Positions 1 through 64,000 of a stretch of DNA of 64,000 nucleotides are shown here, piece after piece. The position numbers were made by a program, and so were the translations under genes. The stretch lies in assembly GCA_035606455.1 (NCBI GenBank), contig DATNFJ010000011.1, positions 2,034-66,033 of the forward strand. The letters run 5' to 3'. The notes under the pieces were generated by a model. The model searched no databases, was not told where the DNA came from, and saw only the letters and a list, made by a program, of their open reading frames with translations. The stretch is from Sphingomicrobium sp. (GTDB lineage: Bacteria > Pseudomonadota > Alphaproteobacteria > Sphingomonadales > Sphingomonadaceae). Numbering within the stretch: position 1 is the first letter of the stretch; every line of letters starts with the position of its first letter.

Positions 1-1323
1 GAGCGCGCGCTGCCATGGCTGACGGCAACGGGCGGCAACGGCGACCTGACCTTCCTTTCGCCGCTCGTGACCGCGTGGGACGCGGCCGAGCATGGGGACC
101 AGGCGCGCGCGCTTGCCAGTCTCGACCAGATTCCGGCGAACAGCCTGCTCGCGCCGCTCCATGACGAGGAGCAGGCGTTTATCCTCCTGAAGTTCCGCCG
201 CACCGCCGATGCCGACCCGTTCGCGCGCCGGGCAATCGCCGCGGCGGGCCCGCGCGAAGACCGGGTCCGGCTTGCCCTCGCCGACGGATTTCTCGCCGCG
301 GGCGACCGGACGCGGGCGCTTGCGATGATCGACGGGATGGGCAGCGGTTCGCCCGCGGCCCGCCAGCAGATCGTCTCCGGCAAGAGAATCGGCCAGGCGA
401 TCGACTCGGGCGCCAAGGCGCTGAGCGCCGTCCTGACGGCTTTCGCCGCCGAGATCGCGCGGCTGCAACGCGCTCCCCCGCCGGTCGGACTGGTTCAGAT
501 CGCTCGCTACGCCGACCCGCAGAACACGAGCGCGACCGCGTTGCTCGGGCTACTGCTCCAGTCGAGCCGGCGCGGCGACGAAGCGCTGACCCTGTTGGCG
601 ACGGTGCCGCAGAGCGATCCGTTGATCTCGCAGGTCCGGGACGTGCAGGTGCGGATCCTCACCGACCAGAAGAAATTCGACCAGGCCTATGCGATCGCGG
701 CGACGGCGGCGAACGACCGGGCGGCAACGACGGCCGATTTCTCGCGGCTCGGCGACGTGCTCGAGGCGATGGACCGGCACGATGCCGCCGCCGACGCATT
801 CGGGCGCGCTTTCGCCCTGGCCGGGGCGCAAGCCGACAAGAGCGAGCTGTCGTCCCTCCTGCTGCTTCAGGCGAACGCGCTCGAGGAAGCGAACCGCTGG
901 CCCGACGCCAAGGCTGCGCTGCAGAAGGCACTTGTGCTTGCTCCTGACCAGCCGCTGCTGCTCAACTTCCTCGGCTACGCGATGCTCGAGCGCGGCGAGA
1001 ACATGGACGCGGCGGAAGCGATGATCCGCAAGGCGAGCCAACTCGCGCCAGACGATGCCTCGATCACCGATTCGCTCGGCTGGGCGCAGTTCAAGCGCGG
1101 CAAGGTCGACGAGGCGATCAATACGCTCGAGCAAGCCGCCGAGAAGGACCCGACGCAGGCGGAAATCCAGGAGCATCTCGGCGACGCGCTTTATACGTCG
1201 GGACGGCGGTTCGAGGCGCGCTTTGCATGGCACGCGGCGCTGGTCACCGCGGAAGACAAGGTCGCGGACCGGGTGAAGGCGAAGATCGCGTCCGGACTCA
1301 ACCCGGCTGACGCGGCGCCTTGA
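1..1323 (+). CDS. Tetratricopeptide-repeat protein (5' end probably outside window)
   Basis: C-terminal TPR motifs (LLLNFLGYAML, DASITDSLGWAQFKRG, EIQEHLGDALY); usual neighbour upstream of ispE. Confidence 0.85.
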   Translation, partial: ERALPWLTATGGNGDLTFLSPLVTAWDAAEHGDQARALASLDQIPANSLLAPLHDEEQAFILLKFRRTADADPFARRAIAAAGPREDRVRLALADGFLAAGDRTRALAMIDGMGSGSPAARQQIVSGKRIGQAIDSGAKALSAVLTAFAAEIARLQRAPPPVGLVQIARYADPQNTSATALLGLLLQSSRRGDEALTLLATVPQSDPLISQVRDVQVRILTDQKKFDQAYAIAATAANDRAATTADFSRLGDVLEAMDRHDAAADAFGRAFALAGAQADKSELSSLLLLQANALEEANRWPDAKAALQKALVLAPDQPLLLNFLGYAMLERGENMDAAEAMIRKASQLAPDDASITDSLGWAQFKRGKVDEAINTLEQAAEKDPTQAEIQEHLGDALYTSGRRFEARFAWHAALVTAEDKVADRVKAKIASGLNPADAAP

Positions 1324-2129
1324 CCGGGGCGCATGAGATTGCGCCGGCGAAGCTCAATCTCGCACTCCATGTGAGAGGTCGCCTGACCGACGGGCGGCAC
1401 TCAATCGAGACGATCTTCGCTTTCTGCACCGACGGCGACCGCCTGAGCGGTGAGAAAGCGGACGAATTGTCGCTGGAGGTGTCGGGCCCGTTCGCCGCCG
1501 ATCTTGTGGGAGAAGGCAATAATCTCGTGCTCATGGCGGCTCGCGCGCTGGCCGAGGCGGCGGGCGTGGGCGGCGGCGCGGCGCTTGTCCTGGAGAAACG
1601 CCTGCCGGTGGCGTCTGGCATCGGTGGCGGATCGGCCGACGCGGCGGCGGCGCTACGGCTGTTGACGTCATTGTGGCGCATCGACCCGCGATTTGCCGAA
1701 GAGGTCGCGCCGAGAATTGGGAGCGATGTGCCTGTCTGCCTGCTCGGCCTGCCGGCGCGTGGCAGCGGGGCAGGGGACCAGCTGACGCCGATCGCGCTTC
1801 CGGAGCTGTCGGGCACGCCGGTGCTGCTGGTGAACCCGCGCGTGCCGCTGTCGACGGCGCAAGTGTTCGCCGCCTGGGATGGCGAGGACCGCGGCCCTCT
1901 CGACGATTGGCGCGACGGCCGCAACGATCTCGAGCGGGCGGCGACCGCGATCGTCCCGCAAATCGAGACGGTGCTCGCGTGGCTCGAGGGCCAGAGGGGC
2001 GCCTGGTTCGCCCGCATGTCGGGCTCGGGCGCGACTTGCTTCGCCCTGTTCGGGACCGACGACGAGCGGGACTCGGCCGCCGACGCGGTGCCGCGCGAAT
2101 GGTGGCGTCTCGCGACCTTCCTGCGCTAG
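1320..2129 (+). CDS. ispE: 4-diphosphocytidyl-2-C-methyl-D-erythritol kinase
   Basis: APAKLNLALHV, KRLPVASGIGGGSADAA (GHMP kinase) and RMSGSGATCF motifs. Confidence 0.97.
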   Translation: MTGAHEIAPAKLNLALHVRGRLTDGRHSIETIFAFCTDGDRLSGEKADELSLEVSGPFAADLVGEGNNLVLMAARALAEAAGVGGGAALVLEKRLPVASGIGGGSADAAAALRLLTSLWRIDPRFAEEVAPRIGSDVPVCLLGLPARGSGAGDQLTPIALPELSGTPVLLVNPRVPLSTAQVFAAWDGEDRGPLDDWRDGRNDLERAATAIVPQIETVLAWLEGQRGAWFARMSGSGATCFALFGTDDERDSAADAVPREWWRLATFLR

Positions 2130-2140
2130 ACGCGCGGGCG

Positions 2141-3502
2141 ATGAGCGGGCGCCCGATCCTCACCGCGACACGCATGCTCGCAGCCGAGCAGGCGGCGATC
2201 GACGGCGGCACGAGCGTCGAGCAGCTGATGGAGCGGGCAGGGGCGGCGCTCGCCGAAGCGGTTTATCGCTTCGCTGGGCCGACCCCGGCGCTGGTCCTGT
2301 GCGGACCGGGGAACAATGGCGGCGACGGTTATGTCGCAGCGCGCCATCTCGCCGGGCGCGGCGTGAAGGTCCGCGTGGCTGCACTCGCCGAGCCGAGAAG
2401 CGAGGCGGCGAAATGGGCGCGATCGCAGTGGAAGGGCGAGGTCGAGCCGCTGACCGCCGAGACCGCGCCGGCGCCATTGCTGATCGACGCGCTATTCGGA
2501 ACCGGCCTCAAGCGCGGGCTCGAACCTGCTGTGGTCGAAGCGCTTTCGCTGCTGTCCAATTCGGCGATGGTGAGGATAGCCTGCGACCTCCCGAGCGGAG
2601 TCGAGACCGACAGTGGCTCCGAGCTGAGCGCGGTTCCAGCGTTCGACATGACGGTGACGTTCGGCGCACTGAAACCGGCGCACCGGCTCTATCCGGCGAT
2701 GCACAAGTGCGGCCGCGTGGTGCTGGGCGATATCGGCATCGCGGCTGACGCGGCATGGCACGAGATCGCGTCGCCCGAGCTCCCGCCGCTCGATCCCGGC
2801 GGCCACAAATATGATCGCGGACTCGTGCATGCGCTGGCCGGGCAGATGCCGGGCGCAATCGCGCTGTCTGCAACGGCGGCGGCAAGAGCCGGCGCCGGCT
2901 ATGTGCGCGTCAGCACGTCGAGAAACATCGACGATCTGCCTTCGGCGATAGTCCAGGTCGACACTGCGGAGGTCAATGACGAGCGCATCGGCTGCCTGAT
3001 CGTCGGCCCGGGCATGGGCGACATCCCGCAGGTGCTGACTCTGGCGCTGACCTCAAGGGCTCCGAAAGTCATCGACGCCGACGCCATCTCGCATCTCGGC
3101 GAACCCGATCGGCTCAAGGGCCAGGACGCGATCGTCACGCCGCACGACGGCGAATTCCGGCGGCTGTTCGGCGAGATCGACGGCACCAAGCCCGAGCGGG
3201 CGCTCGAGGCGGCGAAGCGGTCGGGCGCGGTCGTCGTCTACAAGGGGCCGGACACGGTCGTCGCCTCTCCGGACGGCCGGGTCGGCTTCCGTTCGCCGGC
3301 TCCGGCGTGGCTCGCAAGCGCGGGGACCGGCGACGTGCTCGCCGGAGTGGTCGCGGCGATGCGCGCGCGCGGACTTCCGGCATTCGAAGCGGCCTGCGCG
3401 GGCGTCTGGCTGCAGGGCGAAGCGGCGGAGATCGCGGGCCCGCACATGATCGCCGACGACCTCGCGAAAGCCGTCGGCGCCGCGCTCTCGGCACTCGGCT
3501 AG
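2141..3502 (+). CDS. nnr: Bifunctional NAD(P)H-hydrate epimerase/dehydratase
   Basis: LMERAG, GPGNNGGDG, DALFGTG (YjeF-N); VIDADA, LASAGTGDVLAG (YjeF-C); ATG at 2141. Confidence 0.95.
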   Translation: MSGRPILTATRMLAAEQAAIDGGTSVEQLMERAGAALAEAVYRFAGPTPALVLCGPGNNGGDGYVAARHLAGRGVKVRVAALAEPRSEAAKWARSQWKGEVEPLTAETAPAPLLIDALFGTGLKRGLEPAVVEALSLLSNSAMVRIACDLPSGVETDSGSELSAVPAFDMTVTFGALKPAHRLYPAMHKCGRVVLGDIGIAADAAWHEIASPELPPLDPGGHKYDRGLVHALAGQMPGAIALSATAAARAGAGYVRVSTSRNIDDLPSAIVQVDTAEVNDERIGCLIVGPGMGDIPQVLTLALTSRAPKVIDADAISHLGEPDRLKGQDAIVTPHDGEFRRLFGEIDGTKPERALEAAKRSGAVVVYKGPDTVVASPDGRVGFRSPAPAWLASAGTGDVLAGVVAAMRARGLPAFEAACAGVWLQGEAAEIAGPHMIADDLAKAVGAALSALG

Positions 3503-3564
3503 GCGCTTGCCCTTGGCGGCATGCGCCGCCATGCTGTCAACTTCAGACACGGAGGGGTGTTCGG

Positions 3565-5622
3565 ATGAATCGCAGCTTGTTGGCGCCGCTTCTGGCGGGC
3601 GCGGTGATGGTGCCGTCCTCGGCGCTGGCGGACGAGGGCATGTGGACCTTCGACAATTTCCCGATCGCGGCGGTCAACGCCAAATACGGCACCCACATCG
3701 ACCAGGCGTGGCTCGACCATGTCCGCGGAGCATCGGCGCGCCTTTCGACCGGATGTTCCTCTTCGGTCGTCACCGCCACGGGGCTGCTTCTGACGAACAA
3801 CCACTGCGTCGCGGGCTGCACGCAGGACCTGTCGACCAAGGCCCACGATTATTACACGCACGGCTATATCGCCCATGGGCGGGTGGAAGAGCGCAAGTGC
3901 GCGGGCATGCAGGCGGAAATCCTCGCCGCGATCAGCGACGTCACGCCGCAGATGCAGGCCGCCGGCCGCGGCCTTACGGGCGAGGCGCTGGTCAAGGCGC
4001 GTACGGCCGCCGAAGCGACGATCGAGAAGCAGGGATGCGGCGACGACCCGAAGTTCCGCTGCCAGGTCGTCGACCTGTATCACGGAGGCCAGTTCAAGCT
4101 CTACAAATACCGCAAATATTCGGACGTTCGGCTGGTCTTCTCGCCCGGCGTGCAGACGGCTTTTTTCGGCGGCGATCCCGATAACTTCAATTTCCCGCGC
4201 TACGATCTCGATAGCGCCTTCGTACGCCTGTACGAGAATGGCGCGCCGGTCGCGACGCCGGATCATCTGAAGTGGAACGCGAGCGCGCCGACGGCCGGCG
4301 AGCCGGTGTTCGTTTCGGGCAATCCCGGAGGCACCGACCGGCAGCTTACCGTGCCGCAGCTCGAAACCCAGCGCGACCTGCAGATCCCGATGACCCTGGT
4401 CCAGTTCTCCGAATTGCGCGGGCGGCTGATCCGCTTCAGCGAGGAATCGGCGGAGAACAAGCGAATCGCGCAGGACCTGCTGTTCGGGCTCGAGAATTCG
4501 TACAAGGTCTATTTCGGCCGGCTGTTCGCGCTCAACGGCGGCGACCTGCTCGCCCAGAAGCAGGCGGAGGAAACGGCGCTCAGGGCGAAGGTGGCGCAGC
4601 TCAACCTCGGCCCCGATTTCGGCGATCCGTGGGCGACGATCGCCAACGCGCAGAAAGACCTCGCCGCGCTCTATCTCCCGTATCGACTGGTCGAGGGCGG
4701 GCCCGGGGGATCGGACCTGTTCCGTTACGCCCGCAGCCTGGTCCGCGCGGCCGCGGAGCGGCAGAAGCCGTCGGCCGAGCGGCTTCCGGGCTATTCCGAC
4801 ACGCAGCTTCCGCTGCTTCAGAAGCAGGTGCTGGACGTGGTGCCGGTCTATCCGTCGCTCGAACAGCAGGTGCTCGAATTCTGGCTGTCCAAGTCGCGGG
4901 AATATCTGACCGCGGACAACCCCTACACGCACCTTCTCCTGGGCCGCGATAGCCCCGAGGACCTGTCGGCCAAGCTCGCCCAGTCGAAGCTCGGCGACGC
5001 CGCGGTCCGCAAGCAATTGTGGGACGGCGGATGGGCAGCGATCCAGGCGTCGAAGGATCCGATGATCCAGTACGTGCTGCGGATCGACCCCGAGGCACGC
5101 AAGCTCAGGACCGAGTGGAACAACCGTGTCGACGGCCCGATCAGCGCCGCTTCGGAGAAGATCGCGAAGGCCCGCTTCGCGGCCTACGGCGACACCATCT
5201 ATCCCGACGCGACCTTCACGCTGCGCCTGTCCTACGGAAAAATCGAGGGCTGGACGCACAATGGCACGACCGTTCCGCCCTTCACCTACTTCAAGGGACT
5301 GTACGAGCGGGCGACGGGCAAGCCGCCGTTCGAGCTCGACCCGCGCTGGGTCGCGGCGAAGGGCAGCCTCAACCCCGACACGGTGTTCGACATTTCGAGC
5401 AGCAACGACATCATCGGCGGCAATTCGGGTTCGCCGCTGATCAACGCGAAGGGCGAGGTCATTGGGGCGATCTTCGACGGAAACATCTACAGCCTGGGCG
5501 GCGACTATGGCTACGATCCGGTGCTGAACCGCGCTGTCTCGGTGTCGACCGCGGCGGTCAGCGAGGCGCTGCGCAAAGTCTATCACGCCGATGCGCTCGC
5601 CGACGAGCTTGCGGGGAGCTGA
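3565..5622 (+). CDS. S46 family dipeptidyl peptidase, secreted
   Basis: Signal peptide then DEGMW; TNNHC; GGDPDNFNFPR; DIIGGNSGSP catalytic Ser motif; GGAGGGG RBS before ATG 3565. Confidence 0.93.
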   Translation: MNRSLLAPLLAGAVMVPSSALADEGMWTFDNFPIAAVNAKYGTHIDQAWLDHVRGASARLSTGCSSSVVTATGLLLTNNHCVAGCTQDLSTKAHDYYTHGYIAHGRVEERKCAGMQAEILAAISDVTPQMQAAGRGLTGEALVKARTAAEATIEKQGCGDDPKFRCQVVDLYHGGQFKLYKYRKYSDVRLVFSPGVQTAFFGGDPDNFNFPRYDLDSAFVRLYENGAPVATPDHLKWNASAPTAGEPVFVSGNPGGTDRQLTVPQLETQRDLQIPMTLVQFSELRGRLIRFSEESAENKRIAQDLLFGLENSYKVYFGRLFALNGGDLLAQKQAEETALRAKVAQLNLGPDFGDPWATIANAQKDLAALYLPYRLVEGGPGGSDLFRYARSLVRAAAERQKPSAERLPGYSDTQLPLLQKQVLDVVPVYPSLEQQVLEFWLSKSREYLTADNPYTHLLLGRDSPEDLSAKLAQSKLGDAAVRKQLWDGGWAAIQASKDPMIQYVLRIDPEARKLRTEWNNRVDGPISAASEKIAKARFAAYGDTIYPDATFTLRLSYGKIEGWTHNGTTVPPFTYFKGLYERATGKPPFELDPRWVAAKGSLNPDTVFDISSSNDIIGGNSGSPLINAKGEVIGAIFDGNIYSLGGDYGYDPVLNRAVSVSTAAVSEALRKVYHADALADELAGS

Positions 5623-5649
5623 GCGGTATCGGAATCGCCTCCAGCGCAT

Positions 5650-6843
5650 GAGCTGATCATCCGGATTGCCGCGCGCGGCGACGGCGTGACGTCAAGCGGC
5701 CGCCACGTGCCGTTCGGAGTTCCCGGCGACGTCCTGCTCGACGACGGGGCGCTCGCGCCGGGTCCTCACCATCAGGAGCCGCCTTGCCGTCATTTCCCGG
5801 AATGCGGCGGGTGCCAGCTCCAGCACGCCGACGACGAGGCCTATCGCGGCTATCTGGTGTCGCGCGTCGAGACCGCGCTCGCGCAGCACGGGATCGAGAC
5901 GGACGTTCGCGAGCCGCACTTGTCGCCACCCTGCTCGCGACGGCGGGCGAGCTTGCGCTCCTTCAAGGTCGGCAAGCCGGTCCTTGTGGGCTTCAACGCC
6001 GAAAAGTCGCACCGGATTGTCGACATGCACGAGTGCCACGTGCTTCGGCCCGAGCTTTTCGCGCTCGTCGGGCCGCTGCGATCGCTATTTGGTCAATTGC
6101 TGCAGCCGAAGCGCTCCGCCGAGGTGCAGCTGACGCTTATCGACGGTGGTGTGGACCTGCTCCTCAAGGGCGTGGAGGCGGAAGGGCTCGCGGCAATGGA
6201 AGCGCTGACGTCATTCGCGTCCGAGCACCGGCTCGCGCGGCTGAGCCTCGACCGCGGCCTGGGACCGGAGACGATCTACGAGCCCGAGCCGGCGACGGCG
6301 ACCCTGTCCGGGACGGCCGTCGCCTTCCCCGTCGGCGGATTTCTCCAGGCGACCGAGGATGGCGAGGCGGCGCTGATCGCTTGCGTCCGCGAGGCGACGG
6401 ATGGCGCCAACTCGATTGCCGACCTGTTCGCCGGCCTCGGCACCTTCGCGCTGGCCACGCATGCGACCTTTGCCGCCGAAGCTTCGCGCGATGCAGCAGC
6501 GGCGCTCAAGCGTGCCGCGCCTTCACTGACCGTCGAGCATCGCGATCTTTACCGGCGCCCACTCGACGCGGCGGAGCTGAAGCCCTTCGACGCTGTGATC
6601 CTCGATCCGCCGCGCGCCGGCGCCGAGGAGCAGGTGAAGGCGCTCGCCGGGTCAACCGCTCGAGGGGTCGCTTATGTGAGCTGCAATCCGGCAACCTTCG
6701 CGCGTGACGCCAGGATGCTTGCCGACGGCGGCTATTCGCTCGACTGGGTTCGGCCGGTTGGCCAGTTCCGCTGGTCGACCCATGTCGAGCTCGCCGCCTG
6801 CTTCACCCGTGGTGGTAGAGGAAAATCGCCGCGTGGATCGTGA
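5650..6843 (+). CDS. RlmD/TrmA-family RNA m5U methyltransferase (start ambiguous)
   Basis: CRHFPECGGC Fe-S motif, DLFAGLG, LDPPRAG, YVSCNPATFARD, QFRWSTHVE; in-frame ELIIRIAARGDG lies upstream of the first GTG (5686). Confidence 0.9.
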   Translation, partial: ELIIRIAARGDGVTSSGRHVPFGVPGDVLLDDGALAPGPHHQEPPCRHFPECGGCQLQHADDEAYRGYLVSRVETALAQHGIETDVREPHLSPPCSRRRASLRSFKVGKPVLVGFNAEKSHRIVDMHECHVLRPELFALVGPLRSLFGQLLQPKRSAEVQLTLIDGGVDLLLKGVEAEGLAAMEALTSFASEHRLARLSLDRGLGPETIYEPEPATATLSGTAVAFPVGGFLQATEDGEAALIACVREATDGANSIADLFAGLGTFALATHATFAAEASRDAAAALKRAAPSLTVEHRDLYRRPLDAAELKPFDAVILDPPRAGAEEQVKALAGSTARGVAYVSCNPATFARDARMLADGGYSLDWVRPVGQFRWSTHVELAACFTRGGRGKSPRGS

Positions 6844-7228
6844 GCGCGACCAGGCAGAGCGTGCTCAGGAGGAAGAACAGGAAGCGTACCGGCACGATGT
6901 TGATTGTCGCCTGCCAGATGCTGTGGAGGATCCGAAAACCCACATAGCCCCACGCGAGATAGACGTTGATCGGTGCGTCGAAGCCCATGAGGATCAGCGC
7001 GAAGACGATCGCGTAGAAGATCGTCGGCTGCTCCATCAGATGCTGATAATTATGCGCCGGCCAGTTTCGCCGCCCGGGCTCCTCGCGCTCGAGGTCGGCG
7101 CCGCGTGCCCCCTCCGGGATCTTGCGCCCCTTGAGTTGCGGCGCGCGTGCGATCGCGAGCCAGAAGAACATCACGATCGACCAGGCGACGAGCGCGACGA
7201 CCGGCGCAAGCAATGGACTTGGATGCAC
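6803..7228 (-). CDS. MAPEG family membrane protein
   Basis: HNYQHLMEQPTIFY and LAWGYVGFRILHS motifs; hydrophobic helices; GGAGGG RBS. Confidence 0.85.
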   Translation of the reverse strand: MHPSPLLAPVVALVAWSIVMFFWLAIARAPQLKGRKIPEGARGADLEREEPGRRNWPAHNYQHLMEQPTIFYAIVFALILMGFDAPINVYLAWGYVGFRILHSIWQATINIVPVRFLFFLLSTLCLVALTIHAAIFLYHHG

Positions 7229-7290
7229 GGCGGACCCTCCCGTTCTTGGCGTCCGCAGCGTGCGTCAGTTCGGCGCCATTGGCAATCGGA

Positions 7291-7656
7291 TCACTTGCTC
7301 CCGAGCACGAAGGTGTTCCCGTCAGGATCCTTGAAGATGGCGAATGTCCCCCAAGGCTGCTTTTGCGGCTCCTCCTCGAACTCGACTCCGCGGCTCTTCA
7401 GCTGGTTGTACGTGTAGTCGACGTCGTCGCATGCGAATGAGCCGTTGAAGAAGCTCCCGATCCGGTCTTCATGACCCTCGGGTGTGAACAGCACGACGCC
7501 AGTTTCGGCGCCGGGAATCGCCAGCTCGATCCATCTCTTGCCTTCGCCCATCGGCTGGTCGGTGACGATCCGAAACCCGATCTTGTCGGTCCAGAATGCG
7601 AGCGCACGGTCCTGGTCGGCGGTCGGGATGCCGACGAACTTCAGTTTCTTGATCAT
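7291..7656 (-). CDS. VOC/glyoxalase family protein
   Basis: DQDRALAFWTDKIGF...QPWGTFAIFKDPDGN; ATG 7656 with GAGGAG RBS. Confidence 0.9.
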   Translation of the reverse strand: MIKKLKFVGIPTADQDRALAFWTDKIGFRIVTDQPMGEGKRWIELAIPGAETGVVLFTPEGHEDRIGSFFNGSFACDDVDYTYNQLKSRGVEFEEEPQKQPWGTFAIFKDPDGNTFVLGSK

Positions 7657-7707
7657 GGCGGCTCCTCCTCCCCGAACAGCTATAGGCTCGGCCGCTCGCC
7701 GTGGAGT

Positions 7708-8028
7708 ATGGCAGCCAATGCTATGGCAACGGACGCAACTATCATCGTCGACCGCTATGTCGTCGACGTGCTGATGCGCGACCTCGTCGGTCACGACCGC
7801 TGCCCATCGGCGTTCGTCGTCTACGTCGCCATTCACGCGGCGGCCGCCGATGGAAGGGCGCTGTTCAGCTACCAGGCGATGGCTGACCTTACCGGCCTTT
7901 CCAAGCGGACCTGCCAGAACGCCGTTGCGTTGCTCCAGAGGCGCGGCCTGGTGGAGGTCAGCCGCAAGGGGGCGACCGACGCCGCCGAATATCTGCCGCT
8001 GCGCCCGTGGGACCGCGGCGGCGCATGA
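7708..8028 (+). CDS. Small winged helix-turn-helix protein (start 7708 or 7723)
   Basis: SYQAMADLTGLSKRTCQNAVALLQRRGLV HTH pattern; divergent from the VOC gene. Confidence 0.75.
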   Translation: MAANAMATDATIIVDRYVVDVLMRDLVGHDRCPSAFVVYVAIHAAAADGRALFSYQAMADLTGLSKRTCQNAVALLQRRGLVEVSRKGATDAAEYLPLRPWDRGGA

Positions 8029-9302
8029 CAAGAGCTGAGCGCAGGATTCCATTGACCGGCGCGCAGATCGCCTCGGTCGCGGCGGGCAACGCGCTCGAAT
8101 TCTACGACTTCATCACCTACAGCTTCTTCGCCGTGCAGATCGGGCGGGCGCTGTTTCCCGGCGACGCGGCGCATTCGCTGGTGCTGTCGCTGGCGACGTT
8201 CGGAATCGGGTTCATAAGCAGGCCCGTCGGCGGCCTGGTGATCGGACGGTGGGCCGACCGGCGCGGGCGCAAGCCGGCGATGATCCTGTCGTTCAGCCTG
8301 ATGGGAATCGCGCTGACCGGCCTGGCACTGACGCCATCCTATGCAGCGATCGGCATGGGCGCGCCGATCCTCGCCGTGCTGTTCCGCCTGCTTCAGGGAT
8401 TTGCGCTGGGCGGCGAGGTCGGCCCGAACGTCGCTTATTTGCTCGAAGCCGCGCCGCCGAACCGGCGGGGGCTCTACGTGTCGTTCAATTTCGCTACGGC
8501 CGACCTTGCGTCGCTTGCGGCGGGCCTGATCGGGTTCGGCCTGTCGTCGGTGCTTAGCAACGCACAGCTCGAATCCTGGGGCTGGAGGATCGCCTTTCTG
8601 ATCGGAGCGGCGATCGTGCCGTTCGGACTGAGGCTGCGCGGGACGCTGACCGAGACGCTTCCGCCCGAGGAGGCTGAAGCCGCGCCGAAGACGAGCATCC
8701 GCCCGTTCCTGCTGGTGGCCTTCGCGGGCATGCTGATCCTCGGCGCGGGGACGATCAGCAATTACACGCTCGATTATCTGACGACCTACGCCCAGGCGAC
8801 GCTGCACATGCCCGTGCCGGCGGCGTTCGGCGCGGCGGTCTTCATCGGGCTGATCAGCGTCGTTTGCGACCTCGGCGGTGGCTGGCTGTGCGACCGCTTC
8901 GGACCCAAGCGCGTGCTGGTCGTGCCGTGGGTCCTGCTCATGCTTCTCGCCGTACCGGTCTTCGGATTCCTGAATGCGACCCACACGGCCGAGGCGTTGC
9001 TCGGCGCGACCGTGGTGCTGACGACCCTGCACATCCTCGGCTCGACTCCGGCGCTGATCCTGTTCGTCCAGGCGCTTCCGCCGCGGATTCGGGCGGGCGC
9101 GATGGGCTTCGTCTACGCCTTCGCGATCGCGATCTTCGGCGGGACCACGCAGCTGGTCGAGAACGCCTTGATCAGATGGACCGGGAACCCGTCAGTCCCC
9201 GGTTGGTACATGGTCGGGGCGGTGATCGCCGGCCTGACCGGCGCAATGCTGATCCGTCAGCCGCCCGTCATCGATGGTAAAGCGCCATCGCATCCCGCCT
9301 GA
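8025..9302 (+). CDS. MFS transporter, metabolite:H+ symporter family
   Basis: GNALEFYDF, RPVGGLVIGRWADRRGRK, RLLQGFALGGE; many TM segments; ATGA overlap with HTH gene. Confidence 0.93.
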   Translation: MTRAERRIPLTGAQIASVAAGNALEFYDFITYSFFAVQIGRALFPGDAAHSLVLSLATFGIGFISRPVGGLVIGRWADRRGRKPAMILSFSLMGIALTGLALTPSYAAIGMGAPILAVLFRLLQGFALGGEVGPNVAYLLEAAPPNRRGLYVSFNFATADLASLAAGLIGFGLSSVLSNAQLESWGWRIAFLIGAAIVPFGLRLRGTLTETLPPEEAEAAPKTSIRPFLLVAFAGMLILGAGTISNYTLDYLTTYAQATLHMPVPAAFGAAVFIGLISVVCDLGGGWLCDRFGPKRVLVVPWVLLMLLAVPVFGFLNATHTAEALLGATVVLTTLHILGSTPALILFVQALPPRIRAGAMGFVYAFAIAIFGGTTQLVENALIRWTGNPSVPGWYMVGAVIAGLTGAMLIRQPPVIDGKAPSHPA

Positions 9303-10755
9303 ACGCCGCGCCGCTGTCCGGCCGCGCGTAGAACATGTGTCCACCCGGATAGACGTGGAGCTGGATGTTCTGGAACGGGCCTTCGGGCGGCATCTGGTCG
9401 ACGATCAGCTTCGATCCGAAATAAGGGCAGGACAGGTCGTCCCAGCCGTGGACGATCATCACCGCCATCTTGGGATCGTTGCCGATCGCCTTCCTGAGGT
9501 CGGTCACCGGCGAATCCGTCTCGTCGCGCTTCCACGCCCGGTTCACATCGTACGAAAGCGTTTCGTAATGCGCGTCGTCCTTCCAGCCGACCTGGTTCGT
9601 GATGAAGTCGACGGCGGCACTTGTCGTCGGCGCGATGATCCCGTCGAGGAGCGGGTCGTTGTAGCGGGCCTCGGCCGAACCCGGGAACGGGTCCCACGCG
9701 GTCACGTTTGAATCGTAGACGCTTCCGACCTGGCCGGTGTTGCGGCGGATTTCGCGGAGATAGGTCTCGATGTCGACCCGGCCGTTGAGCCGCCGCACCA
9801 GCGTGGGATCGAGCCCGGTCAGCTCCGCGACGTGTGCGGAGAGCCGGTCGGTCGCGGCCTTGTTCTCGGTGCCCGCAAGGAAGTCGGTGACGAACTGGGT
9901 GCGGGTGTAGTCCTCGACCTCTGCCATGCGCTGCGGCGTCAGCTGACCCTCGCGCTCGAAATGGCCGGCGGCCATGGCGGGAAGGTTGATCATCCACGGA
10001 AGCGGCGACAGAGCCGTCTCCTCGCCGGTCGCGGCGGGATCGAGCGCGGGGGAAACCATGACGATGCCGGAGACGCCGACGCCCATTCGGGACTGAAGCT
10101 CATAGGCGAGCTTGGGCACTCGGAACCCGCCGTAGCTTTCCCCGATCAGATATTTGCGGCTCGTCATCCGGCCGTTCCTGACCAGCCAGTCGTAAACGAC
10201 CCGGCTCAGGTAGCTGATGTCGTTCTTCGCGTCGTAAAAGTCCTTCTTCGTAGCATCCTCGTCCTCGAGACTGCGCGAAAAGCCCGTTCCGACGGGATCG
10301 ATGAAGACGAGGTCGGTGAATCCGAGCCAGGTGTTCGGGTTGGAGCGGAGGACGGCAGGGTCCGACGGGCTGTCGCCCTGGACGCCGAAGTTCACCTTCT
10401 TGGGCCCGATCGCGCCCATGTTGAGGAAGACGGAGGATGCGCCGGGACCCCCATTGAAGGCAAAGGTCACCGGCCGCGCATAGCCGGTCGAAGGCATGGT
10501 GTAGGCGGTATAGACCACCTGGCCGATGGTCTTGCCCTTGGCATCGTGGATGTCGATGTGGCCGACCGTTGCCGTGTAGCGGAGCACTCGCCCGTCGACG
10601 TTGATCTCCTGTTGCACGGACTTGTTCGGCGACATGGGCGGGAGCTCGATCTTCGCTTTCTCATCGCCCTTGGCCGGGGCATCGTCGGCCAGAGCGGGCG
10701 CGGCGATGATCGCCAGCGCGGCGGCAACGGATATCGAACAAAGAAAACGGCGCAT
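9268..10755 (-). CDS. S10 family serine carboxypeptidase, secreted
   Basis: FNGGPGASS, FIDPVGTGFS, GESYGG nucleophile, GGHMFY; signal peptide. Confidence 0.93.
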   Translation of the reverse strand: MRRFLCSISVAAALAIIAAPALADDAPAKGDEKAKIELPPMSPNKSVQQEINVDGRVLRYTATVGHIDIHDAKGKTIGQVVYTAYTMPSTGYARPVTFAFNGGPGASSVFLNMGAIGPKKVNFGVQGDSPSDPAVLRSNPNTWLGFTDLVFIDPVGTGFSRSLEDEDATKKDFYDAKNDISYLSRVVYDWLVRNGRMTSRKYLIGESYGGFRVPKLAYELQSRMGVGVSGIVMVSPALDPAATGEETALSPLPWMINLPAMAAGHFEREGQLTPQRMAEVEDYTRTQFVTDFLAGTENKAATDRLSAHVAELTGLDPTLVRRLNGRVDIETYLREIRRNTGQVGSVYDSNVTAWDPFPGSAEARYNDPLLDGIIAPTTSAAVDFITNQVGWKDDAHYETLSYDVNRAWKRDETDSPVTDLRKAIGNDPKMAVMIVHGWDDLSCPYFGSKLIVDQMPPEGPFQNIQLHVYPGGHMFYARPDSGAAFRRDAMALYHR

Positions 10756-10920
10756 CGGCAATTCCTGTGGTGAGATGGTGTCCGTTTCTTAAGGCGTGGC
10801 TCCAGTCCAACAAGGCGAGTTCCCTCGCTTGCAGACTGGAGAATGGCTTTGGTCGAAACGGCGCCCGCTACCTCGGAACGCGCCGATCGATTATGCCGCC
10901 GTATCTTGGGGAGAGCGCCA

Positions 10921-11328
10921 ATGACTGCGCCGGAACTGTTGATGCAGCGGGCGAAGGATGAGCGCCGCCGCGGTCAGGTGGCCGCCGCCGAAGCCAGTTA
11001 CGCGGAGGCCGCATCGCTCGCAGGGACGGGCGAGCTGGCGCACCTTCGAGCCCACGCCCTCCGCCATGTCGCCGAACTCGCGGCGGAGCAGGGTGCCGGT
11101 GAGCGAGCCTTGAAAGCCGCGGAAGAAGCCGTTGCGATTTATGCCGCGGATCGCGGAACGCATCGCCTGAACCTGGCGAATGCGCGGCGAGTTCGAGCGC
11201 TCGCCTTGGCGGCGCTTGGCCGTCGGCAAGAATCGGCGGCCGACTGGCGCGCCGCGCGGGAGCTTTACGAGGAGCTTGGAATTGAGGCTGGAGTCGCCGA
11301 ATGCGACCGCCGCCTGAGCTCTGCCTAG
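10921..11328 (+). CDS. Hypothetical TPR-like helical protein
   Basis: Ala-rich TPR-like helices; GGGGAGAG RBS before ATG 10921. Confidence 0.55.
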   Translation: MTAPELLMQRAKDERRRGQVAAAEASYAEAASLAGTGELAHLRAHALRHVAELAAEQGAGERALKAAEEAVAIYAADRGTHRLNLANARRVRALALAALGRRQESAADWRAARELYEELGIEAGVAECDRRLSSA

Positions 11329-12407
11329 TCGAACAGCTTGGCGAAACGGCGCTTCTCGCGGTTGCGCCAGGCGCCGCGGTGCCAGGCGTCGCTGGCGAGG
11401 AGCGGGAGGACGCTGGTCGCCTCGGCGAACACCATCTGTTCCATCGCCGTCGAGACCTTGCCCCAGCTGGCCGCTTCCTGGAGTGTCGAGGATGAGCAGG
11501 CGCCGTCGCGCACGTCGGCGACGGTGATCTGGACCGCGTACTTGTGCACCTCGACATCGTCGTGGCCGAGGATTTCCGCACAAACCACAGTATCTTGCGT
11601 GAAGTTCTTCGGAACGCCTCCACCGATCATCAGCAAGCCGGTGGTGCCCGCCTTGATCTTGATGTCGGTAAGCTCGCGGAAGTCGGCGATGCTGTCGATC
11701 GTCATATAATGGCCGCCGCGCTTCATCGCGTCGACCTGGTGCTTGACGAGGCCGAAGCCGGCCGAGCTGTCGGTGAAAGCCGGGCAGAAGATCGGAACGT
11801 CATTCTCGTACGCGAGCTGGACGAGGCTGCCCTGCTTCTTCGCGTTGCCCTCGCTCAGCCACTTGCCCATCTCGCGGATGAAGGCGCGGCTGGAATATGG
11901 CCGCGGCTCGAGGCTGTCGGCGATGAGGCCGATCGTGTGGTCGCAATCCTGCAGCTTCTCTTCGTCGATATAGGTGTCGTAGATGCGGTCGATGTAGAGC
12001 GACCGAAGGGTGTCATCGTCAGGAATTTCATTGGCTTGATAATGCTTGTGGCCAAGTGCTTCGAAGAAATCCATGTCGACGATCGTGGCGCCGGTGGCGA
12101 CGATCGCATCGACCATGTTGGAGCGCACGAGCTCGGCATAAAGGTCCATGCAGCCGCCGGCTGAGGTCGAGCCTGCGACGACGAGGATGATCGAGCAGGC
12201 GGGGTCCTCCAGCATGGTGTTGTAGATCTTGGTCGCCCGGGCCAGGTCGCGGCTGGTGAAACTCATATGGCCCATCGCATCGACGATCGGGCGGGCGTCG
12301 AACTTGGTGATGTCGATATGCTCGACGGGGCTTGAGAGAAGCTCCGCCTTGCGGGTGTCGTTGATCCGGTCGGTCTCCTGAGTCTCGATCAGGGTCTCGG
12401 TCGTCAT
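11325..12407 (-). CDS. Deoxyhypusine synthase-like protein (SpeY-like, probable homospermidine pathway)
   Basis: IFCPAFTDSSAG, IGGGVPKNF, DGACSSSTLQEAASWGK (DHS active-site Lys); ATG 12407. Confidence 0.9.
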   Translation of the reverse strand: MTTETLIETQETDRINDTRKAELLSSPVEHIDITKFDARPIVDAMGHMSFTSRDLARATKIYNTMLEDPACSIILVVAGSTSAGGCMDLYAELVRSNMVDAIVATGATIVDMDFFEALGHKHYQANEIPDDDTLRSLYIDRIYDTYIDEEKLQDCDHTIGLIADSLEPRPYSSRAFIREMGKWLSEGNAKKQGSLVQLAYENDVPIFCPAFTDSSAGFGLVKHQVDAMKRGGHYMTIDSIADFRELTDIKIKAGTTGLLMIGGGVPKNFTQDTVVCAEILGHDDVEVHKYAVQITVADVRDGACSSSTLQEAASWGKVSTAMEQMVFAEATSVLPLLASDAWHRGAWRNREKRRFAKLFD

Positions 12408-12427
12408 TTTATGCTCCAATATGCGGT

Positions 12428-12498
12428 CTGCACCCCGGCGAAGGCCGGGGCCCAGGATTGCTTCTGTTGGGCTGGGCTCCGGCCTACGCCGGAGCACA
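12428..12498. repeat. REP/RIME-like palindromic doublet
   Basis: Two inverted units: CCCCGGCGAAGGCCGGGGCCCAG on + and CTCCGGCGTAGGCCGGAGCCCAG on -. Confidence 0.8.
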
Positions 12499-12504
12499 AG
12501 CAAA

Positions 12505-13734
12505 TTAAAGCTTCACCACGTTCGAACGCTTCGGCGCAGCCGCACCATAGAGGCTCGCCATCGGCTCGTCCTCGACGATCGCCGACTGGGTCACGCCGAA
12601 GCCGTTGAACTGGGTGCGCATCGCACAGCCATAAGCGCCGAGCACCCCGATCTCGATATAATCGCCCGGACCGGTGTCGCCCGGAAGCTCGAAAGGCCCG
12701 GTCATCCTGTCCAGATCGTCGCAGGTCGGGCCGTAGAAGCTGAACTTCATCGGGCGCACCTGCGATTGCTGTTCACGGATCAGCCGTACCGGGTAGCGCC
12801 AGCCGATATGGGCGGCGTCGAACAAAGCGCCATAGGCACCGTCGTTGATGTAGAGCTCATCGCCACGGCGCTTCTCCACGCGGACGAGCACGCTCGCATA
12901 TTCGGCACACAGCGCGCGCCCCGGCTCACACCATAGCTCGGCCGAATAGCTGATCGGAAGCGCTTCATAGGCCTGGTGGATGACCGCGAAATAGGTCTCG
13001 AGCGCGGGCGGTTCCATCCCCGGATAGCAGGAAGGAAAGCCGCCGCCGACATCGACGATGTCGACCGTGACCGCTGCATCGACGATCGCCTCGCGAACGC
13101 GAGTCATCGCCTCCACGAACGCGGCAGGGGTCATCGCCTGGCTGCCGACGTGGAAGCAGATGCCAAGCGCGTCGGCCGCCTGCCGGGCCGCGACCAGCAG
13201 CGCGCTCACCTCCCGCGGATCGGCCCCGAACTTGGACGCCAGGCTGAGCTTGGCATGCTCGGAGCTCACGCGGATGCGCACCAGCAGGTTGAGGTCGGTC
13301 GCCGGAACGCCGTCTTTCGAGGTCGCGCGGACGATCTTCTCGAGCTCTTCCGCCGTGTCCAGGCTGAAGGTCTTCACGCCATGATCGAAATAGGCTTCGG
13401 CGATCGCTTCCTCGGCCTTCACCGGATGCATGAAGCAGATCACGGCCTGGGGAAGGACCTCATGGACGAGGCGCACTTCGCCGATCGAGGCGACGTCATA
13501 ATGGGTGACGCGGGAATCCCACAGAATTTGGAGCAGGTCCGGCGACGGGTTGGCCTTGACCGCGTAGAGCGATCGGCCGGGGAATTTCTCGACGAAGAAC
13601 CGGGCTGCGCGCCGCGCGGCATGCGGGCGCAGCAAAGTGACCGGTTCGACCGGGCGGCTCTTGGCGATAGCGACAGCCCCCCGGCTGCCGGTCGGGGCGG
13701 CGGCTAGCCCCAGCGCGCGATGTGGCTTGTGCAA
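12505..13734 (-). CDS. Ornithine/lysine decarboxylase (alanine-racemase fold, type III PLP)
   Basis: YAVKANP PLP lysine, FHVGSQ, DVGGGF, EPGR, GPTCD; probable TTG start at 13734 after GGAGG. Confidence 0.93.
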   Translation of the reverse strand: MHKPHRALGLAAAPTGSRGAVAIAKSRPVEPVTLLRPHAARRAARFFVEKFPGRSLYAVKANPSPDLLQILWDSRVTHYDVASIGEVRLVHEVLPQAVICFMHPVKAEEAIAEAYFDHGVKTFSLDTAEELEKIVRATSKDGVPATDLNLLVRIRVSSEHAKLSLASKFGADPREVSALLVAARQAADALGICFHVGSQAMTPAAFVEAMTRVREAIVDAAVTVDIVDVGGGFPSCYPGMEPPALETYFAVIHQAYEALPISYSAELWCEPGRALCAEYASVLVRVEKRRGDELYINDGAYGALFDAAHIGWRYPVRLIREQQSQVRPMKFSFYGPTCDDLDRMTGPFELPGDTGPGDYIEIGVLGAYGCAMRTQFNGFGVTQSAIVEDEPMASLYGAAAPKRSNVVKL

Positions 13735-13735
13735 C

Positions 13736-13838
13736 TCAAGGGACCTCCAACAGGCACGTTCTTCCAAAAAGCTGCCTTGCGGTTGGAAGTCCCATGGGGC
13801 AGCGGGGGCGATATATGTGTGGGGTCTGGGCCTGTAAA
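13736..13838 (-). promoter_or_regulatory. Decarboxylase promoter and structured leader with a 19-codon uORF (13795-13736)
   Basis: TTTACA -35 and CATATAT -10-like elements; uORF MGLPTARQLFGRTCLLEVP*; 12-bp anti-SD helix. Confidence 0.6.
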
Positions 13839-13940
13839 GATTCTTCGGCCTCAAACTTAAGATTTCCCTGCCGTATGTCGCTGATCTGCAACGGCTAATC
13901 GAATAGGTGAAATATCAACCGCTTAGGAAAACATCCCAAG

Positions 13941-14879
13941 GTCTCGCACCAGGACGTCGTCGACGCCGCGGCCCGAATTGGCGATCTCGTTCAGCGGACG
14001 CCGCTGCTCGAAAGCGATATCAAGGGCACGCGCGTGTGGCTCAAGTGCGAGTGCCTCCAGACCGGCGGGGCGTTCAAGCTTCGGGGGGCTACCAACCGCC
14101 TGCTCCAACTATCGCCGGAGGAGCGCGCGCGCGGCGTAGTCGCCTTCTCGTCGGGCAATCATGCGCGGGGAGTGGCGATTGCAGCGCGGCGCTTGGGCAT
14201 GCGCGCCATCATCGTGATGCCGTCGGACGCGCCGCAGGTGAAGGTGGACGGCACTCGCGGCGAGGGCGCCGAGATCATCTTCTACGACCGGCGGAGCGAG
14301 AGCCGCGAGGAGATCGCGGCGCGAATCGCGCAGGAAACCGGCGCGACCGTGGTGCCGAGCTTCGACGATCCGGCGATCGTTGCCGGGCAGGGGACGGCGG
14401 GCCTGGAGATCGTCGAACAGCTCGGCCGGCCGCCCGAGCGGATCGTCGTCCCGTGCGGCGGCGGCGGGCTCGCTTCCGGGATCGCGCTTGCCGTGCCGGA
14501 AGCGGAGATGGTGGTCGTCGAGCCTGAAGGGTGGGACGACATGGCCCGCTCGCTCGAGCTGGGCGAGATCGTTCCAGTCGATCCGGGAGCGCCGGACACC
14601 TTCTGCGACGCGATCCTGACTCCGCGCGTGTCGCCGATCACCTTCGGAATCCTGAAGGCCCGCAATGCCCGCGCCCTGGCGGTCAGCGACGCCAAAGTGG
14701 AAGATGCGATCCGCTTCGCCTGGGAGAAGCACGGCCTGGTGGTCGAGCCCGGCGCGGCGGTCGGACTTGCAGCGCTGCTGGCGGTCAAGATCCCGCCGTT
14801 AGAGGATATGGTGGTGGTGCTGTCGGGTGGAAATATCGATCCGGAGCTTCACGCGCGGATCATCGCGCGCGCGGCTTAG
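13941..14879 (+). CDS. Threonine/serine dehydratase (PLP); start unresolved
   Basis: KCECLQTGGAFKLRGA, SSGNHA, GQGTAG, PCGGGGL, VLSGGN; in-frame VSHQDVVDAAARI...RTPL upstream of GTG 14034. Confidence 0.9.
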   Translation, partial: VSHQDVVDAAARIGDLVQRTPLLESDIKGTRVWLKCECLQTGGAFKLRGATNRLLQLSPEERARGVVAFSSGNHARGVAIAARRLGMRAIIVMPSDAPQVKVDGTRGEGAEIIFYDRRSESREEIAARIAQETGATVVPSFDDPAIVAGQGTAGLEIVEQLGRPPERIVVPCGGGGLASGIALAVPEAEMVVVEPEGWDDMARSLELGEIVPVDPGAPDTFCDAILTPRVSPITFGILKARNARALAVSDAKVEDAIRFAWEKHGLVVEPGAAVGLAALLAVKIPPLEDMVVVLSGGNIDPELHARIIARAA

Positions 14880-15130
14880 GCGACGTTGCGCGCTTTGTAC
14901 TCGCCGGGTTCGACATGGGCGGGGCTCGACCGCTCGACCGCCTGGGTCAGCTCCTCGAGTTCGGCCGCGAGAGTCTTCAATTCACCGACCAGGAACCGGC
15001 GCTCGCCCTCCGCGACATTCTCCGACGCGTCGATGAGCGTGTCGAGCATCATCGCGATGCATGGCAGGATCGTCTCTTCGATCCGCTCAAAGGCCTCTTC
15101 AAGGCGCGCCTGCTGCTCACGGAAAGGCAT
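14876..15130 (-). CDS. Hypothetical coiled/helical protein
   Basis: Fills the intergenic gap; amphipathic helical sequence. Confidence 0.55.
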   Translation of the reverse strand: MPFREQQARLEEAFERIEETILPCIAMMLDTLIDASENVAEGERRFLVGELKTLAAELEELTQAVERSSPAHVEPGEYKARNVA

Positions 15131-15184
15131 GGCCGCCAATATGCAACGAACTCGGTTAAGTCTTTGTGAAGCAGAGGGCGAAAA

Positions 15185-15352
15185 ATGACGAATTTTTCGT
15201 CGGTTGTGATGGCCGTGGGGATGGTCAGCGGGTTCCTTCTGATCGCCGGCGGAGCGAAGCTCGCGGCCGTCCGTCAGACCCGGATGCGCGGCGTCCTGAT
15301 GATCGTCGCCGCTATGGTCATCATCATGAACGTGATGATCTGGACGGTATAG
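15185..15352 (+). CDS. 55-aa two-TM membrane protein (absent from ORF track)
   Basis: MTNFSSVVMAVGMVSGFLLIAGGAKLAAVRQTRMRGVLMIVAAMVIIMNVMIWTV*; GAGGG RBS. Confidence 0.7.
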   Translation: MTNFSSVVMAVGMVSGFLLIAGGAKLAAVRQTRMRGVLMIVAAMVIIMNVMIWTV

Positions 15353-16007
15353 CCGGCTTCACCGGGTCGGTCGCGAGGCGCATGTCGAGATAATCGTCGA
15401 CGGACTTCATCAGCTGGTCGAGCTCGTTCGCGAAGAAATGGTTGGCGCCCGGAATCAGCTCGTGATGGATGGTGATGTGTCGCTGCGTCCTCAACTTGTC
15501 GACCAGCTTCTGCACCGCGCTTGGAGTGACGACCTCGTCAGCCTCGCCCTGGACGATGATTCCCGAGGACGGGCAGGGGGCGAGGAAGCTGAAGTCGTAC
15601 ATGTTGGCGGGCGGCGCGATGGAAATGAAGCCGCGGATCTCCGGCCGCCGCATCAGTAGCTGCATTCCAATCCAGGCGCCGAAGCTGACCCCGGCGACCC
15701 AGGTCGTCTCGGCTTCCGGGTGGATCGACTGGACCCAGTCGAGAGCCGACGCCGCATCCGACAGCTCGCCGATGCCGTTGTCGAATACGCCCTGGCTTTT
15801 CCCGACGCCGCGGAAGTTGAACCGAAGCGTCGCAAAGCCGCGCCTGACGAAGGTCTGGTAAAGCAGCTGGACGATCTTGTTGTTCATCGTCCCGCCGGCC
15901 TGGGGGTGCGAGTGAAGGATCAGCGCGACCGGCGCGCGCGGCCGGGTGCCGGGGTGAAATCGGCCTTCGAGACGTCCCTCGGGGCCGGGGAAAATGACTT
16001 CGGGCAT
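15324..16007 (-). CDS. Alpha/beta hydrolase found beside cysteine desulfurase genes
   Basis: MPEVIFPGPEGRLEGR, HPQAGGTMNN, FNFRGVG, GVSFG, ANHFF. Confidence 0.92.
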   Translation of the reverse strand: MPEVIFPGPEGRLEGRFHPGTRPRAPVALILHSHPQAGGTMNNKIVQLLYQTFVRRGFATLRFNFRGVGKSQGVFDNGIGELSDAASALDWVQSIHPEAETTWVAGVSFGAWIGMQLLMRRPEIRGFISIAPPANMYDFSFLAPCPSSGIIVQGEADEVVTPSAVQKLVDKLRTQRHITIHHELIPGANHFFANELDQLMKSVDDYLDMRLATDPVKPAIPSRSSRS

Positions 16008-16126
16008 CGGGTGCTAAGTGCTCGCGAATGAAAATGTCGGCGCGCCGACGGGTGCGCCGCGGCGTCGGGTCCTATATAGGAGCGGCCGTTCAACTGGCAA
16101 TCGGCAGGAATCCGCAGCTTTTGGCC

Positions 16127-17203
16127 ATGCCCGACCGGCTCTACCTCGACCATGCGGCGATCACGCCGGTGCTGCCCGAGGCGCGCGAAGCGATCGCCCG
16201 CGCGCTGGAGCGGCCGGGCAACCCAAGCTCGCCCCACGCTGACGGGCGTGGGGCGCGCGCCGCCCTCGAGGAGGCACGCCGAACCGTGGCCGATGCGCTC
16301 GGCTGGCGTCATGACGTCGTGTTCACGTCGGGCGGGAGCGAAGCCATCCACATCGCGGCGAGCCGCGCGAAGGTCGAGCGGCGGATCGCCGGCCCGACGG
16401 AGCACGAGGCGGTTCTTGCTGCGATGGGCGCGGACGCGCTCCTGCTCCCAGTGGATTCGAACGGCTTGATCGATCTGCCGGCGCTGGAAGCGGCGCTTGC
16501 AGACGGTCCGGCGCTGGTCGCCATCCAGCTCGTCAATAACGAAACCGGCGTCATCCAGCCGCTCGACCGGATCGGCGAACTCGTGCGCCGCTCCGGGTCC
16601 CTGCTACTCGCCGATTGCGCACAGGCCGCCGGCAAGATTGCGCTGCCGGACGCCGACTTCATCGCCATCACCAGCCAGAAATTCGGCGGGGCGCCAGGCG
16701 CCGGGGCCCTGCTGGTCAGGGACCTAGGCACTTTGGACGCGAGCGGCGGGCAGGAACGCGGCTATCGGCGCGGAACGGAGAATCTTCCCGGAATCATCGG
16801 CATGGCTGCGGCGCTCGCAAGCTGCGCCTTTGCCGACGCGATGCCGCGCCTCGCCACCTTGCGCGAACATTTTGAGCAGGAAATCACAGCATCGGGCGGG
16901 CTTGTCATCGCCGCCGCCGCCCCGCGCATCGCGACGATCGGCGCTTACGCGACGCCGGGCGTGGCGAGCGCAAGCCAGCTCGTGCAGCTCGACCTCGCCG
17001 GCATTTCCGTCTCGGCGGGGAGCGCCTGCTCGTCGGGCAGCATGAAGCCGAGCCGGATGCTCGCGGCGATGGCCGTGCCTGAGGAAATTGCCGCTACGGC
17101 GATCCGCGTGAGCTTCGGGCCGTCCACCGGCGAAGCGGACATCGACCGCTTCCTTCGCGAGTGGCGCAAGATCGCGTCCAGTGCCAATGCGAAGGCGGCA
17201 TGA
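16127..17203 (+). CDS. Cysteine desulfurase family protein 1
   Basis: YLDHAA, NPSS, FTSGGSE, NNETG, QKFGG, SAGSACSSG. Confidence 0.92.
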   Translation: MPDRLYLDHAAITPVLPEAREAIARALERPGNPSSPHADGRGARAALEEARRTVADALGWRHDVVFTSGGSEAIHIAASRAKVERRIAGPTEHEAVLAAMGADALLLPVDSNGLIDLPALEAALADGPALVAIQLVNNETGVIQPLDRIGELVRRSGSLLLADCAQAAGKIALPDADFIAITSQKFGGAPGAGALLVRDLGTLDASGGQERGYRRGTENLPGIIGMAAALASCAFADAMPRLATLREHFEQEITASGGLVIAAAAPRIATIGAYATPGVASASQLVQLDLAGISVSAGSACSSGSMKPSRMLAAMAVPEEIAATAIRVSFGPSTGEADIDRFLREWRKIASSANAKAA

Positions 17204-18318
17204 TCTACCTCGACTATCAGGCGACCACCCCGGTCGCGCCCGAAGTGGCGAAGGCGATGCAACCGTGGATCGAGGAGAAATTCGCCAACCCGCACTCGCC
17301 GTCACGCTGGGGCAGTGAAGCCGAGGCCGCGATCGAGGTCGCGCGCAAGCGGGTCGACGCCGCCATCGGACTCAAGGGCGGCAGCGTCGCCTTCACCGGC
17401 AGTGCGACGGAGGCAATCAACTGGGCGCTCAAGGGCACCGTGGAGAAGGCACCAAAGGGCCGCAACCGAATCGTGACGGTGGCGACGGAGCATGCCGCCG
17501 TCCTCGACACATGCGAATGGCTTGCCGGCCGCGGCGCCGACCTCACCATTCTTCCGGTCCAGCCCGACGGCCGGCTCGACCTCGACCTGCTCGCCCGCGA
17601 GCTCGACGAGCGCGTGCTGCTGGTCGCGGTTATGCAGGTCAACAACGAGATCGGAGTCACCCAGCCAATCTCCGAGATCACCGGCATGGCGCATAACTGC
17701 GGCGCGCTGATGTTATGCGATGCGGTGCAGGCGTTCGGGCGGGTTGAGCTGTGCAAGGGTCCCGACCTGGTCGCGGTCTCGGCGCACAAGATCTACGGCC
17801 CCAAAGCCATTGGCGCGCTGTGGATGCGCAAAGGGGCGGAGCCGGCGCCGTTCATCCACGGCGGCGGGCAGGAGCGGGGGCTGCGCTCCGGCACCCTCTC
17901 GCCGGCGCTGTGCGTCGGCTTCGGCGCAGCGGCGAAGCTCGCGGAGGAACGCCAGCACCGCGACTATGACCATGTCCAGAAGCTGTGGAGCGCCGCCATC
18001 CGCGCGCTCGGCAAGGGCTGGACGATCAACGGGAGCACCGCCCATCGCTACCCGGGCAATCTCAACATCCGCCGAGAAGGCCTTGATGGTGCGCGACTAA
18101 TCGCCGATTTGCGCGATATCGCTTTCTCCCTCGGCTCGGCCTGCGCGAGCGGTTCGGGGCGGCCCAGCCACGTCCTGAGGGCGCTCGGCCTGGATTACCG
18201 CCAGTCGCGGTCGTCGATCCGGCTCGGCTTCGGCCGCTACACGAAGCAGAAGGAACTGGTCGAGGCCTGCCACCGGATCGCCGCCCACGCGCATGCGCAG
18301 GAGAAGCTCGACGCATGA
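17200..18318 (+). CDS. iscS: Cysteine desulfurase (IscS-like) 2
   Basis: YLDYQATTP, NNEIG, SAHKIYGPK, RSGTL, GSACASG. Confidence 0.9.
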   Translation: MIYLDYQATTPVAPEVAKAMQPWIEEKFANPHSPSRWGSEAEAAIEVARKRVDAAIGLKGGSVAFTGSATEAINWALKGTVEKAPKGRNRIVTVATEHAAVLDTCEWLAGRGADLTILPVQPDGRLDLDLLARELDERVLLVAVMQVNNEIGVTQPISEITGMAHNCGALMLCDAVQAFGRVELCKGPDLVAVSAHKIYGPKAIGALWMRKGAEPAPFIHGGGQERGLRSGTLSPALCVGFGAAAKLAEERQHRDYDHVQKLWSAAIRALGKGWTINGSTAHRYPGNLNIRREGLDGARLIADLRDIAFSLGSACASGSGRPSHVLRALGLDYRQSRSSIRLGFGRYTKQKELVEACHRIAAHAHAQEKLDA

Positions 18319-19967
18319 CGGCTGTTTCGGCGGTCGCATCAAGGCGGAATTCAACCGGTACGCGTCTTGGCGATACCGCTGTGCTCTCGGCCATCACGAT
18401 CCTCTCCGTCGTGCCCTACATCGGACGCCTCGGTTTTTACGCCGACGACTGGTCGATCCTTCAGAGCTTTTCGGATCGTCCGCAGGATTCGCTTTTGAAG
18501 CTGGCGAGCCAGGGGTTCGCCGGACGACCCGTTCAGGCGCTCTATTCAGCGACCCTTTTCAGGCTCTTCGGACTGACGCCGCTCGGCTACCATCTGGTGA
18601 ACGCGGCAGTGCTCGCGGCTTGTGCGGTGCTGTTCTATCTTCTCCTGGTGCGGCTGCGGCTCGGGCGTGCGCAATCTTTCGCCACCGCGATCCTGTTCAT
18701 CATGCTCCCCCAGCTGTCGACGGTGCGCGTGTGGTATGCGTCTTTCCAGGTGATGCTGAGCATGGGGTTCATGCTCATTTCCTTGCATTGCCAGCTGTCG
18801 TCCGCGCGGCGGGGCCGTTTCGGATCGCTCGCCGCCGCTATTGCAGCGGCCCTCGTAAGCGTTGGCGCCTATGAAATATTCGCTCCGCTCATCGCCGGCT
18901 TTGCGGCCGCGCTCATCTTTCTCCGGTGGCGAGAATCCGGGCAAGACGGAAAATGGCGCATCGCCGCGGCCGCCACGGCCGTGGTTGCTCTTGTGCTCCT
19001 CGCCTTCGCCTACAAGTACATAGCGAGCGGCCGGGCCGGGTCGGTCGGCGACCCGAGGCGTTACCTGCTCGGCCTGCGTCAGCTGGTCCGGCTTGATTAC
19101 GACTGGCGAACCGACTCCGGCCTGAACATTCTCGCCACTCCGCGAGCCCACTTCGTGGAGCCGATCCTCGGCTGGTGGAAGGCCGCGAAAATGCTCGTCA
19201 GCGGCCAAGCAGGGATTGCGGTCAGCGCCGTCGCCGTGATCACCGCAGCGCTCGTGCTGTGGCAGCTCGCAGGAAGCGAGCAGCGGCATGGATCCAGGTC
19301 CCTTCTATTCCTCGGCATTGCGGCCTTCGTGCTCGGCAATGCGACCTTCCTGATCGTCCCGGCAGTCGCCTTCACCTCGACCGGCATGGACAACAGGGTT
19401 CAAGTCGCCGCGGCAATCGGAGTGGCGATGATCTTCGTCTGGATCATCGGCGTTGCGGTGGAGGCGGCGCCGATCGAGCGGAAAGCTGCGGCCTTTGCCG
19501 GGGTGGTTGCGCTCATCAGCGCGCTGTCCGTGACGCGCATCGAGCAGATCGAACGTTACTGGGCCGAAGCACCCGCGCTGCAGCAGCAGGTGCTGCGTGC
19601 AGCTCGCGCCGATCTTCGGCAGCTCCCGGCGAACTCGACGGTGATCCTGGACGGCGTCTGCCCCTATCATGGGCCCGCAGTCGTGTTCGAGACGTCGTGG
19701 GACATCGGCGGCGCGCTCAGCCTCGCGCTAGGCCGCCCGATCAGCGCCGACGCAGTGAGCCCAAGGATGTCCGCTACCCGAACGGGCCTCTCGACTTCGA
19801 TCTACAAGCAGCCGAGCTTCTACGCTTACGGTCCGGACCTTTACGCTTACAATCCGGTGAAACACTTGGTCGTCCGCCTCGACAGCGCCGGCGCCGCAGC
19901 GGCTTATTTCGGCAATCGCCGCGAACGCGCATGCCCGGGCTATGTGGCCCGAGGAGCGGAAGTCTGA
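18315..19967 (+). CDS. Polytopic membrane protein, GT-C glycosyltransferase-like
   Basis: Many TM helices; FYADDW after first TM, GRPV, LFGLTPLGYHLVN; soluble C-terminal domain. Confidence 0.65.
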   Translation: MTAVSAVASRRNSTGTRLGDTAVLSAITILSVVPYIGRLGFYADDWSILQSFSDRPQDSLLKLASQGFAGRPVQALYSATLFRLFGLTPLGYHLVNAAVLAACAVLFYLLLVRLRLGRAQSFATAILFIMLPQLSTVRVWYASFQVMLSMGFMLISLHCQLSSARRGRFGSLAAAIAAALVSVGAYEIFAPLIAGFAAALIFLRWRESGQDGKWRIAAAATAVVALVLLAFAYKYIASGRAGSVGDPRRYLLGLRQLVRLDYDWRTDSGLNILATPRAHFVEPILGWWKAAKMLVSGQAGIAVSAVAVITAALVLWQLAGSEQRHGSRSLLFLGIAAFVLGNATFLIVPAVAFTSTGMDNRVQVAAAIGVAMIFVWIIGVAVEAAPIERKAAAFAGVVALISALSVTRIEQIERYWAEAPALQQQVLRAARADLRQLPANSTVILDGVCPYHGPAVVFETSWDIGGALSLALGRPISADAVSPRMSATRTGLSTSIYKQPSFYAYGPDLYAYNPVKHLVVRLDSAGAAAAYFGNRRERACPGYVARGAEV

Positions 19968-20302
19968 TGGTGCGGGTCCGGTTTCTGCGGCCCGACGGCA
20001 CGCTCGACAAGGAAGTGGAGGCTGAACCCGGCCAGCGGCTGCTCGACGTCGCCTGGGCGGCGCGCGAACCGCTCGAGGGTGCGTGCGAGGGCGTCATGGC
20101 CTGCTCGACCTGCCACGTCATCGTCGACGCTGAGGATTTCGAGAAGCTGCCGCCTGCGAGCGAGGAGGAAGAGGACCTGCTCGACCTCGCCGCTTACGCC
20201 ACCCGGACGTCGCGCCTCGCGTGCCAGATCATCCTGGGCGAGGACATGGAGGTCCTGACGGTGCGGGTTCCGCCGGGAGCGAAGAACTGGATGGGCCGCT
20301 AG
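19967..20302 (+). CDS. fdx: 2Fe-2S ferredoxin (adrenodoxin type)
   Basis: GACEGVMACSTCHV, SRLACQI; TGATG overlap. Confidence 0.95.
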   Translation: MVRVRFLRPDGTLDKEVEAEPGQRLLDVAWAAREPLEGACEGVMACSTCHVIVDAEDFEKLPPASEEEEDLLDLAAYATRTSRLACQIILGEDMEVLTVRVPPGAKNWMGR

Positions 20303-21042
20303 GGACCGCCCGGAAGCGGATCGCCGATACGCGTGTCGGGCGCATCCTCGTCGATCTTGCGCCGACGCGCCTTGGGGTCCGGCGCGTGCGGCATGGCCTC
20401 GAGCTGCGCGAGCCCGATCCTGCCGGCATGCGGCTTGTCGAGAAGAGCGAAGCGGGCGAGCGCCGCCGCCTTGAATTCCTCTAGCGAAATCAGGCGGTTG
20501 AAATCCGTATCGGCGGCAGCGACCGGTTCGGGCATGTTAAGCAGCGAATAGCGCGCCGCGCCCTGGAGCGTGCCGCCGAAGCCGAGGCTCGCATAGTCTT
20601 CCTCGCGCAGCGTGCGCCGCCGATCTCGATCGTGCCGCTCGTCACGATAGGCATCGAGATCGTCGGGGTCGCGCTGCGTAGCCTGGTGGGCGGGTTGGCC
20701 GGGCACGCGCTGCGTCCTCGACATCACCTGGATCTCGGGCGCGACTTCATATTCGTACTGCGCGAGCTCCTCGGGATCGATCTGGCCGTCATGGTTGGTG
20801 TCGAGCTTGGCAAAGAAGCGCACCGCGTCGGCTTCCATCTCGGCCGCGGTCAGAACGCCGTCATGGTTGAGGTCGGCCTGCCTGAACCAGTCGGCGAGCG
20901 TGTCGTCGGTCGGCGAATGGGCCCGGAACGGCTCGCCCATCGGGCTGATGAACGGCGCCCACTGGTGACCCGTCACGGTGATCGGGGTCGACGGCGACAC
21001 TTGCGCGAGCGCGGCGAGCAGAATCAGCGGCACGGCCATCAT
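20299..21042 (-). CDS. Secreted EF-hand domain protein
   Basis: DLNHDGVLT, DTNHDGQID, DTDFNRLIS loops; signal peptide. Confidence 0.85.
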   Translation of the reverse strand: MMAVPLILLAALAQVSPSTPITVTGHQWAPFISPMGEPFRAHSPTDDTLADWFRQADLNHDGVLTAAEMEADAVRFFAKLDTNHDGQIDPEELAQYEYEVAPEIQVMSRTQRVPGQPAHQATQRDPDDLDAYRDERHDRDRRRTLREEDYASLGFGGTLQGAARYSLLNMPEPVAAADTDFNRLISLEEFKAAALARFALLDKPHAGRIGLAQLEAMPHAPDPKARRRKIDEDAPDTRIGDPLPGGP

Positions 21043-21125
21043 CGGCAGACCTCCTCCGCTCCGCGTGAACCGTCAATGAAGAAGCGAACTTGCGCGCGAA
21101 GGATCGTTCCACCATATCGCTGCGC

Positions 21126-21211
21126 GGAAGTCGGCGGACGGCGCTGTCGCCAACCTGGTCAGGCCCGGAAGGGAGCAGCCACAACGATTTCGCGCCGGGT
21201 CGTCGGCTTCC
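21126..21211 (+). ncRNA. ffs: Signal recognition particle (4.5S) RNA
   Basis: Conserved GGTCAGGCCCGGAAGGGAGCAGCC domain IV; terminal GGAAGTCGGCG/CGTCGGCTTCC stem; T tract after; near dnaX. Confidence 0.95.
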
Positions 21212-21270
21212 ACCTTTTTCTGCTTCCAGACTTGCCGAACCCCTGTCACAGCGAGACGCGGGGGTAAGCG

Positions 21271-21900
21271 ATGACCGAATTCGAGTTTCTGTTCTCGGTC
21301 TTCGGCTTGCTGATCGGGCTGACCTTCATCGAAATAGCGATCAAGTTCGCGGACGCGATCGATGCGCATTCGCGGCGGCCGATCGGATTGCTGACCCCGC
21401 TGCTTGCCCTGTTCGTGATGGTCGATGTCGCGGGCTACTGGCTGTTCAGCTGGTCGATCCGCAGTCTTCTTCACGTCCGGTGGCGAACCGTCTTCGTCGG
21501 GCTGACGGTGGCGTTGATCTATTATCTTTCAGCCTCGATGATCTTTCCGCGCAGCGAAGGCGCATGGAAGAATCTCGACGACCATTATTGGGCGCGCAAG
21601 CGGCTGGTGATCGGCGGGATCCTGCTCGTCGAAGGCGCGACCATGGCGTGGCAGTTCACTCGCGCGGTTCCGGCCTTGGATGATTATTGGTTCTGGTTTT
21701 ATCAACTGCCCTATTTTCTGCCGATGGCGGCGCTGCTGGTCACGCGCTCGCGCCGCGTCGACCTCGCGCTGTTCGTCATTCTAATCGGTGTGCAGTTGTT
21801 CTCCGATTTCGATCTCGGGCCGAGCTCGAGATGGGGCGCCAAGGTCGGGATCAGCCTGGGCTATGAGGCTTCGACAAGCACGCCGGCGACACCTAAATAA
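21271..21900 (+). CDS. Hypothetical multi-TM membrane protein
   Basis: MTEFEFLFSVFGLLIGL; about 6 hydrophobic helices. Confidence 0.75.
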   Translation: MTEFEFLFSVFGLLIGLTFIEIAIKFADAIDAHSRRPIGLLTPLLALFVMVDVAGYWLFSWSIRSLLHVRWRTVFVGLTVALIYYLSASMIFPRSEGAWKNLDDHYWARKRLVIGGILLVEGATMAWQFTRAVPALDDYWFWFYQLPYFLPMAALLVTRSRRVDLALFVILIGVQLFSDFDLGPSSRWGAKVGISLGYEASTSTPATPK

Positions 21901-21907
21901 GGACGCG

Positions 21908-23563
21908 ATGCCAGATTCTCCCGACCTCATCGACCCAGCTGAGGAGCCCGCCCTGGGTCTAAACTTGCCCGAAGCTACTGTCCCCGCGGCGTCCGGCAGT
22001 CCCTACCGCGTGCTTGCGCGCAAGTATCGCCCGCAGACCTTCGCCGAACTGATCGGCCAGGACGCGATGGTGAAGACGCTTGCCAATGCGATCGAGCGCG
22101 GGCGGATCGCCCATGCGTTCCTGCTCACAGGCGTGCGCGGGGTCGGCAAGACCTCGACCGCTCGCCTCATCGCCAAGGCCTTGAATTGCATCGGACCCGA
22201 CGGGCAGGGCGGTCCCACGATCACGCCGTGCAACGTGTGCGAGCCGTGCCGGGCGATCGCTGAAGGGCGACACATCGACGTGATCGAGATGGACGCGGCC
22301 TCGCACACCGGCATCGACGACATCCGCGAAATCATCGACGCGGTCCGCTACGCTTCGGTCAGCGCCCGCTACAAAATTTACATCATCGACGAAGTCCACA
22401 TGCTTTCCAAGCAGGCTTTCAACGGCTTGCTGAAGACTCTTGAGGAACCGCCTGAGCATGTGAAGTTCTTCCTCGCGACCACCGAAGTCGACAAGGTCCC
22501 GGTCACGGTCCTGTCGCGATGTCAGCGGTTCGACCTCAGGCGAATCCCGGCGGAGAAGCTGGCCGACCATTTCGCGGAAGTGGCGAAAGCCGAGGGAGTC
22601 GAGGTCGAGGCGGACGCTTTGGCGATGATCGCGAGCGCCGCCGAAGGCTCGGCCCGCGACGGACTTTCGATCCTCGACCAGGCGATCGCTCACGGCGCCG
22701 GGGCCGTCACCGCCGACCAGGTCCGCGACATGCTCGGCCTCGCCGACCGCGGCCGAATCCGGCGGCTTCTCGAAGTCGTGCTTTCCGGCGATTCCGCCAC
22801 GGCCCTGGCGGAGCTCGACGAGGCGCATCGTCTCGGGATCGACCCGACGCAGCTGCTCCGGGGACTCATGGAGAGCCTTCATATGGCGACGCGGGCCAAG
22901 GCCGGCGCGGGCGGCGGTGCGCTCCAGTCGAGCGAGGAGCGGGAAAGCGCCGAGACGCTCGCCCAGGCGCTATCGTGGGGAATGATTCATCGGCTGTGGC
23001 AAATGCTGCTGAAGGGCCTCCAGGACGTCGGCGTGGCTCCGGATCCGCGCGAGGCCGCCGAAATGGCGTTGCTTCGGCTCATCCACGCCGCCGACATGCC
23101 CGATCCCGCATCGCTGATGGCGAAGCTCACGGGTGAGGGGGGCGGAGCAACGACGGCCGCCGCGCCTGCAGCTTCGAAGTCGGGAGCGCCCTCGGCGCGG
23201 CTCCCGGCTGATTTTCGCGGGCTGATCGAGTTCCTGGAAGGCGAGGGCAAACACCAGCTCGCCGTCCAGCTCCACGACCAGGTCGGCGTCGTGCGCTACG
23301 CCCCGCCCGAGCTGGTCCTGAAACCGGCGCGGCCCCTCGGCGGCGACTGGCCGCGCGAGCTGGCCGGCATCCTGAAATCGCTGACGGGCACTTCATGGCA
23401 GGTGTCGCTGTCGGATGAGGCCGCCGAGCCGTCGTTGCTCGATCAGGAGAAAATGGCCGAGGAGCGCGTTCGCTCCGACGTGCTTGCCGACCCGAATGTC
23501 CGCGCCGTCATGGAAGCGTTCCCCGACGCCGAGCTCGAATCCTTTTCAACGAGAGGCAGCTGA
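21908..23563 (+). CDS. dnaX: DNA polymerase III gamma/tau
   Basis: YRVLARKYRP, GVRGVGKT, IIDEVHMLS, SRCQRF. Confidence 0.98.
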   Translation: MPDSPDLIDPAEEPALGLNLPEATVPAASGSPYRVLARKYRPQTFAELIGQDAMVKTLANAIERGRIAHAFLLTGVRGVGKTSTARLIAKALNCIGPDGQGGPTITPCNVCEPCRAIAEGRHIDVIEMDAASHTGIDDIREIIDAVRYASVSARYKIYIIDEVHMLSKQAFNGLLKTLEEPPEHVKFFLATTEVDKVPVTVLSRCQRFDLRRIPAEKLADHFAEVAKAEGVEVEADALAMIASAAEGSARDGLSILDQAIAHGAGAVTADQVRDMLGLADRGRIRRLLEVVLSGDSATALAELDEAHRLGIDPTQLLRGLMESLHMATRAKAGAGGGALQSSEERESAETLAQALSWGMIHRLWQMLLKGLQDVGVAPDPREAAEMALLRLIHAADMPDPASLMAKLTGEGGGATTAAAPAASKSGAPSARLPADFRGLIEFLEGEGKHQLAVQLHDQVGVVRYAPPELVLKPARPLGGDWPRELAGILKSLTGTSWQVSLSDEAAEPSLLDQEKMAEERVRSDVLADPNVRAVMEAFPDAELESFSTRGS

Positions 23564-23564
23564 C

Positions 23565-23897
23565 ATGCCCGAGATGCCGGATTTCGACGAAATCATGAAA
23601 ATGGCGCAGAACGCGCAGAACGAGCTCCAGAAGGCGCAAGATAATCTCGACAAGATCGAGGTCGAGGGCGCGGCCGGCGGCGGAATGGTGAGGATCCGCG
23701 CAACTGCCAAGGGACGGATTCTCGCAGTCGACCTCGACGAGAGCCTGCTCCAGCCGTCGGAGAAGACGATGGTCGAGGATTTAATCGCCGCCGCGATCAA
23801 CGACGCGCGCGCCAAGGCCGACGCGGCTGCGGCGCAGGAAATGCAGAAGATGCAGACCACACTGCCGCTTCCGCCGGGGTTCAAGCTGCCCTTCTAG
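23565..23897 (+). CDS. ybaB: YbaB/EbfC nucleoid-associated protein
   Basis: EVEGAAGGGMV, EDLIAAAINDA; directly after dnaX. Confidence 0.95.
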   Translation: MPEMPDFDEIMKMAQNAQNELQKAQDNLDKIEVEGAAGGGMVRIRATAKGRILAVDLDESLLQPSEKTMVEDLIAAAINDARAKADAAAAQEMQKMQTTLPLPPGFKLPF

Positions 23898-23948
23898 AGA
23901 CTGCAGTCGATTTGCGGCATGATGCGTCTGTCGTTGGGGGAGGCGCTG

Positions 23949-25272
23949 GTGGGTGGACTCGGCGCAATGCAGGACTGGCCGCTGCGGGTTACTCGGCTGA
24001 TCGACCATGCCGAGCGCGAGCATGGAAGCGCAGAAATCGTCAGCCGCTGGGCAGGCGGACAGGTGGCGCGAACCGATTGGAGCGGGATCGCAGCCACCGC
24101 GCGCCGCGTCGCCCGAGCGCTCCAGCGGCTCGGTATCCAGTCTTCGGATCGCGTGGGAACGCTGGCGATGAACCACGCTCACCATCTCGCCTGCTGGTAC
24201 GGCGTTCCGGGTATGGGCGGCATTCTGCACACGCTGAACCCGCGGTTGTTCGACGACCAGCTGATCTTCATCGGCAACGACGCCGAAGATCGGGTGCTGC
24301 TCTATGACCGACAGTTCGCCCCGCTGGTCGAACGGCTGAAACCAGACTGGCCGACCATCGAGCATTACATCTGCTTCGACGATGAGTTCGCCCACTGGAC
24401 GGCGAGCGAAAGCGACGATTTCGAATGGGTCACCGGCGACGAGCGCGAGCTGTGCAACCTCAGCTATACGTCGGGCACCACGGGCAAACCCAAGGGTGTC
24501 GCCTACGAGCATCGGTCGAACGTCCTTCACGCAATGACCCAGGCCGCGCCGGACATGTTCGCGCTGTCGGCGCGATCGGCCGTGTTCCCGATTGTGCCGC
24601 TATTCCACGCCAATGGATGGGCGCTTCCCTGGTCGGCTGCGCTGGTCGGCTGCAAGCTGGTTTTCGCTGCTTCCTACGAGCCGGACGAGGTCTGCGAGTC
24701 CTTCCGGGCCGAGGGGGTCACCCATTCCGCGGGCGTTCCGACCGTGTGGCTCGGCATGATCGAGCATGTCGAGCGCACCGGCGCCGCATTTGGACCGCTC
24801 GAACGGATCCTCGTCGGCGGGTCGGCCGCTCCGCGCGCGACCGGCCGATAACGAGCAGTGGTTCGATACCGGCGACGTCGGGATCATTCACCCCGATGGG
24901 ACGCTCCAGATCACCGACCGGGCCAAGGACGTGATCAAGTCGGGCGGGGAGTGGATCAGCTCGATCGAGCTCGAGAATGCCGCGGTTGGCTGCCCAGGCG
25001 TTGCCGAAGCCGCTGCAATCGGGATCCCGCACCCGAAATGGGACGAGCGGCCGCTGCTGCTTGTTGTGCGCTCGACCGGCAGCGGCGTGTGCGAGAGCGA
25101 CATCCGCACGCATCTAGCCGACCGTATCGCCAAATGGTGGCTTCCGGACGCGATCGAGTTCGTCGAAGCGCTCCCGCACACCGCCACGGGCAAGCTCAGC
25201 AAGAAAGATTTGCGCGACGAGTATCGCGACTACCGGTTCGCCGGAGCGGAGGCGATGGTCGGCCGCGACTAG
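23949..25272 (+). pseudogene. Long-chain fatty-acid-CoA ligase with internal deletion and frameshift near 24845
   Basis: 5' part (YTSGTTGKPKG, VPLFHANGW) stops after GGSAAPRA; 3' part resumes in another frame at [22 protein letters not shown]; the GMTE region is missing. Confidence 0.85.
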
Positions 25273-25338
25273 AAAAAGCGGCCGCGCTCCACTAACTGGC
25301 GGCGCAACTCCCCAATTCCGAAGGACACGAGCGCCATA

Positions 25339-27009
25339 ATGGCCGCCCAGTACAGCTATGTGATGAAGGGCCTTTCGAAGGCCTTCCCGGGCCAGAAGCC
25401 CATCCTCAACAACATCCACCTGCAATTCTACCGCGACGCCAAGATCGGCATCGTCGGGCCGAACGGCTCGGGCAAGTCGACCCTGATGAAAATCATGGCC
25501 GGCCGCGACAAGGAATTCACCGGCGAGGCCTGGGCCGGCGAGAATATCCGGGTCGGCTATCTCGAGCAGGAACCGCAGCTCGATCCGACGAAGACCGTCC
25601 GCGAGAACGTCATGGAGGGGGTGCGCCCGGTCGCCGACATGCTGGACCGTTTCAACGCCATCTCCGCGCAAATGGCCGATCCCGGCGACGATTTCGACGC
25701 GCTGATGGCCGAAATGGGCGAGCTCCAGGAGAAGATCGACGCGGTCGACGGATGGACCCTCGACAACCAGCTCGAGATCGCGATGGACGCGCTTCGGTGC
25801 CCGCCGGGCGACAGTGCTGTCGCCAATCTCTCGGGCGGCGAGAAGCGGCGGGTCGCGCTTACCCGCCTGCTGCTCGAAAAACCGGACATCCTGCTGCTCG
25901 ATGAACCGACCAACCATCTCGACGCGGAAAGCGTGCAGTGGCTGGAGAGGCACCTGATCGATTATCCGGGCAACGTCATCCTCGTCACCCACGACCGCTA
26001 TTTCCTCGACAATGTCGTGAACTGGATCCTCGAGCTCGATCGCGGCCGTTATTACGTCTACGAAGGAAATTACTCCACCTACCTGGAAAAGAAGGCGAAA
26101 CGCCTCGAGCAGGAGGAGCGCGAAGAGGCCGGGCGGCAGAAGGCGATCGCCGACGAGCTCGAGTGGATCCGCCGTTCGCCCAAGGCGCGGCAGGCCAAGT
26201 CCAAGGCGCGCATCAAGGCCTTCGACCAGCTCGTCGATGCCCAGGAGAACCGCACGCCCACCAAGGGCGAAATCCTGATCCAGGTGCCCGAGCGCCTGGG
26301 CGGCAAGGTGATCGAGGCCAAGGGGCTCAGCAAATCCTACGGTGACAAGCTGCTGTTCGACGATTTGAGCTTCAGCCTTCCGCCGGGCGGGATTGTCGGA
26401 GTCATCGGTCCCAACGGCGCCGGCAAGACGACGCTGTTCAAACTGATCACCGGTCAGGACAAGCCCGACGCGGGGCAGATCGACATCGGGCCGACGGTGC
26501 ACCTCGGCTATGTCGATCAGAGCCGCGATGCGCTCGATCCGAAGAAGAACGTGTGGGAGGAAATCTCCGACGGGCTCGACATTTTCAAGGTCGGCAAGCA
26601 CGAGTTCGGTACCCGCGCCTATGTCGGCGCCTTCAATTTCCGCGGTCCCGACCAGCAGAAGAAGGTCGGCCAGCTCTCCGGCGGCGAGCGCAACCGGGTC
26701 CATCTCGCCAAGATGCTGAAGGAAGGCGGCAACGTCCTGCTGCTCGACGAGCCGACCAACGATCTCGACGTCGAAACCCTGCGCGCGCTCGAGGATGCTC
26801 TGGAGAATTTCGCGGGCTGCGCCGTGGTCATCAGCCACGACCGCTTCTTCCTCGACCGCCTCGCGACCCACATCCTGGCGTTCGAGGGGGACAGCCAGGT
26901 CGTGTGGTTCGAAGGCAATTTCGAAGCCTATGAGGAGGACAAGGTGCGGCGCCTGGGCGAAGAGGCCACGCGGCCGCATCGGATGACGTATCGGAAGCTG
27001 ACGCGGTAG
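25339..27009 (+). CDS. ettA: Energy-dependent translational throttle ABC-F protein
   Basis: Two ABC domains (GPNGSGKST, GPNGAGKTT), ELEWIRRSPKARQAKSKAR linker, YRKLTR end. Confidence 0.97.
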   Translation: MAAQYSYVMKGLSKAFPGQKPILNNIHLQFYRDAKIGIVGPNGSGKSTLMKIMAGRDKEFTGEAWAGENIRVGYLEQEPQLDPTKTVRENVMEGVRPVADMLDRFNAISAQMADPGDDFDALMAEMGELQEKIDAVDGWTLDNQLEIAMDALRCPPGDSAVANLSGGEKRRVALTRLLLEKPDILLLDEPTNHLDAESVQWLERHLIDYPGNVILVTHDRYFLDNVVNWILELDRGRYYVYEGNYSTYLEKKAKRLEQEEREEAGRQKAIADELEWIRRSPKARQAKSKARIKAFDQLVDAQENRTPTKGEILIQVPERLGGKVIEAKGLSKSYGDKLLFDDLSFSLPPGGIVGVIGPNGAGKTTLFKLITGQDKPDAGQIDIGPTVHLGYVDQSRDALDPKKNVWEEISDGLDIFKVGKHEFGTRAYVGAFNFRGPDQQKKVGQLSGGERNRVHLAKMLKEGGNVLLLDEPTNDLDVETLRALEDALENFAGCAVVISHDRFFLDRLATHILAFEGDSQVVWFEGNFEAYEEDKVRRLGEEATRPHRMTYRKLTR

Positions 27010-27018
27010 CTGTACCAG

Positions 27019-27306
27019 ATGATCATCGTCTCCGCTCCGCTGTCGCTGTGGACCGGAGAGGGCGGGAGCTGGCATTTCATCACGGTTCCGGAGGAGCAAT
27101 CGGACGAGATCCGCGCGCACTGCCTGGCGAGCATGCGCGGGTTCAAATCGGCTCGGGTCGAGGCGCGGATCGGCGACGTCAGCTGGCGCACTTCGGTCTT
27201 CCCGATGAAGAGCGGCGGCTATTTCCTGCCCGTGAAGAAAGAGGTCCGCTGCAGCGCGGGATTCGCCGCGGGCGACGAAGTCACGGTCCAGCTCGAACTA
27301 CTCTGA
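27019..27306 (+). CDS. DUF1905-like protein
   Basis: WHFITVP...WRTSVFP...YFLPVKKEVR. Confidence 0.8.
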   Translation: MIIVSAPLSLWTGEGGSWHFITVPEEQSDEIRAHCLASMRGFKSARVEARIGDVSWRTSVFPMKSGGYFLPVKKEVRCSAGFAAGDEVTVQLELL

Positions 27307-27561
27307 GCCGCTGCCTCCGGCCGACTTGTCCGCCGGGTGACGCGCCGGATAGCGCTGCTGGTGATCGATGTCGTCCTGCTTGTCGACGCCTTCATGCGCT
27401 TCGGGGTCGCGGACGCGCTCGAGCTCGGCCTGGGTGGCGATGTCTTCCTGCAGGTTGCCACCTGAGCTTCCGCCCTGGCTCGGCTCGAATTCGGCGGCGT
27501 CGCGGTCGATGATGTCGCTGTCGTCGGTGTCGCGCGCGGTTTCGGTGCGGCGGTTTTCCAT
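27298..27561 (-). CDS. Small acidic hydrophilic protein, probably stress-induced
   Basis: AAGGAGAG RBS; PSQGGSSGGNLQEDIATQAEL; EcfG-type promoter upstream. Confidence 0.75.
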   Translation of the reverse strand: MENRRTETARDTDDSDIIDRDAAEFEPSQGGSSGGNLQEDIATQAELERVRDPEAHEGVDKQDDIDHQQRYPARHPADKSAGGSGSE

Positions 27562-27583
27562 ATCGCTCTCCTTCGCTCGAGCG

Positions 27584-27608
27584 AACGGGCGGCGCCGTCG
27601 GACGTTCC
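27584..27608 (-). promoter_or_regulatory. EcfG (general stress) type promoter
   Basis: GGAAC-N16-CGTT on - strand. Confidence 0.8.
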
Positions 27609-27626
27609 CGGCCGCACATTCGTAAC

Positions 27627-27652
27627 GGAACCATCACGACGCACGTCAGGTT
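27627..27652 (+). promoter_or_regulatory. EcfG-like promoter of the MscS gene
   Basis: GGAAC-N17-GGTT just upstream of the ORF. Confidence 0.6.
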
Positions 27653-27658
27653 AAGCGG

Positions 27659-28678
27659 GTGATGCAGGACCCATCAAGCGCGTTGGCGAACAGCGCGGGC
27701 GCCGTCCCAGTTGCTGCCCATGGGCAGGTGCAGGGCCTCAAGATTTTCGGCGTCACCATGATCGGCGCCACGCAGCACAATTGGCACAAGCTGCTGCTGA
27801 CGATCGCCTTCATCGCGATTGCCTGGGTGATCGCGTGGGTGCTGCGCCAGATCCTCAAGCTGTTCATCGGCAGCCAATCGGGGACTCGGTTCCAGTTCTG
27901 GGCCAAGCAGGGCGTCAGCCTGGTCGTCGCCGCGATCCTGATCCTGGGCGTCATGTCGATCTGGTTCGACAGCCCGGCGCGGCTGGCGGGCGTGCTCGGC
28001 CTGATCGGTGCCGGCGTCGCCTTCGCGCTGCAGCGGGTGATCACCGCGGTCGCCGGCTATTTCGTGATCCTCCGAGGCAAGACCTTCAATGTCGGCGACA
28101 GGATATTGATGGGCGGCGTGCGCGGCGATGTCATCGGCCTCACCTTCATGCAGACCCGGATCATGGAGATGGGGCAATCGCCGAGGGAGAAGGACGACAA
28201 GGATTCGTGGGTCTACAGCCGCCAGTTCACCGGCCGGATCGTCACCGTCACCAACGACAAGGTGTTCGATTGCCCGGTGTACAACTACACCCACGAGTTC
28301 GCCTATCTGTGGGACGAGATGAGCTTTCCGGTGCACTTCCACCAGCACTTCCAGAACGCCGAGCGGATCATGTTGAAGGCGGCGAACGAGCAGGCGAAGA
28401 CCGCCAAGGTCCTGGGCAAGGAAGAGATCAAACGGCTCGAGGAGCGGTTCGGAATCGACGCCGGCGAGATCGATCCCAAGGTCTTCTGGCGAGTCACCGA
28501 GGACTGGCTGGAGATGACGGTCCGCTTCCTCGGACCCGATCACGGCATCCGCCACATCAAGGACCGGATGACCCGGCAGATCCTGGCCGACTTCGAGAAA
28601 GAGGGGATCCTGATCGCCGCGACCCGCCAGGAAGGCATCACGATCAAGCCCCGCAAACGCGCTTCGGGAAAAGGCTAG
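27659..28678 (+). CDS. MscS family mechanosensitive channel
   Basis: LGLIGAGVAFALQ, FNVGDRI, GDVIG, TM helices. Confidence 0.92.
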   Translation: MMQDPSSALANSAGAVPVAAHGQVQGLKIFGVTMIGATQHNWHKLLLTIAFIAIAWVIAWVLRQILKLFIGSQSGTRFQFWAKQGVSLVVAAILILGVMSIWFDSPARLAGVLGLIGAGVAFALQRVITAVAGYFVILRGKTFNVGDRILMGGVRGDVIGLTFMQTRIMEMGQSPREKDDKDSWVYSRQFTGRIVTVTNDKVFDCPVYNYTHEFAYLWDEMSFPVHFHQHFQNAERIMLKAANEQAKTAKVLGKEEIKRLEERFGIDAGEIDPKVFWRVTEDWLEMTVRFLGPDHGIRHIKDRMTRQILADFEKEGILIAATRQEGITIKPRKRASGKG

Positions 28679-29238
28679 GCGGGCTTCCTCGAAAGACCGA
28701 CCGCGGCGCGCTGGTAACCTTCGGCCATGTCCGCGAGAATTTGCGACATTTCGCGATTATAGGTGGCGCCGGCGAGGCGGCGGCACTTTTCGGCCTGGGC
28801 GTTCAAGGCTTCGACCTGCTCGTCGCTGACATCGACCAGCATGTTGACCGCGCCGGTGAACTTTCCTTCCGCATCGAACAAGGGCGTCGGATAGGGACGG
28901 AACGCCACCCGCGAGCCATCGGGCCGAAGCGCGATCGCGACCTTGTCACGGACCTCCTGCCGCTGCCGAATCGCTTCGGCCATCGGACATTGATCGTGCG
29001 GTATGCGGTCGCCATCGGTCGTGTAGATTTGCCAGCTGACGCACCACCTGTCCTGGCCCAGCTGCGGCACGCGTCCCGCGAGCGCGATGCAGGCCCGGTT
29101 CCAGTAGGTTACCGCACCCTCGGGGTCGGTCGTATAGATAGGCACCGGCAACTCATCGAGAACCGCCCGCCAGTCCGGCGCGCTCGAGAGGGCGTCAAGC
29201 GCCGTCTCGAGAAACAGCTCGGGATATTGTGCGGTCAC
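28675..29238 (-). CDS. Stand-alone PAS-domain protein
   Basis: LDELPVPIYTTDPEGAVTYWN...RPDGSRV...PLFDAEGKFTGAVNMLVD; GTG start 29238. Confidence 0.85.
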   Translation of the reverse strand: MTAQYPELFLETALDALSSAPDWRAVLDELPVPIYTTDPEGAVTYWNRACIALAGRVPQLGQDRWCVSWQIYTTDGDRIPHDQCPMAEAIRQRQEVRDKVAIALRPDGSRVAFRPYPTPLFDAEGKFTGAVNMLVDVSDEQVEALNAQAEKCRRLAGATYNREMSQILADMAEGYQRAAVGLSRKPA

Positions 29239-29277
29239 GATTGCCCCTGCCGAAGTAGATTCCAGCTTAGCCCCCTC

Positions 29278-29302
29278 AACCGGCCAGCAGCGTGCGGGTT
29301 CC
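29278..29302 (-). promoter_or_regulatory. EcfG-like promoter of the PAS gene
   Basis: GGAAC-N16-GGTT on - strand. Confidence 0.65.
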
Positions 29303-29405
29303 GGTCGGGCGCCTTTCCTATCGGCCTGTGTCGCTTGGACAACAGCCGGCGAATCGGCGGCGCGGAGAAAATCCTGTGGATGATCCACCCACAGTCCCCG
29401 CGGAT

Positions 29406-30134
29406 TCAGCGGAGGCGCTTGACGAGGAGGCCTCCGTCCTCGCCCGTCTTGACCTCGAAATTGGGCACCGCCTTGATGAGGTCGGAAAGACGCGTGTAGC
29501 CATAGTTGCGCGCGGCGAAGCTCGATACCGCTTTGGCGCGCTGGCCGAGCTCCGACAGAGGCGCGAATCCCTCCTCGTCGCGCTTCGACGCCTTGTAGGC
29601 CGAGCCGAGCACCTGGAGCAGCTCGGTGTCGACCGGACGCTGGCCCTTGCCCGCGGTCGGCTGCTCGAGCTGCTCCTCGTCGTTGAGCACGAGCGCGCCG
29701 ACGTCGAAGAAGCGCGTGCACGCCTGCTGGAAGGAGAGGGGAGTCTTCGCCGTTCCGAAGCCGTAGACCGGAAGGCCGTCCTCGCGGATGCGCTGGGCGA
29801 GGGGCAGGAAGTCGCTGTCCGACGACATGATCCCGAATCCGTCGACATTGCCGCGGTAGAGGAGGTCCATGGCATCGATGGTCATGCGCATGTCGGTCGC
29901 GCTCTTGCCCTTGACCACGTCGAACTGCTGCATCGGGATGATCGAGTGGAGACCGGTGAGCTGGCCCCAACCCTTGAGGCTAGCCTTCGCCCAATTGCCG
30001 TAGGCGCGGCGGATGTTGATCGTTCCGAGTTCGCCAAGCACCAGCAGCACTTCGTCGAGATGATCGGGGCTGGCGTTATCGGCATCGATCAGCAGGGCGA
30101 TATTGGCTTCCTGCTCTGCTTGGCGTTCGCGCAT
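29406..30134 (-). CDS. NYN (LabA/DUF88) domain protein with C-terminal OST-HTH/LOTUS
   Basis: LLIDADN, RRAYGNW, GKSATD..IDAMD, SSDSDF; RNYGYTRLSDLI. Confidence 0.92.
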   Translation of the reverse strand: MRERQAEQEANIALLIDADNASPDHLDEVLLVLGELGTINIRRAYGNWAKASLKGWGQLTGLHSIIPMQQFDVVKGKSATDMRMTIDAMDLLYRGNVDGFGIMSSDSDFLPLAQRIREDGLPVYGFGTAKTPLSFQQACTRFFDVGALVLNDEEQLEQPTAGKGQRPVDTELLQVLGSAYKASKRDEEGFAPLSELGQRAKAVSSFAARNYGYTRLSDLIKAVPNFEVKTGEDGGLLVKRLR

Positions 30135-30301
30135 CGTTCGAGTCTCTCTTTGCTGCCCTGTAGCGCCGCATCACGGAATCGCCACACCTCGGCGCAGACG
30201 GACGTTTCGTACATGGAACGTAAATCCCCGTAGCTGGAACGAAACGGCGGCTGAACCGCTAATGCCGCAATGAGTGGGCGCGTAACGGAAGGGATAAGAA
30301 G

Positions 30302-30697
30302 ATGAGGAAATTCGCTCTTGCAGCAGCCCTCGCCGCCGCTGGTTTGTCGGTGGCTGGCTGCGCCACCTACCCGGACCAGTACGGCTATAGCCCATACGGC
30401 TATGGGTCGCCGTACTATGGGAACGGTTACTACAACGGCTACAATAACGGCTATTACGGCAATCCGCAGGCCGGCAATGTCGTCGGCGGCGCCGCCATCG
30501 GCGCAGCCACCGGCGCGATCGCCGGCGCCGTCCTGCCGGGGATCCGGCCGGGCACCGGCGCAGTCGCCGGCGCGATCCTAGGCGGCGTTCTCGGCGCGAC
30601 CGTGCACGGCCGTCAATATTATCGCGATACCCGCGGTTATTGCTATTACGTCGACCAGTACGGGCAGCCGCACTACAGCTACGACATTCGTTGCTAG
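30302..30697 (+). CDS. Glycine-zipper lipoprotein, paralog 1
   Basis: Lipobox VAGC; Tyr/Gly/Asn-rich linker; GAAIGAATGAIAG zipper. Confidence 0.85.
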   Translation: MRKFALAAALAAAGLSVAGCATYPDQYGYSPYGYGSPYYGNGYYNGYNNGYYGNPQAGNVVGGAAIGAATGAIAGAVLPGIRPGTGAVAGAILGGVLGATVHGRQYYRDTRGYCYYVDQYGQPHYSYDIRC

Positions 30698-30742
30698 TCG
30701 CGCGGCGAAAGCCGCACCTGTTTCTTGAGCAAGCCGGTCAGG

Positions 30743-30768
30743 CGAGGCGGGAGGATGCTTCCGCCTCG
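30743..30768 (+). terminator. GC-rich hairpin after lipoprotein 1
   Basis: CGAGGCGGGAG-GATG-CTTCCGCCTCG. Confidence 0.5.
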
Positions 30769-30910
30769 TCGATCTGCGTCTGTTTCAGGAGTTCCGTTCC
30801 ATTCCGTTTTCGACACGGTTCATGGACCGCCTGCAGGGCTCCCGGGAACGAAACTGCCGCGAATGCACTGAAACTGCTGAGGGGCGGGGAATGACCTGGA
30901 GGACAATCGG

Positions 30911-31222
30911 ATGAAACGTCTCCTTATCTCAGCCGCTGCCGTGAGCAGTCTTGCGCTTGGCGGCTGCGCAACCAATCCCGCCACCGACCACATGATCGCA
31001 AGCGAAGCCACCGGAGCGGCCATCGGCGCGGGCGCCGGCGCGGTCGCCGGATCGGTCCTGCCGGGAATCGGCACGGGTGCCGGAGCCGTCGCAGGCGCAG
31101 TGCTGGGCGGAGTCATCGGAGCGGTCGTCGGCGGACGGCAATATTATCGCGACACCCGCGGCTATTGTTATTACGTCGACCAGTACGGCCAGCCGCATTA
31201 TAATTATAGCGTAAGGTGTTAA
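30911..31222 (+). CDS. Glycine-zipper lipoprotein, paralog 2
   Basis: Lipobox LGGC; zipper; same C-terminal motif as paralog 1; GGAGG RBS. Confidence 0.85.
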   Translation: MKRLLISAAAVSSLALGGCATNPATDHMIASEATGAAIGAGAGAVAGSVLPGIGTGAGAVAGAVLGGVIGAVVGGRQYYRDTRGYCYYVDQYGQPHYNYSVRC

Positions 31223-31232
31223 ACTGTATTCC

Positions 31233-31868
31233 TTAGACGGGGCGGAAGGTTTCTTCCGCCTCGTCTAATAAGTAAAGGCGCCCTTCCGATATCGAGAAGT
31301 GGCCGCCGTGAAGTTTCAGGGTTCCGGCGTGCTCGCGCTGCGCAATCCATGGAAAGGTGCGCAGGTTCGCGAGGCTGACCTTCACCGCTTCATGTTCCAT
31401 GTCGAGAAATGCCGCGCGGTCCAGCTCGCTGTGCCGAGCTCTCACCTGGTCGCGCGCGTCCTGGAGCATGCGCACCCAGTCACCGATGAAATGGCCCTCT
31501 CCCGGCGGGACATCGTCGAAGCTGCCGGTGAGGGCTGCGGCACAGCCGCCGCACATGCCATGGCCCATCACGAGGATTTCGCCGACTTCGAGCTGCGTGA
31601 CCGCGAACTCCAGCGCGGCCGATACGCCGTGGAATCCGGCGCTCGTCTCATAGGGCGGGGCGAGGGCGGCGATGTTGCGCGCGACGAACATTTCGCCGGG
31701 CCGGCTGTCGAAGATTTGCGCGGGATCGCTTCGGCTGTCCGCGCAGGCGAGGATCATCACCTGGGGGTTCTGCGCTTCGGCGAGCTCCGCCCAGCGTTCG
31801 CGTTCATGCCCCCAGTTGTTCTCCCGGAAGCGGTGGTAACCTTCGATCAGTTGGTTGAGGTAAGGCAT
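31233..31868 (-). CDS. Beta-class carbonic anhydrase
   Basis: CADSR, RNIA, ALEFAV, GHGMCGG. Confidence 0.95.
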
Positions 31869-31934
31869 GGCCCGCCGCTAGCGAGATTTGGGGAGGGGTG
31901 GCAAGCGCCGGTAGCAGTCGCTATCTCCCGCGCC

Positions 31935-32852
31935 ATGAACGCTCCGGCCGCAGTCCCCAAGCAACGCAAGCCCGACTGGATCCGGGTCAAGGCGCCGGTC
32001 AGCGAAGGTTATCACGCGACGCGGCGGCTGATGCGCGAGCTCAATCTCGCGACCGTGTGCGAGGAAGCGGCCTGCCCGAACATCGGTGAGTGCTGGACCA
32101 AGAAGCACGCGACGGTGATGATCCTCGGCGACACATGCACGCGGGCCTGCGCATTTTGCAACGTGAAGACCGGAATGCCGCGCCCCGTGGACCCGCTGGA
32201 GCCGGAGCATGTCGCGACGGCCGCCGCCGAACTGGGCCTTGAGCATATCGTCGTGACCTCGGTCGACCGCGACGATCTGGCCGACGGCGGGGCGTCGCAG
32301 TTCGTGAAGGTGATCGAGGCGCTTCGCCGCAACACGCCGCGGACGACGATCGAGATCCTGACTCCGGATTTCCGCAACAAGAACGAGGCGGCGGTCGACG
32401 CGATCGTCGAGGCCGGCCCCGATGTCTACAACCACAATCTTGAGACCGTGCCGCGTCTCTATCCGACGATCCGCCCCGGAGCGCGTTATTATGCGTCGCT
32501 GCGCCTTCTCGAGAGCGTGAAGCGCAAGGCGCCGCACATCTTCACCAAGTCGGGGTTGATGGTCGGGCTCGGCGAAGAGCGGCTGGAAGTGCACCAGGTG
32601 ATGGACGACATGCGCTCGGCCGGCGTCGATTTCCTGACCATGGGCCAATATCTCCAACCGACTCCGCGTCACGCGAAGGTCGAGGAGTTCGTCACGCCCA
32701 AGGCGTTCGAAGCTTATGCGGCGATTGCCCGGGCCAAGGGCTTCCTGCTCGTCGCGGCCTCGCCTTTGACCCGTTCGAGCTATCACGCGGGCGACGATTT
32801 CAAGAAGATGCAGGACGCACGGATGGCGCAGCTGGAGCGTTCGGCCTCGTGA
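31935..32852 (+). CDS. lipA: Lipoyl synthase
   Basis: [34 protein letters not shown]. Confidence 0.98.
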
Positions 32853-32854
32853 AC

Positions 32855-32953
32855 TTCCTCCCTGTCGCGAAGCGACGGGGAGGGGAACCGCTCAGCGCAG
32901 CTGAGTGGTGGAGAGTCCCCTCCGTCCCCACGAGCTGCGCTCGCAGGGAGGAT
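32855..32953. repeat. RIME-like palindromic intergenic element
   Basis: CCTCCCTGTCGCGAAGCGACGGGGAGG hairpin, CTCAGCGCAGCTGAG hairpin, terminal TCCTCCCTG/CAGGGAGGA inverted ends. Confidence 0.7.
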
Positions 32954-32955
32954 TG

Positions 32956-33417
32956 ATGCCGCGGCACAGCGAAACCAGGCACTTACCCTATACGCCCGAG
33001 CAGCTGTTCGACCTCGTGGCCGACGTCCAGGACTATGACGAATTCCTGCCCTGGGTGGTGGCGGTGCGGGTGCGCTCATCCAGCGAAAAAGAGACGGTCG
33101 CGGACCTGGTGGTCGGCTTCAACGCGTTCAAGGAGCGCTTCACCAGCAGGGTGGTCAAGGATCGCCCGCACAGGATCTGCGTCGATTATGTCGAAGGACC
33201 GCTCAAATATCTCCACAATGAATGGTCGTTCGAGCGGGCGTCCGATGGCGGCACCAACCTCCATTTCTCGGTCGATTTCGCTTTCCGCTCGCGGCTGTTC
33301 GAGAGCCTCGCCGGCGCGATGTTCGACCGGGCTTTGCGGCGCATGACGAGCGCATTCGAGCAGCGCGCCGCGGCGCTTTACGGCATCAGCAAGTCGAGCG
33401 CACAGAGCGCCGCCTGA
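32956..33417 (+). CDS. Coq10/RatA START-domain protein
   Basis: PYTPEQLFDLVADV..Y.EFLPW, GPLKYLHNEW, AFEQRA; follows lipA. Confidence 0.93.
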   Translation: MPRHSETRHLPYTPEQLFDLVADVQDYDEFLPWVVAVRVRSSSEKETVADLVVGFNAFKERFTSRVVKDRPHRICVDYVEGPLKYLHNEWSFERASDGGTNLHFSVDFAFRSRLFESLAGAMFDRALRRMTSAFEQRAAALYGISKSSAQSAA

Positions 33418-33881
33418 AGGCGGACGCCCGAACGCGTCTTTTCATCGAAGAATTTCTGGTCGGCGACGATCTTCGCCGGGTCGGCATCGCGTTCGGCGCG
33501 GGCGAAGACGACGGTTCCGACGGGCTTCGACTGGGTGCCGCCGCCGGGACCCGCGATCCCGGTGATCGCGACGGCGACGTCGGCGTCGGAAGCAGCGAGA
33601 GCACCGCGCGCCATCGCCCACGCCGTCGCGACGCTGACCGCGCCGAACGTATCGACCACCTCTTCGGACACTTTGAGCTCACTGATCTTGGCGGCGTTCG
33701 AGTAGGTGACGTAGCCCGCTTCGAACACGTCCGACGATCCGGGGATTTCCGTCAGCGCCGCGCTGACCAGCCCGCCGGTGCAGCTTTCGGCGATCGCCAG
33801 TCGGCGGCCGGCCGACCGGTTCGCGTCGACGACCTCGCGCGCCTTTTTGACCAACGCATCAGGAAGGAGGAACTCGCTCAA
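33378..33881 (-). CDS. CinA family / NMN amidohydrolase
   Basis: AESCTGG, YSNAAK, GAVS, ITGIAGPGGG; TTG overlapping ispDF stop. Confidence 0.93.
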   Translation of the reverse strand: MSEFLLPDALVKKAREVVDANRSAGRRLAIAESCTGGLVSAALTEIPGSSDVFEAGYVTYSNAAKISELKVSEEVVDTFGAVSVATAWAMARGALAASDADVAVAITGIAGPGGGTQSKPVGTVVFARAERDADPAKIVADQKFFDEKTRSGVRLQAALCALDLLMP

Positions 33882-35020
33882 CGCACATACCCCGTTCGAA
33901 TGGTCGCGACCGCCTGGGCGGCAATTCCCTCGCGCCGGCCGGCGAAGCCGAGCCCTTCCGTCGTGGTCGCCTTGATGCTCACCTGTTCGATTCTCAATTC
34001 CGCGATATCGGCAATGCGGGCACGCATCGCGTCGCGGTGAGGACCGATCTTCGGCGCCTCCGCGACGATGGTACAATCGACATGGTCGACGATCGCTCCG
34101 CGCGCGTGCAGCAGTTTGACGGCATGGGAGAGAAATAGGGACGAAGCCGCGCCTTTCCAGCGGGCGTCCGACGGCGGGAAATGCTCGCCGATGTCGCCGA
34201 GGCCCGCCGCGCCGAGCAACGCGTCCGTGATCGCGTGAAGCACGACGTCCGCGTCGCTGTGGCCGGCGAGGCCGCGGTCGTGCGGCACCTCGATGCCGCC
34301 GAGCATGAGCGGGCCCTCTCCGGCGAAGGCGTGGACGTCGAAACCCATGCCGGTCGACGGACGGAGCGCGCCGGCGAGCCATTGTTCGGCGCGGTCGAAA
34401 TCCGCGGGACGGGTGAGCTTGTCGAGCGCCGGATCGCCCTCGATCGCAGCGACCTTCATCCCGGCGGCGCCGAGGACCGTCGTTTCGTCGGTGGGGGAGG
34501 GGCCGGACCAACGCTCGTACGCCGACTGGAGCGCATCGAGACGGAAGGCCTGTGGGGTCTGGACGCGGACAAGGCCGGAGCGGTCGACCGGTCCCTCCAG
34601 CGTCTCGCCGATGCGCGCGAGCGTGTCGCCGACCGGCAGGACCGGCGCGGCGCCCTCGTAGAATTCGAGGCTGGCGATCAGGCGGTCGATGACTTCCGCC
34701 GGGCAGAAGGGGCGCGCGGCATCGTGGACCAGCACCGCATCGCCATCGATCGCCGCAAGGCCGGCGCGCACGGAGTCCGAACGCTCGGCGCCGCCCTCGA
34801 TCAGCTCGCCGACGTCCAGACCGCTAAGTGCGGCTCTGGCCTGCTCTTCCTGTCCCTTGCCGACCACCACGCGCGCGGATTGGACGGCGGGATGGCGGAC
34901 CAGCGACTCGACCGCCCAGCGCAGCACCGGCTTTCCGCCGAGAAGGCGATATTGCTTGGGCACTCCGCCGCCGGCCCGTTCGCCTTTCCCGGCGGCGACG
35001 ATGAGGGCGGTGGTGCTCAC
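33878..35020 (-). CDS. ispDF: Bifunctional IspD/IspF
   Basis: AAGKGER..PKQY, VHDAARP, QTPQAF; GFDVH, GHSDADV, GDIG.HFPP. Confidence 0.97.
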
Positions 35021-35085
35021 GAGCCGGGCCTCTAGGACCGCTGTCCTTGTCCGCCAAGGGCTCTTCCCTTATCTCCCGCCTTCCC

Positions 35086-36084
35086 ATGAGCAGGCTCACG
35101 CCCATCAGGATCGGCCCGATCGAGGTCGCGTCGCCGGTCATCCTGGCGCCGATGACGGCCGTCACCGACCTGCCGTTCCGGCGGGCGGTGAAGCGCTTCG
35201 GCGCGGGGCTGACGGTGAGCGAGATGATCGCCAGCCAGGCGATGATCCGCGAAACCCGCCAATCGCTTCAGAAAAGCCTTTGGGACCCGTGCGAGGAGCC
35301 GGTGTCGATGCAGCTTGCCGGGTGCGAGCCGCAGGTGATGGCCGAGGCGGCGAAGCTCAACGAGCAGCGCGGCGCGGCGATCATCGACATCAACATGGGC
35401 TGCCCCGTGAGGAAGGTCGTGAACGGCTGGGCCGGGTCGGCGCTGATGCGCGACCTCAAGGGCGCCGCCGCGATCATCGAAGCGACGGTCAAGGCGGTGC
35501 AGGTCCCCGTCACGCTGAAGACGCGCATGGGCTGGGACCACGACAGCCTCAACGCGCCCGAGCTCGCGCGCATCGCCGAGGATCTGGGCGTCAAGATGAT
35601 CACCATCCACGGCCGCACGCGTTGCCAGCTCTACAAGGGCACCGCCGACTGGAGGTTCGTGCGCCGGGTGAAGGACGCCGTCTCAATCCCGGTGATCGTC
35701 AACGGCGACATCAACTCGATCGATGACGCGCGGGAGGCGCTCCACCAGTCGGGCGCCGACGGCGTGATGATCGGCCGCGGCTCCTACGGCAAGCCGTGGT
35801 TCGTGGCGCAGGCGATGAGCGACCTTTGCGGGGGAGGGCATCGCCCCGATCCGAGTCTCGACGAGCAGCTCGCGACCATGCTCCGGCAATATGACGAGAT
35901 GCTGAGCCTGTACGGCACGCAGACCGGCGTGAACCTCGCCCGCAAGCATGTCGGCTGGTACACGAAGGGGCTCCCCGGCTCCGCCGAATTGAGGAACCGC
36001 GTGAACCAGCAAGACGATCCCGCGGTCGTGGTTCGGATGTTGCAGGAATTCTATTCGCCGTGGCTCGCCCGCTCGGCGGCGTGA
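35086..36084 (+). CDS. dusB: tRNA dihydrouridine synthase B (NifR3)
   Basis: [32 protein letters not shown]. Confidence 0.96.
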
Positions 36085-36144
36085 GCGGAATAGCACCAAC
36101 TCAACTGTGTTGATTCTGCAACGGTCGTGCTAGTGGCGCGCCGA

Positions 36145-38406
36145 ATGGATGCGCGTGCAGCCGACTCGGCGGTGACACTCAAACGGGACAACTGGCTCCA
36201 GCGCGAGCGCGCGAGCGGTCGGTTCTACGACCGGCTGATGGCGCTGCTCGGGCTGGTGCTTCTCGGCATGCTGGCGCTCAGCGCTTGGACTCTTAGCCGG
36301 AGCGCCGAGCCCGGCACCACGCTCAGGGCGCCCGTCATTGCACTTCTGCTGATCGCGATCCTGCTGCCGGCGATTGCGCTGATGGCTCTTTACGCACGTA
36401 AGGTCGCAGTTCAGCGAGCAGAGAGGGGAGGGCTCGGAAGCGGACGTCTGCACGTCCGGCTGGTCGCACTGTTCACTGCGATTGCAGCAGTCCCCACGGT
36501 TCTCGTCGCAATTTTTGCTTCCGTGCTGTTCCAGAGCGGGCTCGAGTTCTGGTTCTCCAATCGCGCGCGAAACATGCTCGAGAATACCGTTGAGGTCGCT
36601 CAAGGCGTCTACCGTTACGAGCTTGGGCAAGTCGGATCCCAAGCGGTCACAATGGCCACAAACATGTCCGATGGCCTCGCGAAAGTGCCAATCGACGATC
36701 CACAAGTCGGCGTGGCCTTGGCAGCTCAGACCTTTTACCGGTCGCTGAACGAAGGCGCGATCGTGAGAATCGCTCCGGGTCGGGACGTCCAGACATTCAG
36801 TTTGGCAAATGGCTATGTCGGGATGATCAATTCCGACCGCCTGCACGCCGCGAGTGCAGCTTTGGCCGCTTCTCCCCAAGATAACTATGTAGATGCGCGA
36901 ACACCCGGCCGCATCGCGGTATTGACGAAGCTGAACTACGGCGACGATTTCTACTTGTACGTCGCCCGAAAAGTGGACCCCGAAATCGCGGTCCAGACAA
37001 GCCGCGCGCACGACGTGGTCAATGACTATCACGCCCTCCTGAAGCGATCGCGGATTAATCAGCTGCGCTTCAACGCCGCCTTGCTCCTCGGTTCGCTCAT
37101 CATCGTCGCTCTGTCGATCCTCACCGCGCTCAAGCTCGCGGATCGGCTCGTCAGGCCTGTGGGTGAGCTGGTCAATGCCGCAGGCCGTATCGAGGCCGGC
37201 GATTTTTCGGCGCGCGTTCCGGTATCGAGCAGCGACGACGAGGTCCAGACGCTCGCCACCGCCTTCAACCAGATGACCGAGCGGCTCGAGGAGCAGACGA
37301 CGGAGCTCAAGACCGCGAACACGCAGATCGAGACGCGCCGCGCCTTTATCGAGGCGGTGCTGTCGAGCGTCACCGCGGGCGTGATCGCGCTGGATGCCCG
37401 CCACCACATCCTGCTGCTCAATCGCTCGGCCGAGACGCTTCTCGAGCATGGCGAGGGCATCGAGGGCAAGGCGCTCAGCACCGTTTCACCCGAGCTCGAA
37501 GAGTTCATGCGCGGGCAGCAGTCCGAGGCTAACGTGCTGATCGCCGCCGAGGGCGTCCAGCGAACCCTCGCGGTCAAGCGCGTGCGCTACCAGGACGGGT
37601 CGGTGCTCACCTTCGACGATATCACCGACCAGCTGACCGACCAGCGCCGCGCCGCCTGGTCCGACATCGCCCGGCGGATCGCCCACGAGATCAAGAACCC
37701 GCTGACCCCGATCCAGCTCGCCGCCGAGCGGCTGCAGCGCCGGTTCGGCGAAGAGATCGTGTCCGACAAGGAGACGTTCGAGCGCCTCACCGGCACGATC
37801 GTCCGCCAGGTCGGCGACCTCCGTCGAATGGTCGACGAATTCTCCAATTTCGCGCGCATGCCCAAGCCCGTGTTCCGGCAGGAGAATGTCCACGAGATCG
37901 CCCGCCAGGCGCTGTTCCTGCACGAGGTCGCGCATCCGGCGATCACCTTCACGCTCGAACCCCCAACCGGCGATTTTCCGATGGTCTGCGACCGGCGCCA
38001 GCTCGCGCAAGCGCTGACCAATGTCGTAAAGAATGCCGTGGAAGCCATTGAAAGCAGACGTAATCGCGGGGAGCACAGCCTCGCCGGCGATCGCGTCGAC
38101 CTGAAGGTGCATGAGCAGAACGGGCTGCTCGTCATCGACGTGCTCGACACCGGCGTGGGCCTTCCCGAGGACCGCGAGCGGCTGACCGAACCCTATATGA
38201 CGACCCGGGTCCGCGGCACGGGACTTGGCCTCGCGATCGTCAAGAAGATCGTCGAGGAACATATGGGCGAGATCGCCTTCCTCGACCGCCCCGGCGGCGG
38301 AACGCACGTCCGCATTTCCTTCGACGCCGCGAAGCTCGAAGCGCTCGGGAGCGACGAGGCTTCGCGGCCCAAACAAGAACAGGATGACGAGGATGAGGAT
38401 GCCTGA
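36145..38406 (+). CDS. ntrY: Sensor histidine kinase NtrY
   Basis: RLHVRLVALF, HAMP, AWSDIARRIAHEIKNPLTPIQL, EPYMTTR..GTGLGLAIV. Confidence 0.95.
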   Translation: MDARAADSAVTLKRDNWLQRERASGRFYDRLMALLGLVLLGMLALSAWTLSRSAEPGTTLRAPVIALLLIAILLPAIALMALYARKVAVQRAERGGLGSGRLHVRLVALFTAIAAVPTVLVAIFASVLFQSGLEFWFSNRARNMLENTVEVAQGVYRYELGQVGSQAVTMATNMSDGLAKVPIDDPQVGVALAAQTFYRSLNEGAIVRIAPGRDVQTFSLANGYVGMINSDRLHAASAALAASPQDNYVDARTPGRIAVLTKLNYGDDFYLYVARKVDPEIAVQTSRAHDVVNDYHALLKRSRINQLRFNAALLLGSLIIVALSILTALKLADRLVRPVGELVNAAGRIEAGDFSARVPVSSSDDEVQTLATAFNQMTERLEEQTTELKTANTQIETRRAFIEAVLSSVTAGVIALDARHHILLLNRSAETLLEHGEGIEGKALSTVSPELEEFMRGQQSEANVLIAAEGVQRTLAVKRVRYQDGSVLTFDDITDQLTDQRRAAWSDIARRIAHEIKNPLTPIQLAAERLQRRFGEEIVSDKETFERLTGTIVRQVGDLRRMVDEFSNFARMPKPVFRQENVHEIARQALFLHEVAHPAITFTLEPPTGDFPMVCDRRQLAQALTNVVKNAVEAIESRRNRGEHSLAGDRVDLKVHEQNGLLVIDVLDTGVGLPEDRERLTEPYMTTRVRGTGLGLAIVKKIVEEHMGEIAFLDRPGGGTHVRISFDAAKLEALGSDEASRPKQEQDDEDEDA

Positions 38407-39788
38407 TGGCGCTTGAAGTGCTGGTGGTGGACGACGAGGCCGACATTCGCGAGCTGGTCAGCGGCGTGCTCGAGGATGAGGGCTATGCGGTGCGCACCGC
38501 CGCGGACAGCACCCAGACGCTCGACGCGATCGAGGATCGAAGGCCCTCGATGGTGCTTCTCGATGTGTGGCTGCAGGGCTCGAAGCTCGACGGGCTCCAG
38601 CTGCTGCAGGAGATCAAGCAGCGCGATTCGACGATTCCGGTGTTGATGATCTCCGGCCACGGCAATCTCGACACCGCGGTCGCCGCAGTGAGGGAAGGGG
38701 CGATCGACTTCATCGAAAAGCCGTTCGAAGCGGAGCGGCTGCTCTACCTCGTGGACCGCGCGACCGAGACCGACCGCCTGCGCCGCGAGAACGAGACGCT
38801 CCGCCGCCAAACGGGCCAGGAAGACCAGCTCCACGGAAGCTCGGTCGCGATCAACACCGTCCGCGCGACCCTGAAGCGAGTCGCTCCGACCGGCAGCCGA
38901 GTGCTGATCTCGGGACCGCCTGGCGTCGGCAAGGAAATCGCCGCGCGCATGATCCACCAGTGGAGCCCGCGGGCGAAGGCGCCGTTCATCGTCCTTTCGG
39001 CGGCGATGATGAGTCCCGAGCGCGTCGAGGAGGAGCTATTCGGGAGCGAGGCCGAGGGAAGAATGCGCCCCGGTCTCCTCGAACATGCCCACGGCGGCAC
39101 CTTGTTCCTCGACGAGATCGCCGACATGCCGCCGACCACCCAGGCCAAGATCCTGCGGGTGCTCACCGACCAGAGCTATCACCGGGTAGGCGGGCAACGT
39201 CCGGTCAAGGTCGATGTGCGGGTCCTGTCCGCGACGTCACGCAACCTCCAGGAAGAGATCAACGACGGCCGCTTTCGCGAGGACTTGTTCTACCGGCTCA
39301 ATGTCGTCCCGGTGAAACTGCCTCCGCTTCGTGAGCGGCGCGAGGACATCCCTGAGCTGGTCAGCCACTTCCTGGCCCGCTACGCGGCCGAGCGACGGAT
39401 GTCGCCGCCGCGAATCTCGGAAGAGGCGATGGCCGCGCTCCAGGCCCACGACTGGCCGGGCAACGTCCGGCAGTTGCGGAACATCATCGAGCGCACGCTG
39501 ATCCTCGCGCCGGGAGACCGGGTCGCCTGCATCGAGGTCGACCTGCTGCCATCGGAAATCCTCGACAGTCACAATGTCATGGGCGGCGCAGCGACCGCCA
39601 TGGCGATCATGGGAAGCCCGCTTCGCGAGGCACGCGAATCCTTCGAACGCGAATATCTGAAGATCCAGATCCGGCGCTTTTCGGGCAACATCTCCCGCAC
39701 CGCATCGTTCATCGGGATGGAACGTTCGGCCCTGCACCGGAAGCTCAAGGCGTTGGGAATCGGGGAGAAGCGGGAGGGCGAGGAGTAG
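38406..39788 (+). CDS. ntrX: Response regulator NtrX (REC-AAA+-HTH)
   Basis: [43 protein letters not shown]; lacks GAFTGA as NtrX typically does. Confidence 0.95.
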
Positions 39789-39800
39789 AGGTCGGCGACT

Positions 39801-40295
39801 ATGGCAGCTCGGTCGCTCAGTCTCCAGGACCATTTCCTGAACAGCGTCAGGCGCGCCAAGCTGCCCGTCACCATCTTCCTCGTCAAAGGCGTCAAGCTCC
39901 AGGGCGTGATCACCTGGTTCGACGCATTTTCGCTGCTGCTGAGGCGCGAGGGCACGTCGCAGCTCGTCTACAAGCATGCGATCTCGACCATCATGCCGGC
40001 CGAAACGCCGCCCCATCTTGTTGCCACGGTGCCATCCGCTCAGGGGGCGAAGCCGCAGCTCCAGGACGTGTTCCTTGCCGCGGCCGCGCGGGAAAGCGAG
40101 CCAATGACCCTGTTCCTTGTCAACGGCGTGATGCTTCAGGGGGCGGTCGCCTCCTTCGACCAGTTCAGCCTGTTGCTCGAACGCGGCGGGCAGGTGCAAC
40201 TCGTCTACAAGCATGCGATCTCGACGTTGCAGGCGGCGCATCCGCTCAAGCTCGGAAGCGGCGAGGACGGCGAAGAGCAAGGGACAGCCTCCTGA
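39801..40295 (+). CDS. hfq: RNA chaperone Hfq with two tandem Sm domains
   Basis: Two LQD.FL...LQG...FD.F...[10 protein letters not shown] units. Confidence 0.95.
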
Positions 40296-41599
40296 ACGCG
40301 TTCGACGGCAATGGTGCCATCGACGTCGCTCGCGGCGAGCGCGCGATCGTCGCGGTGCCGGAGCTTCCGCGCGAGGGTTCGCGGCGCTCGGCCGAGGCCC
40401 GCGTCGAGGAAGCGGAGGGGCTCGCGGAAGCAATCGGCATCGACGTCGTCGCGGCGCGGCCGCTCCGGATTCGAACGGTTCGGCCTGCAACCTTGCTCGG
40501 GAAGGGCCAGGCCGAGGAGCTCGCCGACATGGCGCGTGACAAAGGCGCCGGCCTGCTGATCGTGGATTCGGCGCTGACCCCGATCCAGCAGAAGAATTTG
40601 GAGGACGAGGTCGGGACGAAGGTGATCGACCGCACGGGGCTGATCCTCGAGATTTTCGGCGAGCGGGCGGCGACCGCCGAGGGACGCCTTCAGGTCGAGC
40701 TGGCGCATCTCGATTACCAGGCCGGCCGCCTGGTCAGAAGCTGGACCCACCTCGAGCGCCAGCGCGGCGGCTTCGGCTTCCTCGGCGGCCCTGGCGAGAC
40801 GCAGATCGAGGCGGACCGGCGGATGATCCGCGAGCGGATGGCGAAGATTCGCCGCGAGCTCGACCAGGTCAAAAGGACGCGCGGCCTGCACCGCGGCCGG
40901 CGCCAGCGCGCGCCTTGGCCGGTAGTCGCGCTGGTCGGCTATACGAACGCTGGTAAATCCACACTTTTCAACAGGCTGACGGGCGAAGCTGTGTTCGCGG
41001 AGAACCTGCTGTTCGCGACTCTCGACCCGACAATGCGCGACATCAGGTTGCCCGGCTTCGACAAGGTGATCCTGTCCGACACGGTCGGCTTCGTTTCTGA
41101 CCTGCCGACGGAGTTGATCGCCGCGTTCCGGGCGACGCTCGAGGAGGTCCGCGAGGCCGATCTGCTGGTCCACGTCCGTAACATGGCGCACCCCGACCGC
41201 GAGGCGCAGCGCGAGGATGTCGAGGATGTGCTGGCGGCGCTGGGCCTTGCCGAGGAGGGCGCGCCGCCGCGGATCGAGGCGTGGAACAAGATTGACCTGC
41301 TGTCAGCCGAAGACCAGCAGCGGCTCGGCGAGGAGGCCCGCCGGCGCGAAGACGTGGTCCCGATTTCCGCCGTTACCGGCGAGGGACTCGATGTGCTCCG
41401 CGATCGGATGTCCCAGCGCCTGAGGAGCGGGGAGCAGGTCCACCAGATCCGCCTCCCGGCAAGCGCGGGCGGCAAGATCGCCTGGCTTCATTCGCGCGGC
41501 GAGGTGATCCAGCAGCGGCTCGACCAGGACCAGGTCGAACTGTCGGTGCGGCTTTCGCCCGACAATTGGGCGCGGTTTCAAGCGATGGAGCTGTCCTGA
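40292..41599 (+). CDS. hflX: GTPase HflX (probable CTG start overlapping hfq stop)
   Basis: [36 protein letters not shown]. Confidence 0.96.
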
Positions 41600-42354
41600 G
41601 CCTTCTTGGCCGCGGCCCACAGCTGTTCCTTTTCGTCGAGGCTCATCTGCGCGAACCCGGGCGCCTTCTCGATCGCCCGGAACCGCCGCTCGAACTTGCA
41701 GTTCGCTTCGCGGAGCGCGGCTTCGGGTTCGATGTTGAGATGACGTGAGAGGTTGACGACGGCGAAAAGGAGGTCGCCGAGTTCCTCGAACATTCGCTGG
41801 TGGCCAGTCTCGGCGTCCAGTTCCGCAAGCTCCTCGTCGATCTTCGCGCGCGGTCCGGACTTGTCGGGCCAGTCGAAGCCGACGCGCGCTGCGCGCCGCT
41901 GCAGCTTGGCGGCGCGTTCGAGCGCCGGAAGCGCCAGCGCAACGCCGGCCAACGCACTGTTGTCAGGCGATTTTTCGCGCTCGGCTGCCTTCAGTTCCTC
42001 CCAGCCGGGGCTGTGTGTCGCATCGCCGAAGATGTGGGGGTGGCGGCGCTCGAGCTTGTCGCAGATGCGGCCGATCACGTCGTCCAGGCTGAACGCGCCG
42101 GCTTCCTCGGCCATTTGGGCATGGAACACGACCTGGAGCTGGAGATCGCCGAGCTCGTCGGCGAGCGCGTCCAGGTCATCGCGGGCGATCGCGTCGGCGA
42201 CCTCGTAGGCTTCCTCGATCGTATAGGGGGCGATTGTCGCGAAGGTCTGCTCGCGATCCCATTCGCAGCCGCGCTCCGGATCGCGCAGCCGGCGCATGAT
42301 CGCAACCAGGCGCTCAAGCGGCACGAGGGGCCCCCGCGTTCGTGCAATCTGCAA
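41578..42354 (-). CDS. mazG: Nucleoside triphosphate pyrophosphohydrolase MazG (start may be GTG 42324)
   Basis: LRDPERGCEWD, EEAYEV, DELGDL, RRHPHIF, VGFDW. Confidence 0.95.
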   Translation of the reverse strand: MQIARTRGPLVPLERLVAIMRRLRDPERGCEWDREQTFATIAPYTIEEAYEVADAIARDDLDALADELGDLQLQVVFHAQMAEEAGAFSLDDVIGRICDKLERRHPHIFGDATHSPGWEELKAAEREKSPDNSALAGVALALPALERAAKLQRRAARVGFDWPDKSGPRAKIDEELAELDAETGHQRMFEELGDLLFAVVNLSRHLNIEPEAALREANCKFERRFRAIEKAPGFAQMSLDEKEQLWAAAKKAQDSSIA

Positions 42355-42390
42355 GTATGATAATATGCATTATGTAAAATAGTAGAGAGA

Positions 42391-42978
42391 TCAGGACACG
42401 AGGATCAGCCAGCGGCCTTCGACGCCCCACCGGCTCAGCGACGAGAGATAATTCATCCCGAGCACGTTGAGATCGTCGTTCTCCGCTATCTGCAGCCCGA
42501 CGTCGCGGCGGACGATGCTGCCGACGCGGAGCTCGTCCGCCCTGCCGCTCGAGACCCGGATGATGCCGTTCCCCGTGCGCACAAACTCGTCGGCCTTGGG
42601 CGAAACATGCACCCCGGCCTCATTGGCGGTATCCCGGTCGATCGTCGTCATCGTCGCTCCGCTGTCGACCAGGAACTTGACGTCACGCCCGTTGAGCTGC
42701 GCGTGGACCCAGAAATGGCCGTCGATCGCCATCGGGATGCGGGTTTCGCGTCCTTCGCTTACGGGAGAGCCCACCGCTTCGGCCTTGAGACGTTGAGCGA
42801 GATAGCCGAAGTCGTCGCGGAACGTGAACAGGATGAAGCCTGCAGCGAAGATGACGGTCCAGGTAAGCGCGGTGGTGACCATCTTCGCCAGCGGCTCGCG
42901 CCTCGCCATCAGCGAGCCGAGCACGAGCATGATCGCCATCAGGATGTAGACGCCACCGAGCATCAGGTCGTTGGTCAT
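42391..42978 (-). CDS. TIGR02281-type retropepsin-like aspartic protease
   Basis: 2 TM, DGHFWV, FLVDSGAT, VLGMNYL. Confidence 0.92.
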   Translation of the reverse strand: MTNDLMLGGVYILMAIMLVLGSLMARREPLAKMVTTALTWTVIFAAGFILFTFRDDFGYLAQRLKAEAVGSPVSEGRETRIPMAIDGHFWVHAQLNGRDVKFLVDSGATMTTIDRDTANEAGVHVSPKADEFVRTGNGIIRVSSGRADELRVGSIVRRDVGLQIAENDDLNVLGMNYLSSLSRWGVEGRWLILVS

Positions 42979-43559
42979 CACTCGCTCAGCACCAGATAAT
43001 TGCCCTCGACTCGCCAACTCTTGAGCGACGAAAGAAAATTCATCCCCAGAACATTGGTTTGGTCGCGGTCGTTGATATCAACGGGAAAGTCTGTTCGGCT
43101 GATCGATTCGACATCGAGCCTGTCGGCATAGGCCTCCGTCGCCGGAGCCGGGCCGTTGGCCGTGTCCACCACGATTTGCTGCCCGCTGTCGGGCACCCGC
43201 GCCTGCTGGGCCAGCGCTCTCGATATCGTCGTTGTCGAAGCGCCGCTGTCGATCAGGAAATGCGCGGATTGCCCATTCACCTTGGCATCGGCCCAGAAAT
43301 GGCCGTCATCGCTGATCGGGATGCGCACTTCGCCGCCCTCGACGATCGCAGAGCCCAGCGCTTCCGCCTTCAGCCGGCCGCCGATAGCGGAGAAGTCGCT
43401 CCTGAAGGCGAAGACGGCAAAGGCCGCGCCGAAGATCAACACCCAGGCCAGCGCCATCTTGAGCGCTTTTCCGAGCGGCAGCTTCATTGCGATGACCGAG
43501 CTCAGCACAAGCACGATGGCCATCGCATAATAGACAGCATCGCCCGCGCGGTCCGTCAT
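42978..43559 (-). CDS. TIGR02281-type aspartic protease, tandem paralog
   Basis: 2 TM, DGHFWA, FLIDSGAS, VLGMNFL. Confidence 0.92.
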   Translation of the reverse strand: MTDRAGDAVYYAMAIVLVLSSVIAMKLPLGKALKMALAWVLIFGAAFAVFAFRSDFSAIGGRLKAEALGSAIVEGGEVRIPISDDGHFWADAKVNGQSAHFLIDSGASTTTISRALAQQARVPDSGQQIVVDTANGPAPATEAYADRLDVESISRTDFPVDINDRDQTNVLGMNFLSSLKSWRVEGNYLVLSE

Positions 43560-44323
43560 TGAAGTTCGATCTCCAGCCCGTCGTACGCCGGCGCGGCCCA
43601 GTCGGGCAGCTCGGCCACCAGCGTTCGATAATCCAGGCCGTTGCCCATGTGAACGAGATAGAGCTGGCCGACCCCCAAGTCCCTCGCCCAGCCGAGGACG
43701 CCGTCGAGATGTGCATGGGTCGGGTGCGGGCGCCTGGTCAGGCAATCGGCGATCCACACGTCGACACCCCGGTAAAGCGCGGCCATTTCCTCGGTCAAAT
43801 CGCTGAAATCGATGGCATAGCCGACGGATCGGTGCGACTCGCCAAAGCACAAGCCAAGCGACGTGGGACCGCCGTGCGGCTGATCCACGAACCGAACGGT
43901 CGTGTCGCCGAAGCGCAGATCGGCGCCAAGCTCTCGCGCCTCGACGATCGGCCGGTAGAAATCCGATTGCTCAAACGCATAGCCGAACCGCTCCTGAAGC
44001 TCTCGAAGCACGTCTGCGCGCGCGTGGAGCGGAACCGGCCGGTCGAGGGCTTGCGAAACAGGCCTGAGTTCGTCGATGCCGTGGCAGTGATCGCCGTGCG
44101 CGTGGGTGACGATTATTCCATCGAGCCTGTTCACATCGGCCGTAAGCAGCTGCTGGCGAAGGTCGGGGCCGCAATCGACCAGCATCCGCTCGCCAGCGCT
44201 TTGGACCAGGATCGACGTCCTCAGCCGATAGTTGCGCGGCTCGTGCGGGTCGCACTGGCCCCATTCGTTGCCGATCTTCGGAACGCCGGTCGAAGTTCCG
44301 CAGCCGAGAATCCGAACTTTCAC
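43556..44323 (-). CDS. PhnP-like MBL-fold metallohydrolase
   Basis: LGCGTSTGVP, THAHGDHCHG. Confidence 0.93.
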   Translation of the reverse strand: MKVRILGCGTSTGVPKIGNEWGQCDPHEPRNYRLRTSILVQSAGERMLVDCGPDLRQQLLTADVNRLDGIIVTHAHGDHCHGIDELRPVSQALDRPVPLHARADVLRELQERFGYAFEQSDFYRPIVEARELGADLRFGDTTVRFVDQPHGGPTSLGLCFGESHRSVGYAIDFSDLTEEMAALYRGVDVWIADCLTRRPHPTHAHLDGVLGWARDLGVGQLYLVHMGNGLDYRTLVAELPDWAAPAYDGLEIELQ

Positions 44324-45096
44324 GCGGCTTTCTTGAATAGCCTGAAGAAGTTTGCCGTGGTCGCCTCTGCCAGCTCCTCAGGGTCCTCTGCCCTCAACTG
44401 GGCCACGAAGCTGGCGGTGTCTGCGACGAAGGCCGGTTCGCACTTCTGGCCGCGGTGCGGGACGGGCGCGAGGAAGGGAGAATCCGTCTCGACCAGCATC
44501 TGGTCCGCCGGCAGCCATCTGGCCGTCGCCTGCAGGTCCTGGGCATTCTTGAAGGTGACGATTCCGGAGAGCGACACATAGAAGCCGAGATCGAGCCCCT
44601 TTCGCGCAAGCGCGGCGGAGCCGGTGAAGCAATGGAGCACGCCGGTGATACCCCCCCTCTTCACCGCCGTTTCGAGGATCTCCGCCGTGTCCTGCTCGGC
44701 GTCGCGCGTGTGGACGACAAGCGGCAATCCCGTTTCGCGCGCCGCGTCGATGTGCGCCTGGAAGCGCTCGCGCTGCGCCGCGCGGTCGGATTTGTCGTAA
44801 TAATAATCAAGGCCGCATTCGCCGATCGCGATCACGCGCGGGTGGTCCGTCCCCTCGACCAGTGCCGCGGCGCCGAGGTCGGGATGCGCATCGGCCTCGT
44901 GCGGATGGACTCCGATGCTCGCCCAGACATCCGGCTCGCGCTCGGCGACGGCGACGATGTCGCCCCATTCGCGCTGCCGCGTGGAGATGTTGAGGAAGCC
45001 GGAAACGCCGCGTTGCCGGGCGTTTTGAAGCACTTCGGCCTGGCGCTCGACCAGACCTTCGTAATTGAGGTGGCAGTGGCTGTCGATCAGCCTCAT
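44320..45096 (-). CDS. tatD: TatD family DNase
   Basis: DSHCHL, GVHPH, GECGLDY, HCF, ETDSPFLAP. Confidence 0.95.
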   Translation of the reverse strand: MRLIDSHCHLNYEGLVERQAEVLQNARQRGVSGFLNISTRQREWGDIVAVAEREPDVWASIGVHPHEADAHPDLGAAALVEGTDHPRVIAIGECGLDYYYDKSDRAAQRERFQAHIDAARETGLPLVVHTRDAEQDTAEILETAVKRGGITGVLHCFTGSAALARKGLDLGFYVSLSGIVTFKNAQDLQATARWLPADQMLVETDSPFLAPVPHRGQKCEPAFVADTASFVAQLRAEDPEELAEATTANFFRLFKKAA

Positions 45097-46598
45097 GCCG
45101 CTTCCTCCTCTTCGAGCTCGAGCCGCGGGAAGAGCGGCGTTGGCTGCGCAATCGGCGTCCCCCCCTTGCCCGAATCAATCAGCGTGAGGAGCCTGTCGGC
45201 GGACGCGGGAATGATCGGAGCGATCGCCTGAGTCAGCTGGCGCACAGCCACCACGAGCGTGCCAAGCACCGCGGCCATCCGCTCGGGATCGGTCTTGCGA
45301 AGCGCCCACGGCGCCTGGGTGTCGACATAGGCATTGCAGGCGAACACGGCGCGCAGCCAGGCCTCAATGCCGACCGAGAACGCGAAGCGGTCGAATGCTT
45401 CCGGCACTTCCTCGTTCGCCGCCTCGCCCACCTCGGCGAGCAGCGCCTCGTCCTCCTTGGCATTTCCGGGATCAGGAAGAACGCCGTCCAGATTCTTGTA
45501 AATCATGGACAATGTACGCTGCGCGAGATTGCCGAAGCTGTTGGCGAGCTCGGCATTCGCACGGTTGACGATCGCTTCGGCGCTGTAGCTGCCGTCCTGC
45601 CCGAAAGGCACCTCGCGAAGCAGGAAATAGCGCAGTGCGTCGACGCCGAACCGCTCGGCGAGGACCATCGGGTCGACGACGTTGCCGACGCTTTTCGACA
45701 TCTTCTCGCCTCGGCTGAGCAGGAACCCGTGGCCGTACACCTGCTTCGGAAGCGCGATCCCGGCGCTCATCAGGAAGGCCGGCCAATAGACCGCGTGGAA
45801 ACGGACGACGTCCTTGCCGATCACGTGGACGTCCGCCGGCCAATAGCGGCGCCACAGCTCCGTATCGTCGGGATAGCCCAGCCCGGTGATGTAGTTGGTG
45901 AGAGCGTCGAGCCACACGTACATCACGTGACTGTCGCTGCCGGGCACGGGCACACCCCAGTCGAAGCTGGTGCGCGAGATGCTGAGATCCTTGAGGCCGC
46001 CCTCGACGAAGCGGACCACTTCGTTGCGGCGGCTCTCCGGCCGGATGAACTCCGGGTGCGCCGCATAATGATCGAGCAGCGCCTGCTGGTACTTGGCCAG
46101 GCGGAAGAACCAGCTCTCCTCGACCGTCCATTCTACCGGCGTTCCCTGCGGCGACAGCTTCTCGCCGCCCTCGCCTTCGACCAGCTCCTCTTCCTCGTAA
46201 TAGGCTTCGTCGCGGACCGAATACCAACCCTCGTAGCGGTCCAGGTAGAGGTCTCCCCTCTCCTCCATCGCAGTCCAGATTGCCTGGCTGGCGCGATAAT
46301 GGTCGGGCTGCGACGTTCGGATGAAGCGATCGTATGAAACGTTAAGAGCATCGCACATGTTCTGGAAAAGGCGCGACATCTTGTCTGCGAGCGCACGCGG
46401 CTCGATACCTTCGCCGCGCGCCGCCTGGGCCATTTTCAGCCCGTGCTCGTCGGTCCCGGTCTGGAAGCGCACGTCGCGACCCCGGCTGCGCTGGAAGCGC
46501 GCGATCGCATCGGCCGCGATCGCTTCATAGGCGTGGCCGATGTGCGGCGGGCCGTTGGGATAGCTGATGGCCGTCGTGATGTAGAAGGGCTCGCCCAT
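45093..46598 (-). CDS. metG: Methionine-tRNA ligase (short form)
   Basis: YPNGPPHIGH, GTDEHG, YVWLDAL, KMSKS. Confidence 0.98.
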   Translation of the reverse strand: MGEPFYITTAISYPNGPPHIGHAYEAIAADAIARFQRSRGRDVRFQTGTDEHGLKMAQAARGEGIEPRALADKMSRLFQNMCDALNVSYDRFIRTSQPDHYRASQAIWTAMEERGDLYLDRYEGWYSVRDEAYYEEEELVEGEGGEKLSPQGTPVEWTVEESWFFRLAKYQQALLDHYAAHPEFIRPESRRNEVVRFVEGGLKDLSISRTSFDWGVPVPGSDSHVMYVWLDALTNYITGLGYPDDTELWRRYWPADVHVIGKDVVRFHAVYWPAFLMSAGIALPKQVYGHGFLLSRGEKMSKSVGNVVDPMVLAERFGVDALRYFLLREVPFGQDGSYSAEAIVNRANAELANSFGNLAQRTLSMIYKNLDGVLPDPGNAKEDEALLAEVGEAANEEVPEAFDRFAFSVGIEAWLRAVFACNAYVDTQAPWALRKTDPERMAAVLGTLVVAVRQLTQAIAPIIPASADRLLTLIDSGKGGTPIAQPTPLFPRLELEEEEAA

Positions 46599-46621
46599 GG
46601 CGACGCCCTAGCCGCCCGACC

Positions 46622-47602
46622 CTAGCGCTTCAAGGAACGCTGCTCGGGCACGGCGGCGAGAATCCCGCCGATCTGGAAGACGGTCGCCGCGGGGTCGAGC
46701 GAGACGCGCGGCGCCACTGCGGCAAGCTCGCGCGCCCTCCCATAAGCATCCAGCGCGCGCTCGAGCGAAGAGCCCCTCAACCCCCGCGCCTCGCGCGCGA
46801 TCAGCGAGGGCGCGAGGTCAAGGAACGCGGCGTATCGGTCTGCCGACGCCTTCTTGCCCAGCTCGTTCGCAAGCTCCGCCCGCCATGCATTGGTCGGATC
46901 TCCTTCGCGCAGGATCGTCATCGCGGCCGCTTCGAGCTTGGCCAATCCGAGCTCGGCAAATGCGAGCGCCCGCCCCGCGGACCCGAACGACATGTCGACG
47001 ACCCGCTTGCGCTCGGCGGCGCTCAGCCCGGGCGAGTTCGCTTCGAGGATCGACGTCATGGCGTCATCGTCGAGTGCATCGAAATGCAGCATCCGGCAGC
47101 GCGATCGGATCGTCGGCAGGAGCCGGCCCGGCGCATTGGTGACGAGGAAGAAGAGCGTGTTCGGCGGCGGCTCTTCCAGCATCTTGAGAAGCGCGTTCGC
47201 GCCCGAGGGTTCGAGGTCGTCAACCGTGTCGATCGCCGCCACCCGCCATGGCGAGAGCGCGGCGCTGAGCGACATGAACTCGCCCAGTTCGCGGACCTGG
47301 CCGACTTTGATGTTGCGGTTGAGGTTCCCCGTCTTCTCGTTCAGCTCGCGCCTCAGCCAGCGCATGTCGGGGTGGCTGCCGGCCTCCACCAGCCTCACCA
47401 TGGGGTGATCGCCGGGCGTTTCGATTCCCGGCAGGTCGAAAGCGGGTCCCGCGGCATCGGCGAGCACGCGCTTTGCCGCCGCTTTGGCGAAGCTCGCCTT
47501 TCCCACCCCTCTCGGGCCCGCGAGCAGCCAGGCATGGTGGAGCTTGCGGCTCGACCAGGCTTCCGAGAATTGCGCGACTGCCCTGTCCTGCCCGAAGATC
47601 AC
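46622..47602 (-). CDS. holB: DNA polymerase III delta'
   Basis: HAWLLAGPRGVGK, SHPD, ANALLKMLEEPP, LLPTIRSRC. Confidence 0.95.
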   Translation of the reverse strand: MIFGQDRAVAQFSEAWSSRKLHHAWLLAGPRGVGKASFAKAAAKRVLADAAGPAFDLPGIETPGDHPMVRLVEAGSHPDMRWLRRELNEKTGNLNRNIKVGQVRELGEFMSLSAALSPWRVAAIDTVDDLEPSGANALLKMLEEPPPNTLFFLVTNAPGRLLPTIRSRCRMLHFDALDDDAMTSILEANSPGLSAAERKRVVDMSFGSAGRALAFAELGLAKLEAAAMTILREGDPTNAWRAELANELGKKASADRYAAFLDLAPSLIAREARGLRGSSLERALDAYGRARELAAVAPRVSLDPAATVFQIGGILAAVPEQRSLKR

Positions 47603-48222
47603 GGGAGGAGGTCCTGGATGGCGTCAAGCAGGCGATGCGTCACCTCCTGCGGAGAGCCGGATGCATCGATCAGCTTCACCCGCTCGGGCTCTTCGGCTGC
47701 GACGATCCGGAAGGCGGCGTCCACCCTGCGATGGAAGTCCTCCTCGCGCCCGCCGATGCGATCGCTCGCACCGCCATCCCGCGCGCGGGCACGGTCGCTT
47801 GCCTCCTCCAGCGTGAGGACGAAGGTGCGGTCGGGGAACAGGTCTCCGACGGCGGCGACATTGATTGCGCGCACGGTTTCGATCCCGAGGCCGCCAGCAC
47901 CGCCCTGATAGGCCAGCGAGCTGTCGGTGAAGCGGTCGCAGATCACCCAGCGGCCACCTTCCAGAGCCGGACGAATCGCTTTCTCCACGTGGTCGGCGCG
48001 GGCGGCGGCGAACAGCAGGACTTCAGCCCGCGCTCCCCATCGCTCCGCGGGTCCTTCCAGCAATAGCTCGCGAATCCGCTCGGCTCCTTCGCTTCCGCCT
48101 GGTTCGCGTGTGACGAGAACGTCGAGGCCCTGGCTGCGAAGCGCGTCGGCCAGCGCCCTGGCCTGCGTCGACTTGCCGACCCCCTCCCCGCCTTCGAGCG
48201 TGATGAACCTGCCGCGGCTCAC
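47599..48222 (-). CDS. tmk: Thymidylate kinase
   Basis: FITLEGGEGVGKSTQ, TREPGG, CDRFTDSSLAYQG. Confidence 0.97.
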   Translation of the reverse strand: MSRGRFITLEGGEGVGKSTQARALADALRSQGLDVLVTREPGGSEGAERIRELLLEGPAERWGARAEVLLFAAARADHVEKAIRPALEGGRWVICDRFTDSSLAYQGGAGGLGIETVRAINVAAVGDLFPDRTFVLTLEEASDRARARDGGASDRIGGREEDFHRRVDAAFRIVAAEEPERVKLIDASGSPQEVTHRLLDAIQDLLP

Positions 48223-48226
48223 GCCA

Positions 48227-49402
48227 CTAGAGGATCTGCTTGAGGCCGAGCCAGATGCGGCCGAAGAAGCCCGCTCGGCCAACGTCGTCGCCCGCGACCA
48301 GCGGCACGATCTGCGGCGCGGTGTCGCCCGTTGTGATCACCAGCTGCGCGACCTCCTGCCCCTTGGCGATCGGCGCCATCAGCGGACCCTGGTAGCGGAT
48401 CTTCATCGTCATCGGCTTCCTGGTGAGCGACAGCCCGGCGGGAACTGTGACGGCGAGATCGTTCGCGGCCACCAGCGGAACCTCGCTGCTGCTCCCCATC
48501 TGCACGCTCGCAGTCCCGACCTTGGCTCCGGCCTTGAACAAGGGCTTGTCGGCCCAAGCGTTGAAGCCCCATTCGATCAGCCGCGTCGATTCCTGAACGC
48601 GCTGGTTCCAGCTCGACATTCCGGCAAGCACTTCGATCAGCCGCCGTCCGTTCTGGATCGCCGAGCCCGTGAAGCCATAGCCCGCCTCATCCGTGTGCCC
48701 GGTCTTGAGCCCGTCTGCGCCGGGGACGTGACCGAGGATCGGGTTGCGGTTCTCCTGGGTGATGTCCTTACCCGAGCCCATGGTCTTGCCCCAGGTGAAG
48801 CTCGGCAGGCCGTAGAACTCCTTGTAGAGCTTGGGATGGTGCTGGATGGTCGCCTTGGCCAGCGTGGCGAGATCGCGCGCCGTGACGTAGGTCACGCCAT
48901 TGTCGGGCCAGCCATTGGCGGTCCCGAAGTGGCTGTTGTTCATTCCGAGCTTCTTCGCCAGCGCGTTCATCTGGTCGGTAAAGGATTGCTCGGTCCCGGC
49001 AATGCATTCGGCGAGCACAACCGACGCGTCGTTGCCGGACAATGTCACGATGCCCTTGAGCAGGTTTTCGACGCTGACCTGCTCGTTGGGCGAAAGAAAC
49101 ATCGTCGATCCCGCCTGGGGTCCGTGCCATTTCTGCCAGGTCTCCGGGCGCACCGTGCACATCTTGTTCAGCGGAAGCTGACCGCGGTCGATCAGCTCGA
49201 AGGCGACCTCGGTCGTCATCATCTTGGCGAGCGAAGCCGGCGGGAATCTCGCGTCGGGGTTCTTGGCGTAGAGCACCGCGCCCGAATTGACGTCATACAA
49301 ATAGGCGGCCTTGGCCGGCGTATCGAATTGCGGTGCGGCGGCGGGCGCGGCGCTGGTGATGAGGATCGAGGCGGCGGTGGCGAGAAGGACGGTGCGCGGC
49401 AT
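48227..49402 (-). CDS. dacA: D-alanyl-D-alanine carboxypeptidase (S11)
   Basis: PASLAK (SxxK), SGND, KTG; signal peptide. Confidence 0.93.
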   Translation of the reverse strand: MPRTVLLATAASILITSAAPAAAPQFDTPAKAAYLYDVNSGAVLYAKNPDARFPPASLAKMMTTEVAFELIDRGQLPLNKMCTVRPETWQKWHGPQAGSTMFLSPNEQVSVENLLKGIVTLSGNDASVVLAECIAGTEQSFTDQMNALAKKLGMNNSHFGTANGWPDNGVTYVTARDLATLAKATIQHHPKLYKEFYGLPSFTWGKTMGSGKDITQENRNPILGHVPGADGLKTGHTDEAGYGFTGSAIQNGRRLIEVLAGMSSWNQRVQESTRLIEWGFNAWADKPLFKAGAKVGTASVQMGSSSEVPLVAANDLAVTVPAGLSLTRKPMTMKIRYQGPLMAPIAKGQEVAQLVITTGDTAPQIVPLVAGDDVGRAGFFGRIWLGLKQIL

Positions 49403-49447
49403 TGAAATGGCTGGTTCCCCCGAGTTGAGGCTGATGGTCCTCACTGT

Positions 49448-50530
49448 CTATCGCCGCGCAATCGCGTCCGCCAGAACCCCGACGGAAATCGCGTAGAAAT
49501 TCGAGCAGTTGTAATCGAGGATCGCGCGGTAGTTGGTCGTCAGCAGGTAAGCGGTGGCGTCGGGTCCATCGGGCTCGATCAGGCTCGCCATCTCATTGTC
49601 GGGAAGCGAACGGTCGATCGGAGTCACGCCGAGCGCGCGCCATTCACGCATCGTGAGCCACCGGCTGAGGCGCTTGTAGACTTGCGGGCAGCGCGGTGCC
49701 GTGATCTGCGACACGATCGCGTAGCGGTTGAGGCTCGCCGGGGCGCGGACGGGGATTCCCCAGGTGACGTTCGGCTTCCAGCCCGCATCGCGCAGGTAGG
49801 CCGCGATCGACGCGAGGCCGTCGAGCTCATTGGCCCAGATGTCGGCATAGCCGTCGCCGTCACCGTCCGCGCGGAGGCGGAGGACGACCGACGGCATGAA
49901 CTGCGGGTACCCGGTCGCGCCGGCCCAGCTGCCCTTGAGACGCCAGCGCGGAACGCCCTGGTCGATCAGCTTTAAGGCATCGACGAACTCGGTCTCGAAC
50001 AGCGCCCGGCGGCGCCCGTAATAGCCAAGGCTGGCGAGCGCATTGAGAAGGTCGGTGTTTCCGGTGACGGTGCCGTAGCTCGTTTCCATCCCCCAGATCG
50101 CCATCAGCACCGACGGGTCGACACCGTAGCGCGCATAGATTCGGCTAAGGCCGCTATAATGCTCGCGGTAATTCGCCTGGCCGCGGGAGATTAGCGAGCG
50201 GGTGACATGGACCCGAAGGTACGGCGCGAGCGCCCCGACCACCCCGCCGACACTGTGTGCCACCGGCTCCGTCCGCTCGAGCTCGATGACATTGCTGTTG
50301 ATCGACAGCCCGGGGACGTAGGCGTTGACGGTCGATTCGCGGACGCCCTGAGCGCGAGCGAGGGCGGCGAGCCGTGCCTTGTACATGTCCCAGCTATAGG
50401 CGGAGGTCTGCGCGGCGGCGCTCAACGGAATTGCGGCAGAACCGGTCGGCTGCAGACCTACCGGCGCCGCGGAGGACACGATCGACGCCGCCGACGCTCC
50501 AACCAGAATCCAACTGCTGACGGCCGACAA
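49448..50530 (-). CDS. Lytic murein transglycosylase (MltB family)
   Basis: AIWGMETSYG, GSWAGATGYPQFMPS, DGDGDG EF loop, YNCSNFYA. Confidence 0.93.
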   Translation of the reverse strand: MSAVSSWILVGASAASIVSSAAPVGLQPTGSAAIPLSAAAQTSAYSWDMYKARLAALARAQGVRESTVNAYVPGLSINSNVIELERTEPVAHSVGGVVGALAPYLRVHVTRSLISRGQANYREHYSGLSRIYARYGVDPSVLMAIWGMETSYGTVTGNTDLLNALASLGYYGRRRALFETEFVDALKLIDQGVPRWRLKGSWAGATGYPQFMPSVVLRLRADGDGDGYADIWANELDGLASIAAYLRDAGWKPNVTWGIPVRAPASLNRYAIVSQITAPRCPQVYKRLSRWLTMREWRALGVTPIDRSLPDNEMASLIEPDGPDATAYLLTTNYRAILDYNCSNFYAISVGVLADAIARR

Positions 50531-50698
50531 TGACGCTCCTCCCTACATCCGAGGCTAGAGGGGAAAACGTGGCGACCGCCAGCTTGGTTCATCCCGCGCC
50601 TTGCACGGCTCGGCTCGGGACGGCGGCAGCTTTGGTTTGACTGGAACGCGGCCGCCCCCTCGCCTAGCAATGTCGCTCTAGGGAGCTGTCGAGCTGAG

Positions 50699-51595
50699 AT
50701 GTCATTGGAGAATGACGAATATCTGGCGGGCCAAGCAATGCAGCGGCGCGCCTATGATCAAGCTGTCGGCTTGCTGCGGCCACTGGCTGAGCGCAATTCC
50801 GAATATGCACTTCTTGCCCTCGGTTGGATTTACGAGACTGGCGTGAACGGCATGTTGGACAAGGTCGCTGCCCGCTCCTTCTATGAGCTCGCAGCCTCGC
50901 AAGGGAGCGCGCCTGCGCAGCTTTACCTTGGTCAGCTGCTTTTTAACAACGGCGAGGAAGTCGAGGCACGGGCCGCATTCGAAGAAGGGGCGCGGCGCGG
51001 CAATGAGGACTGCAAATCCAAGCTCGCGCGTCTGAGTGATCGCGCGGAAGAGAAATCGGCCGAGCAAGCGCTCGAAAAAGGAAACTTTGAGGAAGCGGTT
51101 CGCCTGCTGCGCCGCTTGGCGGATCGCAAGTCCAGATGGGCGCTCCTTTGTCTTGGCGCCATTAGCGAGCGAGGCGATGCGGGCGCTCCAGATTGGGAAT
51201 CTGCCCGCAATCTTTATGAACGTTCGGCGTCGTTAGGCAGCGCAGCCGCATATTTCGAACTTGGACGTCTCCTAAGGCGACAAGGCGAGGAGTCGAAAGC
51301 GCGAGCAGCGTTTCAGGCCGGAGCCGAACACGGCAGTCTCCCGAGCATGTCGCGCTTGGGAAAGATGATGGTTGAAGGTTGCGGGGGTCCGATTGACGTC
51401 GACGCGGGCAGAACTTGGCTAGAAAAGGCTGCGCAAGGCGGCCAAATCTGGGCCCAGGCCGAGCTCCTGCACATCAAGTATCGCAGTGCTCGATCTCTGT
51501 CGGAGAAAGCGTTGGTCAAGATAAGGCTCGCGAAGCTGGCGCTCAAAGGAGCGCGAGAGATTGCGAAGGATCCTTCATCAGACAAAGTCCGCTGA
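50699..51595 (+). CDS. Sel1-repeat protein
   Basis: Repeated A...LG.IYE.G / AA..G...A motifs; more A/T-ending codons than neighbours. Confidence 0.85.
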   Translation: MSLENDEYLAGQAMQRRAYDQAVGLLRPLAERNSEYALLALGWIYETGVNGMLDKVAARSFYELAASQGSAPAQLYLGQLLFNNGEEVEARAAFEEGARRGNEDCKSKLARLSDRAEEKSAEQALEKGNFEEAVRLLRRLADRKSRWALLCLGAISERGDAGAPDWESARNLYERSASLGSAAAYFELGRLLRRQGEESKARAAFQAGAEHGSLPSMSRLGKMMVEGCGGPIDVDAGRTWLEKAAQGGQIWAQAELLHIKYRSARSLSEKALVKIRLAKLALKGAREIAKDPSSDKVR

Positions 51596-51694
51596 CACTG
51601 TAAGAAACGTCGGCAGTAGCTTGAATGCCAACCGTGCGTTCTCACAGCGGAGCGAGTCTTGAAAACCGGGCGTTGCGGTCTGACAAGCGTCCAT

Positions 51695-51782
51695 GGATGG
51701 GTGGCCGAGCGGTTTAAGGCACCGGTCTTGAAAACCGGCGACGTGCAAGCGTCCGTGGGTTCGAATCCCACCCCATCCGCCA
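51695..51782 (+). tRNA. tRNA-Ser(TGA)
   Basis: GGATGGG/CCCATCC acceptor, CCGGT-CT-TGA-AA-ACCGG anticodon arm, long variable arm, GGTTCGAATCC, G-CCA end. Confidence 0.98.
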
Positions 51783-51801
51783 ATTAGCGCTATCATCGGG
51801 C

Positions 51802-51840
51802 TTGCAATCACGCTACAAATGTAGCACTCTACAAATGTAG
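51802..51840 (+). promoter_or_regulatory. Promoter with two BlaI/MecI/CopY-type operators
   Basis: TTGCAA -35; CTACA-AA-TGTAG at 51813-51824 and 51829-51840 (TACAnnTGTA box). Confidence 0.88.
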
Positions 51841-51874
51841 CGCGGCGATTCGGCCGCATGAGACAGGATTTGAA

Positions 51875-52255
51875 ATGCTCAGCAAGCTGCCGCCCCGCGA
51901 ACGCCAGATCGTCGATATCCTCTATGAGCGCGGACCGGTGCTCGTCGCCGAAATCTGCGAGGCGCTGCCCGACCAGCTGAGCGGATCGGCCGTGCGCGCG
52001 ATGCTCAAGCGGCTCGAGGACAAGGGCTATGTCCAGCGCAAGGAATCGGAGCGCGGCTTCCTCTACAGCCCCGCGGTGTCGGAAACCGCGGCGAAGAAAT
52101 CCGCGCTCAGCGAGATCGTCCGGGTGTTCTTCAACGGCTCGCCGGCAAGCGCGGCGAGCGCGCTCCTCGGAATGTCCGAGAAGCTCAAGGAAGACGAACT
52201 TGAGCAGATCGAGCAGATGATCGCTCGCGCCCGCAAGGCAAAAGGAACGAAGTGA
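51875..52255 (+). CDS. BlaI/MecI/CopY family repressor
   Basis: LPPRERQIVDILY, SAVRAMLKRLEDKG, FLYSP, FFNGS. Confidence 0.95.
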   Translation: MLSKLPPRERQIVDILYERGPVLVAEICEALPDQLSGSAVRAMLKRLEDKGYVQRKESERGFLYSPAVSETAAKKSALSEIVRVFFNGSPASAASALLGMSEKLKEDELEQIEQMIARARKAKGTK

Positions 52256-54129
52256 TGTCCGTGCTGATCGCCATCGTAGTGAAGTCGCTGCTGATCGCCG
52301 GGCTGACGCTCGGCCTGCTTGGGCTGTTGAAGCATCGCTCCGCGGCGGAGCGGTCTTGGGTCGCCCATATCGGCCTGCTGGCGCTGGTCATCATGGCCTT
52401 CGCGCCGCTCGCCTTGCCGCGCTGGAACGTCGAGGCCCCCGCCCTCTTCTCCCAAGCGCCTGCAACGACACAGGCCGACCAGGCGCCGCCGGCGAACACG
52501 ACGCCCGCCCCGGCACGCCCGAGCGCTCTTCCGATGACGGCTACAGCGGCGACTCCGGCGCCGGTTCCAACGGCAAGTCGAGCGCCGAAGATCACCGCAT
52601 TCGCCGCGGCGTCCGCCATCTATGCCCTTCCGGCCGCGATCCTTCTCTTCATCACGCTGCTCGCGCTTGGCCGGTTGCTGGCGCTTCGCGCCCGCGCCGA
52701 AGTGCTGGTCGACGGACATTGGTTGACCGCCCTCGCCCGCGCCCAGAAGCGCATGGGATTCAAACACGGCACGGCGCTCCTCACCAGCAATGCCCTCGCC
52801 TCTCCGGTCAGCTGGGGCCTGGTGCGGCCGGTGATTCTTCTCAATAGCCGCGCTGTCGAGGCGTCGAGCGAAGCCGAGGCGATCCTCGCCCACGAGCTCG
52901 CGCATGTCGCGCGGATGGATTGGGCGAAGCTGCTCCTCGCGCGGGTTGCAACGGCGCTGTTCTGGTTCAATCCCCTGGTGTGGGTGCTCGCTCGCGAGGC
53001 ACACCAGCTGCGCGAGGAAACCGCCGATGACGCGGTGTTGGCGGCCGACATCGCGGACACGGAATATGCGCAGCTCCTGGTCGGGGTGGCCCGCCACGAA
53101 TGTCCGGGCCTGTTGCTCGGAGCCCACGGCGTGGCTCCGTCGAAAAGCTCGCTCGCGCGTCGCGTTGCACGAGTCCTCGACGGCAAGTCGGTCCGCGGAC
53201 CGGTCGCGCGCGGCTTCGCCTTCGGCGTGTTCGCCGGGGCGGTGCTGATCGCAGCGCCGCTTGCAGCGCTCACCCTGACGCCCGGAGGCCCGACGCTCGC
53301 CAAGCCCCTAGCGGCGAAGGGCGGCGAGCTGCCGCGCTATTATGGCCGAGCGCCAGCAGCTGGGGACATTCCCGCGGACCTGCCGCACATCATCGTCCGG
53401 GGCGTGTCGACGTCGGTGACGACAGCGGCCGCCGCCATTGCGCCGACCGCGATCAGCTCTCCCGGCTCCGCGACCCTCGTGTCGGCGGACGGCGCGAGGG
53501 TCATCACAAATGTCAACGGCCAGACCGTGCTGCGTTCGCCGGAAGGAACGATCACCGTCTCGCCGCCGGATTCGAGCGGGCGCCGAAAGGCGGTCCTCAA
53601 TGGGCCCAACGGCGTGCTCGTGAGCTATCTCGGCCCGAACGACATGCCGCCCGTGCCGCCGATGCCCCCTCTTCCGCCGCAGGCCCGGGCGCAAAAGCGC
53701 GCCATCGACCGAGCGATCGAGATGAAAGCCGTCGGAGTCACCCCGGAATATGCCCAGGCGATGAAGTCGGCGCTCCCCCAGCTGCGGCTGTCCAGCGAGG
53801 ACCTGGTTGAGCTGAGGGCCGTGGGAGTCACGCCCGAGTTCATCCAGGAGCTTGCTCGCGAAGGTTATCGCAACCTCAGCGCCGACGACATCGACGGGGC
53901 TTATGCGGTTGGAGTTCGCTCCGACTACATCCGGGCGATGGCCGCCGTTGGCTATCCGAGGCTGACGCTCGAGCAGTTGACCGAGTTGAAGGCGGCCGGC
54001 GTCACGCCGAGCGATGTCGAGCGGTTCCGTCGCGCCGGTTTCGCGCACCTCGACATCGACCAGCTGGTGCAGGCGAAGACCCTGCGACTCACGCCTGAGG
54101 AGATTCGCGCAAGCCGCGACGATCCGTGA
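52252..54129 (+). CDS. M56 (BlaR1/MecR1-like) metallopeptidase sensor with C-terminal 29-aa repeats
   Basis: SAAERSWV, RPVILL, HELAH zinc motif, FWFNPLVW, REETADD; about 5 C-terminal repeats. Confidence 0.93.
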   Translation: MMSVLIAIVVKSLLIAGLTLGLLGLLKHRSAAERSWVAHIGLLALVIMAFAPLALPRWNVEAPALFSQAPATTQADQAPPANTTPAPARPSALPMTATAATPAPVPTASRAPKITAFAAASAIYALPAAILLFITLLALGRLLALRARAEVLVDGHWLTALARAQKRMGFKHGTALLTSNALASPVSWGLVRPVILLNSRAVEASSEAEAILAHELAHVARMDWAKLLLARVATALFWFNPLVWVLAREAHQLREETADDAVLAADIADTEYAQLLVGVARHECPGLLLGAHGVAPSKSSLARRVARVLDGKSVRGPVARGFAFGVFAGAVLIAAPLAALTLTPGGPTLAKPLAAKGGELPRYYGRAPAAGDIPADLPHIIVRGVSTSVTTAAAAIAPTAISSPGSATLVSADGARVITNVNGQTVLRSPEGTITVSPPDSSGRRKAVLNGPNGVLVSYLGPNDMPPVPPMPPLPPQARAQKRAIDRAIEMKAVGVTPEYAQAMKSALPQLRLSSEDLVELRAVGVTPEFIQELAREGYRNLSADDIDGAYAVGVRSDYIRAMAAVGYPRLTLEQLTELKAAGVTPSDVERFRRAGFAHLDIDQLVQAKTLRLTPEEIRASRDDP

Positions 54130-54235
54130 CGTTCGACGGACCCGCTTTTGAACTGACCCGAATTGCCAAGCTCCTCAGCGCCCGAATCGGGCGGACGGGC
54201 GAACTTTGCCACCGAACGGAGAAAGGAGATCGACG

Positions 54236-54817
54236 ATGAACGCAAGGACTGGACTGAAACGGCGCGGAAAGCTCGTCGCTCGCTGCTTCTGGCTGTTGCT
54301 GGCGGTGAGCTTCGGGCTCCAGGCTCCGTCGTCCGCGTCGCCGGTCGAGGCAGGCAAAGCCGCACCGTCTTTCTCCCTCGACCGCCTCGACGGCAAAGTG
54401 GTCACATCAAGAGCCCTGAAAGGTAAGGTGATCCTGCTCGACTTTTGGGCGTCCTGGTGCGCGCCCTGCATCGCGTCCATGCCCGCGATCGCCAAACTGC
54501 AGCGCGATTACGGAAGCAAGGGGCTGGTCGTCCTCGGAGTCACGTTCGACGACGACAATGCAAAGCTCAAGGCTTTCCTCGGCCGGCGATCACCGGGCGT
54601 GATGGTGGTGAAGCCGACGCCCTCGTTCAACCGGGACTACGGCACGCTTCTCCACCTCAAGGGTGATCGCCTGGTCACTTCCGACAAGCTCATCCAGGCC
54701 AATCTGCCCACCTGGATCCTCATCGACCGCAAGGGACGGCTCGCAGCCATCCACCCCTCTTCCTCGCAGGAAACGCAGATGCTCGCGGAAGCCGCGGCGC
54801 TCGCTTCCCGCTCATGA
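54236..54817 (+). CDS. TlpA-family thiol-disulfide oxidoreductase
   Basis: LDFWASWCAPC; N-terminal hydrophobic anchor; AAGGAG RBS. Confidence 0.92.
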   Translation: MNARTGLKRRGKLVARCFWLLLAVSFGLQAPSSASPVEAGKAAPSFSLDRLDGKVVTSRALKGKVILLDFWASWCAPCIASMPAIAKLQRDYGSKGLVVLGVTFDDDNAKLKAFLGRRSPGVMVVKPTPSFNRDYGTLLHLKGDRLVTSDKLIQANLPTWILIDRKGRLAAIHPSSSQETQMLAEAAALASRS

Positions 54818-54860
54818 TCAATGGCCACCGCGCCCAGATTCCTGTGAAAGGAGACGAACA

Positions 54861-55739
54861 ATGAACCGCTGTATCGCTTTTCTCGCTGCCCTGCTCCTTG
54901 CCTTCACCAGCGTCTCTTCGGCGTGCACCGCCCAGTCCGCCGCAGGATGGATCCACTTCACGCTCGAGCCGAAACCCAGTGATCCGGGTAGAATCGAGGC
55001 GAGCTTTCGCAGCGGAGCTCTGGAACATGGAGAGAATAACTGGTCGAGCGGATTTCGCCCGTCGGACCTCGTGGGACTCGACCTTGCGGGGTTTCGTGGC
55101 GCCGGCAGCCGCCCCCTCAGCTTCTCCGTGATCCGCGAAGCCGGCCGGGTCGACTGCGCCGGTCACGGCGGCGAAGGCTATGCCGCGGGATATTGCAGCT
55201 TCACCGCCGATCCCGCCTTCACCCAGCTGCTCGAAAGCCGCGGCATCGGCCGGCCGACGCGGGAGCAGGCATTCGGCCTGATGGCGGTGAATGCCCGCCG
55301 TGAGCTGATCGAGGCCGCTGCCGCAGCCCGTTATCCGACGCCTTCCATCGACAATCTGATGGCACTGTCCGCGCTCAACGTGACCGGTGATTATATCAGC
55401 GAGATGGCACGCGCGGGTTACCGCCCAGCCACCATCCAGTCGCTCGTGGAATTCAAGGCGCTGGGAATCACGCCCGAGTGGATCGCCGGCTTCGTTCAAA
55501 TCGGCTACGCCAACCTTCCCGCAGACCAGCTGATGCAACTCAGGGCGCTTGGGATCACGCCTGCGTATATCGCAAGCTTCGACCGCATCGGTTACCGCCA
55601 CTTGCCGGTCGATCAGCTCGTGCAGCTCAAGGCGATGAACATCACGCCCGAGTTCGTTCAGCGGATCGAGGCCGTCGATTCGTCGCTGCCGCCGGTCGAC
55701 AAGCTGGTCCAACTTAAGGTGTTCGGCAGGAATCGCTGA
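54861..55739 (+). CDS. Secreted protein with 29-aa helical repeats
   Basis: Signal peptide; L.(Q/E)LKALGITP.(Y/W/F)I......GY..L..DQ repeats; AAGGAG RBS. Confidence 0.85.
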   Translation: MNRCIAFLAALLLAFTSVSSACTAQSAAGWIHFTLEPKPSDPGRIEASFRSGALEHGENNWSSGFRPSDLVGLDLAGFRGAGSRPLSFSVIREAGRVDCAGHGGEGYAAGYCSFTADPAFTQLLESRGIGRPTREQAFGLMAVNARRELIEAAAAARYPTPSIDNLMALSALNVTGDYISEMARAGYRPATIQSLVEFKALGITPEWIAGFVQIGYANLPADQLMQLRALGITPAYIASFDRIGYRHLPVDQLVQLKAMNITPEFVQRIEAVDSSLPPVDKLVQLKVFGRNR

Positions 55740-55744
55740 AGCCG

Positions 55745-55782
55745 TTCGTCGGGCCGTCCTCCAGTTGGAGCGGCCCGACGAA
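55745..55782 (+). terminator. Long hairpin closing the blaI operon
   Basis: TTCGTCGGGCCG...CTCCA/TGGAG...CGGCCCGACGAA inverted repeat. Confidence 0.65.
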
Positions 55783-55862
55783 ACGTCTGTCGGTTGGTCG
55801 AACGTGCGTGGCGTAGAGGGACTCTTCCCGGGAAGTGCCGGCGCAAATCAAAGGGGAAGAAG

Positions 55863-57980
55863 ATGGCGCGCGGGCTTCTCATGGCGAGCGTCGGAGTTGC
55901 GGCGCTATTCGGATCGAGTGGCGCACTGGCCGAGGCGCAGGCGCAGCCGGCGCCCGCGCAAAGGTCGCGGACGACGAATTACGACGCCGGCTTCTTCGCG
56001 CAATACGCGCCGCGAACTGCGCTCGACGTCGTTCAACGCATTCCCGGATTCACGCTCGACCTTGGCGCCAACAATAACGGCGCGGACATCCGCGGCTTCG
56101 CGGGGGTGGCGGGAAACGTGGTGGTCAACGGCCAGCGCCCGAGCACCAAGTCCGAACCGCTCGACGCCTACCTCAGCCGCATCCCGGCCAGTCGGGTAAA
56201 GCGCGTCGAAGTCGGGCCGGGGGACCTCTTCGGCGCGGACTATTCCAGCAAAAGCCAGGTCGCCAACCTGATCCTGATCGAAGGCGGCAAAGGCGGCCTG
56301 AGCGGCAATGTCGCGGCCAGCGCGGAGCGCCATTACACCGGGAGGATCACGCCGACGGCGAGCGGCGCGCTCAGCTTCACCCGCGGGCCTTCCACCTTCA
56401 ACGTCGCCGGCGACACGGCCTGGTTCGATGAGACCGAGGAAGGCGCCGACGTCGTCACCGATTCGGCGACGGGCCAACTCATCGAATCCCGGCGCAAGGT
56501 GAATGTCACCAACAATTACTCGCCGTTCGTCTCCGCGAGCTGGTCGCTCGACGAGGGACCGACGCACTCGGCCAACCTCAACGTCCGGTATCATTTCGAC
56601 CGGTTCCACCTGTTCCAGACCGCACACGTCTTCCCGGTCGGCGCAACCGAGCACGACGATACCCTGGTCGAACATTATCCCACCAGGAGCTACGAGATTG
56701 GCGGCGACGTCACTCGCCCGCTAGCCGGTGGCGCGATCAAGTTCGTTGGCCTCGCCACGCGGCAGCGCCGGCACACGCTCGATGAGCTCGACACCGGCAA
56801 CCTCGGGCACACCGAGGTCGTCGGCGGCTTCCAGCAGCTCTCGCAATCACAGCGCAACGAAACGCTCGGGCGGCTGACCTGGAGCAAGGACAAGCTGCTT
56901 GGATTTCAGTTCGAAAGCGGCGCCGAGGTCGCGTGGAACACGCTCGACTTCAACCTCGACCTGTTCGACTTCGACGAGAACGGCGCCAAGACCCGCGTCG
57001 ACCTTCCGCTCGACAATGCGCGGGTAACCGAACTTCGCGGCGAGTTCTGGGTCAACGGCAGCCGGGCGCTGACCAAGAACCTTCGGATGGACTTGGGCCT
57101 CAATTATGAGACTTCGCGCCTCAAGGTCAGCGGCGACGCGACCGCGGACCGGCAGCTGAGCTTCCCTAAGCCGAGCATCACGCTCGATTGGGAGCCGGGC
57201 GGCGGATGGCACAGCCAGGTGATCCTTCGCCGCACCGTCGCCCAGCTCAATTTCTTCGACTTCATCAGCGTCGCCGATCTCGCCAGCAGCGAGGTTAGCG
57301 GAGGCAATGCGAACCTCCAGCCGCAGCGCAGCTGGGAAGGCCGTTTCTCGGTCGAGCATCCCTTGTTCAAGCAGGGCAAGGCGCGGCTCGAGCTTGGCTA
57401 TAATCTCATCAGCTTGCTCCAGGACCGGATCCTGACTCCCGAGGGCTTCGACGCTCCGGGCAATATCGGAACCGGGAGGCAGGCCTATGCCGACCTCACG
57501 CTCGACGCGCCCCTCGACCGCTACTGGAAAGGGCTTCGAGTGAAGCTGCACGGGAATGTCCAGCGGACCCGCGTGCAGGATCCGATCTCGGGAGACCTGC
57601 GCGATTTCAGCGGCTTCTTCCCGACCTGGGAATGGGATGCCGATATTCGCCGCGATCTCGGGCGGCTGTCCTACGGCTTCACCGCCGGCGACAATGCTCG
57701 AACCACCATCTTCAACACGAACCTGCTCGATACTCGCTGGAACGGCGGCGTTTTCGCCAATGCCTTCGTCGAATATCGGCCGAGGGCCACCCAGACCTTG
57801 AGGATCGATTTCAACGACATTTCGAACGTCGGCGGCGGCCGCAATCTGCTCGAATTTTTCCCCAACCGTACAGTGGGCCAGCCGTCGGCGCTCGATCACC
57901 GCTTCCGCAACAGCCATGTCCGGATCGCGCTCACCTTCAAGCAGAGCTTCGGCGGGAGCGCCGGGGTGGCGAAGTCATAG
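55863..57980 (+). CDS. TonB-dependent receptor-like outer-membrane protein
   Basis: Signal peptide; plug FFAQYAPRTALDVVQRIPGF, NVVVNGQRP; GNANLQPQ; beta-strand pattern. Confidence 0.88.
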   Translation: MARGLLMASVGVAALFGSSGALAEAQAQPAPAQRSRTTNYDAGFFAQYAPRTALDVVQRIPGFTLDLGANNNGADIRGFAGVAGNVVVNGQRPSTKSEPLDAYLSRIPASRVKRVEVGPGDLFGADYSSKSQVANLILIEGGKGGLSGNVAASAERHYTGRITPTASGALSFTRGPSTFNVAGDTAWFDETEEGADVVTDSATGQLIESRRKVNVTNNYSPFVSASWSLDEGPTHSANLNVRYHFDRFHLFQTAHVFPVGATEHDDTLVEHYPTRSYEIGGDVTRPLAGGAIKFVGLATRQRRHTLDELDTGNLGHTEVVGGFQQLSQSQRNETLGRLTWSKDKLLGFQFESGAEVAWNTLDFNLDLFDFDENGAKTRVDLPLDNARVTELRGEFWVNGSRALTKNLRMDLGLNYETSRLKVSGDATADRQLSFPKPSITLDWEPGGGWHSQVILRRTVAQLNFFDFISVADLASSEVSGGNANLQPQRSWEGRFSVEHPLFKQGKARLELGYNLISLLQDRILTPEGFDAPGNIGTGRQAYADLTLDAPLDRYWKGLRVKLHGNVQRTRVQDPISGDLRDFSGFFPTWEWDADIRRDLGRLSYGFTAGDNARTTIFNTNLLDTRWNGGVFANAFVEYRPRATQTLRIDFNDISNVGGGRNLLEFFPNRTVGQPSALDHRFRNSHVRIALTFKQSFGGSAGVAKS

Positions 57981-58028
57981 CAACGGGTCTAAGGACGGCC
58001 GCGATTTCTGACATCGCGGGGACCGAAC

Positions 58029-59252
58029 TTGGCGACTTCACGCATCGAGGACGTGCATGAGCATCACCAGCCCAGGCTGCTGCCCTTCGACTGGGCCGAT
58101 CCCTTCGGCCTCGACCAACAGCTTACCGACGAAGAGCGGCTCGTCCGCGATACAGCCGAGGCTTATGCCCAGGAGAAGCTGCAGCCGCGCGTGACCAGCG
58201 CCTACCTCGAAGAGCGCTTCGACCGCGACATCATGGAAGAAATGGGCGCGCTGGGTCTGCTCGGCGCGACGATTCCGGGCGAATATGGCGGCGCCGGCCT
58301 CGGCTACGTCAGCTACGGCCTCATCGCACGCGCGGTCGAGCGCGTCGACAGCGGTTACCGCTCGGCAATGTCGGTGCAGTCGAGCCTCGTCATGTATCCA
58401 ATCCATGCTTACGGGTCGGAGGAGCAGCGGCAGAAATACCTGCCTAAGCTCGCCACGGGCGAATGGATCGGCTGCTTCGGCCTGACGGAGCCGGATGCCG
58501 GCTCCGATCCCGGAAGCATGCGCACCCGCGCGGAGAAGACGGCGAACGGCTATCGCCTCTCCGGCACCAAGATGTGGATCAGCAACTCGCCGATAGCCGA
58601 CGTGTTCGTCGTGTGGGCGAAGTCCGACGCGCACGGCGGCAAGATCCGCGGCTTCGTCCTCGAGAAAGGCATGGCAGGCCTTTCGGCGCCCAAAATCAAG
58701 GAGAAGCTGTCGCTTCGCGCCTCGATCACTGGCGAGGTCGTGATGGAGGGAGTCGAAGTCGGCGAGGATGCGCTGTTGCCGAATGTCGAGGGGCTGAAAG
58801 GCCCGTTCGGCTGCCTCAACCGCGCCCGCTACGGTATCGCCTGGGGTTCGATGGGTGCGGCCGAATATTGCTACGCCGCCGCGCGCCAGTACACGCTCGA
58901 CCGCAAGCAGTTCGGCAGGCCCCTTGCCTCGAACCAACTCATCCAGCTGAAGCTCGCGAACATGGCGACCGAGATTACGCTTGGGCTTCAGGCGGCGCTC
59001 CGCGTCGGCCGTCGTCTCGAGGCCGGCGAGCTCGTCCCCGAGACGATCAGCCTCATCAAGCGCAACAATTGCGGCAAGGCGCTGGAAATCGCGCGCACCT
59101 CGCGCGACATGCATGGCGGCAACGGCATTTCCGCGGAATTCCAGGTGATGCGCCATGCGGCGAACCTGGAGACGGTCAACACCTACGAAGGCACGCACGA
59201 CGTGCATGCGCTGATCATCGGTCGCGCGATTACGGGGCTGAGCGCTTTCTAG
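58029..59252 (+). CDS. gcdH: Glutaryl-CoA dehydrogenase-like acyl-CoA dehydrogenase
   Basis: [43 protein letters not shown]. Confidence 0.9.
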
Positions 59253-59308
59253 CGGTTGTTCGTTCGCGGCGGGTGGAAAGCCGGGCTTTCGAGGATTAAG
59301 CTGCGCGA

Positions 59309-59710
59309 GTGCACGGCTTCTTCGAACGCTTCTCTGACCGAAGCAGCTATCGCCTCGTCAGCAGCTTCCTGGTCGCTGCTGGCCTTTTGCCCGCCTTCTT
59401 CCTCATTTCCATTGGACACAGCTGGGCATGGGCGGTGTTCGCCTGGGCAGTTGCAGCGCCCGCTTATGTCGTGCTGGTCATTCTCACTTATTTTCGCCTC
59501 CATGACGCGGGTCGATCCGGCTGGTGGCTTCTCCCGATGATATTCGTGATCCAAATCGGCCCGAGCTGGCTACTCGGCTCTTGGGGTCCGGTTTCGATGA
59601 GATTTTCTCTCAGCGGGACGCTGTCGCTGCTACCCGTAATAATCGGTTGGGTCGCATTTAGGAGACACCCAAGCCCATTGAGTTCAGAGCTTCCGGCCGG
59701 GCAAAACTGA
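59309..59710 (+). CDS. DUF805-like membrane protein
   Basis: RLHDAGRSGWWLL motif. Confidence 0.75.
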   Translation: MHGFFERFSDRSSYRLVSSFLVAAGLLPAFFLISIGHSWAWAVFAWAVAAPAYVVLVILTYFRLHDAGRSGWWLLPMIFVIQIGPSWLLGSWGPVSMRFSLSGTLSLLPVIIGWVAFRRHPSPLSSELPAGQN

Positions 59711-59727
59711 CTTGCCGTTGTTCGCAG

Positions 59728-60255
59728 CTAACTCCTGCGCCTGAACAGCGCGATGGGTTCGCCGCGATAGACGCCGTCCGGCACGCGCTCGAACCCGAGC
59801 CGCTCGGCAAGGCGTATCGACGCGGCGTTCCCGGGTGAAATGATCGCGGGGTAGGACGCGGCCTGGAGGTTCGCGTCGGCCCACTGCAGCGCGGCCGTGC
59901 AGGCTTCATAGGCAATGCCCTGCCCGTGCACCCTGGGCGAGAAGACGTAACCCAGCTCCGGCTCGCCCTCGAGGCTCGGCTCCATGTCGCGCTTGAAGTC
60001 GGCGAATCCGAGCTGGCCGACAAGTTCGCCGCTCTCCTTGAGGTCGGCGATCCAATAGCCCCAGCCGGTGTAGGGCCACTGACCGCAGGCTGCGAGCGAG
60101 CGACGCCACGTATCTTCGCGGCTGAGCGCATGCCCGCCGATGAAGCGCACGACGTCAGGATCGGCCCACATCTGGGCGAGCGGGTCGAGGTCGCCCGGGC
60201 GGAATGCGCGCAGGATCAGGCGCTCGGTCTCGAGCGTCGGCGCTTCGCTGATCAA
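59728..60255 (-). CDS. GNAT family (RimJ/RimL-like) acetyltransferase
   Basis: LETERLILR, PELGY, HGQGIAYEA, NAASIRLAERLGF. Confidence 0.92.
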   Translation of the reverse strand: MISEAPTLETERLILRAFRPGDLDPLAQMWADPDVVRFIGGHALSREDTWRRSLAACGQWPYTGWGYWIADLKESGELVGQLGFADFKRDMEPSLEGEPELGYVFSPRVHGQGIAYEACTAALQWADANLQAASYPAIISPGNAASIRLAERLGFERVPDGVYRGEPIALFRRRS

Positions 60256-60259
60256 CGGG

Positions 60260-60487
60260 TTATTTCTTGGCCAGGCTGAGGCCGCCGAAACGCTTGTTGA
60301 AGCGCGCGACCTGGCCGCCCTCGGACACTTGGCGGGTGCCGCCGACCCACGCGGGGTGGACCTTCGGATCGATGTCGAGATGGAGCGTGTCGCCTTCCTT
60401 GCCCCAGGTCGAGCGAACCTGGAACTTGGTGCCGTCGGTCATTTCGACATTGATCATGTGGTAGTCGGGATGGATACCGGACTTCAT
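60260..60487 (-). CDS. rpmE: 50S ribosomal protein L31 (Cys-less type)
   Basis: [10 protein letters not shown]...HPAWVGG...[10 protein letters not shown]. Confidence 0.97.
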
Positions 60488-60548
60488 CTGATTTTTCCTT
60501 GGCTTAGCCGCTGGTTTCCGACCAGCGGCGACAAGTTGAGCGGCGCCT

Positions 60549-61097
60549 CTACAGGGCGCGGGCCGAAGTTGCAACTTGAGCGGGTTGCGGCTCCCCTTCC
60601 CTCAAGCGCGGCAAGAAATGCTCAGCGAGCGCGAAGCCGCCGAACAGCAGCGCCGTGTAGAATAGATCGCCGGCAACCGTGTTCTGGAAGAACGGAACTG
60701 CGGCCACAAAGCAGGCGCCGAGGCCCGCGAGCGTCTGCGGATACATGCCACCGGCCAGCCACACGCCAAAATTGCTGACCAGGAAGAACAGGACCGAGCT
60801 GGCGAGTGCGGCGACCACGAGACGGGCGAGAGTCACGCGCGACAGCGCCGCCATGCCGAGCAGCGCGATGAGCACGACCGCGGCGTACTGAAACAGCATG
60901 CCCGGATAGAAACCCAGGATCAGGTCGCTCAGCAGCAACGCGGCCAGTGGCGCGGCAAAGGCCACCCAACGTCTCGCCAGATAGGCGCCGCTGAACAGCG
61001 CCATGGCGTCGATCGGCGAGAAGTTCGGCGGATGCGGCACGAGGCGAAGGGCAGCGGCTGCGGCGATTGCGGCGAGAAGAGCGATCAATCTGGTCAT
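60549..61097 (-). CDS. btuM: BtuM-like solitary ECF S-component (cobalamin uptake)
   Basis: [39 protein letters not shown]; adjacent to B12 riboswitch and btuB. Confidence 0.8.
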
Positions 61098-61153
61098 GGC
61101 CGATCCAATAATCGGCTTGACCGCAATTTGACAGCCCGTCTAGCAACGTCGGC

Positions 61154-61284
61154 GACCAGGGTGCCGCCCGCCGACGCAAGTCGGACCGGGGGCGGTTCAA
61201 AGGGAAACCGGTGCAAATCCGGCGCTGTGCCCGCAACTGTAACGCCGACCGAAAGGTCCGCGAAGTCAGGAACCTGCCCTGGTC
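61154..61284 (+). promoter_or_regulatory. Cobalamin riboswitch
   Basis: AAAGGGAAACCGGTGCAAATCCGG, GCCCGCAACTGTAA, B12 box AGTCAGGAACCTGCC; P1 GACCAGGG/CCCTGGTC. Confidence 0.96.
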
Positions 61285-61380
61285 CGTCGTCCGTTCCCCG
61301 GCCGGGACCAGCCGCGGGTCGTGGGGCCGTTCGGCACCTCCGAGGCGACATGTCGTGTCGTCTTTTCAACGGGGGTACCC

Positions 61381-63288
61381 ATGATCGTTGCACTACTGCT
61401 CGTCTCATCAGCCGCCGAAGCGTCGGCGGATGTTCCGCCGTCCGCCACGGACATCGTCGTCACCGCCTCGCGAGTTCCACAGAAGAAGAGCAAGACGGCC
61501 GCAAGCTCGACCGTCATCGACCACGAAACCATCGAGCGGTTGGGCGATCCACTCGTCGCATCGTTCATCCGCCTGACGCCGTCCGCGGCAGTCGAGGTTG
61601 GCGGTCCCGCCGGTAACCTCACCGAAGTGCGGATCCGCGGCGCGGAAGCCAACCACACCCTGCTCTTCATCGACGGAATTCGCGCCAACGATCCCGCTGC
61701 CGGCGACGCGCCCCGCTTCGAGCTTTTGAACGCCGACATCGTCTCGCGCCTGGAAGTCGTCCGGGGTCCGCAGTCGGCATTGTGGGGGTCGGACGCCATC
61801 GGGGGAGTCATCGCCGTCAATGGCGTACCCGAATCCTCTCCGGGCTACGCCGCAGGAGGAGAAGCAGGCTCATTCGGATTCGGTCGAGCGAATGCCTCCG
61901 CCGCGATGGTTTCCGACAACAGCAGCCTTGCTGCGGCCGCCGGGTGGCAGCGTGCGACCGGAATCGACAGCTTCAACGGCCACGGCGACAAGGACGGATT
62001 CGATAATTTCGCCGGCCGCGTGCGCGGCACGTGGCACGTCGCGCCATCGGTCGAGCTCGGGGTCGCGGGCTTCGACCTCATGGGCCACAGCGAATTCGAC
62101 GGATTCGATCCGGTCACCGGAATCCACGAAGACACGCTCGACAATACGAGGAACCGTCTAGCCGCGGGGCGCGTATGGGCGAGCTTCGGAAGCGATCAGT
62201 CGGGCCTCAGCGGCACGGTCTCGTCTTCGCTGCTTGGCTCGTCCAACCGCAATTTCCTCGGCTCCGAGGAGATCAACCGAACCAGCGGCACGCGCTGGAA
62301 CGGTGAAACGCAGCTGCAATATCGCTTCGCGATCGGCGCGATTACCAACAGCGGCATCGTCGCGCTGGAGCACGAGACCGAGACGTTCCACGCCCGCGAC
62401 ACCGAGTTCGGTGGCGCGAGCGACCAGGACCGGCGCCGGACGCACGATTCGATCACCGGCGAGTGGCGGTCGGAGCTTGCTCCCGTCGTTGCCGACGTGG
62501 CCGTCCGGCGCGACATCTTTAGCAGCTTCAGGGACACGACCACCGTGCGCGCGTCGGTACTGGTTGACCTCGGACGCGGCTTTTCGGTTGCCGGCTCGTT
62601 CAGCGAGGGGATTGCGCCGCCGACCTTCTTCGACCTGTTCGGCTTCTTCCCCGGCAGTTTCGTCGGCAATCCGTCGCTGACGCCGGAAAGCTCCCGTGGC
62701 TTCGAGGCTTCCCTCCGTTACCGCAAAGGCGCATTCGACGCCGCCCTCACCGCGTATCGACAAGAGTTGCACAATGAGATCGTTGACACCTTTGATCCGG
62801 TCACTTTCCTGTCGAGCACGGTCAACCGCTCGGGGATCAGCCACCGTTCGGGGATAGAGGCGGAGCTCGGCTGGTCGATTTCGGATCGCCTCAGGGTCAG
62901 CGCCAATTACGCTTTCCTCCATGCGACGCAGCCCGATGCAAGCGAGCTCGGCCAGGTGCGCGAGGTGCGGCGCCCGAAGAACAGCGGCGCGATCGCAGCC
63001 GATGGCTCCATCGGTCGATTCGTCTACGGCGCTTCCGTCGCTTACGTGGGCAAGCGATCGGACACGGATTTCGACGTTTTTCCGGCCGCGCCCGTGACGC
63101 TCCACGCGTACTGGCTCGCCGAAGCGCGGGTCGCCTATCGGCTGCGGCCCGGGCTCGAGCTCTTCGCCCGGGGAGCTAATCTGCTCAATCAGCACTTCGA
63201 GGACGTCTTCGGCTCAAGGACCGAGGGTCGCGCGGTTTATGTAGGAGTGAAGCTCAGCTCCGGGGCGGGTCGGCGATCATCGCCGTGA
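61381..63288 (+). CDS. btuB: BtuB-like TonB-dependent cobalamin receptor
   Basis: DIVVTASR TonB box, [43 protein letters not shown]; downstream of riboswitch. Confidence 0.9.
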
Positions 63289-63727
63289 AGCTGGCCTCGG
63301 CGGCGACCTTCCCGTCGATCGTGGCACGGCCTGCGAACTTGCAGACGCTGGCCCGCTTCTGGACGAACTCGACTTCGAGGCGCAGCAGCACGCCCGGTTC
63401 GACCGGCGTGCGGAATTTGGCATTCTCGATGGCCATGAAATAGACGAGCTTGCCGGTGCCGGCGAGGCCGAGCGTCTCCACCGCGAGCACGCCCGCCGCC
63501 TGTGCCATCGCCTCGACAATGAGCACGCCGGGCATGATCGGCCGGGCCGGGAAATGGCCCTGGAAAAACGGCTCGTTGATCGTAACCGCCTTGATCGCGA
63601 CGATCCCCTTCTCGGGATCGAGGCTCTCGATGCGGTCGACCAGCAGCATCGGATAGCGATGCGGCAGTGCGGCCATGACCCGCCCGATGTCGAGCGGTCC
63701 GCCGGCGCTGCCGTTCGCCTGCGTCAT
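63254..63727 (-). CDS. fabZ: 3-hydroxyacyl-ACP dehydratase
   Basis: [33 protein letters not shown]. Confidence 0.98.
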
Positions 63728-63731
63728 CCGT

Positions 63732-64000
63732 TTAGCGACCCTGCGGCTGCTGCTGAGCCGGGGCGGTCGTTGCGATGGTCGGCAGCGCGGCGTTGAGCGC
63801 CGCAAGGACATCGTTGGTCACATCGACGTTCTGGGCGGTCGCGAGCGTCGCGCGGACGTCGACCAGCAAATTCGCTCCGCGCCTTTGCATAACCGGCGTG
63901 TAGATGGTGTTGAGCTTTGCCTGGATCTGCTGGTTCACATAGGCTTCGTTGCGCTGGATCTGCTCCGCCTGGCGCTGCAGCTCGTCGGCGCCGCTCTGCT
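63732..64000 (-). CDS. skp: OmpH/Skp chaperone, 3' part
   Basis: Gln-rich coil ending RGANLLVD...[11 protein letters not shown]; upstream of fabZ. Confidence 0.75.

What the first reader, a model, noticed from the sequence alone, without database searches (positions are those of the whole stretch)
13740..13803. Mutually exclusive helices that can sequester the decarboxylase SD
Seen (- strand): GGGACTTCCAAC (13793-13782) pairs over 12 bp (one G-U) with GTTGGAGGTCCC (13751-13740), which contains the SD. The same CTTCCAA can instead pair with TTGGAAG (13767-13761). GCTGCC/GGCAGC encloses the anti-SD and is followed by T5. Known: a conserved 'speF' leader motif was reported upstream of alphaproteobacterial ornithine decarboxylases; I cannot confirm this is the same motif. 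Inference: a translational switch, possibly opened by the ribosome translating the uORF.
Basis: partly seen in the sequence, partly recalled or inferred. Interest (0 to 1): 0.7.

Follow-up and report, generated by a model that had tools for sequence, protein, structure and literature searches.

The report
odc1 leader on likely arginine decarboxylase
This is a copy of an already published RNA element (the odc1 motif), whose predicted hairpin covers the ribosome-binding site shared by two overlapping start codons; it likely throttles an enzyme that, judging from its neighbour gene, probably makes agmatine rather than putrescine, which would change the list of molecules the RNA might sense.

Summary
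The helices are real, but the element is the published odc1 motif (Brewer et al. 2021, PMC8632094), not the Rfam speF leader. Two blocks match the Sphingomonas echinoides representative at 40/40 and 39/41 bases. Conserved in Sphingomonadaceae: the 5′ helix GCUGCC/GGCAGC (compensatory changes in 4 of 6 pairs), the helix over the Shine-Dalgarno (SD), two start codons two bases apart, and an 11-codon ORF overlapping the decarboxylase start (106 of 107 loci; 71 of 73 held-out). Additions: (1) the gene sits directly before speY, so by a 2026 study it is likely an arginine, not ornithine, decarboxylase, which makes arginine, agmatine, diagmatine or homospermidine the ligands to test; (2) the small ORF's stop position is held while its peptide drifts; (3) diverged copies in another order have 11–13-codon, 29–31-codon or no detected overlapping ORFs. 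Best reading: a translational switch giving polyamine-pathway feedback. Ligand and direction are untested.

The parts
13834..13839 (-). Predicted -35 hexamer (CTTTAC)
   Evidence: Read from sequence. With N17 and ATATAT it matches the alphaproteobacterial consensus CTTGAC-N17-CTATAT quoted in PMC3346310 (passage) at 5/6 and 5/6. The E. coli-type scan found no promoter. Start site not mapped.
13811..13816 (-). Predicted -10 hexamer (ATATAT); transcription would start at about 13805-13803
   Evidence: A TATAT-like hexamer ends 7-10 nt before the 5′ helix in 80 of 101 family loci. Inferred.
13798..13803 (-). 5′ strand of the 5′ helix (the pseudoknot pairing of the odc1 model), GCUGCC
   Evidence: Covaries with 13776-13771: 4 of 6 pairs change on both sides, 0 of 500 shuffles; GCCAAUC/GAUUGGC-type variants in family f188
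13782..13793 (-). Anti-SD, left arm of P1 (GGGACUUCCAAC)
   Evidence: Minimum-energy fold; 9-bp core fully paired in 96 of 107 loci, register chosen to maximise pairing
13777..13781 (-). Conserved linker CGCAA, where the published M4-M6 mutations lie
   Evidence: At least 90% conserved columns; mutant templates in the supplement; effect on expression from the text of PMC8632094 section 19
13771..13776 (-). 3′ strand of the 5′ helix, GGCAGC
13752..13770 (-).
   Evidence: Spacer length 13 to 80 nt across 103 loci; alternative helix no longer than in shuffles
13740..13751 (-). Right arm of P1 with the SD GGAGG (13748-13744), shared by both starts
   Evidence: predicted SD unpaired probability 0.0006 here, median 0.0014 over 101 loci
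13704..13739 (-). Overlapping small ORF: UUG 13739-13737, 11 codons (MSCTSHIARWG), UAG 13706-13704
   Evidence: 11 codons in 106 of 107 loci and 71 of 73 held-out loci; use of the equivalent start shown by reporter for S. echinoides RNA in E. coli
12505..13734 (-). Alanine-racemase-fold decarboxylase from UUG 13734-13732 (MHKPH...), annotated type ornithine decarboxylase, likely arginine decarboxylase
   Evidence: Best PDB match a lysine/ornithine decarboxylase, E 7.5e-46; only copy found in the assembly; substrate inferred from speY linkage
11325..12407 (-). [quoted passage not shown]
   Evidence: NCBIfam NF002699, 563.5 bits against cut-off 500; ORF

Best explanation
The element is an odc1-motif leader whose predicted P1 hairpin buries a Shine-Dalgarno shared by two start codons, and it likely acts as a translational switch that lowers output of a probable arginine decarboxylase when products of the homospermidine pathway are plentiful. 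Steps. (1) Predicted: the 5′ helix GCUGCC/GGCAGC forms first during transcription and holds the anti-SD in its loop; once the SD is made, P1 wins (window -31.3 against -17.5 kcal/mol). (2) Shown for the S. echinoides copy in E. coli by others: both UUG starts are used, the upstream one about 3-fold more, and mutating the CGCAA linker abolishes main-ORF expression, so a fold needing the linker favours the second start. (3) Inferred: ribosomes entering at the first UUG make an 11-codon decoy; its stop position rather than its peptide is what is held, and a ribosome terminating there would overlap the footprint of an initiation complex on the second start. (4) Inferred, untested: a pathway polycation (homospermidine, diagmatine or agmatine) shifts the balance towards P1 or the decoy start, giving negative feedback on the first step of homospermidine synthesis.
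For: Identity with odc1: sequence blocks 40/40 and 39/41 against the supplement template, compared by eye, and all architecture features. Covariation of the 5′ helix (f188 variants). SD predicted buried, P1 state lower in energy in 86 of 101 loci. Order of folding. Stop selected: main-frame codon 10 is CTA/GTA/TTA/ATA in 105 of 106 loci, whereas CTA is 18 of 1779 Leu codons and GTA 56 of 1636 Val codons in the gene body, where that frame has a stop at only 2.1% of codons. Peptide drifts: R9 72, W10 72, G11 73 of 106; neither frame under strong purifying selection. speY directly downstream in 16 of 16 genus and 25 of 29 family loci; an agmatine-deiminase-family gene in 29 of 30 and SpeA-type arginine decarboxylase in 0 of 30 genus genomes, the pattern that PMC13625781 ties to arginine specificity. 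Published reporters were higher in minimal than in rich medium.
Against: No ligand binding or regulation has been shown for any odc1 RNA in the papers found. P1 is held mostly by invariant bases and G-U wobble; only one of its nine core pairs shows a clear two-sided change (U-A 74, C-G 8), and its right arm is constrained as SD anyway. Whether the 5′ helix and P1 exclude each other or coexist as a pseudoknot (the published drawing) is unresolved. In this genome an extra spacer helix makes P1 about 14 kcal/mol more stable than the 5′-helix state, a large gap for a switch. The overlapping ORF was not detected in family f186 and is 29-31 codons in f71, so step 3 cannot be general. The medium effect was modest, applied to both starts and was measured in E. 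coli. Arginine specificity is inferred, not assayed, for any Sphingomonadaceae enzyme in the passages read; other arginine decarboxylase types were not searched.
Confidence: 0.55

Rival explanations
1. A true riboswitch: the 5′ helix, the CGCAA linker and the anti-SD form a pseudoknot pocket that binds a small molecule directly (agmatine, diagmatine, homospermidine or arginine), and the small ORF is a secondary add-on. This is a narrower version of the best explanation.
For: H-type pseudoknot topology with the SD in the second stem; near-invariant unpaired linker needed for main-ORF expression; the RNA core persists in lineages where the small ORF changes length or is not detected; Brewer et al. 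raise a riboswitch as one possibility.
Against: No binding data. Few conserved unpaired bases survive across orders (CGCAA becomes GCUAA). Base identity of the 5′ helix is free to change.
Confidence: 0.3
2. The ribosome is the sensor: polyamines alter the choice between the near UUG (4 nt after GGAGG) and the far UUG (9 nt), or the pause at the small ORF's UAG, and the RNA structure only sets the baseline.
For: Dual start kept in 107 of 107 family loci and 73 of 73 held-out loci, and in 21 of 21 loci of families f71 and f188; strong selection on the stop. Polyamine effects on weak start codons and SD spacing are reported for E. coli (search listing only; details recalled).
Against: No conserved arrest-like peptide; no Arg codon in 23 of 106 small ORFs; does not explain why the linker mutations act on the main start.
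Confidence: 0.3
3. A constitutive damper: P1 and the decoy start simply keep a rate-limiting enzyme low, with no signal sensed.
For: SD predicted almost fully paired in the family; low reporter levels and only a modest medium effect.
Against: A damper needs neither a covarying second helix nor a near-invariant linker whose mutation lowers expression.
Confidence: 0.2
4. An RNA-binding protein or small RNA (for example the enzyme itself or SpeY) recognises the 5′ hairpin and shifts the fold.
For: A short, sequence-conserved leader at the transcript's predicted 5′ end is compatible.
Against: No candidate factor identified; the linker mutations had their effect in E. coli, which would lack a cognate factor.
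Confidence: 0.1
5. One reading: an upstream AUG ORF is translated through the anti-SD, which refolds onto UUGGAAG and frees the SD; T5 marks a terminator.
For: The pairings are possible in this genome (forced fold -18.7 kcal/mol); the AUG ORF here (19 codons, 13795-13736) stops on the first UUG.
Against: Alternative partner in 4 of 103, T5 in 2 of 103, AUG in 72 of 103 with no fixed frame or length; the AUG lies about 9 nt from the predicted start with no SD; no terminator called.
Confidence: 0.03

Closest known systems
odc1 motif (uORF-25-1), Brewer et al. 2021 RNA Biol, PMC8632094 (read: section 19 in full, other passages, reporter templates in supplementary file 1; figures and the Stockholm alignments not held)
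   Same: Core sequence (40/40 and 39/41 bases), P1 over the RBS, 5′-end/loop pairing, UUG-NN-UUG, 11-codon overlapping ORF, position before an ODC-type gene.
   Different: Nothing defining. Added here: peptide is not well conserved across the family though length is; length exceptions exist (10, 9 and 48 codons in single loci); diverged copies in another order; downstream gene is speY, so the enzyme is likely an arginine decarboxylase.
speF leader, Rfam RF00518 (Corbino et al. 2005, PMC1273637; passages read; also PMC3346310 passages)
   Same: Conserved RNA upstream of an alanine-racemase-fold decarboxylase in Alphaproteobacteria.
   Different: No covariance-model match. That element ends more than 150 nt before the start codon and overlaps the Smr45C sRNA; this one is about 70 nt and contains the SD and both starts.
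Salmonella/E. coli speF leader peptide system (PMC6386406; search listing and start of abstract only, rest recalled)
   Same: Leader-based control of a polyamine decarboxylase through a small ORF and alternative folds.
   Different: Recalled: there a 34-codon ORF lies wholly upstream and its sequence matters. Here the ORF overlaps the gene, shares its SD and has a drifting sequence.
SD-sequestering H-type pseudoknot riboswitches (guanidine-III, PMC5696562, search listing and start of abstract; SAM-II and preQ1 recalled)
   Same: Topology: 5′ hairpin whose loop pairs with a downstream strand carrying the SD.
   Different: No Rfam match to any of them; no ligand known; dual start and overlapping ORF are not features of those classes (recalled).
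Phage lambda S dual-start motif (recalled, no call)
   Same: Two starts a few bases apart whose use is set by an RNA structure over the SD.
   Different: Those starts are in frame and give holin and antiholin; here they are out of frame and give enzyme or decoy peptide.

Membership tests
odc1 motif | Extended P1 stem with the RBS in its right arm and a large loop | tested here: met
odc1 motif | Pairing between bases near the 5′ end and the P1 loop | tested here: met
   GCUGCC/GGCAGC covaries; simultaneous formation with P1 not testable
odc1 motif | Two UUG starts separated by two nucleotides | tested here: met
   13739 and 13734
odc1 motif | 11-amino-acid uORF from the first start | tested here: met
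   MSCTSHIARWG then UAG
odc1 motif | Conserved bases just before the loop pairing strand; sequence match to the published representative | tested here: met
   40/40 and 39/41 identity to the S. echinoides template, by eye
odc1 motif | Alphaproteobacterial, upstream of an ODC-annotated gene | tested here: met
   Closest named relatives are Sphingomicrobium at 88-89% protein identity; fold match
odc1 motif | Score against the authors' own alignment or covariance model | not testable with these tools
   The motif gave no Rfam 15 hit and the Stockholm archive is not among the held supplements
speF leader RF00518 | Covariance-model score at or above 37 bits | tested here: not met
   No hit at E<=5 in window 12000-16000; 0 of 41 genomes over cut-off
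speF leader RF00518 | Long leader ending more than 150 nt before the start codon | tested here: not met
   Predicted leader here is about 70 nt in all
Riboswitch (functional class) | Direct, selective ligand binding that changes expression | not testable with these tools
   Needs probing or binding assays
Intrinsic terminator / attenuator | Short hairpin followed by a conserved U tract | tested here: not met
   No terminator called; T run of 5 or more in 2 of 103
SpeY-linked ODC homologue turned arginine decarboxylase | Genome encodes speY, no other evident ADC; activity on arginine | tested here: inconclusive
   speY adjacent, SpeA-type 0 of 31; activity not assayed, other ADC types not searched

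The most novel reading that the evidence does not exclude
The odc1 RNA is the Sphingomonadaceae branch of a wider alphaproteobacterial riboswitch class that directly senses agmatine, diagmatine or homospermidine and decides between two overlapping start codons on one Shine-Dalgarno. Its pseudoknot core is older than the decoy ORF, which lineages have tuned to 11, 13 or 29-31 codons or dropped. It was missed because the gene was taken for an ornithine decarboxylase and because the published reporters stop before the decoy's natural stop codon.
Probability: 0.22. Interest if true: 0.8.

Novelty: new member of a known kind. Interest (0 to 1): 0.4.

Why it matters
The element is known, so discovery value is low. 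It is, however, an orphan motif with an unusual two-start design, and only one paper on it turned up. Linking it to the SpeY pathway gives a short, testable ligand list that differs from the ornithine/putrescine expectation. The comparative data give design rules: keep the natural UAG, which the published reporter templates omit (they end a few bases before it), test stop position rather than peptide, and use the f188 and f71 variants as natural compensatory mutants. If a ligand is found, it would be a sensor for a newly described polyamine route that works by start-codon choice.

Tried and rejected
speF RF00518: no match; 16 related loci gave only an unrelated whalefall-1 hit. Long-range pairing of the 5′ end with the small ORF's end (UGGGGCUAGC), seen in the 113-nt fold: a helix of 6 bp or more in 72 of 103 loci (no null computed), lost where the small ORF's end diverges; left open and not used as evidence. 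A second partner for the anti-SD just after the 5′ helix (GUY within 11 nt in 64 of 101 against 29.8 in shuffles; GGGUU in 12 of 12 f71 loci): suggestive, but the window lacks it and the shuffle ignores positional U bias, so not adopted. Arginine-codon sensing by the small ORF: no Arg in 23 of 106. RNA runs: 4 of 24 listed runs were laid; all are contigs and cannot show start site, strand or level, and the pile-up at 13681-13741 sums contigs of other organisms. Agmatine deiminase, SpeA and the PF16653 domain were not found in the own assembly, which is 85% complete, so this says little. Earlier findings of the scan: none. Literature searches for later work on odc1, for a Caulobacter version and for agmatine or arginine-decarboxylase riboswitches listed nothing on this element beyond PMC8632094; the library lacks most subscription papers.

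Full report
Location. The finding lies on the minus strand just before an alanine-racemase-fold amino-acid decarboxylase, followed by speY (NCBIfam NF002699, 563.5 bits, cut-off 500). The closest named relatives of the decarboxylase are Sphingomicrobium records at 88-89% identity. A promoter-like CTTTAC-N17-ATATAT at 13839-13811 fits the alphaproteobacterial consensus quoted in PMC3346310 (passage); the E. coli-type scan found none. The leader would start near 13804 and be about 70 nt. This is inferred, not mapped.

Observation.

Identification. Rfam gives no speF match (0 of 41 genomes over cut-off). The literature search led to Brewer et al. 2021 (PMC8632094; section 19 read in full), which describes the odc1 motif: P1 over the RBS, a 5′-end/loop pseudoknot, two UUG starts two bases apart and an 11-residue uORF. 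The S. echinoides template in its supplement matches the window over 40 of 40 bases (13805-13766) and 39 of 41 bases (13750-13710), compared by eye. The window has UUG 13739, AG, UUG 13734 and an 11-codon ORF ending at UAG 13706-13704. The figures and the authors' alignments were not available, which bears on whether the distant variants below are new.

Comparative set. I took 108 family loci: 19 from the genus search (own locus included) and 89 of the 118 family matches. One (L008, unpublished genome G020) was dropped from then on; one search's count of 108 of 108 dual starts includes it. The alignment holds 101 loci; besides L008 I left out four whose loop pattern was not found (L089, L092, L093, L095), one with a long insertion (L080) and one mis-anchored (L124). 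All six match the resulting model at 48-85 bits. These genomes are kin, so counts overstate independence.

What is conserved. The 5′ helix has 99.2% of cells paired and two-sided changes at 4 of 6 pairs; no shuffle of 500 reaches this, and slid registers pair at most 49%. The P1 core is fully paired in 96 of 107 loci, though the register was chosen to maximise pairing and only one pair shows a clear two-sided change. The dual start with an 11-codon ORF holds in 106 of 107; the exception, L123, has 1-nt spacing and 10 codons. In 80 named loci, 2 were too short and 5 duplicated earlier ones; of the 73 tested, all have the 2-nt dual start, 71 have 11 codons (others 9 and 48), and 65 have the 5′ helix fully paired. 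The model finds one copy in the own genome.

What is not conserved.

Stop, not peptide. The stop is built from main-frame codon 10, which is CTA, GTA, TTA or ATA in 105 of 106 loci, although CTA is 1% of Leu and GTA 3% of Val codons in the gene body, and that frame has a stop at only 2.1% of codons there. The peptide varies (84 distinct 36-base haplotypes; the last three residues keep their commonest form in about 70%), and changes that are non-synonymous in both frames are only mildly depleted (ratio 0.84). This softens the published view that the peptide itself is functional. One wobble position that keeps residue 7 aliphatic (T in 96 of 106) may reflect some peptide-level selection.

Wider distribution. 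A model built from the family alignment, with only the 5′ helix as structure, hits the decarboxylase start region in 18 of 30 loci from the order of G101 at E<=0.01 (22 at E<=1), in L019 and L021 from other families of the own order (L022 weakly), in none of L024-L028 and L030, and in 2 of 20 class-wide loci, both from the order of G101 (E-values rough). The 30 loci are the best-scoring of 53 matches. Seven of nine f188 loci keep CCAUGG(G/A)ACC and CGCAA with a rewritten 7-bp helix; all nine have dual starts, with ORFs of 11 (4) or 13 (5) codons. All 12 f71 loci have a CCGGCG/CGCCGG helix, a GCUAA linker, GUG-NN-(U/G)UG and ORFs of 29 or 31 codons. In f186 no dual start was detected in the 8 of 9 loci with a start called, and 8 of 9 were missed by the model, though they share CUAACGCCGG and GGGU by eye. 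The RNA core therefore seems more widespread than the 11-codon ORF.

The enzyme. PMC13625781 (2026; passages and section 10 read) reports that SpeY works on agmatine, that ODC homologues of two speY-bearing alphaproteobacteria act only on arginine, and suggests the same for Rhizorhabdus wittichii. Here speY follows directly in 16 of 16 genus, 25 of 29 family, 45 of 73 named and 20 of 30 other-order loci with enough sequence (loci reach only about 1.5 kb). An agmatine-deiminase-family gene is present in 29 of 30 genus genomes and SpeA-type arginine decarboxylase in 0 of 30 (both include G020 as one row). The window's enzyme has AAHIGW where the solved lysine/ornithine enzyme has IMYDHW; that this aspartate sets specificity is recalled. 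So the enzyme is likely an arginine decarboxylase feeding homospermidine synthesis. Six speY-linked loci in other families lack the motif, so the motif is not required for the pathway.

Mechanism. Folding of prefixes predicts the 5′ helix up to 60 nt and P1 from 65-70 nt on. P1 is the lower state in 86 of 101 loci (median -25.5 against -21.5 kcal/mol; pseudoknots not modelled). Published reporters show both starts used, about 3-fold more from the first, higher expression in minimal medium, and loss of main-ORF expression when the linker is mutated. I read this as a switch between an SD-buried state and a linker-dependent state that favours the far start, with the short ORF as a decoy that could block the second start while terminating, under feedback from a pathway polycation (confidence 0.55). 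Whether the RNA binds the ligand (0.3) or the ribosome senses it (0.3) is open; a constitutive damper (0.2) or a protein factor (0.1) are not excluded. The published templates end a few bases before the natural UAG, so that feature has not been tested in the paper read.

Verdict. A real, conserved element; a new member of a known but unsolved motif. Interest 0.4, for the revised ligand list and the wider family rather than for discovery.

Noticed in passing
window 13911-14879 (+): The divergent serine/threonine dehydratase-family gene has an open frame from 13911 whose homology to relatives begins about 30-40 codons before the first ATG/GTG/TTG (14034). Several close relatives share (A/G)GGTGAAATATCAA at the start of the frame, and several of these likewise have no canonical start in the first codons, hinting at a non-canonical start such as ATC.
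   Followed up: partly
window 12431-12497: Strong G+C hairpin between the decarboxylase and speY; 23-42-base pieces of it match 27 places (often arm pairs) on 11 other contigs of the assembly, so likely a REP-like intergenic repeat.
   Followed up: partly
PMC8632094 supplementary file 1, rows M5 and M6: As listed, the M5 and M6 templates also carry the M2 change that removes the first start, which conflicts with the text that M5 barely affected uORF expression; probably a table error, but it bears on reading those mutants.
   Followed up: no
L015 (G016), decarboxylase 5′ end: The second start is out of frame with the decarboxylase body: a frameshift or assembly error between them.
   Followed up: no
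L022, L123, L146, L147, L205, L247: Deviant overlapping ORFs: 1-nt spacing with 6 codons (L022) or 10 codons (L123); 12 (L146), 18 (L147), 48 (L205) and 9 codons (L247).
   Followed up: partly
L155:3717-3772: Rfam whalefall-1 RNA at gathering score downstream of the decarboxylase, in a locus where speY follows.
   Followed up: no
window 13868-13900: A block GATTAGCCGTTGCAGATCAGCGACAT (minus strand) upstream of the promoter recurs in several genus members; possibly a promoter or operator of the divergent gene.
   Followed up: no
L080, L093, L105, L129, L131: Extra hairpins or long insertions inside the leader, between the 5′ strand and the anti-SD or in the spacer, with the core kept.
   Followed up: no
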